Below, in pieces: positions 1 to 64,000 of a stretch of 64,000 nt of DNA. Positions within the stretch are counted from its first letter, which is position 1; each line of letters starts with the position of its first letter. The translations under genes were made by a program, and so were the position numbers. Below the pieces are notes generated by a model that was not told where the DNA came from, did no database searches, and saw only the letters and a list, made by a program, of their open reading frames with translations. This DNA comes from Eledone cirrhosa (lineage: Eukaryota): positions 117,242,001 to 117,306,000 of the forward strand of contig OZ024742.1 of assembly GCA_964016885.1 (NCBI GenBank), written 5' to 3'.

Positions 1-620
1 GTTTACTCGAGAGAAGACTACGTTGGTATGGTCACGTGATGCGCATGAAAGACGACAGCTGTATAAAAAAGTGCAGGCAATAAAAATAGACGGTAGCCAT
101 GGAGTAGGCAGACCCAGAAAAACCTGGGACGACTTGATAAATTCCGACCTCACACACTTACACCTCTCCAAGACAATGTCACTGGACTGAGATCTTTGAC
201 GCTACACAGTAATACAGAAGACCCGCCTTGCCTAAGTACAAAGCGAAACCTACTACAGTCAGTAGGCACCTCTAACAAAATACACCCCTGTCCCACTACC
301 CCCCCCCATCCCCCCCCCTTCAATGTGAAGTTATGTTGGTACCACAACATCCAGTCCGAAACAAATGAGGTCGAGTAGGTGTCAAGACAAAATAACACAC
401 AGTCCACGCTGTAATGTGGCCATGTAGGTAACACAGTAAAAACCTCCCAGTCCACACTGTAAACGTGGTTGGTGTTAGGAAGGGCATCCAGCTGTAGAAA
501 ACCCACCAGACAGTCCTATACGAGCAAGACAACCAATCTTGACTCAAGTGGGAAAACTCCCATCCAAACCCATGCAAGCGTGGAAGATGGACGTTAAACG
601 ATGATGATGATGATGATGAT
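1..620 (+). mobile_element. RTE-clade LINE, 3' end fragment (ORF C-terminus, 3' UTR, (GAT)n tail)
   Basis: Encodes LLERRLRWYGHVMRMKDD...GRPRKTWDDL; near-identical to 2197-2828 and to the reverse complement of 54519-55117; ends GGACGTTAAAC(GAT)n. Confidence 0.93.
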
Positions 621-760
621 CACATACATGACAAGCCAGTTTCTGTCTATCAAATTGGTTAATTTGAGGCTATAAAACATAACTGCCCATGGTGCCACAC
701 AGTGGGAATAAACCCCAAATTGCATGGTTGTGACATGAACTCCTTAAACACACAGACATG
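621..760 (-). mobile_element. Degenerate tRNA-derived SINE (abundant old family)
   Basis: Reverse complement resembles the decayed SINE copies at 38922-39060, 51095-51270 and 61545-61700. Confidence 0.55.
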
Positions 761-1194
761 AACAGTTTGTGGTAGATGTACGAGACATTAAAACTTTACA
801 CTAAAACCATTTCTTTCATAAACTGAAATTGTTCTGTGTACTTATCTAATTAAACCTAAAAGTCATATAATCTAACTTGACAATTATATATATTGAAGTA
901 GTTCTATGCCCATGCTTATCAAATTAAACCTACAGAAATGTAGTCAAACTTTAAAATTCTTCATTTGTAACTCATTAAACTTACATGTTAAACATATACT
1001 TGATGCCAGACAAATGTGATTAGGTTTGTATTAGAGGAAGGTAAAAAGTTACCACTACAAGCTCTGAAATGATGTTTTTTTTCTGAAAAGTGATTTTGGA
1101 GTTAGAGCTATTTAATTTATTAACAACTATATATATCATACCACAACATAATACATCTGCTATAGTGCACACACACAAACACAAGTACACCTAC

Positions 1195-1385
1195 ATTGCT
1201 TTTTAAATTTAGATCTTTCAGTTATTTCTCTTTGTTATACTACATTTTCGTAAACAAGTGTTTAAGGTGCTATATCTTTAACAATATCTTCAAACTCGTC
1301 AAAATGCCAGAAGACAATGCCACAAATTTGATCCCTCTTACAATTTGAAGATATGGGCCTTAAAAGCTTAGGTACCGCTTTTGTT
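1195..1385 (-). pseudogene. Candidate exon E of a minus-strand host gene or pseudogene
   Basis: Acceptor tttatattcatacacag, donor gtaggt; reads TKAVPKLLRPISSNCKRDQICGIVFWHFDEFEDIVKDIAP* with a second TAA later; phase-compatible with exon D. Confidence 0.45.
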
Positions 1386-1409
1386 CTGTGTATGAATATA
1401 AATAAATAA

Positions 1410-1655
1410 TAAAGTGGCAGTGTAGATGTCACTACAAAAAGTACCCAGTCCACACAGTAAAGTGGTCATGTAGCTGTCATGATAAAAAGTGCCCAGCTCA
1501 CACTGTAAATGTGGTCAGCATTAGAAATCAAGCCAAAATCAGCTTTGTATGAGCAAAACACAGTCATCTGACCTGGCTTGACTCACAATGGGACAGCTCA
1601 TCTAACCCATGCTAGCGTGGAAAGTGGACATTAAACGCTGATGATGATAAGGATG
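1410..1655 (+). mobile_element. RTE-type 3' UTR module (non-coding fragment)
   Basis: 48-nt subunits, ...CCATGCTAGCGTGGAAAGTGGACATTAAAC and GAT-type tail. Confidence 0.75.
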
Positions 1656-1669
1656 ACATATATATATGT

Positions 1670-1790
1670 GAAGGGATGTGGCTGAGTGGTTAGAGAATTG
1701 GATTTACAATCTTGAGGGTCTGAGTTCGATTCCTGGACTGGGCGATGTGTTGTGTCCTTCAGCAAGACACTTTATTTCACGTTGCTCCTT
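1670..1790 (+). mobile_element. tRNA-derived SINE 5' part
   Basis: A box TGGCTGAGTGG, B box GAGTTCGATTCC, followed by TGTGTCCTTCAGCAAGACACTT body shared with 3828-4170. Confidence 0.75.
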
Positions 1791-1892
1791 CTACCTGGAG
1801 TTGTGACCGATAGATAGTACTAGCAACTGGAAAGACCGACGAAAACATTGTTTCCTTGGTCCAATTTGATGAAAATCGATCGATATATATAT

Positions 1893-2828
1893 GGAGGGTG
1901 CTCTGAAAGTACAGTAGCTAGAGTCAGAACTGGATGGAAAAAGTTCAGAGAGCTTATACCACTATTAGCTGCTAAAGGGTTCTCTCTAAAAATGAAAGGC
2001 AGGCTGCATGATGCCTGCATACGAACAGCAATGTTACATGGCAGTGAGACTTGGGCATTGTGTGCAGAGGATATACACAGACTGGAGAGGAATGAAGCTT
2101 GCATGCTCCGCTGGATGTGTAATAGTAATATACGTGAACGGCAAAGCATAAACGAACTAAGGGAAAAATTAGAAATAAGAGGGATCAGATGTTGTCTACT
2201 CGAGAGAAGACTACGTTGGTATGGTCACGTGATGCGCATGAAAGATGACAGCTGTATAAAAAAAGTGCAGGGCAATAAAAATGGATGGTAGCCATGGAGT
2301 AGGCAGACCCAGAAAAACCTGGGACGACTTGATAAATTCCGACCTCACACACTTACACCTCTCCAAGACAATGTCACAGGACCGAGATCTTTGGCGCTAC
2401 ACAGTAATACAGAAGACCCGCCTTACCTAAGTACAAAGTGAAACCTACTACAGTCAGTAGGCACCTCTAACAAAAATACACCCCCGTCCCACTACCCCCA
2501 CCCCATCCACACCACCCCTTTCAATGTAAAGTAATGTTGGTACCACAACATCCAATCCGAAACAAATGAGGTTGTGTAGGTGTCGCAACAAAAAAACACA
2601 CAGTCCACACTGTAATGTGGCCGTGTAGGTAACACGGTAAAAACCTCCCAGTTCCACACTGTAAACGTGGTTGCTGTTAGGAAGGGCAGCCAGCAGTAGA
2701 AAACCCGCCAGACAGTCCTATACGAGCAAGACAACGACTCTTGCCTCAAGTGGGAAAATTCCCGTCCAAACCCATGCAAGCGTGGAAGATGGATGTTAAA
2801 CAATGATGATGATGATGATGATGATGAT
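1893..2828 (+). mobile_element. 5'-truncated RTE LINE
   Basis: ORF 1848-2291 (GGCSESTVARVRTGWKKFREL...LRWYGHVMRM) matches the C-terminal RT region of the 54494-58692 element; 3' UTR and (GAT)n tail. Confidence 0.93.
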
Positions 2829-3534
2829 ATATATATATATATGTATGTATATCATGTTCCCTACAATTATTTCCATTCACCTATTTACATCTCAATGAGT
2901 CCTCTGCAAAACTGTTTACCTTTCACCAACAAGACCTTCATATAAGTACACCACACACATCATCATCATCATCCTCGTCCTCCCTCTTCTTTTCCTTCTC
3001 CTTTTTCTTCTTCTTATCCCCTACTACATATATAAAATCCGCCTACATAGCATACATTATACCATACCCATAAGAGTGACCTAAGAATATAACCAGTAAT
3101 GAACACCATAGAATTTACAATCTGACAAAGCTAATTTCAGGTAAAACTAAAGACATGAAAACATTGTGAAAAATAAGATATAGTGTTTTTATACTACCAC
3201 CTACTTATTCACATACACTCGAAACTACACATGCATATACATTTTTCTTTTTTTCTCCCATCTTTTTGCTAAGAATGAATTGTCTAGAAGTTATGGAAGA
3301 ACCCTGGTAGAGTGACTATGGCATAGACATTTTTCCGATTTGAATCAACACCAGCATGTATTCTCTTGAAATGGTCAGTCCTGGCTATTGCTGATACTCA
3401 TTTTCAGCTGAGAATACTGGAGCAAAATGAAATAAAGTGTTTTCCTCAAGAACACAACATACAACCCAGCCCAGGATTTGAACCCATGCACCTCCACTTA
3501 TATATATATATGTACATATATATACCCCACACCC

Positions 3535-3765
3535 TCCCACTGTAAAGTGGACGTGTCGGCACCATGGAAAAAAACCACCCAGCACTCACTGTAAATGAGG
3601 TTGGTGTTAGGAAGGGCATCCAGCTGTAGAAATCAAGCCAGAATCAGTTCCCGTATGAGCAAGGCATGGTCAGCCGACCGGACACTGCCCACAACAGGAC
3701 AACCCGTCTAACCCATGCTAGCGTGTGGAAGAACGGACATAAAACGGTGATGATGATGATGATGA
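3535..3765 (+). mobile_element. RTE-type 3' UTR module
   Basis: GGTTGGTGTTAGGAAGGGCATCCAGCTGTAG motif and (GAT)n tail; nearly the reverse complement of 38218-38450. Confidence 0.8.
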
Positions 3766-3827
3766 TACCCCCATGCTAGCATAGAAGATGGACGTTAAAT
3801 GATGATTATTATATATATATATATGTA

Positions 3828-4170
3828 GAGGCACATGGCTTAGTGGTTAGAGCATTGGCCTTGCAATCGAAAGTTGTGAGTTCAATTCTCAGAGCGGGTG
3901 ATGTGTTGTTTCCTTGAGCAAGACACTTTATTTCACATTGCTCCAGTTTACTCAGCTGTAGAAATGAGATGATAGGGACTGGGGTCCAAATCATTCCACT
4001 GCAAAGTGGTCGTGTAGGTGCCACGGCAAAAAAGCACCCAGCACTCACTGTAAATGAGGTTGGTGTTAGGAAGGGCATCCAGCTGTAGAAATCAAGCCAG
4101 AATCAGTTCCCGTCCCACCCTTGCAAGCAGGGAAAAAGCGGACGTAAAATGAAATGATGATGATGATGAT
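3828..4170 (+). mobile_element. Young tRNA-derived SINE with RTE-derived 3' tail
   Basis: A box TGGCTTAGTGG, B box GAGTTCAATTC, RTE 3' UTR motif and (GAT)n tail; near-identical copies at 19580-19905 and 29300-29645. Confidence 0.88.
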
Positions 4171-4575
4171 ATATATCATATATTTATACACAAGTATAGA
4201 CATCCATATGAGGGAGTTCAACCAATAACAATTTTGCTCAACAAAGGAATTAATTTAAAAAAATATATATATAAGTATCTCCTTATAATATATAACCAGC
4301 AATTTCTCTGTCTGTCTGTTCGACAGTGGAAACACGTGCGCGCGTGGTTGCTATCTTTCTCTCTCTCCAGCTATCCCTCTCTTTTAGTCTGTCTGTTTCT
4401 CTCACTCTCACTCTTTCTCTTTGTAACACACTAACATTCCTCCCCTCTATCGCTGTGACGAATGGGGAGATGGAGGAGGAGGAGGAAGAGGAGGAGGAGG
4501 AGAGAGTCACTTTGTCACTTCACCTCTGCCTTTCTTTCTCTCCCCTCTCACTCCCTCATTATGTACAGACATTAG

Positions 4576-4768
4576 GGCGGTGGATTGGCAGAATCTGTAG
4601 AGAGTCGGACACCATGCTTCATAGCATGGAGTTACGTCCCTTTACGGTCTGAGTTCAAATACCGCCGAGGTTAACTTTGCCTTTCATCCTCACGGGGTCG
4701 ATAAAATAAAGTAGCAGTAATGTACTGGGTAATTGCTGGCCTTGTGCCAAAAGTAGAAACAATTATTA
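4576..4768 (+). mobile_element. tRNA-derived SINE with MetaSINE-like central domain and (TTA) tail
   Basis: B box GAGTTCAAAT; central GCCGAGGTTAACTTTGCCTTTCATCC...GGGGTCGATAAAAT; multiple copies in window. Confidence 0.82.
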
Positions 4769-4884
4769 GAAACATTGCTTCATTTTTACATATCTAAGCA
4801 TTAGTAAAATAACTAATAATTTCAAAAGTAATTTTTCAATTCAAATTGTTATGAACAGCCAAACATTAATAATAATTTTGTTCT

Positions 4885-5136
4885 AAGAAATATATATACA
4901 TTTCTGTGTGTGTAATATATATATATATACACACACAGAAATATATATATATACACACAGAAATATATATACATTTCTGTTTGTGTAATATATATATACA
5001 CACAGAAATATATATACATTTCTGTGTGTGTAATATATATATATATACACACAGAAATATATATACATTTCTGTGTGTGTAATATATATATATATATATG
5101 CACACACAGAAATATATATACATTTCTGTGTGTGTA

Positions 5137-5171
<35 letters not shown>

Positions 5172-5175
5172 TATA
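4885..5175. repeat. Minisatellite of self-complementary units (ACACACAGAAAT...ATTTCTGTGTGT) interleaved with (TA)n
   Basis: About five to six units, each an inverted repeat. Confidence 0.85.
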
Positions 5176-5714
5176 TGGGCATTTCTCTGTTTGTCTGTCT
5201 GTCTGTCCTTCCCTAAAACTCAAATGTAGGTGCTACAGAAATATTACCTTCCCCTTCCTTTCTCCACTTTGGTACTATAAAGAGAAACACTCTCGCTATA
5301 GAAACATTACCTTCCTCTCTCCACTGACTTTGGTAACTGAGGACGAGGGAATCGCTGGTTGCTATAGAGACACCTTGCACAAGCCAGAAGTAACCAGTTC
5401 GAGGCGGTTCTGACTTGACACCATGCCAAGGACCATTTGAAAATATATTTCCATCGTTATATCATAACGTTTATGTATCATAACGTTTATATTTCCGTCA
5501 CTAACCTATTTTTCTCCTTTTTCGTTTTAACATATATTTATTTCAAAGATTTCACCGTATGGATAACATATATATATTTATACATGCATAAAAGACACAC
5601 CGAGAGACGGTGAACATGTGGTGCCGAAAACATTTCTCATCCAAATCTCAACAATATCAGTATATACACTAGATTTGCTAGCAGAAAACCGCCCACCGGG
5701 TGGTTTTCTGCTAG

Positions 5715-6672
5715 TCTATATATATAAAACAGAGGATGTCTGTCTGTGTGTCTGTTTCCCTAAAACTCGAGAAGTACACAACCGTGTTTTTTCAAACTTT
5801 ACACATGTAACCCGTATGGCCCCGGAAGTGTTTTGAGCAAAGAAAATTTCAAATTATTCTGACCTAGGGATCGAATTAGTGAAGTGGCCAATGTCTGTAC
5901 ATAATGAGGGAGTGAGAGGGGAGAGAAAGAAACAGAGAGGCGAAGTGAAGAAGTGGATCGTTACTACTACTCTTCCTTCTCCCCATTCGTCACAGCGTTT
6001 TTCGATAGAGGGGAGAAATGTGAACGAGTTACAGAGAGAAAGAGTGAGAGTGAAAGAAACAGACAGACTAAAAGAGGGGGATAGCGGGAGAGAGAGAGTG
6101 ACAGACGCCGTCTTTTGAGAGTTGTATGCGTCAAAGATACATCACAGTGGAATAACTATTGCGTGTGTGTGTACGTGCGCGCGTGTGGGTGTGAGTTTGT
6201 GTGCGTTTGCATGCGTGAGTGTGTATGTGTGCGTGAGTGATTATAAACTCTCTCACATGGTCTGATGGAATTAACCCTTTAGCATTTACATTACTCTATA
6301 TATACTATATTATTTTCATGGTAAAGGCTTTATCTCACATAATATAAAAATCTCATAGATTTAATATTATTTATTTTGAGAACAATACCTTAACCCTTTA
6401 GTATTAGAACCACCCAACCGATTGTTTTCAAACTTTACACATGTAATACTTATGGTCATATGAGTGTTTTGAGCAAAGAATATTTCAAATTTTCAATGGT
6501 TTAGGGACCGCATTAAGCGATTTAGCGATCTCTCTCAATAATTCTTAGTCTTTCTTTTTAGATAGATACATAGATATAACGTTGCGCCCTTATAATATCT
6601 GTCTGTATGTCTGGCTGTCTGCATTACGACATTATGACGCTATATGTGTGTGTATATATGTATATATATATA

Positions 6673-6754
<82 letters not shown>

Positions 6755-6898
6755 TGTAACGTTTTTCGAAATATTTACTTCTGCGTTCACGGATTGATTT
6801 TTTAGTTTCAGAAGATCCCGTTAAGGGTAAAAGCAGCGATTATTTGCTTAAACTTTAATCTGTTATGTATCCCGAGCAACGCCGGGCCATTCTGCTAG
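5715..6898 (+). mobile_element. Non-autonomous Helitron
   Basis: 5' TCTATATATATAAAA...GTCTGTCTGT; 3' GC hairpin CCCGAGCAACGCCGGG (6871-6886) then CTAG|T; no TSD. Confidence 0.82.
6271..6400. mobile_element. Truncated piggyBac-like MITE nested in the Helitron
   Basis: TTAA CCCTTTAGCATTT terminus; internal sequence shared (inverted) with 31490-31707. Confidence 0.6.
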
Positions 6899-7076
6899 TA
6901 TATATATATAAGGTGCTTAAGCTCAATTCATTATTCAGAACAAAACGAGCAGGAATCAAAGTTCAGGATTTAATCGAAAGAGGTATGATGCTAGTAGATG
7001 AAAACGATGAAAGTCATAGGACATAAATAATGAATTTAGAAGGAATACCAAAGTAGTTATTCATTTATAATCGTTT

Positions 7077-7190
7077 ATTTCTACAATTGTTTCTATAAGG
7101 ACTGATGTAGTACCAGTCAAATGAATTAATTAATCAACCAATCAATTATTTATATGATACAAAAATATCTCTCCTCATATCATCATAAAT
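7077..7190 (-). ncRNA. Degenerate type I hammerhead motif with long stem II insertion (PLE-type)
   Basis: Minus strand: aTGATGA TATGAGG..~70 nt..CCTTATA GAAA CAATTG TA GAAAT; palindromic stem III; C3 mutated. Confidence 0.5.
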
Positions 7191-7424
7191 ATAGATCAAT
7201 TAATTGAGTTACTTAGTCCCTTTAAGATAATACATAGGCAAGCATTCAAAGATAGAAAGAAAGCGTGAAAAATAAAGGAATGTGGGTTAAAGAATAGGAT
7301 AGATATTTTAAGCATTTTATGGGAAAGTACAGTGTAAGATGTAAAATATTGTTAGTGAGAGATCTTTTGTTTTCCTCGTGTTTTCTTTTGCTCTTTCTAC
7401 TACCTCTGCTGACAACAAAAAGTT

Positions 7425-7882
7425 TCTCCCTCTGAATGAAAAGCCTGCTGCGTGTGAAGTGCTAGGCTGCATTCTTCTGAAACATGGGCAGTGACTGTAA
7501 GGGATATGTGCAGGCTGGAGAGATATGAAGTAGCCATCCTTTGATGGATATGTCATAAGAGAACGTCAGAACTTGGATGAACTGAGAGAAAACGTGGGTA
7601 TAAGAGGAATGAGTAGTAGTGTACAAGAAAGATGACTGTGTTGATAGGGACATGTGATGCATATGAATGGTGATGCTGGGTGGAGAAATTTCAGTGAAAG
7701 GAGTCCACAATAAAGGAAGGTCAAGGAGGAAAACCAGGGCAGAGGTTATGAGTGCTGATCTCAAATCACTGAAACTCACAGTGGATATGATGAAAGGTCA
7801 TGATGAGTGGAGACATTCTGTGCTGGAAAGGACCCGTCCAACCCATGCAAGCATGCAAAAGCAGATGTAAAAATGATGATGA
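7425..7882 (+). mobile_element. Old RTE LINE 3' fragment
   Basis: Decayed GRSRRKTRAEVMSADLKSLKLT; ends CCATGCAAGCATG...GATGATGA. Confidence 0.8.
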
Positions 7883-8096
7883 GGATATATATGCACATAC
7901 ATAATTGTACAAAGCTGAAATCAAAATATAATGCAGATGTAATGCAAAAGCAATAGGGTTCAATTTTTTTATGAAGACTGAAAGAAAAATTAAAATAGAG
8001 ATGAAACTAAAGATAAAGCTTATCAAAAAATACATTAGTTACTCAAATGTTTGTGTAACACTTACATATTTACATACAAACATACATATCCATAAT

Positions 8097-8690
8097 ATGA
8101 AAGAGTATTGGTGGAATGTTCCAGTAAAAACCCCAATAAAATGCAGGCATAACAGACCAGATATGATATGGGACAGGGAAAAGAAAGCATGCACAGTAGT
8201 GGAAGTTAGTTGCCCAGCAGATGCCAATATAATATCAAAGATTAGCAAAAAGGAGAATATTTATGTAGAACTGATGAGAAATCTGCAGATACTCCACCCT
8301 GATTACACCTTCAGATTTATGCCTGTAATTATTGGGGCACTGGGGTATGTTAATAACTGCCTCAATACAAATCTTGAGAAGCTAGGCTTCACAGGAACAG
8401 AAAGAACACAACTAGTTACGAAATTACAAGTACAATCCATTAATGGAACAGTAAAAATATGTAAAACATTCCAAAAATGTTGCATCTAATAACTGCATAT
8501 ACACATGTACAGATACAAAGCATATACACATGCACACATACAACTCAAAACATCCACATCCACACATACAATAACATCCATATCTACGCATGCATACATG
8601 CAGGCATGCATACATAATCTACCTAGTTGATGTTGTGTAAATTCCAATGAGAGAGTCTTGTATCTATGTTAGAAACCGGTAAATTTGTGA
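8097..8690 (+). mobile_element. R4/Dong-type non-LTR retrotransposon 3' fragment (restriction-like endonuclease domain and 3' UTR)
   Basis: YWWNVPVKT..HNRPDMIWDREKKACTVVEVSCP..K..KENIY..L....PVIIGALG: PD-(D/E)xK REL motif. Confidence 0.85.
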
Positions 8691-9924
8691 AATTATAAAA
8701 CCAGAACATACATACGTATGTACTTATGTCCCCAAAAATAAATGTAGTGAAATGCGATGTGGTTATGTTGAAGTGTAGCAAAGCTGATGGTGGTGAAGCT
8801 GAATGTTACGTTGTGTATGGAGGTGGATATATTGGTTTGTGTTTGATGTTGTTCATTTGAGTGTGGCAGAGTTTGTAATAGTTTGTATTGTTGGCTTGCT
8901 GGGTGATAATGAAGCAGGTAAAAATTGTGGAGAAGATACTGAGGAATGAACAAGTAAAACATGGTTGCTTCATAAAGAATTTACTTACTTCGAAGCTATT
9001 GTCGATAAGACAATAAAACAACAAATAGCTGAATGAATCGTGTGTTATGTTGGTTTGTGTGAATGTAATAGTAATCTGACCAGATGCATGAACTAACCTT
9101 TATAGAAGTAGTCTAACCCTGTCGACTGGGTTGGAGCATTTGGCTAAACGCTACATCTCTCTACTCTTGAGCAACTCAAAATATGTCCTTATCTTCCGAG
9201 AAACCAGAGTGGAATGACTTAAAGAAAAGCCTATCTCATTTAACCACAAGTTGTACAGTCTCTTCAGATCACTGGAGCCAATCAGAGATAAAATGAAACA
9301 GTTTTGCCGTGTCATTTGGAGGTCAAGTTTTGGTGGACGTGTAATAAATTGAATGAAACCCTATTGCAGAGAGTAACAAATTACTGCTACATATATATAT
9401 AATCTATGATGATGATAAAATATATATATGAGCACATATAAACATGTACATACAGACATGCATGCATGCATGAAAATAAATATGCTCTAAACAAATATAT
9501 ATACTGAACATATGTTATTCACACACACACAAACACATATAACATGGATACACAAGCAAATTAACAGAAAAGATTGACTTAGTATGTGGCAGATGTACAG
9601 GAAAAAAAATTACTAAAAGCACATGTGAAATAAATTTCCCCAGTTGCCAGGCTTACTCTCTAGAAATTATTGACAGATTTTGTTACCTAGGTGCCCTAAT
9701 CAGCAGCCAGGAGGATGTGCTGACAGCCAAAGTAAATATAGGGTTTCTCTCTCAGTGTGAAAGGTAGATATCCACGCGCCTTATTTGTGCCATATATACA
9801 GTTCATATAACAATTATTCCCAGTTGCATGATCAGCAGCAAGAATGTATAATAATTTCTACTTTCGTGATGAGCATTTTTTCTTCATATTTGTAAATCCA
9901 AATATCATATATGTGTGTATATAT

Positions 9925-10275
9925 AATCATAATCATCATTGTTTAACACCTATTTTTCCATACTAGCAAGGGTTAGACAAGTTGTCCTGTTGTGAGCAAT
10001 GCCAGATCAAATGACCATGTCTTGCTCATACAGAAATAATTTTGGCCTGTCCTTCCTAATGCCAAACGTCAACCTCATTTACAGTGAGTACTGGGTGCAT
10101 TTTGTCATGACACCTGCATGCCCACTTTACAGTGTGGACTGGGTGCTTTTTGTCATGACACCTACACTACTACTTTACAGAGTAGGCTGGGTTCTTTTTG
10201 TTGTGATATCTACACAATAATTTTACAGTGTGGGCTGGGTGCTTTTTCTAGTGTTGCTATCACAACCACTTTACA
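9925..10275 (-). mobile_element. RTE-type 3' UTR module with four tandem 48-nt units
   Basis: Repeated GGGTGCTTTTTGTCATGACACCTACAC..CACTTTACAG units; (CAT)-type tail at left. Confidence 0.8.
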
Positions 10276-10433
10276 ATATATATATATATATATATATTAG
10301 AATTGGAGCTCTGAAATAGCAATATATATATGGATGTATATATAATGTATTTTGCAATACACTTTATGCTTAATTAAAAGCATTTTGAAGACCGTAAGCT
10401 ATTGTTTTAAAGTAGTGACAAATTCACTCACTT

Positions 10434-10528
10434 TGATCTCAGCAAACAGGGGAGATAAGCCGACAAGACTTGTTTCGCTTTGGTTGAAGCTTATCAAGGC
10501 CAACTACCCCACCTGCTTACTGAGATCA
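10434..10528 (-). ncRNA. Type I hammerhead ribozyme, U3-A8 core variant, copy 1
   Basis: GGCC UUGAUAA GCUU-CAACCA-AAGC GAAA CAAGUCUUG UC GGCU; extended ~27-bp stem I with GUU bulge; predicted cleavage between 10462 and 10461. Confidence 0.85.
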
Positions 10529-10749
10529 TTGATGTTATATTCTTATAGAAATCTAGTAAATAATCAGGAGCTGATTATGCAGAGCGGTTGTTGGTCAGGC
10601 AGAAATTAAAAATTAGAATTGGAGCTCTGAAATAGCAATATATATATGGATGTATATATAATGTATTTTGCAATACACTTTATGCTTAATTAAAAGCATT
10701 TTGAAGACCGTAAGCTATTGTTTTAAAGTAGTGACAAATTCACTCACTT

Positions 10750-10844
10750 TGATCTCAGCAAACAGGGGAGATAAGCCGACAAGACTTGTTTCGCTTTGGT
10801 TGAAGCTTATCAAGGCCAACTACCCCACCTGCTTACTGAGATCA
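10750..10844 (-). ncRNA. Type I hammerhead ribozyme, U3-A8 variant, copy 2
   Basis: Identical to copy 1, offset by 316. Confidence 0.85.
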
Positions 10845-11067
10845 TTGATGTTATATTCTTATAGAAATCTAGTAAATAATCAGGAGCTGATTATGCAGAG
10901 CGGTTGTTGGTCAGGCAGAAATTAAAATTTAGAATTGGAGCTCTGAAATAGCAATATATATATATGGATGTATATATAATGTATTTTGCAATACACTTTA
11001 TGCTTAATTAAAAGCATTTTGAAGACCGTAAGCTATTGTTTTAAAGTAGTGACAAATTCACTCACTT

Positions 11068-11162
11068 TGATCTCAGCAAACAGGGGAGATAAGCCGACAA
11101 GACTTGTTTCGCTTTGGTTGAAGCTTATCAAGGCCAGCTACCCCACCTGCTTACTGAGATCA
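11068..11162 (-). ncRNA. Type I hammerhead ribozyme, U3-A8 variant, copy 3
   Basis: Same as copy 1 except the stem I bulge reads GCU. Confidence 0.83.
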
Positions 11163-11328
11163 TTGATAAGCTTCAACCAAAGCGAAACAAGTCTTGTCGG
11201 CTTATCTCCCCTGTTTGCTGAGATCAAAGTGAGTGAATTTGTCACTACTTTAAAACAATAGCTTACGGTCTTCAAAATGCTTTTAATTAAGCATAAAGTG
11301 TATTGCAAAATACATTATATATACATCC

Positions 11329-11365
<37 letters not shown>

Positions 11366-12215
11366 GTGTATGTGAATGTTTATATGTAATCTTTGAAAAT
11401 ATAGAAAATATCGAACTGAACTGTGAACACTGATTAGAAAAAGCTATCTTGCTGCATTAGAAATTTTCTACATTTTCTAAGCATTGTAACTCACTCGACG
11501 CTCCTCTTATATTTACAAAATGATAGCTATCTATCTACATATCTTTCTATCTACCTATCTACGTATCTATCTATCTATCTATATATATATATATATACAC
11601 TCATACATATTGTATTAATTAAAATTGTATAAATATTACAATCATACACCGATCGATATCGATTTACATAAACAGAATGTCTTACTTAGATTTATATTTG
11701 CAACTAGGAAAGTTATAAATCAATATAACTGTTCATTGGTAAATTCCTCTTCAATGGAAGACATTATTGTGATTGAATTGTTTCAGTTTCTTTGGTGTAT
11801 TACAAAGACAACTTTTAAAATCTCTGTAAAAGGAAAAAAAAATGAATCCAAACAATTTTTTAAATGATTGTACAATCTATTTTGTAATCATGAAAGCAGA
11901 TACTATTTGAAACAAAGAATTTCAATGAAGATAAAAATAAAAGGCAAAATAGAAATTCTCATACATTTATCATGAAGAGTTAAAAATGGATTTCTCTATA
12001 CATAAAGAAAGTTACAAGAACATTATATCCCCTGTATTTAAATAGTTTTAACCAATTGCCTTTGATTTTGCCTTAATGAGACATCATTCATATTGAAATG
12101 GAAAATATTCAAATATATAACAAGGTGCAGGCAAGATAGTGTGATTTAGAATTTCAGTAGCCATCCCACTGAGTATATATATCTCATTGTATATATATAT
12201 ATACATTCATACATA

Positions 12216-12260
<45 letters not shown>

Positions 12261-12435
12261 TATATATATACACATATACATATATATACCATATACATAT
12301 ATATATATATATACATACATATATATATATGAATGTATATATACTGTATTTTGCAATACACTGTATGCTTATTTAAAAGCATTTCGAAGACCTTATGCTA
12401 TTGTTTTAGAGTAGTGACAGACTCACTTACTTTAA

Positions 12436-12528
12436 TTTTCAGCAAACAGGGGAGATAAAGCTGACAGGGCCCTGTTTCGCATTTATTGATGCTTATCAAA
12501 ACCAACTACTCCTCCTGTTTGCTGAAAA
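12436..12528 (-). ncRNA. Diverged hammerhead of the same family (U3-A8)
   Basis: GGUU UUGAUAA GCAU-CAAUAA-AUGC GAAA CAGGGCCCUG UC AGCU; compensatory changes in all three stems; lies in family fragment 12340-12558. Confidence 0.83.
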
Positions 12529-12724
12529 CAATAGCATAAGGTCTTCGAAATGCTTTTGTTATCTTGTGTTACCTTTTCAACATATTGTATATATACATAT
12601 ATATATATACATATATATATATATACATAAATACATATATATATATACATATATACATATATATACATATATACATATATATATATACATATATATTTAT
12701 ATATATACATATATATATATATAT

Positions 12725-12760
<36 letters not shown>

Positions 12761-12763
<3 letters not shown>

Positions 12764-12877
12764 CGAGTAGGACCCCGACGGCTGAGCTCAAGCCGTTTCG
12801 ACGGCTAATTCTGGACTCAGAGTCCAGAATTAGCTGTCGAAACGGCTTGAGCTCAGCCGTCGGGGTCCTACTCGTTC
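12761..12877. repeat. 117-bp palindrome (58-bp arms, 1-nt centre, one mismatch) containing a hammerhead 3' half
   Basis: Centre CTGGACTC A GAGTCCAG; each arm carries GAAA CGGCT-TGAGCTC-AGCCG TC. Confidence 0.92.
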
Positions 12878-12958
12878 CTATTACTCACTCTACTACCCTA
12901 AGTATTGAGTACTTTGGTGCGTTATGGTCCACCTGGTTCCTTACCACATTTCCTTCGT

Positions 12959-13056
<98 letters not shown>

Positions 13057-13111
13057 AATATTAAAACAATGAAATTAAACAAAAAACGGTTAATTCATAG
13101 TAAAACTCAAT

Positions 13112-13240
13112 ATTTTACGATCGTTTCTGGGGGGTAGTTCCCCGTATGTCCATTCTATTATTGATCTATGTAAAATATATTACAAAATATCATAGTAAGA
13201 AAATATACATATGTCTTCACTACCCGCCGTCTTCACAACA
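13112..13240 (-). ncRNA. Degenerate type I hammerhead with long stem II insertion
   Basis: gTGAAGA CGGCGGGTAG...CTACCCCCCA GAAA CGATCG TA; palindromic stem III; C3 mutated. Confidence 0.5.
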
Positions 13241-13481
13241 TCTTCTACATATGGATTACATTGAGTTCTTCATACGGTTTAGACCCTACCATTAATTGGT
13301 GGATTTATCTGTATATATATATTGTTATACTTGGGGAGGGTCATATTTGTGTAATAATATTGCCAGAATTAATAACAGAACACACTCACTGTTTGGTTGG
13401 TTTTCGCTTCTGTGTCTTTTATATCGGTTAATTTAATTTATTCGGTCCTCAATGTTGCCATTGACTGACCAACGGTCAAAA

Positions 13482-13622
<141 letters not shown>

Positions 13623-14714
13623 ATAGAGGAAAGTATAACCCTGAGCATGATGCCTAGTGATTTTGGCTTGTAATTGGCTAGCCTTTTCAAGGGTCACCCT
13701 TCTCATATAGTACTCTATTGATTTGTGCTCTCCTCTGTCTCAGCACTGCAGATTTTATATATATAAAATACAAATAATCTTAAAAGCCATACAAAGCAGT
13801 AGAAAATAAAGGTGCCAAGACAACGACAGTATTTTGCCTTAGAAAATTTAATAATCCCAAATATTTTGGGGTTTAAAAACCCATTATCATGGGATGAGTT
13901 GCACAAACCATCTTGTTTAATACTCTGTTTAACTTAGCGTTTTTTATAATTGACTTAGTTCACAAAGCTTGGTTTGGGGCTGAGCTCTGCAGTGTTTCAG
14001 TTTCCCTTTTTAGATCACTGTGGGAGAGCCAATGCCAAAACTTTTCAGTCATTAATTCAGACATTTCTCATTCAACTTAACAATGTAATGTCTTTCCAAA
14101 TTCTACTTCCCTTTTTCTTAACAGAGAGATATCTCTTAAGCTCCAATTTGTCTTCCATCCTTCCCTTCTATAGACCTATTACTGTTGGAGCATCTGTTGA
14201 ATTGTTTCATTGCTATCTATCAGGTGATAATTAATGGCTTGCCTCTCTTTCTTGATATATTCTGGAACACTTATCAGCCCACTTCCTACTTTTCACATCC
14301 AGCAAATTTAAACAACATAATATTTTATGCATGGTCATCATTTTCTTGTTCTGCTGAATATGTCATCAACCAGAGTTCACTTGAGGATCCCAGCATTGTA
14401 CCATACCTCAGATGCTGCTCAGATGGTTACAGCATCAATCAAGTTTGCAGGCAATTTGGACTGTTATTGAAATATTATTTCAGTGCTTGATTACTGTCCT
14501 GTGAGTAGCCAGGTTTACTCTCATTTTCAGGAACTGGATCATAGTAATGCACAGAGATGGCACCTGCTTGGTAGACAAAGTAATCAGCCACCTCTCAGAA
14601 CTGCTTCATAACGAGTGCTCATTCTACCAGGGATAGCTTTTCTCCCTGCTTCACCAATGTCCTGGCTCTTCAGCCACTGCTCTGGAAGTTCAAGCTGTCA
14701 AGAGCCCCATTTTT

Positions 14715-14885
14715 GTAACTGGGATACAGTGTCAACATATACAGATGACATCACCATAATAGTGACAGACACTACAGAATTGGAGGTGGTTGACACCACT
14801 CTAAAGGACTCTAAGGTGGAGGCAGGAGTAAAGATCAATCCAGATAAGTTTGTAGGCTTGTGGTTTGGTGCCTGGAAAGGCAAGT
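14715..14885 (+). mobile_element. L1/Tx1-type RT fragment
   Basis: VSTYTDDITIIV...AGVKINPDKFVGLWFGAWK resembles the YADD and KIN..KS..L..G.W motifs of Tx1 RT. Confidence 0.7.
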
Positions 14886-15440
14886 CCATGCTGTCAGACA
14901 GTGTCTTCTTGCTTCATATTTACTACAACAGCCATGGCTGGTCTCAGGTCACCTTCATTCGTGCTTCTACATCTATTCCTTTCTTCTCTCATGATCCATA
15001 TTGCACCCTCCCTCATTATTCTACACTAACCATAATGGTGGAGTGACCATTATCACGACAGTATTAATAAGTAACAGAAGATAAAAAACACTAAAACATT
15101 TATTAAATTAGTTTGCACAGTATTTAGGAAGGGAGACAGAGATATTTAATATTGTCTAGTCATTGATAAAAGAAATAATAAAAATCTTAGTAGCAAATAT
15201 ATAATTTTTACCAGTTAAAAAGATGTTTGTGTTCAAATGTTTCTGTGATGAGCTTTATAATTATAAATTTAGCTTCTCACAACTATCCTAAAGACTATTA
15301 GTAATGGCAATCTAAGCATCTTATATTAAAAATCACCTTTAATTAGAAAAACATAATTATAATACTAGTGGATTTAATTCTGTGATGTTCATTGATAAAC
15401 TGAATCAGTTTCCAATATATTAAGTCATCAATAAACTCAC

Positions 15441-15514
15441 TTGAAAAAATAATTGATCGAAGATGCAGCAGGATTCAGAACAGCAACATCAGTGTAATAC
15501 TAACTAGCCATGCA
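15441..15514 (-). pseudogene. Candidate exon D
   Basis: aatag acceptor, gtgagt donor; CMAS*YYTDVAVLNPAASSINYFF; phase 0 in, phase 2 out; 82-nt intron to exon C. Confidence 0.55.
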
Positions 15515-15596
15515 CTATTGAACAGATTTAAATGACAAACATTATGTTAATGCAACAAAATCTATAAATATCCATGATTATGATGCTATACGTTAC

Positions 15597-15717
15597 CTCT
15601 GATTTTTGAAATGTTCTATATTCTGCCATTAATTTTTTTTTAATTTCATCAATGATCTCCTCACCATTATCATAATATTTTATCTGTAGTTTCAAGTGTT
15701 TCAAGAATGTTAAATTC
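15597..15717 (-). CDS. Candidate exon C (open frame) of an unidentified minus-strand gene
   Basis: cag acceptor, gtaacg donor; NLTFLKHLKLQIKYYDNGEEIIDEIKKKLMAEYRTFQKSE; phases match exons B and D. Confidence 0.55.
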
Positions 15718-16562
15718 CTGAGTATTCATTTAGCATTTACATATTTATATAAAGATAAAGTAGTTTACTCTGTAAAAACTCCACTGAAGATGATAAGGAT
15801 TTCATCAATCTATATAACAATAGAAAAGTTTTCTCAGCAGAGCTCTTCAGCTAGAGAACAGGTCATTTCTTGTCAGAGCTGTTTTGCTTGGGAGTTGGTT
15901 ACAGGTGGCAGATAGCAATATAGCCTTCAGATAATATGGTTAGTTTTGAGATGTGAGCTTCTGCTGGATGAATAAGCAACCATAGACCAAATAGTGGTAA
16001 GCTACTAGGGGAGATGGAGTACTGGGTTGCACCCAGGAAAAGTCTCACAACCAGCGCCAGCTAAAGTTATGGGACCAGTATTAAGATGGTAATGTATGAT
16101 TTGTGAGAGGCTGCATTTTCCATCAGTTTCAGCAGTCATATAATGGCTACCTAGAGACTACAGGCAGAGAAATGAGGGTAACATGTCTGTAGAGACACGT
16201 GTTATATATTTCTATTTGGACTGAAACATTTACATATATGGTGAGAATTTTCACAAAGTTATAAAATTGAGACTTAATCATGTAAGTCTAAGAAACACTA
16301 GCTCATAAACATTGAAGAGACTAATTACTACTACATTCAGATTTTGTAAATGAATAAATAGTGATACCATTTATACAAGAAACGAATTGAGTATGAATTG
16401 GAATTTCCGACAAAAAAATAAGAATAAATATCTGAGATGAGTTGATTATAAAATTATAATTTTTCACACTAATAACCTCAACTTTAGAGAATAAAAATAT
16501 GTAATATTTACATTAACACTATTTCCATTGGTTTGATCTCCAGTCATCACTAGGTGTCTTAC

Positions 16563-16620
16563 TGTGTACATAGTATCAGACAGTTGATAACAAGCAGAGA
16601 TCAAACAAGCTTATGAAAAC
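16563..16620 (-). pseudogene. Candidate exon B
   Basis: cag acceptor, gtaag donor; (G)FHKLV*SLLVINCLILCT(Q); phase 1 in, phase 2 out. Confidence 0.5.
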
Positions 16621-17764
16621 CTGATGTAGATGTAAATATTTAAAGAGAATTTTACATCTAAAGAAAAAGTTAACAGTAAAAAAAAGTATAATCTGAAAAA
16701 ATGTAGATTTTAAATCAGTATTGAATATTTATTCATCAGCATATACTGTTATGCATGACCGTGAAAGTAATCAAAATAATGGTATAATTTTGAGATCTAG
16801 TCAAATAAAAACCATTATAAGGAAAAATCAGTCACTAGTTTATTTAAATAACTACTTACTGTTTTTGTTGTTTTTTTTAGGCCAGGGTCCCATTTGGGCT
16901 AAAATAAGTTTGTATTTGGGTCTTTTACTAGTTAATATTAATGGGAGTTGCATACACTTCCTGCAGAATGCAGTATCTCCCTAACTGAGGGGCGCAACAC
17001 TTGTATATGTCGTGATCAGAGCTGACAAAGCTGAAGCCACACTTATCCGAGAGCACCAATCTATTGAGGTTTGTAATTACTAAGTACCGACACACTACAT
17101 GTAGATATAAATATTTAAAAAATATTTACATCTAAAGAAAAGGTTTATAGCAAAAAAAGTATAATCTGAAAATTGTAAATTTTATTGTAGATGAGCGTAA
17201 TCCAACTGAGGATGGCAACCAATGTTCTATAGTTTGCCAAATGGTAATCTCCTTTGGGTCCAAGGCTTCATATTCTTAACATATTCACACCTAACTTTTA
17301 TATCTATCTGAAGGCCATTCCTCTATCCTTCACCATCAGACTCAATACAACTACCAATATATTTAACTTCTAGATAAAACACTAACAGGTACTGCAACTC
17401 TGAGTCCAAATGAACCTAGAAGTAATAGCAACAAAGGAGTTACACCACACTCTCCATAACCCAAAGACTAGTCTCCTATACCCCAGACTCACCACTCGAT
17501 GCAGTTTAGTGTTATACCTTGGAGGTTTAATAAGTTTAAAGAAAAGTTTTACATCATTGAATTATGAAATTTTTGAACACAAATAAGCAATGCAAGATTT
17601 TTAAAAATGGAAAACAATTTATCTTGGTATAATCGTATTAGCTATTTAAATGTGCACACAGACACACATAAATATATACTAGCACAATTCACTATCTTAC
17701 AGATAAGATATTTGTCTGTGTATCTATATAGAATCAGACATAGATAGAAGAGAGAGAGGGAGGC

Positions 17765-17797
<33 letters not shown>

Positions 17798-17799
17798 CT

Positions 17800-18500
17800 A
17801 ACGATACCTTCTGGTGAGACAACTACAGGAGAGGTACTTAGCGAAGAGTAAGCCACGTTTTCCAGCATTTGTAGATCTGGAGAAAGCCTTCAACAGAGTT
17901 TCATGCTCTATAATCTGGTGGGCACTTAGGAAGCTAGGTGTAGATGAATGGCTTGTGATGGCTGTGCAGGCCATGTATAGTGAAGCAGCCAGCAGAGTGA
18001 GAGTTGGCAATGAGTATAGTGATGAATTTGAAATGAAAGTGGGGATTCACCAGGGATCAGTCCTCACTCAATCTTTTTTTTTATTGTTCTTTGGGCCATC
18101 ACTGAAGAGTTTAAAACTTTCACTTCATGGAAGCTCCCATTTTCTGATACACACTCATCATAGCTGAATTTTTAAGAGAGTTAGAGGCAAAATTTCAGTC
18201 ATGGAAGAAGTACCAACATTGAGAAGCTTAAACGTAAACTTAGCAGATACGAAAGTCTTAATAATTAGGAAAGAAGATAGCAGGGTTATACCATACTAGT
18301 TCAATATGGTAGAAGATGGTAGGCAGAAATTCTATAAAGTACACACAATGTAATATATGGAGGGACAAGAGATGTAGTGGGATAGACTTTATTTGTGACA
18401 GATGCCCAAGGTAAGTGAGCACAAAGAGCACACTTGAATTAAAATCCTTCAGTTGCCAAGGAGGCTCCCAAAAAATTGTTGACAGCTTTTGCTTCCTTGA
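17800..18500 (+). mobile_element. Old RTE RT fragment
   Basis: RQLQERYLAKSKP..AFVDLEKAFNRV..IWWALRKLGVDEWL..VGIHQGSVL. Confidence 0.88.
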
Positions 18501-19189
18501 CTAGCACTCCCTAGCAGCTATCCTTACCATCATTACATTCCCCTTCCTGTATTCATCCCTTAGCTGCTGTCTCCCTGCTGCCGAGCATCACTCTTTAGCT
18601 ACTCTCTCCATCACTACACTTCCCCATCCCGTTTCTGGCACTGAGTGTTCTTAACGCCAAGAGAAAGAAGAAAATGGGTCAAGAGGACCCTTCAGTCATG
18701 CCACTTCATGGCAATCTCTCTAGTGTTGGTGATTTACATGATAAACACACCCACTACACGCTGCAAAGTAGTTGGTGATAGGAAGGACATCCAGCTATAG
18801 AAAGCTTACCAAACAAAGAGTTGGGAATAACATTGTCATGTCAAGGACATGACAGCCTTCCTAGTGTTGGTAACCTACATGATAAACACACTCAGTACAT
18901 GCTGCAAAGTGGTTGGTGATAGGAATGACATCTAGTTCTGGAAAGCTTTTCAAACTTATTCATTGTTTCTGAGGAAGATGATGAGATGTAGAAGATGATG
19001 AGACTAGAAATAGGTGTGACATAACCACTAGCTATTAGTCAATACATCCATTTACTATGATCAATCAACTTTCTCAAATGATTGTAAAACAATGAACTAA
19101 TTAAGAACCTCTCTTTGATTTTTGTTTTATTTTCATTGTTCAGTACATACACACACAGACATTCACACACACACATATGTATATATATA

Positions 19190-19500
19190 TATAAAGTGGT
19201 CATGATGGTGACACGACAAAAAGCGCCCAGCCCACACTGTAAAGGAGTCGTAGAGGTGACACCACAAAAAGCAGCCACTCCACACTGTAAAGTGGTCATA
19301 GAGGTGTCACAACAAAAAGCACCCAGTCCACATTGTAAAGTGGTTAGGAAGGCATCTAGCTGTAGAAACAAGGCCAAAATCATTTCTGTATGAGTAAGAC
19401 ATGGCCACCTGACCTGGCATTACTTGCATTGGGACACCTCGTCTAACCCATGCTAGCATGGAAAAATAGACATTAAACGGTGACGATGATGATGATGATA
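19190..19500 (+). mobile_element. RTE-type 3' UTR module with 48-nt tandem units
   Basis: TAAAG unit starts at 19192, 19240, 19288 and 19336; (GAT)n tail. Confidence 0.85.
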
Positions 19501-19547
19501 TATTATATATGTGTGTGTTTAATACAACCATATTGTTGCTTTCTACT

Positions 19548-19579
<32 letters not shown>

Positions 19580-19905
19580 GGAGGCACATGGCTTAGTGGC
19601 CTTGCAATCGAAAGGTTGTGAGTTCAATTCTCAGACTGGGTGATGTGTTGTTTCCTTGAGCAAGACACTTTATTTCACATTGCTCCAGTTTACTCAGCTG
19701 TAGAAATGAGATGATAGGGACTAGGGTCCCTATCATTCCATTGCAAAGTGGTCGTGGAGGTGCCACGGCAAAAAAGCACCCAGCACTCACTGTAAATGAG
19801 GTTGGTGTTAGGAAGGGCATCCAGTTGTAGAAATCAAGCCAGAATCAGTTCTCGTCCCACCCTTGCAAGCAGGGAAAAGTGGACGTAAAGTGATGATGAT
19901 GATGA
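19580..19905 (+). mobile_element. tRNA-derived SINE with RTE tail
   Basis: Copy of 3828-4170 with a small deletion in the head. Confidence 0.88.
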
Positions 19906-20159
19906 TAAAATACTGGACGTTCTGCTATCTTAAAGTGAAGGATCATCAAACTTGATATTTATAGAAAACATCTTCTCCATATAAATACTCTTATTCTAAT
20001 ATACAATTTTACAAGCATTTTTATAACCTTACTTAAATATTGACGCACAGATACACACATACACACATTCATAAATTTATAATAATGCATAGACAGTGAT
20101 ATATATACATGAACTTACAAGCACAATCTCAAACAGACATATATAATAATATATAAATT

Positions 20160-20552
20160 TCTTTATTAGCCACAAGGGCACAAAAGAAGGGGACAAATAC
20201 AAATGGGGAGTTTACATACAGGTATATGAAAATAAAACTATTAATAAAATAACAAATAACAATTAAAATCCCCAATAAGGGGGAGGCATTACACAGGGGT
20301 TGTACACACCCCGAAAAAAATGTACAACCCTCACCTCCAGGAGCACCAAGAGTGAGTACTCCCTTCCTCTCTTTCCTCAACTGACAGGCTTATATAGAGA
20401 GAAAGCCAAACCACTCGGGCCATCTTTGCCACATTCACCCACCTTTTATAAAATTTGCTGGGGTACAGCACCTCTCTCTCCATCCTGATTCTTCTTCCAA
20501 AATGATATTTGAAAAAACAAATCAGTTATTTGCCGGAGAGAAAGGTGTCTGA
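20160..20552 (-). mobile_element. Tx1-like LINE 3' end
   Basis: Minus strand reads LICFFKYHFGRRIRMEREVL..KFYKRWVNVAKMARV, then 3' UTR ending CCCTTGTGGCTAATAAAGAAAT; same tail at 47505-47530. Confidence 0.6.
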
Positions 20553-20749
20553 CCTCATAATAATATATAGATAGAAATAGATATTTGATACCACCAAGGG
20601 TTTATGGAGAATTTATACCATTTTATTAACTTTGTTACATATCACCAGTACAAAAAAATATATATCGACAGGGATGTTTAAATCATTTTAGGGAGATAGC
20701 TATATGTGGAATTAAATCTCTATACAAATAATCAAGCTAAAAATAAAAA

Positions 20750-21204
20750 ATAATTGCCAGCCTTGTGCCTAAATTAGAAATCATTATTATATGGATTGGC
20801 AGTATCGGTAGAGGGTCGGACATCATGCTTTGACGCATAGAGTTACGGCCCTTGCCATTCTGAGTTCAAATCCCACCGAGGTTAACTTTGCCTTTCATCC
20901 TTACGGGGTCGATAAAATAAAGTACCAGTAATGCACTGGGATAATTGCTGGCCTTGTGCCAAAAAGTAGAAACAATTATTATATATCTGACAAGGATGGT
21001 GGATTGGCAGTATTGGTAGTGCATCAGACACCATTCTGTGTAGCCCTTTATGTTCTGAGTTTTCAAATCCCACCGTGGTTAGCTTTGCTTTTCATCTTTA
21101 CAGGGTCGATAAAATAAAGTACCAGTAACGAAATGGTTCGATTTAATTGGCTTTCCCCTTCCATCAAATTGATGGCCTTGTGCCTAAATCTGAAACCATT
21201 ATTA
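20750..21204 (+). mobile_element. Head-to-tail cluster of MetaSINE-like SINEs (3' remnant plus two copies)
   Basis: Copies at about 20792-20982 and 20995-21204 match 4576-4768. Confidence 0.82.
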
Positions 21205-21305
21205 TATATCTGATGTTGGTGGTGATTATGATAGTGATGAAAGGTAACCGAACCAAACTAATGGTAGAGATGTAAATATAATAAATAGTAAGTCAATAAA
21301 CTTAC

Positions 21306-21390
21306 CTATCACTTCTGAACATCTTGTGATATCCTCAATGGCTTTATCGATGATGTCCAAAACAATTGGCACCACATCTCTCTTCTACTC
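21306..21390 (-). pseudogene. Candidate exon A
   Basis: ttttgttatag acceptor, gtaagt donor; E*KRDVVPIVLDIIDKAIEDITRCSEVI; phase 1 out matches exon B. Confidence 0.55.
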
Positions 21391-21821
21391 CTATAACAAA
21401 ACATTGATTTTATCTTTATTTCAAATTTTTTTCCTATTTTTTACCCTCATGTTATTCTTATTTTTTTTATTTTTCACATTGGTATTGTTTTTGTTTTTTT
21501 CTAATTTATTCTTTTTTTTAAATTCTTTGTTGAATTGCTTTTTTTAATATTTTCTAATATTTTTTTTGTCTTTCAAAGAATGTTTGTTTAAACTTGCTTG
21601 ATAAACACTCCTCACAGTTCCTACCACCCACACCATCTCATAACTTCTCTTCAAATTGTGTAAAGATGAGCGGTGGGGTGGCAACTCTGTAGTTCCCTTA
21701 CCTGTGTATATGTGTGTGTGTTTTCATAATGAATGGTTGTGTATTTATATGTGTGTGTCAATGAGTGTTTGAATGTGTGAATGTACCAATGAATATTTGT
21801 AAGTATATATATATATATATA

Positions 21822-21883
<62 letters not shown>

Positions 21884-22604
21884 ATAGGTAAATGTGTATC
21901 TACAGTTACAGACAGTTCGCTGTTCTGAGCACTCAATGCTGTCACAATGATCTGTCTCATGTTGGGTTGTATTGCAGGGTTAACACATTCAGTTTGAATG
22001 TGTTTTGCACATATAAACTCACATATCTGATGAGATGTCAAGGCAGAGTAAGGCTCTAGTCATCAGGCTCCTCAGCTGATCAATATTGAAACAATTTAAT
22101 ATGCCAATAAAGTTTATATAAATGGTATAACATTGACTACATTCCAGCTTACTTTTATATAAGGGTAAGACTTGCTGAACACTCAAGCCAAAACCACTTG
22201 GTGCCATGGTCAGGATTTTACATATCTCTATACCTACTCTGCATCTCCACATGCATCAAGTACTCTCATGATTAGGGGTCTCCTCGGTGTCAACACTGCA
22301 GACCTTCTCTCTTTCTATATATATATAATAGTAATAGGTAAATAAAAATCCAAGGTGTAGAGCAACTCAAATCTGTAGGGCGAGTTTGAATATAATTATC
22401 CATGTCAGTTATTACAATGACACCATACTTTCCAGTTCATTTTCATTGGCACAGGTTGAAGAAGCTGGTCATCAATGATCAACGAAACGTACATACCTTG
22501 TATGGTGCCATTGTAGGAATTGACCTGAATAATTATATATCTATGTCTAGGGTGGGTAAAATTCCCAATTATATATCTATGTCTAGGGTGGGTAAAATTC
22601 CCAA

Positions 22605-22918
22605 AATCCATGGACGAGTTCTCTCCAGCGGTGTCTGTCCTTCATTATTGCTGCCATGTCCTGCATCTCCAAGAGACCAGTGTCTGTCCTTAGGGCATCA
22701 ACATATGTTAACCTTGGTGTTCCTCTTCCAGTGTGTCCATGCAGGGGCTCCCACAGGAGCACTGAGTGCAGAGTAAACTCTGGATGTCAGTGAGCATGTC
22801 CAGCTAACCTCAGTCTCCTCTGGGCTACTCTCGAGCTGACGTTTGGGAGGCTCCCATACAGCTCTGAGTTCTTCACCCTCAGTGTATACTGATTAATGTT
22901 CAGAGCCATCCTCAGCAT
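22605..22918 (-). mobile_element. RTE/RTE-X-like LINE ORF C-terminal fragment
   Basis: LRMALNI..NSELYGSLPNVSSRVAQRRLRLAGHA..LLWEP..GRG.PRLTYVDAL. Confidence 0.75.
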
Positions 22919-22954
22919 ATACACACCCACACACACACACACATATATATATAA

Positions 22955-23228
22955 TATGCATTGACATCCACCCACATATATTACGTATATTTATATATAT
23001 AAGCAAATATAGCACCAAGAACAATATAGACTTCAATGAGAAGAGAGTAAGAATTTATTGTCTGTGCCTGTTGTAATAGTCTACATATGCTGACTACTGA
23101 CTACAATATATATTGTTCAATCATATGCAATACTTAATTATTTTTTACACATCTTCAGAAAGCTTATTATATCAACATCATCATCATCATCTTTGTTTAA
23201 CATCCATTTTCCACACTAGCATGGGTTA

Positions 23229-23281
<53 letters not shown>

Positions 23282-23664
23282 TCATCATCATCATTTTACG
23301 TCCGCTCTTCCCTGCTTGCAAGGGTTATATATATATATATCGAGACACGGTCACCCGATCAGTCTTGCCTCAAGTGGGACAACTCCCGTCTAACCCATGC
23401 TAGAGTGGAAAATGGATGTTAAACAAAGATGATGATGATGATGATGATATAATAACCTTTCTGAAGATGTGTGAAAAATAATTAAGTATTGCATATGATT
23501 GAACAATATATATTGTAGTCAGTAGTCAGCATATGTAGACTATTACAACAGGCACAGACAATAAATTCTTACTCTCTTCTCATTGAAGTCTATATTGTTC
23601 TTGGTGCTATATTTGCTTATATATATAAATATACGTAATATATGTGGGTGGATGTCAATGCATA
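22955..23664. repeat. Inverted duplication, 277-bp arms (22955-23231 and 23388-23664), 156-bp spacer
   Basis: Arms are reverse complements with a handful of mismatches; inner ends are an RTE 3' tail. Confidence 0.92.
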
Positions 23665-23849
23665 GTAATATACATGCATATATGCATATATGAATGTCCA
23701 AGCATATACATACACACGCACACACACACAAGTTTAAAGTGCACAAGACATACTCTGTATGTCACCGCACCACCCCTAGGAGCTACAGAACCATACATAA
23801 ATAGATAGATATATATAATCTGTGTATATACAGATATCTGATATACATT

Positions 23850-23916
<67 letters not shown>

Positions 23917-23971
23917 TTGTAATAAAATGAAAACGAAATTTCATTTCTCACTCTTATACATACATATTTAC

Positions 23972-24034
<63 letters not shown>

Positions 24035-27000
24035 CACATATATATATATACATATATATATATATTTCATTTTTGAATTTGTTATTGGCAACATAACCAT
24101 CCCAAAGTATAACAATATATATATATATATATATATATATGTATAGTAAGAGATACAGTTCCTGCTACATACCATCACACTTTGACATGCAGTCATGCTA
24201 ATTTTAAATACACTATGAGAAAAGTAGGCATATATACACAGATGTGTAAATACACATAGATGTTAATCTATACTTCTCACAATTGTGATATAGACATATG
24301 CACACACATTGAAAATGTATGTTTATATTCCATCGATTATGAAAGAGAGATGAAAAGTATGCGTGCTTCTGGTCTTTTATCCTTGTACATGTATAAATGG
24401 AAGCTGCAGACAGAAAATATTAAAATATATGTATATATGTATGTAATGTAGGTATAAACATTGTGTAGAGTTTTCTAGGTTCTAAAAATTTAGGATCAAG
24501 ATATTGTCTGCAAGCTAGTAATATGAACACAATCTACAATTTTAGAGGAACTAATTTTCCTCATGTAAAGAGTAAAGCATTTACCAAATAAATGGTGAAA
24601 TATTTACGAGATGATTTCAAGAAGAAATGAAAATATAACAATCGACATTCTATATATATGATGAAAGTCAAACATTTTTTTCAAATCAAAATGAAAATGT
24701 TGGCATTAGTTTATTGACATCTGTTATTTTGACAGTAATTATCTTTTCTTAATGTTTGTTTGTAATTCTACTTTTCTGCTTTTAAAATGATTTAAAAGAT
24801 ATAAACATTCATCAAATTAAGAAATAACAACTTCTATCTTTCTATGACACTTGGGTTTTGTGACTTAATATTTCTATTCCCACTTCAACAACAACTCTTT
24901 TGTATCTATCTATATAAACAATAAATATCATAAGTTACTGATATTTAAAATGAATTCTTTCGTGTATTTGAGAAAACTTAAATCTTTATTATCTCATCTG
25001 AGAGTTTTCATAATTTGTTTTGAATTTAGAAATTGATAATTGATACAAATTCTTTAGTTATTTTACTTCATTGCACTCAGTTTTAACCATACATCTAAAG
25101 AGATATATTGACAGACGGGTGCCTTTTGTTTTGTTACTTTGAGTATCATCATCATTTAACATTCACTTTCCAAGCTATCATGTATTGAAGAGGCTTTTAC
25201 AAACTGGTTCTGTACTTATTTAAAGCTGGTGCTCTCCTAGGCAGTTCAGGGGACAATGATTCACTTTTGACATGATTTGTATGTCTGAATGCCTTTGCTA
25301 ACACCAGCCACTTTACAGACTGTATCAGGTGTATTTATCATGGCACTTACACTAGAGAGGATTGTATATCTATGTTTAATGATATATATAATTTGTGAAT
25401 ATGTACAGTAGTTCAAGTAATTCTAAGCAGCTTTCTGATTTATAATTTTCTTCCCAAATTCTTTAAAGTATATGTTTAGGATTGTAATAAAGTAGGAAAA
25501 TGGCTTTCCTTTTTGTAATTGTGCATTAGTATGAATTGCCAATAACTTTATTGGCAATTAGTAAGTATACATACTTTTAAAATGTGATAAGTTAGTTTGC
25601 TATGAGAAAACGAAAACAAAATGTTTTAATGAATACTTTTGGTGAGAGATGTTTATCTTTAGAGTACCAACAGAAAATATTTATACACTCATGAATTACC
25701 ACTACTCATATAGGGCAGTGGATTAGTGCAATTCTTAGACTGTCAAAGAAAATGCTTGTGGTATTTGTCCCTCTTCTTTGTATTATGGTTTCAAATCTTG
25801 CTGTGGCCTACTTGGGTAGTAGATTGTATCTGCCATCTGGCTTACACAACCACCAGCAGAGAAAATTATAGGCAATGATTTTCATTAGAAATATTGCAAT
25901 GAACGGGTTAAATCCTGGAAGGCTTGCTTGAGTTTTTTGACGTTTTTTTCAGACAGTTTTTCTATGTTCAGATGCCTTGGTGATGCTTACTCATACTTTA
26001 TTTCAAGTATGATATTACCACTGACATTTGTCAAACCACTACAGTATAGAACATATTTTCAGGCAAGACATAAACAAATGTCACTGCCTGCATTAAATAT
26101 TAAATAGGGTTGACCTAAAGAAGCTAACAGATACTTATACTTACACACAAACATGCACACACACATGTTGCCGCCTGTCAAATTTCTTCATAAAGCATTG
26201 GTAAAAAGATACTTGCCCAAAGTGCCAAACAATGTTATCAAACCCAAGACAATATGGCGGCAAAGAAAAGCTCTTCATAACACAATCGTGATTGCACCTA
26301 CATTAATAAGTTTTATATTAGCAGTTTTGCTGATTTATGTATGGCGACATTATACTGGGATTAAGCAAAGCTATAATGGGCTTATTGATCAAATTAACCA
26401 ATCTTTAGAGTACTCAGTAAATAGTACAATTTAGACGATGGACTAACAAAAAATGCTATAAATGAAAATCACATAAAATATTTAAATACTTTACACCAGA
26501 AACTAATTTAACAACTCATGCTACTATTTTAGATGTCAAAGGTACCCTTCACTATAGTCACTACATTCAGACTCATAATCTAATTCTCCATGAAATAATT
26601 CCACTTATATTTTTCCTTTCACTATTTCTCTTGACAGTTCTAGTTCTTTGATAATATGAAGTTATAACCATTTATTTTATCAGAACTTTTTCTAGCTGGT
26701 TACATTTTCCATCTCTCAAGATTGTTTTCTAAAGTGAATCTTCAGTGCATTTTTTCTTACTTTCTTATTCATCTCCAGCAAAGACATGGAACATTTGTTT
26801 TTTGTTTTGGTTTCTGTGCAAAAAAAAACCGATGCTGCAAAAGTCATATTTTCTTCACAGACATGATTCTGTTGACTATCTTTGTCCATTTTTTCTGTTC
26901 AATCTTATCTTATATTGTAAACATGTGTGTATATATGTATATAAATCATCATCATCGTTGTTATTTCCACTATACCATGATAGTATGGGCTTGATGGGAT

Positions 27001-28109
27001 GTTTTGAGATAATGTTTTAAAGCAGGATGCCCTTCCTGATGCCGACCTTGTTAGTCTCCTCTTATGACATGGGGGTATTTATTCTAAAAACTGGGATACA
27101 GATATATTTTATGACATAAACAAACGTCATTTCCTGCTTTAAATGGTGTTGACATGAAGTGCTTGCCGTGACTGACACACACATTGATTCATAAACATGA
27201 AAATTTATTGTGCAACCAATGGTTTCATGAGCTGACAATCTTGCATAAGTGTAATCAATGTTTGCCAGCTATATCATTGAGGGAAATGTTATACATTTTG
27301 CCTGAAGATATGCCTTTAGTTACACTATAAATTTTAGCGTGTAGCAATTATAATGAATTAGTTGTTCATATTTAGAACACGTTTTATTGTTGATATTCTT
27401 GTTATATATCGATACATAAATAACACACATACACACAAACACACACACATATATATATATATCGTCATCGTCATCATATAACGTCCATTCTCCTTGCTAG
27501 CAATGGCTGGAGACGTTATCACTGACTATGTCAGTAGACAAGTGGAGCCACTGACCATTCAAGCAAACCAGAAATCCGACCTCTCTTACATGCATGCCAG
27601 CACTCTACTGAGTGCTCAGACAGGCCAAGGGTCCTCATCATGCTTACATAAGTTTGTGCATGCTGCCAAGTTCATTTTATTGTGGTACCGGCATTATGGT
27701 GGTTGTCATGTTTATATATATATATATATATTATTTAAAAATGAAACTAACTTTAGATATTTCATATAACAAATGTATAATAATAAATCGAAGTACGTAA
27801 ATGTAATCAATTAAATATTGCTAGGCACCTTATAAATATAAAACACAAAAAAACATACAATCAAAGCAAGAGAAAAAAAACATCAATTCAACATTAATTG
27901 CATCAATCAGCCACACACCACAATAGTCATCTGAAATTTTTGAGGCAAGCCAACATGCTTGCAACATCATCATAGGCATCGCCTGACACCTCAGCAAGGC
28001 GAGCTGTTGATGATGACAAGAACTTCACTATATATTATTAACACAGAAAACGTTTAAGCAAACACTTTCTGTGTTTATATATATACAACCCTTTTGTATG
28101 TATATATAT

Positions 28110-28156
28110 ATTCCTGATGATTTCTAAAGAATGAAACAGTTCTAGTCCTGTAGAAT
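28110..28156 (+). ncRNA. Minimal type I hammerhead ribozyme (canonical core)
   Basis: AUUC CUGAUGA UUUCUAAAGAAU GAAA CAG-uucuaguc-CUG UA GAAU; stem II weak with a mismatched closing pair. Confidence 0.65.
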
Positions 28157-28244
28157 CTCATCTATATTAAAACTTTTATACTCTGCTATGTATTTGAGTA
28201 CCTTACTTACTGTGTTTACCTCCGATTCAACCCGGAATAACTTA

Positions 28245-28301
<57 letters not shown>

Positions 28302-28304
28302 TAA

Positions 28305-28371
<67 letters not shown>

Positions 28372-28374
28372 AAG

Positions 28375-28960
28375 TGTGCATGCTCCGATGAATGTGTAAT
28401 AGTAATATATGCAACCAGCAAAGCATAAACGAATTAAGAGAGAGACTAAGCATAAGAGGAAACAAATGTTTTGTGCAGGAGAGGAGATTGCGTTGGTATG
28501 GACATGTGATGCATTTGAAGGATGACAGTTGCATAAAAAGGTGCAGAGCACTAAACATCAATGGAAGCCTTGAAGTGGGGAGACCCAAGAAGACCTCGAA
28601 TGAGGTGATAAAAACTGACCTTGCCCAATTACACCTCTGGCATTACACAGTAATACAGAAGCCCAAGTTCCCACGGGTACAAGCCCCTTCTACAGTAAAG
28701 TGGTTGTGTTGGGGTCACAACAAAAAGCACTCAGTCCACACTGTAAAGTGGTTGTGTAGGTGCCACGGTAAAATAAGCACCCAGTACTCACTGTAAATGA
28801 GGTTGGTGTTAGGAAGGGCATCCAGCTGTAGAAACCGAAGTCAAAATCAGTCCTGTATGAGCAAGACATGGTCACTTGACCTGGCATTGCCCACAAGAGG
28901 TCAACCTGTTTAACCCATGTTAGCATGGAAATATGGACGTAAAATAGTGATGATGATGAT
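28375..28960 (+). mobile_element. RTE LINE 3' fragment
   Basis: [29 protein letters not shown]; 3' UTR and (GAT)n tail. Confidence 0.9.
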
Positions 28961-29299
28961 TATATATATATATATATATAATGTATGTATGTGTGTTTTT
29001 CTGTGTGTGTTGTTTATTAAGTTAAAAATGCCCATTATATATGAGATAAGAATAGTTTCTAGAATTAGTAAACTAGTGGTGGGCTGCATATTGTTAGCAC
29101 TACAAAATGAAAGCAAAATCAACACTCAATTAACAAAGATTGGTACCAAACAAAATCTGGTTCTTGGTTGATGAAAGTCAATGGTCAAAATTTCAAATAA
29201 CCACAGTAATGTGACCATTAACAAAGAATGAGTCCTATGGTCACTACCTACTACAACACAAATAATACTAATAATCACAAATGGAGGCACATGGCTAAT

Positions 29300-29645
29300 G
29301 GAGGCACATGGCTTAGTGGTTAGAGCATTGGCCTTGCAATCGAAAGGTTGTGAGTTCAATTCTCAGACCGGGTGATGTGTTGTTTCCTTGAGCAAGACAC
29401 TTTATTTCACATTGCTCCAGTTTACTCAGCTGTAGAAATGAGATGATAGGGACTGGGGTCCCTATCATTCCACTACAAAGTGGTCGTGGAGGTGCCACGG
29501 CAAAAAAGCACCCAGCACTCACTGTAAATGAGGTTGGTGTTAGGAAGGGCATCCAGCTGTAGAAATCAAGCCAGCATCAGTTCCCGTCCTACCCTTGCAA
29601 GCAGGGAAAAAGCGGACGTAAAATGAAATGATGATGATGATGATG
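29300..29645 (+). mobile_element. tRNA-derived SINE with RTE tail
   Basis: Copy of 3828-4170. Confidence 0.88.
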
Positions 29646-31489
29646 ACATCATCTTGATGATAAGACCGTAAAGATCTAGAAACATTGATAGGAATAGGCA
29701 ATTTACTATGTGAAACAAGATGAAATGGACTCTAAAGAAAATAGGAAAATCTCTTAATAAAAAAATAAAAACTAAAGTACAGTTCTTATTTTAATCTAGC
29801 ACCCACAGCCACACACAACTAATGTCCATGAATTTATACTGAAGAGATATAGATATCGAAATGCCCCCACAAGGCCATTCTAGAAAGATAGATCTCTCTG
29901 GTTAATGCCTAACCATCAACTCTGTAGCCTAATCGATTATATGTAGGTTAAATATTATTTAAATATATGTAATACAAAATTTAAAATAGTCTTAAAAGGT
30001 AATAAATAACTTTTAAATAGTATAAAACAAATATGTTTATCTTAGTATCAAGATAAAATATTTTTAGTTTTTATTGTTTCAAACACTTGACTTCAGCTGG
30101 GAATTGGTGTTTAAGTTTGGTGGAGGTGTAAAGAAAAATAACATATTAGTGTATATAAAAGATGTAAATTTCTAGATTACAAGAAATAAGGACTGAATGT
30201 TAAGAAAAAAAAAGTTGTTTCTGCATGATGTTTTTCCCTAAACAGTAAAATACAAATGTAAATTCAATTCATGTGGAGAATTTCCAAAGAGATACATCAG
30301 TAACTCGACATTATATTAGAATATTCCCAGTATACATTTAAACAAGACTTAAACACTGTTTATATTGTTTCTTAAATGACCAACTACAAGATATTATACA
30401 AGATTTATTTTATGATTATTCCCTGGATATTCTCAATATGTTTAAACTATTTCATATTGTGAGAAAGAGGGGGTGGGGACAAACATTTCTTTAATTAACA
30501 ACAAATCATTTGAGATATTTCTGTGGTGTTTCATAAAACTGCTAAAATTATTGAATTGTATTCAAAAGTAAAAGTACATTTCAATGTGAATTTCAATCTT
30601 AAATGCAATAATTTAAGCACAGTAAAAACAGAATAAAACCAATTGAAATATGGAGATTTTGGTAATGTATCATATAAATTAAACATGAAAAGTGAGGCAA
30701 GCTTACAATTTTAAATATGCACACAATATTTATTCAGTCGAAATCGAAATTTATAGTAATATGGTCCTTTCTGTGTCTCTTTAGAAATGAATAATATTAA
30801 AAACATTTAAATGTACACAATTTCATGTATATTTAAAAGTTAAATTTTTTAAGAAAAATACACACAGAAATATTTATTCAAAGCTGAGTTTTATATAGTG
30901 GCTGCTCGACTTTTCTCATTACTGATCACACATACACATATACCATCATCATCTTCATCATCATTTAAAGTCTGTTTTCTCTGCTAGCAATTTCCACATA
31001 CCAAGTCAGTACTCAAGAAGATCTACTGACCTCTCAGATGGGCCAGAAGCCTACATCTCACTCAGTTACATTCCCGTACTATACATGGTGCAAGGGTGGG
31101 TTTGGGGGAACCCACATCTCACGTACAGAAATGTTACCATGCTTTTCTGAATGCATTTTATCATGGCATCACCAATAGGCAGGTTGTCATGATCTTGATA
31201 CAGCTGAAGGATCCTCCTGACCCATTGTTTGGCAGGTTTTTTTTGGCTGGACGTGCTTCTTATTATTAACCACTATACTAAGTGTACTGCATGTATTTAT
31301 TATGTAAATCAGCAATACTAAGGCGTTGTCATGTCTTTGACACGGCTGAAGAGTCCTCCCAACCTTTTAGCAACTCTTTTATGGCTGGGGGCTCTTCCAA
31401 ACACAAACCACTGTATTGGGTATATTATCCTGCAAATCACCTATGCTAGTGAGGCTGTTATGTTCTTGATACAAATGGAGAATTCTCAA

Positions 31490-31707
31490 CCCTTTAGCAT
31501 TTAAACTGGCCATATCTGTCCAGAATTCTCTCACCTCTTTCTGTTCAACCGGCTATAACTGGCTGCTCATACTGATGTTAAGGTATTGTCCTTAAAATAA
31601 ATAACATCAAAATCTCATATATTCATTATCATGTGAGATAATTATGTGAGATAAAGCCTTTACCACAAAAATACAATAGTATATACAGTTACGTAAATGC
31701 TAGAGGG
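31490..31707. mobile_element. piggyBac-like MITE
   Basis: TIRs CCCTTTAGCATTT / AAATGCTAGAGGG; flanks TCAA and TTAA. Confidence 0.72.
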
Positions 31708-34700
31708 TTAAACCATTTGTCATAATTTCCGGTGCTATGGAGGTTTCAGTCATAGCTGCCTCCCTGCTCTGAGGTGTGAGGTTATGACTGATGTGTTAGG
31801 GGTAGCTATGACTGATGTTTGGATTTTAGCGGTGGGGTAATGCTGGGTTGAGTGATGGGCCTATATAGAGTGTGGATGGTTGGATATGGTAAGTTCCAGT
31901 AGCATGGGAAGTACAGTGATGATAATAGTTACTGAGGGGTTGTGGTATAACTGGTGTATTTGGATTTGAGAGTAGGAATTGATTCTGGGTGGATGGAGTG
32001 GTGAACCTGGATAATGTGAGTGTTAGGTTTTGGGAGAGATTGTTCCTCAATGGAGTAGAGTTGTAGGTATACAGGGAACATGAAAGAGTGGGGAAGAGGG
32101 ATAGGGGAAGAGGAATGTATATGTGTCAGGTTATGTTTAATCCTGATAGGCAGGTCTTCATTAGTACAGTATATCACCACTCCTCATGATCTGTTTTAAT
32201 CTCTAGTGTGAGGTTCAGCTTCTGAAAGTCAGTCTTCACAACTTCATCCCATATCTTCCTGGGTCTGCTTATATATATTACAGCTATCGGTATGATTGCG
32301 TTATTAAGGAGATTGTTTCACAGTTTCTGGTTCATTTTTAATGTATGACCACTTCAGCAAGTATCTTTTACAATAGCCTTGAGTTGAGCAATGGGAAATT
32401 TAGTAGATGGAGACAGCAGAAGCCTGACGCGCGTGTGTATGTGTGTATGTGTGAATCATAGTTTTATGTAGGAACCCTTGTTAGGGTATGGTTCAAACAC
32501 AAGTTTAATAATGAGAAAGTAGGTTGTATTGCTAATTCCCTTCAAATTCTCAATTATTTAAAAAATTATATGAAAATCATAGGCAGTGACATTCATTAGA
32601 AACATGGTAACAAACTTATTTAACTGGTAATAATGTATTTCCATATAAATAAAAATCAAACATGTCAAAGGTTACTGGATTGTGGTAACCATTAGAATGG
32701 TAAAAACAAAACAAACATTTTCTTTGAGTTAAAATTTCTTATTTTAAGGGTAATGTTCTTGTCTCCTCCTAAATATAGTTATGCATACATTTTCCTTTGC
32801 CAACTTCAGTGTGAATATTTTAGTCGAAATTTTGTTTTAATTTTTAACAACACTTTGTAACAAACCCAACACTACTACATGACTTTCTCAAATAAACCAC
32901 CAAATTTGTTGTCTGTAATTATGGAGATGCAGCAGTTTTATGAATGAAATAGGTTTATTGTTCAACAGAGAACAGAGAATTACCATTAGAAGTATGTTAT
33001 CATAAGTTTCTACCATCAAAACCAAAGTACCCTAAGGAACTATTTGAAAGCCATTGTTGGCAATAAAATCCTCCACTTACAACTTCAGTCTATTTGCCAA
33101 TCATTCAAGCATCAATAGTCTTATACCCACAAACAAAATGTGTTTGATATATCCAGACTGCTAAACTTTTCTTTCCTGTTTCAATTTTCGACAATATCAT
33201 TTGATCGGTGTGTTTACAAATCAATGTTATTTTATCTATTCCTAGCCTTGTATACATATCACTAGATTAATTCAAACTCAGAACATTTCTTTTTTCACCA
33301 TTTTGGTGCTTGTATAACAACTTGTGTCAATTTAAACTCATTTTCAACCATATTCTGCTGCAGTTTACACTGATCTTCACACTTGACATTTCAATATTTA
33401 TTATAGATAATAAGACATCTATTTTGATTTCAATTATTATTATTTTTATTATTAGACTTGAAGTATGGTGGATTGGCAAAATTGTTAAACTGCCTGACAA
33501 AATACTTCATGTCTTTTGTTACAGGTCATGACATTCTGAGTTCATATGTCACCAAGATCAATTTTGCAGTTTTCTGTGTTGATAAAATAAAGTACCTATC
33601 AGGTTCCTTTGTCCTCAAATTATTGTCCTTGTGCCTCTAAATTAAAATTCATCAGTGTTGTTATAATTAAGACTTGTATTTTGTCCTTCTGGATTTGATA
33701 AACTACCAGTCAACTATTGGGGGTCAATAAAATCAACTGTAAAACATAATTATGACTTTATGCTACCTATGCTAGAAGTTATTATTCATGTCACTAATAT
33801 TATCATTAACGGATTGGACTGGGATTAAGAATTCTGGTGCCACAACAAAACACTCAATACATTTGGTAAAATGGTTGGTGTTAAGAAGGGCTTCCATCCA
33901 TAGAGAACATGCCAAACAAAACATTGAGAGGATTCTTCAGCTGTGGGAAAGATATAACAACCTCCGTAGTGCTGAAACCACAATACAATGCTCCCAGTAC
34001 ACTCTGTAGAGTGCAGGAACATATGTGAGTGAAATGTAGCTCCATGCCATCTGTGAAGTTAGTAACTCCAACCAAGTACTGACATTGTCAGTGATGACCC
34101 ATCCGATTCTTGCTAGCAGAGAAAATGAAAGTAAAGTGATGATGATATACATTCACTGATTATTTTTTCTGAGTTTCTACTGTGGTTCTTCATTAATTTT
34201 TATATCAAAGCAAAATATATTTTTTTCTTTTCATGCCATATACATTTTGTTATTTTTTCCTCTGATGAGAATTTTTTTATGTTTTTGTTCTTTTATTTTT
34301 ATTGTAATCTTTGGAATTGTCCACTTTCATCTGTGTAAGATCCTCTGTAAAAACATGGTATGTTATAAATGCATTTCTTTTTCTTTATCTTCTTGGAAGC
34401 TCTTGGGTAAGTTTCATTCTGTTCAAGAGAAAAATCATTGAAGTATAATGGTAATCTTAATCACAGTTCCAGTGTTATTTTCTCTACAATTTCTTTATAC
34501 TCTCTCAGCTGGTCTCTTACAAAATTACAGTGGACAGTGAATCATGAATCTGTCCCTAATGTATGCTTATGAATGCATACAGGTCACAGGTAAATGTGTA
34601 AAAGTTGTTTGCTCCTTTCTCAGGTATATATTTCTCAGGTCTTCAGATGTATAGTTTTTCAATGTTGTGTTTAATTGTTTTATGGTGGATTTTCACCATT

Positions 34701-35049
34701 GATGGAGGCAAGAATCCATTCTTCAATACTTTGGTAATTGGTGACTCCCTTGGATTACATGGATTTATGATGACATATTGATGTTCCCACGTACATTTCT
34801 GTTTACTGAAATATGTAATTTGATTGCCTGGCACTTTTGTTTTGCCAAATAAAAAAACAATTTATGCAGTGACACTGGATGAATTATTCATTGGCTCGAC
34901 AAAACTCCAGTACCAGTCAATGAAAATACATATAACATATAAAAAATATGACTCCACTATATGTCTCGAGTCACCCCTTCAGTAAATATTGGTTTTTATT
35001 TTTATATCAACAAATCTATAACCCAACTTTAACATCTATCTAGACACAT

Positions 35050-37725
35050 CTTCATCATCACTTTACATATGCTTTTGCATGCTTTCAGGGGCTAGATAGA
35101 TGATTTCCAACACAGTCTACCTTCATCATTGCTTTCTTTCATCATCTACTACACTGAGAGGTTCAAAATTTTGAGATTGGCTCTGATCACCACTGACTAG
35201 GTTCTCCTTGGTATTCTTCTGCTGAAGCCTCCTTTCACTGGAATCTTTTGGCACTTATTTACACATCATGTGTCCATGCCACTCTATTTGATTCCTTTTA
35301 TATCCAGTTTTACATATCCAATAGGACATGCTCATTTCATATCTCTCCAGCCTCTGCATACCATCAACAGTTACCATCTATGTCTTGCTACCATGTAACA
35401 TCAGACTCCTCATGCAAGATTCAAATAATCTGCTCTTCATTTATAGAGAAAATTCCTATGTTGTCAACTCATGTAGTGGCTCCCTGAAATTTTCCAACCT
35501 GTTCTCATACTAACTGCTATACTTTCAGAGCAACTTCCTCCACTGCTAATTAGATCACCTAAGGCAGACACTATCAATTACTTCCATAGTAGCCTTGTGA
35601 GATTGAAAAAGATTTATTTCACTAGTGCTCTAATTACCAACCATCCCTGCACATCTAATATATGTAAAGTCTATCTTTTCAGTTACCCTACCTACAATTC
35701 TTGTGTGTCAAGATTTACATTACGAAGAAGTTCCTACTTACTCCTATTCTAAAAATTGAGCATGGTCATCTCAGTAATGGGACCAGAGTCTTATTTTCTT
35801 TCCTACTTACTATAACTTTTGTCATTATTAAGTTTGCCCCAAGCCCCTTTGATTCTAAGTTCTGTTTCCACAACAGGAATTTCTTCTCAGATTTTCCCAC
35901 AGATTCCACTATAAGAACTGAATAATTAGCATACATCCAGTCTTAAATTCCTCTGTTACGATTTGCTAAATTATAATAAACAGGAGTGAGCTAACTTTGG
36001 TTCTAAGTTCTATTTCCATAACAGGAATTTCTTCTCAAACTCTTCCACAGACTCAGCTCTAAGAACTGGGTCATCAGCATACATATTTTCTCATAGACAT
36101 CCAGTCTTAAACTTTTCTGCTATGATCTGGAGAACTAATAAACAGGAGTGAGCTAAGGACTAAATCCAGATGAACTCCTACTTTTTCATCAAATTCTTCA
36201 CTAAGCTCATTTCCTACTCTCGCTGTAATGATGGTTACTCTCTACATGCTTTCACTGCTTTCATAAGCTGTTCTTCGATACTCTATTTCTTTAAGGACCA
36301 CCAGATGACAGAGTATGGTACTCTGTGAAAATTCTTCATCAAATCAAATGAATCTATAGACAGTGTCTTACACATAGCTGGGAACCTCTCTTGTAGTTGC
36401 TTCACTAAGAAGAAAGTACTTGTTGTGTTCCTTCTTAGCACAAAACCAAACTACATCTCCTCTAGGTTGATTCTTTCACTAATTAGTCGTGCTAAAACTC
36501 TTTCTGTCACTTTCATAAATTGGTTCACTAGTTTTAGGCCTCTGTAGCTACTTATTTCTTTTCCCTTTTAGTAGTTATTGACTATACTGCTACATGAGAC
36601 ATTGGGTTTGACCTCAACCTTTATTACCTAATTGACTACGCGGGTGAATAGTTTGGCTCCTACATCTCCAGATGATTTCAGCATCTCAGTAACTATCTCT
36701 GACTGTTCAGCAACTTTAGCATTTTACATCATCTTGATTATTCCTCTGAGGTTATAATTGTCAATTTTGATAGTTTTTCACACCTTTCTCTTGGCTTTAA
36801 CAACTCTATCTCTGGGGCCGCTTTATTCCCATCTCACCCACTTTCTGTCCATAGGTCTCAGCAGCAACCTGCTGTATGAAGTTCTAATTGTCCTCTATAT
36901 CATATTATTTAATTCCTCCTCCCTCTAACCATAGGCATCCCATAGAGCTTCCTGAACCTATATTTATTAGGTCTTTTAGTACCCGTACTTTCCTTCAGAT
37001 TTTCCTGCATTTCTTTGTTCTGCCTTGTGCTTATTCTGATATAACTAATAAGTAACTTCTGTTGGGTGATACATTCTTCTCCATGGAAGGACCTTAACAT
37101 TTATAACTAACTGTCTATCTCATTTTATAACAAGTAGAAGGTTAATCTGGCTTGTGCGTTTGCCTGATTGGTAGGTGATTAGGTGGTTGTCCAGTTGCCT
37201 GAAGTTAGTATTGTAAATGGTTAGTTCATTTGCCTCACAGAACTGTAAGAGCTTTGCTCCCTCTTCAGGTCTTGAGCCATATCCATACCCACCATGCACT
37301 CTTGTGTAGATATCCTAGTGTTGACCAACATTTCCATTGAAGTCATTGGCTAGGATGAAGTTGTCTATATCAGTTCCACAACAGTTTTTTAGAACTTTAC
37401 TTCATCCTGATTGTGGTGCTTAGAGATAATGGTGTCATTCTCTTGCCTATGAATATTCCAAGCTTGGTAATTCTGTCACTCTAACTACCTCAATTACTTT
37501 ATCTATCTAAATTCAGCTAGTTGACTACCTACCTCAAATACCTAATCATCATTTCCTACCCAGAAAAGTTCATATCTATGCTATTTGCCTATGAATAATC
37601 TTGCTGACTCATCCCTCATCTCACCTTTTGAACACAGTATACATCAAATTGTCTTTTCTCAAGCATCTCCACAATGTCTCCAGCTCCATTTTGTGTGCTC
37701 ACATTAAGTGGCAGCCTTGAAATCT
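35050..37725 (-). mobile_element. Old, heavily decayed near full-length RTE LINE
   Basis: Remnants of APE (DFNGNVG), YRGLKL and FGF motifs and the RT C-terminus; internal tandem duplication around 35850-36150. Confidence 0.8.
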
Positions 37726-38217
37726 GTCACATATGATTAGGTCATCCTTTGGTAGTAGTTTTTGTACCTGAAAGGAAATATGGATGTGTGATTACTTGAT
37801 GACAGTTGGGAGATTCTTGCATGTAGCTAGGTCAGCTAATATCCTACAATGTTTAGATCTAACTTGTTTAGTGCTAGCTCTGCATATGTAATTTATGGGA
37901 ATCTTATACATTGGGCTTTCCATAATTTTTGCTAAGGGTTTTCTAGCTGAAGGTCCTTTCTATCACCAACCAATTTACAGCATGGAGTATTTGTCATAAC
38001 ATCATCACTAAAAAGGTTATCTGTCAAGTCTTAAGAGTCATCTCCACCCTGTCTTAGTTTTAATTCAGAGTATCAGCTTTTCTTGATGGGTTGACTTTCA
38101 CCACATCTTATGGAGTCCATGTCTGCACATGCACTCTTATTTATATGGACTAACTACCCTCCTAGGCGAGTTGCCTTTTCAATGGCTATACAGGGTCTGT
38201 TTTTTCTTAAGGAAGGC

Positions 38218-38495
38218 ATATCATCATCATCATCATCATCACCGTTTTACGTCCGTTCTTCCATGCTAGCATGGGTTAGACAGGTTGTCCTGTTGTGGGC
38301 AGTGTCCGGTCGGCTGACCTTGTCTTGCTCATACGGGAACTGATCTGGCTTGATTTCTACAGCTGGATGCGCTTCCTAACACCAACCTCATTTACAGTGA
38401 GTGCTGGGTGTTTTTTTTCCATGGCGTCTACACGTCCACTTTATAGTGTGGGCTGGGTGCTTTTTTGCCATGGCATCTCCACGACCACTTTGCAG
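38218..38495 (-). mobile_element. RTE-type 3' UTR module
   Basis: (CAT)n tail and the reverse complement of the shared 3' UTR. Confidence 0.82.
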
Positions 38496-38725
38496 TGGGA
38501 GGGTGTGGGGGAATATTGTCTATATGCTTCAGCTTCAGCATATGCTTATATACGAGTAGTGTAGACATATACTCATACTATTTATGTAGTTGTAAGTTAA
38601 TCTGCTTCTTTTCTGCTAGTGGGATATTCCATGATTCAGTAACAATTATAGTTACATTTAATGTTTAGCAAGTAGTAACAAATATGTCATTCCATATGGG
38701 CTGGAAGTATATATATATATATACA

Positions 38726-38902
38726 CAGGTAAAATTCCGTTATAATAAATACCATTATAACGAATTTTTAAGTATAACAAAAATTTTTTTCAATCCCCAG
38801 CTACATGCTGGCTGTGTTAGGTCAATCTCGTTATAAAGAATTTTTCGTTGTAACAAATTATTTTTTATGCCGCTTGAATTTCATTATAACGGAATTTCAC
38901 TG
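38726..38902. mobile_element. Tc1/mariner (pogo/Tigger-like) MITE
   Basis: Imperfect TIRs CAGGTAAAATTCCGTTATAA / TTATAACGGAATTTCACTG; TA on the right flank. Confidence 0.7.
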
Positions 38903-39320
38903 TATATATACATATTGGCATAAGCATGGCTGAATGGTTAAAGAGCTTGCTTTGTAACGAGTTTGTTCTTGGTTCAGTCCTCCTGAGGAGCATCCATTTG
39001 ATTGGACCAAAGTCTTGTGAATGGAGTTTGGTAGAAGGAAACTGCAGAAGCCTGTCATGCATATGTATATGTGCCTGTGGGTCCATGTCAACTGAAGCAA
39101 GGCAGTACCCCAGCATGGCCACAGTCTACTGAGTGAAACAATTAAAATTATATATATATATATATATATAAAATATATATATATATCCAAAATTAAGATA
39201 AATCAAATGAATTTAATCTAAATCAAAATTATGGGTGTCATGCCAGAAAGACATGCGCCATATCACCCGCAAAATAAGCTCTAAGATTCTAACGAGTTGG
39301 TCCGAGCATTTTATAATAAC

Positions 39321-40087
39321 TAGAGATTGATTAACATATAAATAAACATGAATAATCACAGGAGATAATTTTTACAAGTGTGTAACCACACATAGCTAGG
39401 TAGGTAACTAAATAAAGTTGACCAGAACTTCAAAAATAGATACCTTATAATATGATTAATCTTCCCTGTATATATTCCATTAAAGAAATATATTTCACCA
39501 ATTAATCAGATGGTAAACCACAGAAGTGGAGACTTGGATTTTCAACAAGGAAGAAGTTCCAGCAATCCGTGTTTACACTTCAAGTTCAAATCAGCGACTG
39601 GCCAGCACGTGTTGTATTTACTAGAAATACACATCATACTAGCTTCGTCCCAGTGGCGTGAATAGGGTTATCGACAACTAGAAATAGCAGTCGAGTCCTT
39701 TCAACTGTTGAAAAGACTCGACTGCTGTTTCTAGTTGTCGATAACCCTATTCATGCCACTGGGACGAAGCTAGTATGATGTGTGTATTTCTAGCATGTGT
39801 TGCTGGCCAGTCGCTGATATGAACTTGAAGTGTAAACACGGATCGCTGGAACTTCTTCCTTGTTGAAAATCCAAGTCTCCACTTCCGTGGTCTACCATCC
39901 GATTAATTGGTAAAATATATTTCTTTAATGGAATATATACAGGGAAAATTAATCATATTATAAGGTATCTATTTTTGAAGTTCTGGTCAACTTTATTTAG
40001 TTACCTACCTAGCTATGTGTGGTTACACACTTGTAAAAATTATCTCCTGTGATTATTCATGTTTATTTATATGTTAATCAATCTCTA
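39321..40087. repeat. 767-bp palindrome (about 385-bp arms, 1-nt centre at 39706)
   Basis: Centre TTTCAAC T GTTGAAA; arms are reverse complements with scattered substitutions and small indels. Confidence 0.95.
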
Positions 40088-41399
40088 ATATATATAAAAT
40101 TATATATATATATATAATTATATATATATATATTAACTCTAACAATATATGAGTATTTGCTTTAGTTCTGCATTTTATAGTTGTTTCCCCACTCAGCCCT
40201 TATTCATCAATTTAACATAAGAAAAGTTCTATAATTACTGCAATTTAGGATAAAAGAATATTGTCTTAGATTTATTTGATTGGTTGCTTAATGACTGTTT
40301 AATTTAGAAGGCATGGTTTAGTTAATTTGCTTGAAGGAATGTATTTTATCATTATTTACATTGTAGTGAAAGATTAATATGAAGAGTTGATAAGGCATCC
40401 TATTAGGTAGAGAATAAAAAGAGCTCACACAACAATGCATCTTGCTGTCTTGCTGTCTAGCGGAAAGCAATAAATTCTATCATATATGTATAATAAAAGG
40501 AGCTATTCAAATTAGTAACTATAGAAACAATAAAAAGTTTACCAATTGAAGAACTTAGGGCATAATATAAGACATGTATTCTTGCTAATTAAAGAGAATT
40601 AAAAAAAAACACTTATATATTTGGAGCTAATTCTCTCATGGCCATTTAAGATGTAATAATTACATTTCTTATGACAATTATAAAAGATTTAGTTTTAATT
40701 AAAATAAATAGTTATATATGAATAATTAATTGGAAATATGTACTGATTAAATCAACCTTAACCATATATTCATCCAATTATAACTAGATATCTACAAAAT
40801 AAATATAACTATAAATAATATAAAATAGAGGATTGAAAATGAAATTAAATGTAGCAAAATAAACATACATTTTATAGGTACTGTTGATAGTGGACATCAA
40901 CTTTTATATGCAAAACTTTCTGCTATATTTGGGCTGTTGTAATCATCCTTATCAGATGTTTCAAGTGTTATATGATTTATATCTACTGGGTAATATGTGA
41001 ATTTGACATATGCTCAAATTCACATATAAGAAAATGCTGTTATAGGTTTTTTTTATAATTGTGAATGAATTTTTACACATAACTTATGTTTACACATCTC
41101 ATCAACATTCAGATATGAGAGAGAAAATGTTCTCAAAATTCCTCTATGTTTTTGTTGTTTTAAGTTTGCTGAAGTTTTTCTGAATTCTATTACTGCAGTT
41201 TATTATATGTTCATTTCTCCTATTAAATAAACCATCATTATGCAAGGCTTATCAAAGCATTATGCAATGCTTATCTCTTACACTTCAGCCTAGCAGAGAT
41301 TGCACTCTCACGCAGCCCCCTTTCACTGAATTAATAATTGACCAGGTTTACTTATATTGCATATTCTTATCTTTCAATTCCTATTTGTAGTATACATAC

Positions 41400-42200
41400 A
41401 ATGTTCTATAGAAAAGCTTCCTATTCCTAATTGCATTCATGTAGGTATAATATTGGTTTTTAAAAGGATTAGTGATAGACCCTATGTAGATTTTCACTCG
41501 CTGTAGTTATTGACTACACTTTCCCAAAGTAGATAATTCTTTGACTCTCTAAAGTTACATTCTTACGTTCTTGTCTTAATCATATTTGTTCTCACACTGG
41601 TTTTCACCTGGTTTAGTGTTTAAGTTTATATGTTTTTCCCTGTTATTATTTTGAGCTGGTAGTATCTCTTACATCGAAGGTACTCCAAATACAGATCAAC
41701 TCACATTAATACTATTGTTTAAATAGTTATACCAGTTAGTATCCTCGATACCATCATAATATTTAGATTATTCTGTCTATTTTCATAGGTCAAGTAGCCA
41801 CCATCAACTTCTAGAATAGCTCTATTAGTGGCTAATAATATATTATATTTCAACTTTGGATGAATCAGTTATTTTCTTGGTCAGTATTAGTGCCTTATTT
41901 AATAAGTTTGGAGAACTAGTCATAGAGAGATCATTAACATCCAGTTGAAGGAAGTCTACAAGCTTCTTATTTTCTAGTCTAATAAACCATTTGATTACCT
42001 CATCTGTGTTGCTCCATGGGTATAGATAGAGCTTATTCCAAACCTCTGGTATTCTTTTCAAAATTCCTTACTTAGTTTACCTATGTCCGATTTGGAAGAT
42101 ATAATTAGTCTAACAAAGACATTGGGGTTAAAATTCTGTTTATGATCTTCTTTTAGATTAAACCTTTGATGTTTAGGGTTATAAGGTTCAGTCATATCTG
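41400..42200 (-). mobile_element. Decayed Penelope-like element (RT N-terminus and GIY-YIG remnants)
   Basis: RLI..SKSDIGKLSK, WSNTDEVIKWF..FLQLDV (41843-42061) and KIYIGSITNPFK near 41460-41495. Confidence 0.72.
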
Positions 42201-42707
42201 CTGTTTAGACTGGTGACTGTTTTGTTTAAGTTCCCACCTTGGTAAAGTGCAGAAATTACTAATAGGAATTTCATGATTATATATATATATGCTCCAACTT
42301 GGTTGAGTACGAAGAAAGCAAATCCTTCTTAGCTGCAATAATAGAAAAAACACTTTAATTGTCTCTATGTACAGCAATGGCAGCCACAATTTATGTTATA
42401 TAGAGACTTATTATAGCATAACGTGCATCTCGGAAAACATACAAAAAATATAATTTTGGATAATCTACATCAATTCAAGCTATTTTTAAAGTCAAGCATG
42501 TTCAGAAAACATTGGTTGACTGCATATAAGTATACTGGTTTTCAGAATTGGTACACCATATCTCTGCATGTCATAGAGGCGACTAAAAGGATTGGCATCA
42601 GGAAAGGCAACTGGCTATAAAACATTGACTCAAAATATCCAGTCCTACTCATGACAGCATGGAAACATGAATATGAAATGATGATGGTGATTTATATATA
42701 TATATAT

Positions 42708-42755
<48 letters not shown>

Positions 42756-43118
42756 AGAGAGAGATGGAGAGAGGAGAGAATGAGTGGAGAGATTTTATAG
42801 ATTTTAAATCTAGTGAATAGGCCTTCATCTCTATTCCAAATACACACGAGTGTGCAGGCACACACACATGTGTGTATTCAGACAAACGTACATGAATTTA
42901 TGACTATATGGTAATAAGAAATCCCTTCTGAAAACACAAACAGCTTTTATTACTATCATATAGTGATTAAAAAACCCACTAAAATTTATCAATAACATGC
43001 CTCACCATTAAAATCATATAAATAGACAAAAGAGAGATTTGAATTTGCAGTCTCAAGAGGCCCTATATAGTGTGGTGGGGGTTAGCATCACTGATACAGC
43101 CTGAATATGTATGTATTT

Positions 43119-43185
<67 letters not shown>

Positions 43186-43224
43186 CATTTTGTGTGTGTG
43201 TGTATATATATATATCTATTTATA

Positions 43225-43845
43225 TACGGTGTCATACCCAATGACTGGCATAGCAGCAGCATCGTCAACTGTTACAAGGTCATAGGTCTAGATAAAGAAA
43301 ACTTAGTTGACCAGGACATGAAGATCACAGAAAGAGATATAGCAGAGCTAATCAAGTCTGAGTTAACCTAGATGACATGCATTTTAGATTTGAATCAGGT
43401 AAAAATACTTGCTTCCTTGTGAGGCAACAGCAGGAGAAGTACCTAATTAAAAGTAAACCCCCTCTATTTGAAGAAACCTTTTGACAGAGTTTCCCATTCC
43501 ATTATCTGGTGGTTTCTTAGAAAACTAGTAGATGAGTAGCTTGAGAGAGCAGTAAAAATCCTGTACAGAGGGACAGTCAGCAAGGTTAGAAGTAATAATG
43601 ACTATAGTGAATTTACCATGCAGGTAGGAGTCCAGCCTACTCCTGTTTATTATCAACCTGCAGTCAATAACAGAAGAGTTTAAGACTGGCTGCCTATGGG
43701 AACTTCTGTATGAAGTTGATCTAACACTTATCGCTGAATCTATGGCAGAACTAGAGAAAAAATTCCAAGACATGAAGCAAGACCTAGAATCTTAAGGGCT
43801 TACAGTCAACATGGCAAAAATCAAAGTCCTTGTATGTAGAAAGCA
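43225..43845 (+). mobile_element. Old RTE RT fragment
   Basis: GVIPNDWHSSSIVNCYK...EFKTGCLWELLY..DL.LIAESMAELEKKFQ. Confidence 0.85.
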
Positions 43846-44234
43846 ATACTCACACGATTTCTTAAAGACCTGCTGCAGTGTGAATATTTAGTCAGCTGTG
43901 CTGCACCTGGGGCAAAAACAGCTCTGTTCATCAGCTAGCTTGGACTCAATATCTACTGAATAAGAAATATTAAACATAAATAAAAAATAAATAATTAGAT
44001 ATATTAGAAAATATATATATTTCTTTGTAATTTCTAATATTGCATCTAATTATTTCCTTTGGGTTTATTTTTAATATATCATATTTGGTTGAATAGACAT
44101 ATTGACTCTAATCCATAACCTTTCATGTTCTATTTATCTTTCTTTTTTCTTCCTTTCTCTATTTTCTTTTAGATTGATATAATGATACAGTAATGATAAG
44201 ATGTACATGTTGAATTTCTACTGTATCATAGTAT

Positions 44235-45270
44235 TCATCATCATCATCATTTTTATGTCCAATTTTTCATGCTTGCATATGTCGGATATGTCCTTCTCAA
44301 CACAGCATCTCTCCACTCATCATGTTCTTTGTGAGTCTCAGTGATTTGAGGTCAACTCTCACAACCTCTGCCGAGGTCATTTTTGTCTACCTCTACATCA
44401 GTTTCATTCCACTGGGATTTCCTGACATTTCTTCACTCAGCAGTCATATGTCCATATCAATGCAGTCATATGTCCATATCAATGCAGTCTTTTCTTCTGC
44501 ACACCACATCAGATTCCTCTTAAACCTTCAGCTTGTCCAAGCTCTGCCTTTCTCTCACACTTACATTATGCATCCAACAAAGCATGGTTGTTTCTCTCCA
44601 ATCTATGCATGTCCTTTGCAATCACAGCCCATGTTTCACTGCCGTGCAACACTGCATTTCACACACAGGCATCATACAGTCCTTTTGTATGTAGGAAGAA
44701 ATCTTTTGTTGTCAAGAGAGGGAGTAGCTCTCAAAACTTTTTCCATCCTATCCATATTCTAGCTATAATACTCTCAGCACACCCTCCTCCACTGATAATT
44801 ACATCACCTAGGTAGCAAAAGCTATCAATCACGTCTATGGACCCAATACTGGGATTGGAAAAGGTTTGTATCACTGGCACTCTTATAATCCCTGTGTATT
44901 TTCCACATACAAAGTCCTTCTTTTCCGTTATCCCACTACAACTCTTGTGTACCCAAGATTTACATTAAGTACATCATATAGATTTTATGCCTATTCCTTT
45001 TCTACATATTAAGCAGGGCCAATTCTCTGAAGGAATCAGGGTCTTATCTTCTCTCCTACTCACTAGCTCTTTAGTTTTATATATGTTTACTCTCAGACCT
45101 TTTAATTCCAAATTCTGGACCACGAGATAATAGAGTACTCTGTCAAAGACCTTCTCTAGATTAACAAAAGCTATATAGAGGGTTTTATTTTTGACTAGGA
45201 ATATCTCACTAAAATGAGGGCTCCTGTAGTACTTTTCCCAGGCATGAAATGAAACTGCATCTCATCTATA
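44235..45270 (-). mobile_element. Old RTE fragment with (GAT)n tail
   Basis: Decayed RT, PHD remnant and C-terminus; internally deleted. Confidence 0.82.
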
Positions 45271-46579
45271 AGATGACTGTGAGGAGATGAAGGATGTGAG
45301 ATATTCAGACAGAATAAACTCTATGAGTTGTGATGGGATATAATGGTAGCTATGTAAACAATGATTGAGAGGGGATAGACAAACTATATTAGTTAAGTAA
45401 TACAAGAGATTAAAAGATTGCAATGCTGGCTGTTGTAGCCAACTGACCTGTGGTCAGCAGTGACTGAATGGCCAAACCAGTCTTTCTATGAAGATCTGCT
45501 ACCAAATCAGAGGAAGAATTTAATACAGGTAGTCAACATTCACTGTCTGGTCAATTTGCTACAAAAATATTGAATTTAAATGTTTGAGTGCATACAATAC
45601 GAAAATAAAACATAGTTTTGTACACAATAATAAAGAGGCTATATACAATTTCACTGCACACACACACATAAATTGGAGTGGGGAATAGAAAAGTGAGACC
45701 AGAAATGGAGAGTGAGATATGAGATATTCATTTTACATACAGCAAAAGTAGTTGAATGAAAGTCAAGCAGTAAGTGTAGAGAGCAAACCCTCAACAAGTG
45801 GAAGACATCATAATGCTTGCATAATGGGAATAGTTACACCAACTTGATTCTGGTGATTGCAACAAGAATAATATGGAAAATCATACCACAGATTAGACCA
45901 TAAAATCTAGGAAATACCAAATAGAATTAATGTGACTTGGAAGGAATGATACTATCAGAAGGTATTGGATTCATAGAGATCTCCATTCAACAACTAATGA
46001 AGAGAATGTTCCGCAGTGCAAGCAGTATGTAGAATATGTGTGTGTGTGTGTGTGTACATGCATGAGCACAGTGCTATTGCTAATCTTTGTGCTACCTCAA
46101 CCCCCATAGTTAAACTATTGTATGTGTGCATAAATGTATTCATATATGTGTACATACATAAATGTGTGTGAAAGGAAGAGATAAGGGAGGAGGGAGAATC
46201 ATGATTAGAAACCCATAACTAAATGTTTCATGCAACCAGGAAGGCTTGTTTAACTGATTGTAGTCAATTATAGATAGTGGGAGAAATAATGGATAATGTT
46301 TTAAAGGTTTTGAACAGCACCCAATATCGTTGGCTATCCTATGACATGACCCATGATATCTAGTGCAATTCATCATATCCAGCACACCAGGAAGAACTTC
46401 CATGAATACATTATGTAGGAGTATGTATATATATGGAAGTAAGCTGAAAAGAATTCAATTTTTTTATTTAAAATTGGAGTTATTCTGTAAGATAGAGGTC
46501 AAAGTAACTTGACCACTTTCTAAAAGTTGTTGCTCTGTCCAATATTCCAAAATACTTATCTTTTTCAAATAATGATATG

Positions 46580-47430
46580 TCCCAGTTGTAGATTGATTAA
46601 CCCTGCTAGAACCAAAACAGGATTAGCCAGTAAGAAGATATTAAGAGAGATATATACATGTCTTAAGAATAATTGTTTCTACCTTTGGCACAAGGCCAGC
46701 AATTATCCCAGTGCATTACTGGTACTTTATTTTATCGACCACGTAAGGATGAAAGGCAAAGTTAACCTTGGCAGGATTTGAACTCAGATTGTAAAGGCCC
46801 ATAACTCCATGCTGTAAAGCATGGCGTCCAACCCTCTAATGATACTGCCAATCCACCACCATTTGTCTTAAGAATAATACTGACCTATTACAGTGTAAGA
46901 ATACTTTTTCAGTGATAGGTTGATTCAATAATATTTCAGAGAAAAATAAGGCTAGGTTTAAACAATTTGATATAACAGACTTTTACCTCTCCATCACAAA
47001 TTCCCTATTCTAGAGTTCACCAAAAGATATACACTGACCAAGAGATAAAAATCATTGCACACCAGAAAGACCATCCTATTTACTAATGAGTCTACTTGGG
47101 CTAAAAATTCAAACCCAATATATCCCATCGATATATCAATGGGATCCTATGGTAGTGCAAATGTATGCGATTTGATTGGACTTTTTATCCTTCATACCCT
47201 TAAAGGAAAATTCCCCAATCACGCCAATGGTCTCTACCACAATGATAGTTTGGCAGTATCCCATAACTGCAATGGGCCTTCTATGGATAATTGCTACAAA
47301 GAACTACTACTGACTATTAGTAACTTTGGATTTAAAATAATAGATTCTAACCTAACCAATGCCAAATTCTTAGATGTAAACTTGGATTTAGCTACAGCTA
47401 CCCATGAGCCCAATGAAAAACTAATATATA
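46580..47430 (+). mobile_element. Decayed Penelope-like RT interrupted by a SINE
   Basis: CRLINPART; QFDITDFY; DISMGSYGSANVCDLIGLFIL..GLYHND..FLDVNLDL (PLE RT motifs). Confidence 0.8.
46674..46863 (-). mobile_element. MetaSINE-like SINE with 15-bp TSD
   Basis: TGTCTTAAGAATAAT at 46659-46673 and 46864-46878. Confidence 0.9.
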
Positions 47431-47546
47431 TAGACGGTATTTTGGAATATTGGACTGAGCAACAACTTTTAGAAAGTGCCATCTGTAATGTTTTTTTTGA
47501 TGTCAGCCCTTGTGGCCAATAAAGAAATCATTATTATTTATTGTTA

Positions 47547-47596
<50 letters not shown>

Positions 47597-47599
<3 letters not shown>

Positions 47600-47892
47600 G
47601 GCAGTATCAGTAGAGAGTCAGACATCATGCTTTGCAGCATAGAGTCACGGCTCTTTATGCTCTGAGTTCAAATCCCGTTGAGGTTAACTTTACATTTCAT
47701 CCTTACGCGGTCGATAAAATAAAGTACCAGTAATACACTGGGATAATTGCTGGCCTTGTACCAAAAGTAGAAACTATTATTATTATTGGACTGAGTTCAA
47801 ATCCCGCCGAGGTTAACTTTGCCTTTCATCCTTACGGGGTCGATAAAATAATGTACCGGGTAATTGCTGGCTTTGTGCCAAATGTAGAAACA

Positions 47893-47950
<58 letters not shown>
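47597..47950 (+). mobile_element. Two MetaSINE-like SINEs within (TTA)n tracts
   Basis: Match 4576-4768; second copy 5'-truncated. Confidence 0.85.
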
Positions 47951-47951
<1 letters not shown>

Positions 47952-48124
47952 TTTTGTGTTTTTCTAGATTTGCCTGATGTTCTTTTTTATATAAAAAAAT
48001 ATTATTTAGATAATAAAAAAAATGGGAGTGGGGTTTAAAATCTGTGCTTTTGGTAATATCAATTAACTTTGATTTAGCACAGAAAATGTGTTGATGATTT
48101 CCTGTTATAAACACTTCCATCCAA
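47952..48124 (-). CDS. Candidate exon (open frame)
   Basis: tatgctag acceptor, gtaata donor; WMEVFITGNHQHIFCAKSKLIDITKSTDFKPHSHFFYYLNNIFLYKKEHQANLEKHK. Confidence 0.3.
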
Positions 48125-48689
48125 CTAGCATATAAAATGGGAAAATAAGGATGTGTATTTCACGCAAGTACTAATTTGAAATTAAAAAATGAAGAACAAA
48201 TTATAAAATTATTTTGTTGAGTTTTGTTGGATGTGTAATATGGAAGCTTTGAAATAACAAAGTTTGTTAAATATAGTGGAAAATTTAAATATTGACTTTA
48301 ATCATGTTTATAATTGATGTTTTAGAATTTTTAAATATAAAATGAATATTTTTTCTCTCCTCTATTTTTTTCATATAGAAAATCCTAAAATTAATGAAGA
48401 AAACATTTAAAGTATGCTAGATTTGTAAAATGATAAATTAAACAAAGAACTCTCCTCTTCTTTTATCATAATAATATTTCTGTAGCAAGCATCATTGAAC
48501 AAGAGGAAGCTCTCATTGAATTAAATCAATGAGTTGATTTTCAGTCCCAGCTAAGTCCACTCACTTCACTAATTTAAAAATTGTTCATCCTATAGCTTTT
48601 ACTTTGTGAACAATAAGCACAGAGATGGCCTTGTAATTAAGGTGTTAACAAAAATAAAAGTATTCAGAACAAAATATCCAATAGTAAAT

Positions 48690-49015
48690 AAACTGTACAA
48701 TATCAGAGAGTCACTTCTGATAGAGCTGCTACTTCTCCAAATTAAGAGATCACAGCTCCAATATTATGGACATATGGTTAGAATGTCTCAAGAAAGAATC
48801 ACTGGGCAGATGTTATCGGCAAAACCAACCAGCAGGAGACCCTGGGGAACACTCTAAGCAAGATGGTTGGATGATATTGATGAGCTCAGCTGGTCTTTCT
48901 TGGGGATCAAGCTGGACCAATTAGAGACACTTGCTTCTGTCAGGAACTCTTGAAAGGCATGCTTGAGGACTCTGCCCGACAACCCTCCCAGGAATAAGTG
49001 GGCGAAGAAGAAGAA
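48690..49015 (+). mobile_element. Expander/Rex3-like RTE 3' fragment
   Basis: LLLQIKRSQLQYYGHMVRMSQERITGQML.AKPT.RRP; GAA-type tail; related copies at 53845-54210 and 60675-61020. Confidence 0.8.
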
Positions 49016-49872
49016 TGTGCAAGGCAATAAGGAAATAAAAAAAGGAAAATAAGAAAGAGTATGAAAAAAGAATTAAGTAATGAAAGAAAGGATGTGGGGG
49101 AGGGAGCGACAGATTCTACACCCCAGTCTGAGCATTGTTTCAGCTGCACCCCACAGATAAAATGGCAAAGAATGGCCAGTAACATCCACCCCACTTCATG
49201 GGGCTCGGGCTCCTTCCATTGGCAAGCTGCTGCCTTTCTGATTTTACAAAGGAAATCAGCAGTGTGGGGACCAAGGACACCTGAGATCTTGATGGTGACC
49301 AGTATGAAAAGAAAGCCATTATTGAAGCCCTGGTATTTAGTTATCTACCTCTCACCTGCCTTGCAAACATAGGCACCCAGATTTGACAGCCAAAGTGACA
49401 AGGTGGGAGGAGAATGTCACATCACAGATTAGGGATTGATCTCCCTCAACTGGGAAGAGGGTTATTCCATCAGGGCTCAACCATATTGTTCTGTAGTGAA
49501 CTCTTTAACAAATGTCTCTAATAGAGTCTAGGGTTGACTAATGCCTTTGTGAGTGAAATTTGGTAGACAAAAATTGTGTGGAATATATATATATATGTAT
49601 ATATATATATTATATATATATGTGTGTGTGTGTGTGTGTGCTTGTATGTGTCCATGCTAGTGTTTATGTTTACTGTCAATAAATATTCATGAATAAATTA
49701 AGTACAAAACATGTAAAAATAGTACCGGGGTCGATATGTAGAGAAATCTTGATATTGTCCCTATGATTTCAAGTAGTCGTATTATCAATATATACTAACC
49801 TTTAACCTCAGTCAGGCTAACTGAGATACCAATTTTTTTGACTGGTCAAACAGCCTCGCCAATAAGATTTAC

Positions 49873-50011
49873 TGGCTTTGTTTAAAAGGAAATTATCCAT
49901 GTGTTTAATGTTTTCTGGGCACACAATCCTTATAAATTTCAAGTGATATTGATCCTGAGATAGTGAGTCTTTTTCTTCACTTTGTCACAAAACATAGTAG
50001 GCTTCTTTGTT
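49873..50011 (-). pseudogene. Candidate exon with one in-frame TGA
   Basis: tgttgcag acceptor, gtaaat donor; NKEAYYVL*QSEEKDSLSQDQYHLKFIRIVCPENIKHMDNFLLNKA. Confidence 0.35.
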
Positions 50012-52905
50012 CTGCAACATACAGACAACACAGTTCACGATGTAGCAACACATAACCATACTAGCTAACCAACTCTGCTGGCTGGCAGAGTTAGTTACCA
50101 GGTCCAACACACAGATTAATAAAATCTACTTTGAGATTCAACATTCGCACACACAATCAACACACTACCATTATACATGTACCTTTTCCGTTGTTCATTA
50201 TTACTGCACATGATTTCAAAATAAATTAGACAACCAATAAAAACATAAAAATTAGTACTTTTTTGTTCATTTATTAATTCATACCCATGTGATTGGAAAA
50301 AATGGTTTTCCACACATCGCCACAACAAGCGACTAAAACCACTGGTTTCCCCGACAATGGCAAGACATCACAGCAACAATTCTCTTGACTCACTTCACTC
50401 ACTTGCCATAGACTCGGCCAACAAACCACTAATTCAACTACTTAATCAACTTCATCATTGCAACACCTTCTACACCATTACAAATGAACTAAACAAACAA
50501 CAAACAATCTTCTTTACATCACTAAAGATATAGTTGTTTAAATTCTTTTGAAAGATGAAGCCCAGCATGGTTGCATTCTGGTTACTAAACTCAGTAAAAG
50601 AGCAATATTGCCACTAATTATATGTTTCCAACATTCCAATAATTAGTTCATGGCTTTCTTATATTGACAGACACAAGGATGTATCTGGGCAATTTGGGCA
50701 GAATAAATATCAGAAGGTGTTTTTATTCAAACACCCCAGTCTATTGATTTTCTTGCTAAGGTGAACATCTTTTGCCAATCTACATTTGTGTAAGATCTGC
50801 ATTTAATGACATTACTGCAAATTTGTAAATGTATACTTAACAAGTTTTATAATATTATTTATGTGATTTGATTGTTAATTACAAATTTAAGGTTTCATTT
50901 GAGATATATTCTTTTATTCTTTTACTATTTTCTGTCATTAGATATGACCATGCTTGGGCACCACCTGTAAGGGAGTTAGTTAATGATTATTGAACCTAGC
51001 ACTCATTCTTTTAAGTCTGGTGCTTAATTTATTGATCTATTTGTTGAAATGTTAAATTACACGACATAAACAAACAGTAATTTTAAATGTAGACACACAC
51101 ATACAACAAGCTTTCAGAAAGTTTAGATCTAACAAATTACACTGACATGGCATTGGTCAACTTAAGCTATATAGTAGCAGACACAAACACAAGTGGCTAC
51201 ACTAGTGGAACCAAACACAAAACTCTGTGGTTACAATGCAAATTTCTTAGCCACACAACCATGTGTGTGCCATGTATTTAAGATACACTTACTGACTCAC
51301 TTCATTGTAACTCAGTTACACCTATGGACACATAAGGCATATGCATGTGATCAGACTATATTGTGAATAATGAGGGAATGTGTCAGTTAGAAACTTTTAT
51401 TGTTGTTTCTCATTAGTTAAGACTGCTTACATGAATAGATTTGTTGCAGATTTATCGATGGAAGGGCTTCTTGACTTTTGGGCTACTGAGTTGTAGAGAG
51501 ATGCAGCCTAGTTCAAGTCTATTATGATCAAAGTAACTTGCTCTGCAAAGCTGTCTGAAACTGGCTAAAACCGATTTCTCTTCACCTTAGAGCAGCTGGA
51601 CACTTTTCAGGAAGATATATATATACACACACATAAGCCATGAGATATTAATCTCTATCTTGCAGTTTAAGGAAAAACACCTGGGGGCAACTTGATTTCA
51701 TCACCATCATCATCATTTAATGTCCATTTTCACTGCTAGCAAGGGTTGTACAGGCCACCACAGACCAAAACAATACTCAAGTAAAGCTACTGACATCACA
51801 GATGGGCTTGGAGCTTCATCTCACTCTCTAACTATCCTGAACTGTACTGAGTGCTCAGATAGGCTAGGGGCCCTCATCTCGCATACAGAAAGGTCCTCAC
51901 ACTCTACTAGGTGCATTTTACCATGGCACCAGCACCATGGAGAATGCCATGTCTTTGATACAGCTGAAGAATCATCCTGAGCCTTTCTTTATAGGTTTTC
52001 TATGGATCGATTCACTTCATAGCATTGACTTTACAGAGCATACTGGATGTGTTTATCGCCAAAATTAGGGGTTTGTTGTGTTCTGGATACATCTGAAGAT
52101 TCTGTTCAATCCTTTCTTTTGCAAGTTTTGTATGGCTGGATGCCTTTCCTACTATCAACATCTAGTTTTATGCTGGATAATTGTGAGAGAATCATATACA
52201 TCTCAAGTCTGATTATTTTTATCACTAAAATATGTACATTAATGTGCTCCAAAAGATATAATTATTGCTTAAAGTTCAAGTGTTTCAATTGTTCAACCAA
52301 TCACAAACAGTCTGATAAAGTAATTGACCAATCATATTGCTGTATCATGTAACTGATTATCTGTATGTTAGCATCTGCAGATTTATGAACACACGCAAAC
52401 ACACAAATATGCACACGAACACTCTCTCTCTCTCGTTCTCTCTCTCACACACACACACACATATAATACAAGAAAATATAAAGAAAACAAAAACAAATGT
52501 ATGTAATCGCTTTTTTTTCACATCTCTAATCACCATTATGTAATTTAAATAATTCAAATTTGTACTGCTGATTTTTAAGAAAACTAAATAGCAGAAAATG
52601 AAATAGAATTTATATTAAATCGGTTGATTTAATTATATTAATTACCACATTACTTTTCTACAATAAGAGAAAAAGGTAAAAAAATAAAAAAACAAAAAAG
52701 TTCCATTAATCTTGACCACATCCAAAGAATAAATAGCTAGATTAATAAAGAAAGAAATGTGATGTCATTGTAATTGTTTTCTTTCTCTCAACATTCCCTT
52801 CATCTTGTGAGAAATTTTATAGCAATCAACTTTATTCAATTATTTTCTCCGTTCAAGTTTTTCTACATTTTCTGACCATATACATATGTATGTAGGTGTG
52901 TATGT

Positions 52906-52936
<31 letters not shown>

Positions 52937-53116
52937 TACATATACGTATATTTATATACATATATATAGAGAGAGAGAGATAGCGAGATAGATAGATGTG
53001 TAAAATTCCAACCACAGCGCCAAGTCCCTTTACATCTGTCCATGTATTGAGTACTCCCATGATTAGTGGCCTCCTCGGCCTCAGCACCGTAGACTCTATT
53101 TGTATATATATATGTA

Positions 53117-53153
<37 letters not shown>

Positions 53154-53284
53154 GTGAGGTTTTTTTTACAAAATGAAAAATAACCGAGGTGTCCTACACA
53201 AGTGAAAATATAAAGAAAAAGAGATGAAATCGAAAAAGCAACTGGAGTCTTATTTTTTTTTTAATATATATATTTATTTGGTTC

Positions 53285-53320
53285 CTTTACCGGTTTCGCA
53301 GTTCTTCTGCTTTTCAAAAG
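53285..53320 (-). ncRNA. Minimal type I hammerhead, U3-A8 variant, palindromic stem III
   Basis: CUU UUGAAAA GCAG-AAGAA-CUGC GAAA CCGG UA AAG. Confidence 0.65.
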
Positions 53321-53844
53321 TAGAGTTGAGATGGAGGGTCTGTGGTTTTTATATATAGTGAAAATGAAAGAAATTCCTTGGTACAGTAAGATATACTTGA
53401 AAAAAGAGAATAATGACTTCACTGGTAGTTGCTGTTCTTTAATAATTCTAATCTTTGCAGTAAGTTACCATTGATATTGGTTCTGGCAAGTCTTGTTAAC
53501 TTTCTGGGAAACTTTCTCGTATTTGGTGACAATTGTCAAACTGGTCCATTGCAGTATGTTAATAATCAATATATATATACATAGAGAGTGAGGTGTGGGG
53601 GTCTAGGAGTAGAGCGATAAGAGTGTATATATGAAGAAGAGTAAATCAAAATAGGGCACTTCATTTTTTGTTGGTAGAAAATGAAAAAAAAGATGAAAGG
53701 GTGATTGAGTGAGAAAGATAGTGGAGGTTTTGCTGTGATGGTCAGATAGATTTAATCTAAATGATTATTGGCAAAGAAACAAAAAAAGATTAAATAATTT
53801 TTATATTATTATCGAAAAAGCAATAAAATGTTGGTGATAGTGGG

Positions 53845-54210
53845 TCTTCTTCTGTCTCTTCTTTTTTGCCCACTTATTCCTCAGAGGGTTGAGGGAGCAG
53901 AATCCTCAAACACTCCTTCCAGTGGGTCCTGTCAGAAGCAACCATCTGAAACTGATCTGGATGGATCCCCAAACAAGACCAGCCAAGCTCATGGATGTTA
54001 TCCAACCATCTTACTTGTGTCTACCTCTGGGTCTCCTGCCAGTTGGTTTTGCCCATAAAATCTGTCCAGCAATTCTTTCCTGAGTCCTTCTAGCCATATG
54101 CCCATAGTATCAGAGCTGTGATCTCTCAATCTTGAGAAGTAGTGGCTCTACCATGAGTGACTCTCTGATCTCTGAGCTATGCATTCTATTGAGTTACATT
54201 GCTGATAGTG
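53845..54210 (-). mobile_element. Expander/Rex3-like RTE 3' fragment
   Basis: Reverse-complement similarity to 48690-49015. Confidence 0.78.
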
Positions 54211-54229
54211 GGTGCATTTTACAAAGGAG

Positions 54230-54493
54230 TGTTTTATGATAGTATAAAGTGAGAAATACTGCCTTATTGTGGTGGACAAAAGACCTTTGGTGAAGATAAC
54301 AACATTTCCACAGGTCTTGGTTTTTGAACAAGTGGGTATGTACATAAAGTATATTTATTGAAAGTTAGATGTGGCTCCTACGTATTTATATGTTCCGAAA
54401 TTCGTTTCAATATCACATTGGTATAGAATATTTTTAAACATACACTTTCCAATTAAGGAACACTTATTAGGCCGACTACAATTACAGTATCTC
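54230..54493 (-). mobile_element. Penelope-like GIY-YIG endonuclease remnant
   Basis: RYCNCSRPNKCSLIGKCMFKNILYQCDIETNFGTYKYVG: Cys-rich linker followed by GIY-YIG motif. Confidence 0.7.
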
Positions 54494-57400
54494 TTTTCCT
54501 TTTTTTCCTTTTTTTTTTAACGTCCATATTCCACGCTTGCATGGGTTTGGACGGGAGTTTTCCCACTTGAGGCAAGAGTGGTTGTCTTGCTCGCATAGGA
54601 CTGTCTGGCAGGTTTTCTACGGCTGGATGCCCTTCCTAACACCAACCACATTTACAGTGTGGGACTGGGAGGTTTTTACCGTGTTGCCTACACGGCCACA
54701 TTACAGCATGGACTGTGTGTTTTTTGTCGTGACACCTACACGACCTCATTTGTTTCGGGCTGGATGTTGTGGTACCAACATAACTTTACATTGAAAGGGG
54801 TGGTGTGGATGGGGTGGGGTAGTGGGACGGGGGTGTATTTTGTTAGAGGTGCCTACTGACTGTAGTAGGTTTCACTTTGCACTTAGGTAAGGCGGGTCTT
54901 CTCTATTACTGTGTAGCGCAAAAGATCTCAGTCCAGTGACATTGTCTTGGAGAGGTGTAAGTGTGTGAGGTCGGAATTTATCAAGTCGTCCCAGGTTTTT
55001 CTGGGTCTGCCTACTCCGTGGCTACCGTCTATTATTATTGCCCTGTACTTTTTTATACAGCTGTCGTCTTTCATGCGCATCACGTGACCATACCAACATA
55101 GTCTTCTCTCAAGTAAACAGCATCTGATCCCTCTTATTCCTAATTTCTCCCTTAGTTCGTTTATGCTTTGCCGTTCACGTATATTACTATTACACATCCA
55201 GCGGAGCATGCAAGCTTCGTTTCTCTCCAGTCTGTGTATATCCTCTGCACACAATGCCCAGGTCTCACTGCCATGTAACATTGCTGTTCGTATGCAGGCA
55301 TCATACAGTCTGCTTTCATTTTTAGAGAGAACCCTTTAGCGGCCAATAGTGGTATAAGCTCTCTGAACTTTTTCCATCCCGTTCTGACTCTAGCTACTGT
55401 ACTTTCAGAGCACCCTCCCCCACTGCTGATTTTGTCACTCAGGTAACGGAAGCTGTCCACTATTTCTATAGAACCATCTGTGCAATGGAAAGAGTTAGTA
55501 TTCTCTGGGCACTTGCTGCTACTTATTGCACCAGAGCACCGGCCACATATAAAATCTATATTCTTAGTTAGCTTACCTGTGATCCCACTACATCTTTTAT
55601 GTACCCATACTTTGCATTTGGGACATAAAATGGAGTTTCTACCTACTCCTTTCCTACACACTGAGCATGGCCATTTCCCAGATGGGACCGGTGCCCTATT
55701 TTCCTTCCTACAAACTAGAACTTTAGTCTTAGACAAGTTAACTTTAAGACCTTTTGATTCTAGGCCATGCTTCCATGTTTGGAATTTCTTCTCTAGTTCG
55801 GCCATTGATTCAGCTATGAGCATTAGATCGTCTGCATATAGGAGTTCCCATGGGCAACCGGTCTTGAACTCCACTGTTATAGCCTGAAGAGCAATAATAA
55901 ATAGTAGAGAGCTAAGAACGGAACCCTGATGAACACCAACTTTTACGCTAAAATCTTCACTATATTTGGTGTTAATTCTAACCTTGCTGACTGTTTCTTT
56001 ATACATGACTTGTATAGCTCTCACAAGCCATTCATCAACACCTAGTTTTCTAAGAGCCCACCAGATAATGGAACGGGGGACTCTGTCGAAGGTTTTCTCC
56101 AAGTCAACAAAAGCTAAGTATAAGGGTTTACTTTTAGCTAGGTACTTCTCCTGCAGTTGTCGTACAATGAAAAGAGCGTCTGTGGTACTTTTACCTGACA
56201 CAAACCCGAACTGCATTTCATCTAGATCAATTCTCTCTCTGATTAGTTGCGCTATTACTTTTTCTGTGACCTTCATGACCTGGTCGATTAATTTAATGCC
56301 TCTATAGTTACTCCTATCTAGGGCATCTCCTTTACCCTTGTAGCAGTTAATGATGATTCTGCTACGCCAGTCCTTCGGAACAACCCCATTCTGTATGACT
56401 TGGTTTACTATCCGGGTGACCATGGTGTGTCAGCAACTATTTCCAAAGGCCCAGCCGCCTTACCCGTCTTCATATCTTTGATTGCCTTACTTATTATACT
56501 ACCTTCGTCTAACACTGCTGGTCCCTCTATTGGGTCGATGTGGGGGAGACTGTCTTTCTCCCATTTATTCTCCTCATTTAGTAGCCTTTCGTAGTGACAC
56601 TTCCAAGCTGCCTTCTTATCAGCGTCAGTGATGGCAAGTACACCATCATCATTAAGGACACACTTCTCCCCGACAATATCATGGTTTTCCTTGACACATT
56701 GCCTAGCAATCCTGAACACCTCACGTTTTTGGTCCTCGCGTTGTAGAACATGCTTGAACTTTCTTTCCTCTGCTTCCCTTCTTGCGAATTACATTTGTCT
56801 CCTAGCTTCCCTCCTGGCCACTTGATAGTCTTCTCTACTTACCCCATCCCGCCATACTTTCCAAGCCTGCTTTTTGGCCTTAATTGACTCCTGCACCTTA
56901 CTGTTCCACCACAATGTTACTCTCCTCCTGCCTATAGGCCTGCTCCAGCCACAGACTTCGTCTGCCGCCATCAGCAGGTTCGCTTTCAGGAATTCCCACT
57001 GTTCCTCTATATTGTACGACTCTAATTGCTCTTCCTTACTGTTGAAAGCATCAAGTAATATGCTTTTAAATTTATTTCTGGCTGTGGGGTCCTTTAGCTT
57101 CCATATTTTTCTCCTGAGGATAGTCTTCTTCTGCTGTCGAGTACATCTCGTCCTGACTATGAGGTCACTAATTATCAGTCTATGTTGGGAGGTGCATTCT
57201 TCACGGGGGAGGGATTTAGTGTTTACAACAGACACTCTGTCACGTCTTCTGGTAAGGATATAATCTACCTGGCTGGTATGTTCCCCTGATCTGTAGGTGA
57301 TCAAGTGATTGTCTCATTTTTTGAAGTTAGTGTTACAGATAGTTAGGTTATTTGCGTCACAGAATTCCAGGATTCTGGAGCCTTCCTCATTTCTGGTACC

Positions 57401-58692
57401 AAACCCATAGCCTCCATGGATTCCGTCATAACCGTCACAATGTTGTCCAACGTGACCATTTAGGTCGCCAGCAATAATTATATAGTCATTGTCGGTTATT
57501 TGGGAAGTAGTGTCTCATAGAATCTGTCTTTTATAGCGCCAGGCAGTCCGGATTGGGGCGCGTACGCAGATATTACTGTCACAGTAATTCTATTTAGAAC
57601 AAGTCTTATTTTAATTATTCTGTCATTCACTCTATTTACGTCTATTATCTTGTCCACCCATTTTTCTGCTCACATGATTCCTATCCCACCCAGCCCATTG
57701 TCATTTCCCACCCAGAAAAGCTTATAGCATCGTTTTTTACCCACAATGAATCTAGCAGACGCGCCCCTCCACCTGGTCTCTTGGATACAGCAAACATCAA
57801 CCTCCTTACGTTCAAGCATTTCTACAACCTCGTTAGAGCGGCCTTTTAAGGTGCCTACATTCATGGTACCAACTCTGAAGTTTTGGATTGCGTTTGGTGG
57901 GTGAGGTGCAGGGAGGGGTGAGGAGGATGGGGTTGGGGTTATGTTGGCCATCCACGGACTCAACAAAGAGGAGGGGGCCTTGCTCTTTCTTCCGGCAGCA
58001 TGAGGTGAATTTGTCGTTATCTTTGGGATTGTCTTCGAGTGTCCAGATTCTTCAGACTCTCCAGAAATTCCTTGGTCCATCCATCATATCGAAAAGCAAC
58101 CAGAAGTGATAGCATAGGCCGTTGACTTGTGATTGGTCCAAATAATAAAGGTGGAGAGTGAGGGAGGGGTATGGGGTAGTTAACGAGGAGAAGATTATTT
58201 AGAACAAGCGTGGAGAAGATTATTTAGAACAGTCAGACAGAATTATAAAATAGCAATTAAAAAGTAGGATTTGGATTCTGGGCGATTATACAGATATATG
58301 GATGAATGAACCGAAGGGTGGGGAGGCAAGGAGAAAATGGTATTTTTACATTACATTTCGTAGAAGTTCGTAGAAGTGGACTGACCATTAATAAGAGTTG
58401 ACAAATTCTGAGATTTGTCCCTCGTAACAGGTTTATTTATATTTGGTGCGAGTAGGGAGTGAGAGAGAGAGAGAGAGGGGGGGACGTATTATGATAGAGA
58501 CGGCACGTATATGATAGAGAGAGGGGGGTGATAGCGGTATAGAGGGCCGAGAGAAGCCATTTTTATGAATCCTGGAAAAGTTTTCGACCAAAATGGTAGC
58601 GAGAAGATTATTTAGAACAAGCGTGGCGAAGATTATTTAGAACAGTCAGACAGAATTATAGAATAGCAATTAAGAAGTAGGATTTGGATTCT
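54494..58692 (-). mobile_element. Near full-length RTE LINE, disrupted by frameshifts and stops (APE + RT + PHD finger)
   Basis: APE: VGTMNVGTL..DVCCIQETRW; RT 55161-56423: NYRGIKL, QFGF, FVDLEK.FD, GVHQGSVLS, YADD; 3' UTR as in other copies. Confidence 0.96.
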
Positions 58693-59267
58693 CTATGTAT
58701 GTTAATTAAGGTATGTTTCCAACTGGGTGTTTGAGGTGGTAATGTGGTGAGAAACTGGTTGAGTAAGATTAACTTGTTTGTTTTCAAGTGAGCATTTTGT
58801 ATGTGTGCTGTTCTTTAGTTTGTTAGGTTGAATAAAGATTTGGCTAATTCCATTTATGCAGGTGTTATTTACCCATCCAGATGCAGGTGGGTTTCTGTTA
58901 CTATAAGCATGGAGATGTTTATTATTAAAGACATGTTATAAAGTTTATGGGGTTTGCTGTAGTTGAGTAGAAAAGTTATATGAATAATAAATTTCTATAT
59001 GTCTATATATGAGTAATACATTTCAGAAATATTGTATAATACATAGAGTAGAAATATATAAAGAGTAAAGGATGATAAATACAACAAAACAAAGTAATGT
59101 TTTTACCCAGTATATTTCAACATAATATTTCAGGGCTATACTCTCTTTTCAAATGAAAATGATCGTTCGTTTTGTTTTCAACCATTTTTGTTCTTATAAT
59201 CATCAGATCCTGGGAGTGCACAGGTGAAACTCCAGAGTAACAACACTCACTACATATATACATATAC

Positions 59268-59334
<67 letters not shown>

Positions 59335-59652
59335 CAAATCCCATCCTCTTTTTTGAGGGTTTATGTTTGGAATTTGCATTTACCTAATGTGGCTGCCTTC
59401 CAAGTTTGCCACCCCCAGACCACCTGCCCAGTTATACTTCAGAGGACTTTAGTGCCCAGCATGTTGTTAGACAGCTGGGCATGAGGCACTTCTTAGCCTC
59501 TGTTAAAGCATGTTTTTCAGTGTATTGCAATAACATTTCTTTAAATCATTTCCTTTTACTTTCAAAGAGAGAGTATATCTGGTTTTGAGAGGTATTGTTT
59601 TTTTACATCCTGCTTCTAAAAATTACTTTACCCACCTCTCTTTCTCTCTCTT

Positions 59653-59684
<32 letters not shown>

Positions 59685-60209
59685 CTCTTTCTCTCTATAT
59701 ATATATATATTTATATATATGTGTGTGTGTGTGTATACACACAAAAAAAAACATATATATTTATCTACACTATTATTTACTTATTTACCTTTGTACCTAC
59801 ATATTTATTAATCTATCTACCTATCCACATAATTATATATATATATCTTCTTGAATATCTATTTATTTACTTGTATATTTACCTGTCTATCTTAGAAATA
59901 TGGTATCAAAGTTCTTTGATGGAATATGACTTGAGGTTAGACCTACTATAAATTCTCCAACTATCTCACTGAATATAAATATATTAAGAAGTGCCAATAT
60001 ATATATAACTTTCAAAAAGATAACTTCCATGAAATCCACAATAAGATAAACTGTGACATGAGTTGCTGAATTTTTTAATGTCACACTGCTATATATGCTA
60101 TGCTAGGTGTCATGTTAATCAATGTAAAAAGTATATGACTGCTGGACTGCAGAGATATAGGACTCTAGAATTGTAGTTTTTATGCTTTAGTTCTTTTTCT
60201 AAAGAAGCA

Positions 60210-60550
60210 TCATCATTGCCATCGTTTTTAAATCTCCATTTCTATAATTGTATGTGCTGGATGAGAGTTCTCCAGCACAGATTTCTTCCGCCTGTCATGT
60301 TCATTTGTCATCTCAGTTGTAAGGTTCAACATCTTGAGATCAGCTCTAACTACTTCTGCCTCTGTCTTCATTGATCTTTCTCTTCTACAGTTTCCTTCTA
60401 TTTGGAACTCCTGGAAACCTTCACCCACCAATGCCATTATTTATTCATGCCAGTGCAATCGCTGTTCTTCTTGCACACTGCAGCTAATTCCTCTTCGGTT
60501 CATCTATAATTTGTAATTTATGCACTCTAGCTTTATAAAATCACCAAAAC
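60210..60550 (-). mobile_element. Old RTE 3' fragment
   Basis: EGNCRRERSMKT.AEVVRADLKMLNLT.EMT. Confidence 0.75.
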
Positions 60551-60674
60551 ATGATAGCTTAATTTCATTCTAACCTCCACATAACTATATTCAATGCCCA
60601 TGTCTCATTACTATATAATATTTCACTTTGTAGACAGACAATATAATCCACATAATAATATTCCCATTTCTAAA

Positions 60675-61020
60675 CCTTCTCTTCTTCTTTGCCCACTTAT
60701 TCCTGAGAGAGTTGTGGGGGCAGAGCCCTCAAATACTCCCTCAAGTGGGTCCTGTCAGAAGCAACCATCTCCAACTCATCCAGCTGTATCCCTAAGCGAG
60801 ACCAGCCAAGCTCATGGATGTTATCCAACCGTCTTGCTCGTGGTCTACTCCTAGGTCTCCTACCTGTTGGTTTTTCCCATAGAATATGTCCAGTGATTTT
60901 TTCCTGAGACCTTCTAACCACATGCCCATAGAACCGGAGCTGTGATCTCTCGATTCAGATAAGTATCGGCCCCACCTGGAGTTATTCTCTGATCTCCGAG
61001 CTACATACTTTATTGAGCAA
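60675..61020 (-). mobile_element. Expander/Rex3-like RTE 3' fragment
   Basis: KPTGRRPRSRPRARRLDNIHELGWSRLGI..ELEMVASDR..LREYLRALPPQ. Confidence 0.82.
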
Positions 61021-62510
61021 CATTACTCCATTACCCCTTGGAGGAATCCCATTTCAGCTGCTTGTATTCGTGATCGTATTCTTTCGGTCATTACCCAAGA
61101 CCCATGACCATAGGTAAGAGTTGGTATGATAACCTTGCATGCATAATTCAAGATACCAAATCAGTGTTTCCCAAACTGTTTTTTGTTTTGTTTGCTCACA
61201 ACTAACTAATAAATACATTTTGCTGTGTTTTATGCACATGTTAAAAAATGTATCAAATACAAATTGTTCATATATTTTAGACTCCAAGTGTAAGTAATTT
61301 AAACTACAGAAAATTATCATATATTCCTTTAGTCAATAAAAGAAGCATAATTATGAAGGCGTTATATGTAGAATTTGAGTTTGTATTTTTCCTAGTGTTT
61401 CAATATTATTTTATTACACCAGTTTTTACCAATTGGCAAACGATGTACTAAAATTAAACAATTCATGGTTTAGAAGGAAGTAATGGAGTCAACTTTCTAT
61501 ATTATTTATTTCTATATGTTTTCATAAAAAATCTATATAAAGGCACAGGCTTGGCTGTTTGGTTTGCAGACACATGGTTTTTAGTTTAGTCATAATGTGT
61601 AATACTTTGAGTAGGTGTCTTTTACTATAGTCTTGGTTTCACAAACACCTTATGAGTGAGATTTGATAGATGGAAACTATGCATATGCACATTATATCTG
61701 TGTGTGTGGCTATGTCTGCTTTTGTGTCCTATAATTTAGTGCTTTGATAAATTGAGATCGACAAGTACCAGACTTAAAAAGTAACTACTAGAATCATTAT
61801 GGTCAACTAAATCCACAGCTTGTTCAGAAGCAAATTATCAAAATCAGTTAAAGAAAAAGTATAAAAGAATATATATATATCATGAAACTAACTATTTGCA
61901 GAACTGCCATATTTTATTCTCTGGCTTTCAATATTTCTTCTAATGTTTCAGAAGATTATTTAGACGAAAGTCATTTCCTTTTTAGTTATCAACATAATAT
62001 CATATCTTGATATTTGTGTTTTACTTTATATTGCCTTCATTTGCTTTACTTTCTTTCGTTCAGTGATCTTGTTCAATAAAAATGATCTACTTAAATGTAG
62101 GCTAGAATATATAATGGAGTAAGTAAAAAGAAAAAGGTTTAATCAATTGAAATTATGCTTGCAATGAACAGGAAAGTCATTAGCAGTAATGACAATTCGT
62201 TTTAAAAGAGGTAAAGGAGAGAACACTGAATTTTATCTTTATTTAGAATTAATGAAGATATACAGTGAAGAGTGAGTCTGAGCTTTGGTAGGTAAAGTGG
62301 CAAATCCAGGTATTTCATATATATATATAAGAGAATAATTGAAAGTGAATAAATTCACTCGTGTTTTAACAAAGAGCATTAAAGCTTGATGTGTTATTCA
62401 GATCGAATCATGCAAATCACAAAATCCAGGGTGTAATCCATGGGGTAGTTGAAGACTGTGAAAATCACAGAGCATAAATATTCATTTCTGTGGAAGGAAC
62501 CAAAGTTAAA

Positions 62511-63104
62511 TTCATTTATTTCAACAAACATTCCGATTAAGAGAGGTATTTAATACAAATCAACTAAATTAATTAGTCACTTAATCAATTATATCGATGA
62601 TGCAAACATTTCCCAGAATTTCATAAGGAAACAGGATTACTTAGATTAGTCACTTGGTCCCATTACATGAGCAATCGTTCAAGAAGAGAGGGAAAAAATA
62701 ATGTGTGCTTAAAATTAAAAAGCACTGTGGAGGAAGTAAGTTTCGCAGTGAAAAATTGTTGGAGAGAGAAAACGTTAGACAGAAGGTCAAATCATTACAC
62801 AAACCGAGAATAAATATATTGATACATTACATTACTTATAAGGCTGGATTTTCCATTGTAACCTTATCTAATTAATGTCTCATTGCAATATTGTGCATTC
62901 TAGTAAAGAATTACACTTTTAGAAGAAGGTCTAGAGATCCTATGTGAATATTAACATAATGGAAGCAAGTGACTCATCTAAATAATCCTGTTTCCTGATG
63001 AAATGCTGAGAGATGTTTGTATAAGAGATATAATTGATTAAGTAGCTAATATATTTGACTTGTGTTGTATCTCTCTTAATAAAACCGTTTGTCAAAATAA
63101 ATGA
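62511..63104. repeat. Diverged inverted repeat pair (62511-62664 and 62957-63104) with a decayed long-stem-II hammerhead
   Basis: Arms are reverse-complementary; right arm has CTGATGA at about 62995 and AAAC CGTTTG TC; architecture similar to 7077-7190. Confidence 0.65.
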
Positions 63105-63159
63105 TTTTAACTGAGCAAAACCTTTGGTTACTTCTTCTGAAATGGATACACACACACTC

Positions 63160-63554
63160 ACTCATAGTGAATGGTCTTCAAAATGTTTTTAATGAAACAT
63201 ACAGTATATTGCCAAATATACTATACATACATTCATGTATACATCGCTATTTCAGAGCACCAATACTAATACCTAATTTTTGCTGGACCGGCAATCGCTC
63301 TGTTTAATTAACTTTTAAATAATACTGGAATTCAATAAGAATCCAGTTTCTAAAACTCTCGGTAGAAGCAAAGGAGTGAGTGGTCTTGATAAACGACAAA
63401 GAGCAGAAAACAGGAATGTCAATCACTCTTCTTTGCTTTTGCCGGGAATAAGTAAGTGACATAGTCACTACTTTAAAACTCATAGCAAATGGTCTTCAAA
63501 ATGTTTTTAAATAAACGTACAGTATATTGCCAAATATACTATACATACATTCAT
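63160..63554 (+). repeat. Diverged member of the 316-bp hammerhead family: one 318-bp unit plus ~75-bp terminal direct repeat
   Basis: ATGGTCTTCAAAATG at 63171 and 63489; GCTATTTCAGAGC and GTCACTACTTTAAAAC shared with the 10.3-kb units; hammerhead remnant at 63358-63446. Confidence 0.82.
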
Positions 63555-64000
63555 TATCATCATCATCATCATCATCATCATTTTACGTCTGCTTTTCCCT
63601 GCTTGCAAGGGTTGGATGGGTCCTATTCAGCACAGCATCTCTCCACTTGTCACGGTCCTTCGTCATCTCCTCAGTGAGTTTCAGCGATCTGATTCCTGCT
63701 CTCACCATCTCCGCCCATGTTTTTCGTGGTCTACCTCTACTGCATCTTCCTTCTACTGGGATTTCTTGGCACTTCTTTACCCAACGGTCATCCTCCATGC
63801 GCATCACATGTCCATACCATCTCAGCCTTCTCTCCTGCACACCACAACTTATCCCCCTTATACCCAGTGTCTTTCTCAACTCGTTTATGCTTCGTTGTTC
63901 ACGCACATTGACATTGCACATCCAACGGAGCATACTTGCTTCATTTCTCTCCAGCCGTCGCATATCCTCTGCAGTTGCTGCCCATGTCTCACTACCATGC
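63555..64000 (-). mobile_element. RTE LINE 3' end (distinct family with a very short 3' UTR), continues beyond window
   Basis: ORF 63583-63963 RRLERNEASMLRWMC..RRLRWYGHVMRM..GRPRKTW; (GAT)n tail. Confidence 0.93.

What the first reader, a model, noticed from the sequence alone, without database searches (positions are those of the whole stretch)
12340..12558. Diverged family member gives covariation support for the U3-A8 hammerhead
Seen: same UUGAUAA/GAAA/GUC core, but stem II is GCAU/AUGC (vs GCUU/AAGC), stem III is CAGGGCCCUG (vs CAAGUCUUG), proximal stem I is GGUU/AGCU and distal stem I is UUUUCAGCAAACAGG/CCUGUUUGCUGAAAA. The GUU bulge and a CAAnnA loop II are kept. Stem III is a perfect palindrome, compatible with dimeric cleavage. 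Inference: the structure has been under selection, and U3-A8 is a fixed family trait rather than decay.
Basis: partly seen in the sequence, partly recalled or inferred. Interest (0 to 1): 0.75.

Follow-up and report, generated by a model that had tools for sequence, protein, structure and literature searches.

The report
Truncated retrozyme copy, swapped hammerhead core
This is one shortened copy of a protein-free jumping repeat present in thousands of copies, whose RNA is predicted to cut itself; the unusual U-A pair in its cutting core is shared by the whole family and is already known elsewhere, and the ends of the copies suggest they were likely pasted in by Penelope-type jumping-gene enzymes.

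Summary
Of 3,974 family matches, 3,887 carry U3-A8 and none carries C3-G8. Helices I-III covary between six subfamilies (19 of 28 pairs; 0 of 500 shuffles). Corrections: GGUU is a private mutation (subfamily GGCU), one distal U comes from a junction, the GUU bulge is not universal, and the 3-8 pair itself never covaries. The copy is a 5'-truncated piece (about 210 of 321 nt) of a 311-321-nt non-LTR retrozyme, with a 33-bp inverted stub. Family copies sit in (TA)n as tandem and head-to-head arrays. In 42 of 62 inverted insertions one arm ends at a short site and the other about 25 nt further, the Penelope 'tail' signature. Dimer cleavage gets modest support. U3-A8 hammerheads and retrozymes are both published, and this scan has noted such families in 16 findings from at least 4 genomes. 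Cleavage, expression and the partner element are untested. Verdict: real, a new member of a known kind.

The parts
12321..12527 (-). 5'-truncated subfamily-B retrozyme copy (unit positions about 254 through the cleavage site to 144; about 210 of 321 nt); 3' end runs into (TA)n at the family's short end site
   Evidence: three substitutions against the subfamily consensus
12493..12499 (-). hammerhead core UUGAUAA, U3 = 12499, A8 = 12494
   Evidence: family counts
12479..12492 (-). stem II (4 bp) with 6-nt loop CAAUAA
   Evidence: 4 of 4 pairs with a double change
12463..12478 (-). GAAA, palindromic stem III, U16.1 and C17; predicted cleavage between 12463 and 12462
   Evidence: position by the standard hammerhead rule (established knowledge), not assayed
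12500..12503 (-). proximal stem I, 5' strand (pairs with 12462-12459); 12501 is a private C-to-U change
12514..12527 (-). distal stem I, 5' strand (pairs with 12450-12437), inherited from the subfamily
12525..12557 (+). 33-bp inverted stub of the same unit (reverse complement of 12375-12407), joined through a 3-nt AAA overlap; likely the remnant of a second arm
   Evidence: 33 of 33 identical; 'second arm' is inference
10296..11167 (-). subfamily-A array, 2.8 units of 316-318 nt, three U3-A8 hammerheads; 3' end at the long (tail) site in (TA)n
11163..11340 (+). inverted arm of the same insertion, starting at the hammerhead core and ending at the short site in (TA)n
63173..63550 (+). older subfamily-C copy, about 1.2 units, decayed U3-A8 hammerhead

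Best explanation
The finding is a 5'-truncated copy of a 311-321-nt protein-free repeat family (a non-LTR retrozyme) whose predicted self-cutting hammerhead has U3-A8 fixed in all six subfamilies, and which was likely spread by Penelope-like element (PLE) enzymes. Shown: family size, fixed U3-A8, covarying helices, (TA)n targets, two fixed 3' end sites and their pairing in inverted insertions. Inferred: tandem arrays are transcribed; neighbouring hammerheads pair through the palindromic stem III and cut after GUC; monomers are ligated into circles; a PLE endonuclease nicks (TA)n and its reverse transcriptase primes from both nicked strands, at the tail site (+166/170 from the cut) and at the internal AU tract (+140/145), and copies round the circle. 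This gives permuted tandem arrays joined head to head by microhomology. Only RNAs that fold and cut are re-amplified, which leaves compensatory changes between subfamilies. This copy, with one hammerhead and a third of the unit missing, would be a dead end.
For: U3-A8 in 3,887 of 3,974 matches, C3-G8 in 0, and no C3-G8 among 33 subfamily-C hits. Covariation: 19 of 28 pairs, 93.4% of cells paired against 84.0% shuffled and 36-47% slid; consensus-level tests. Circular monomers fold at z -4.4 to -8.7 in 8 of 9 examples. 3' ends of subfamily A: 23 of 57 at +140, 31 of 57 at +165-173, none at the cut site. Inverted junctions: 42 of 62 short+tail, 2 short+short, 0 tail+tail. The short arm is the longer one in 21 of 42, and both arms exceed one unit in 10 of 42, which simple fold-back cannot give. 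PLE insertions have partial tandems, an inverted 5'-truncated copy and a 30-40-nt tail at one end (PMC8557442). The genome holds a PLE-like family with intact 714-aa frames. Dimer: the monomer's best fold hides the core and the active monomer costs 2.0-6.2 kcal/mol; B, D, E and A2 stems III self-pair over 12 bp. The loop switches GGCC to AGCU, a change that pairs only between two molecules, and the G-U intermediate outnumbers the A-C one 81 to 40 on a strand-symmetric mutation background.
Against: No cleavage or expression data. No partner found: the one PLE-like family examined shares no sequence with the repeat and showed no convincing hammerhead. Rfam does not call it (17.4 bits against 52). 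In one study 8 of 9 predicted Xenopus retrozyme dimers did not cleave. For the youngest subfamily (A) the rough dimer energy is unfavourable (+4.5 kcal/mol). Only 13 of 31 sampled B stems III are perfect palindromes. In the GGCC background alone the G-U excess is 17 to 9 (p 0.17). Subfamily C breaks 6 of about 30 pairs against A or B, partly by misalignment, and lacks the G10.1-C11.1 pair. The tail here is about 25-30 nt, not 30-40. Uncut multimeric transcripts would give similar arrays. Loci were chosen by similarity to the queries, so end counts are not a random sample, and three of the 42 junctions (L004, L005, L012) look like duplicates.
Confidence: 0.72

Rival explanations
1. Same family and PLE-type insertion, but the template is a linear multimeric or read-through transcript. 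The hammerhead only releases the RNA, possibly as a monomer helped by loop contacts, and no circle is involved.
For: No circle observed. The ends show where priming starts, not the template's topology. B can form a 3-4-bp stem III alone at 4.4 kcal/mol above the best fold, and tertiary contacts are not modelled. 5' ends are mildly enriched 6-30 nt past the cut site (A 11 of 60, B 17 of 91; about 5 and 7 expected).
Against: An active ribozyme should cut multimers. Arrays cross the cut site many times (about 26 units at C1:293635236-293643461). Circles are shown for coral, mussel and axolotl retrozymes (PMC7229834).
Confidence: 0.17
2. The repeat is the detached terminal repeat (pLTR) of an autonomous PLE, and the window copy is a truncated 3' end of that PLE.
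For: U3-A8 was reported in PLE hammerheads of Schistosoma (PMC4209133). Xenopus retrozymes are related to pLTRs.
Against: Copies run unit into unit and cover the whole circle map. PLE-like coding fragments near copies were not seen to continue a unit, though this was not checked locus by locus.
Confidence: 0.08
3. U3-A8 marks a crippled ribozyme, and the repeat spreads at DNA level as a satellite or MITE-like element; the pairings are chance or left over.
For: The 3-8 pair never covaries within the family. One insertion carries U3-G8 in all four copies on both strands (C2:83744011-83745205), so a non-Watson-Crick core was copied at least once.
Against: Compensatory changes separate even close subfamilies (B vs D: 2 double, 0 break). 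No terminal inverted repeats; ends are asymmetric. U3-A8 is reported active in vitro (PMC3088659).
Confidence: 0.03

Closest known systems
Animal non-LTR retrozymes (coral, mussel, axolotl: PMC7229834, parts 2-3 of 6 read; vertebrates: bioRxiv 10.64898/2026.07.22.740005, parts 1-3 of 5 read)
   Same: Non-coding tandem unit of 150-450 bp, low GC, one type I hammerhead per unit, thousands of copies, structured monomer, PLEs in the same genome
   Different: U3-A8 core fixed family-wide; long extended stem I; fixed paired 3' end sites in (TA)n, which the parts I read do not describe; expression and cleavage untested here
U3-A8 minimal hammerheads of Schistosoma mansoni PLEs (PMC4209133, parts 1-2 of 4 read)
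   Same: Same core swap, about 1,300 hits, PLE-linked, palindromic helix III region, proposed dimers
   Different: Those are minimal motifs with 7-8-bp helix II, heterogeneous and mostly single; here helix II is 4 bp, helix III is present, and units form tandem arrays
Natural U3-A8 hammerheads (Perreault et al. 2011, PMC3088659, passages read)
   Same: The same covariation, stated there to be active in vitro
   Different: A few examples there; here a whole mobile family
PLE insertion structure (Craig et al. 2021, PMC8557442, passages read)
   Same: 5' truncation, partial tandems, inverted 5'-truncated copy, tail at one end, (TA)n preference
   Different: No coding frame; tail about 25-30 nt; partner not identified

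Membership tests
Type I hammerhead ribozyme | Core C3UGANG8A / GAAA / NUH (U3-A8 an accepted variant) | tested here: met
   variant documented
Type I hammerhead ribozyme | Three helices, II and III closed by loops, helix I open | tested here: met
   helices 88.7-97.7% paired, double changes in each
Type I hammerhead ribozyme | Loop II to stem I tertiary contact | tested here: inconclusive
   Loop II YAANNA-like and an internal loop 4 bp from the core are kept; the contact itself cannot be modelled; likeness to the canonical loop is recalled
Type I hammerhead ribozyme | Rfam model at gathering score | tested here: not met
   0 hits at gathering; HH9 17.4 bits for this copy and 24.1-24.6 for the array copies, against 52
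Type I hammerhead ribozyme | Self-cleavage | not testable with these tools
   needs an assay
Non-LTR retrozyme | Tandem units of 150-450 bp, each with a type I hammerhead | tested here: met
   family; this copy is under one unit
Non-LTR retrozyme | Non-coding, GC under 50% | tested here: met
   only low-complexity frames cross the copy; about 34% GC from the base counts
Non-LTR retrozyme | Stable self-paired circular fold | tested here: met
   z -4.4 to -8.7 in 8 of 9, -1.8 in one; 25 shuffles each
Non-LTR retrozyme | Expressed as linear and circular monomer RNA | not testable with these tools
   needs RNA data
Non-LTR retrozyme | No LTR, PBS or PPT; long target-site duplications when present | not tested
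   ends lie in (TA)n, which hides duplications; no PBS search was run
PLE-type mobilisation | 5' truncation, partial tandems, inverted 5'-truncated copy, tail at one end, microsatellite target | tested here: met
   against the description
PLE-type mobilisation | Autonomous partner sharing the 3' end | tested here: inconclusive
   one PLE-like family examined, no shared sequence; other families not examined
Autonomous PLE | RT plus GIY-YIG frame within the element | tested here: not met
   no frame in the units

The most novel reading that the evidence does not exclude
The family records, in thousands of insertions, a two-primer rolling-circle mechanism: a PLE enzyme copies one retrozyme circle from two fixed RNA sites 25 nt apart onto both nicked strands of a (TA)n target, which would explain how the PLE tail and inverted copy arise. 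A dimer-only covariation in loop III (GGCC to AGCU through the G-U form) shows selection on intermolecular pairing of a U3-A8 hammerhead.
Probability: 0.35. Interest if true: 0.6.

Novelty: new member of a known kind. Interest (0 to 1): 0.33.

Why it matters
Searches that demand C3-G8, and Rfam at its cut-offs, miss a family of about 4,000-5,000 ribozyme copies in this genome, so retrozyme counts are likely too low. The family gives a natural series for asking what a U3-A8 core costs and whether dimers offset it. Its regular ends give a short non-coding substrate for the open question of how PLE tails and inverted copies form (PMC8557442 calls for such a system). None of this depends on this particular copy.

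Tried and rejected
(1) I first suspected that the perfect distal stem was a fold-back artefact; rejected, 14 of 15 bp are in the subfamily. (2) Fold-back as the source of inverted arms: rejected by arm lengths. (3) RNA editing or strand bias as the cause of the GGCT excess: not supported, A>G 71 against T>C 64 and C>T 96 against G>A 83. (4) The idea that U3-A8 weakens the inactive fold: mixed in silico (weaker in B, C, D, E; stronger in A, A2), dropped. (5) Partner search through one PLE-like family: no shared sequence; Pfam gave its protein no RT hit; one search was swamped by microsatellites. (6) No RNA holder listed. (7) Laying contigs of four runs was uninformative: the known difference at 12501 is not listed, so missing rows at 12494 and 12499 prove nothing; one run laid nothing. 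(8) One search used a faulty B reference and was redone. (9) The primary kinetics paper on 3-8 pair exchange and one review were not held; no rate is quoted. (10) Earlier findings by place and by sequence were empty. (11) R-scape is not available.

Full report
Observation. On the minus strand the window holds a complete type I hammerhead layout with U3 at 12499 and A8 at 12494. Rfam finds nothing at gathering level and only a weak HH9 match for this copy (17.4 bits against 52). The window holds two more insertions of the family: a 2.8-unit array with an inverted arm at 10296-11340 and an older copy at 63173-63550.

Family. The window lies in a 3.0-Gb genome. DNA searches with the three window types gave 1,855, 722 and 3,103 first-look candidates, 40 scored each. 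A loose U3-A8 pattern matched 5,088 times against 90 for the reversed control. From 165 fetched loci I sorted six subfamilies by diagnostic motifs (A, A2, B, D, E, C). They are 73-97% identical to each other, and copies lie 1.3-7.3% from their consensus. Monomers are 311-321 nt.

Is U3-A8 fixed? A family-specific pattern that leaves positions 3 and 8 free gave 3,887 U3-A8; 49 with another base at 3 (21 C, 15 G, 13 A; all with A8); and 38 with U3 and another base at 8 (25 G, 7 U, 6 C). C3-G8 is 0 of 3,974, where 0.13 is expected from two independent changes. The pattern needs the rest of the core intact and excludes subfamily C, where none of 33 listed hits shows C3-G8. The same genome has 32,111 matches to a canonical C3-G8 pattern, and those listed belong to other families. 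So U3-A8 is ancestral and fixed in this family. It does not covary inside the family, so the 3-8 pairing itself rests on published work (PMC3088659 passage; PMC4209133).

Covariation. Of 134 distinct domain sequences, 115 had an intact 5' strand, 63 remained after thinning at 97% identity, and I left out one junction chimera (L140), giving 62. On the active structure 19 of 28 pairs change on both sides, including 4 of 4 in stem II and 4 of 4 in proximal stem I; 93.4% of cells pair, against 84.0% in shuffles (0 of 500) and 36-47% when slid. The 11 non-paired cells at 3-8 come largely from loci fetched for such variants. Because cells are not events, I compared consensus pairs: B-A 3 double, 2 single, 0 break (0 of 20,000 null draws); B-A2 4, 5, 0 (0); B-D 2, 0, 0 (3); B-E 1, 2, 0 (48); A-C 8, 5, 6 (0); B-C 10, 2, 6 (1). 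The structure was derived from one member of each pair, which favours it. Two hairpins outside the ribozyme also show a double change in C.

The copy differs from its consensus at three places. GGUU is one of them (26 of 31 B copies have GGCU). The outermost U of the distal stem belongs to the inversion junction. The bulge is GUU only in A, A2 and B. Stem III in B is polymorphic.

Dimer question. The best monomer fold pairs GAUA of the core with UGUC and hides the active site in all subfamilies; the active monomer lies 2.0-6.2 kcal/mol higher. Stem III strands self-pair over 12 bp in B, D, E and A2 (-19.5 to -24.3 kcal/mol) and more weakly in A and C (about -10). A rough dimer balance is favourable except in A. 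The four loop bases are GGCC in B and A2 and AGCU in D and E; both changed bases pair only between two molecules. DNA-level mutation should make the two intermediates equally often, since they are reverse complements. GGCT (G-U in RNA) has 81 matches and AGCC (A-C) 40, or 75 and 29 loci after I merged matches within 10 kb by hand (binomial p 7e-6). Background transitions are strand-symmetric. The copies are not independent, and in the GGCC background alone the count is 17 to 9 (p 0.17). This is modest support.

Insertion anatomy. Mapped on the unit with position 1 after the cut, 3' ends cluster at two sites: the internal AT tract (+140 in A, +145 in B) and a site about 25-30 nt further (+166-173 in A, +170-175 in B); nearly all ends at these two sites run into (TA)n. 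In A these hold 23 and 31 of 57 ends, and none lies at the cut. 5' ends are scattered, with a mild excess at +6 to +30. Of 62 distinct inverted junctions, 42 pair a short with a tail end, 2 two short ends, none two tails, and 18 have at least one other end. Either arm can be the longer (21 of 42), and both exceed a unit in 10 of 42. The array in the window follows the rule. The finding has the short-ended arm plus a 33-bp inverted stub that stops early. PMC8557442 (passages) describes this layout for PLEs: partial tandems, an inverted 5'-truncated copy and a tail at one end. The loci were selected by similarity to my queries, so these are not random samples.

Partner. A decayed frame at 47049-47519 retrieved a young family with many intact 714-aa frames and a 4.3-kb tandem unit. 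I read it as a PLE RT-endonuclease from recalled motifs and from the descriptions; Pfam gave no RT hit. It shares no sequence with the repeat, so the partner is unidentified.

Mechanism. Shown: copy number, fixed core, covarying helices, targets, paired ends. Inferred from known retrozymes (PMC7229834): transcription, cleavage, circle formation. Inferred from the ends: PLE-type priming on both strands from two RNA sites, with copying round a circle. Linear multimers are the main rival. One study found cleavage in only 1 of 9 predicted Xenopus dimers, so activity is not assured.

Novelty. Natural U3-A8 cores, PLE-linked U3-A8 hammerheads, animal retrozymes and their PLE origin are all in print. 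Searches for hammerhead with octopus, with U3-A8, with cephalopod plus Penelope, and for twin priming with retrozyme or Penelope-like showed no paper on such a family or on paired ends; none of the 12 of 25 papers listed holds 'twin priming'. The library lacks most subscription papers, and the animal group was my guess. This scan has 16 earlier findings of the kind in at least 4 genomes; they agree with the reading that I had stated before seeing them and are not independent support. Verdict: real, new member of a known kind, interest 0.33.

Noticed in passing
window 12761-12960: A second short element 200 bp away: a near-perfect inverted repeat of about 115 bp carrying a GAAAC...GUC hammerhead-like half with a long palindromic stem III, with the same two-armed layout in (TA)n; close relatives in several other fetched loci.
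   Followed up: partly
G000, L091-L120: 32,111 matches to a canonical C3-G8 pattern; the listed ones are mostly one family with a weak stem II, often head to head.
   Followed up: no
G000:C2:83744011-83745205: Four copies on both strands all carry U3-G8, so a template with a non-Watson-Crick 3-8 pair was copied at least once.
   Followed up: no
L122, L150, L158: An amplified sub-lineage has an extra A between stem II and GAAA; subfamily C has A-A in place of G10.1-C11.1.
   Followed up: no
L186-L195; window 47049-47522: Young PLE-like family with many intact 714-aa frames, a 4.3-kb tandem unit and long TA/TG-rich non-coding parts; no convincing hammerhead found by my pattern.
   Followed up: partly
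window 54928-58083 (minus): Broken LINE-type element with endonuclease, RT and PHD-finger matches; fragments of relatives at 1824-2291, 17802-18167 and 28392-28796.
   Followed up: no
window 1410-1518, 10078-10275, 19192-19344, 28695-28805, 38391-38497, 54645-54750: A dispersed 48-50-bp tandem repeat family, six times in the window.
   Followed up: no
G000:C1:293635236-293643461: Array of about 26 subfamily-A units.
   Followed up: no
family-wide, unit positions +6 to +30: Mild excess of 5' truncation points inside the 3' strand of stem I (A 11 of 60, B 17 of 91), perhaps RT stalling in the long helix.
   Followed up: partly
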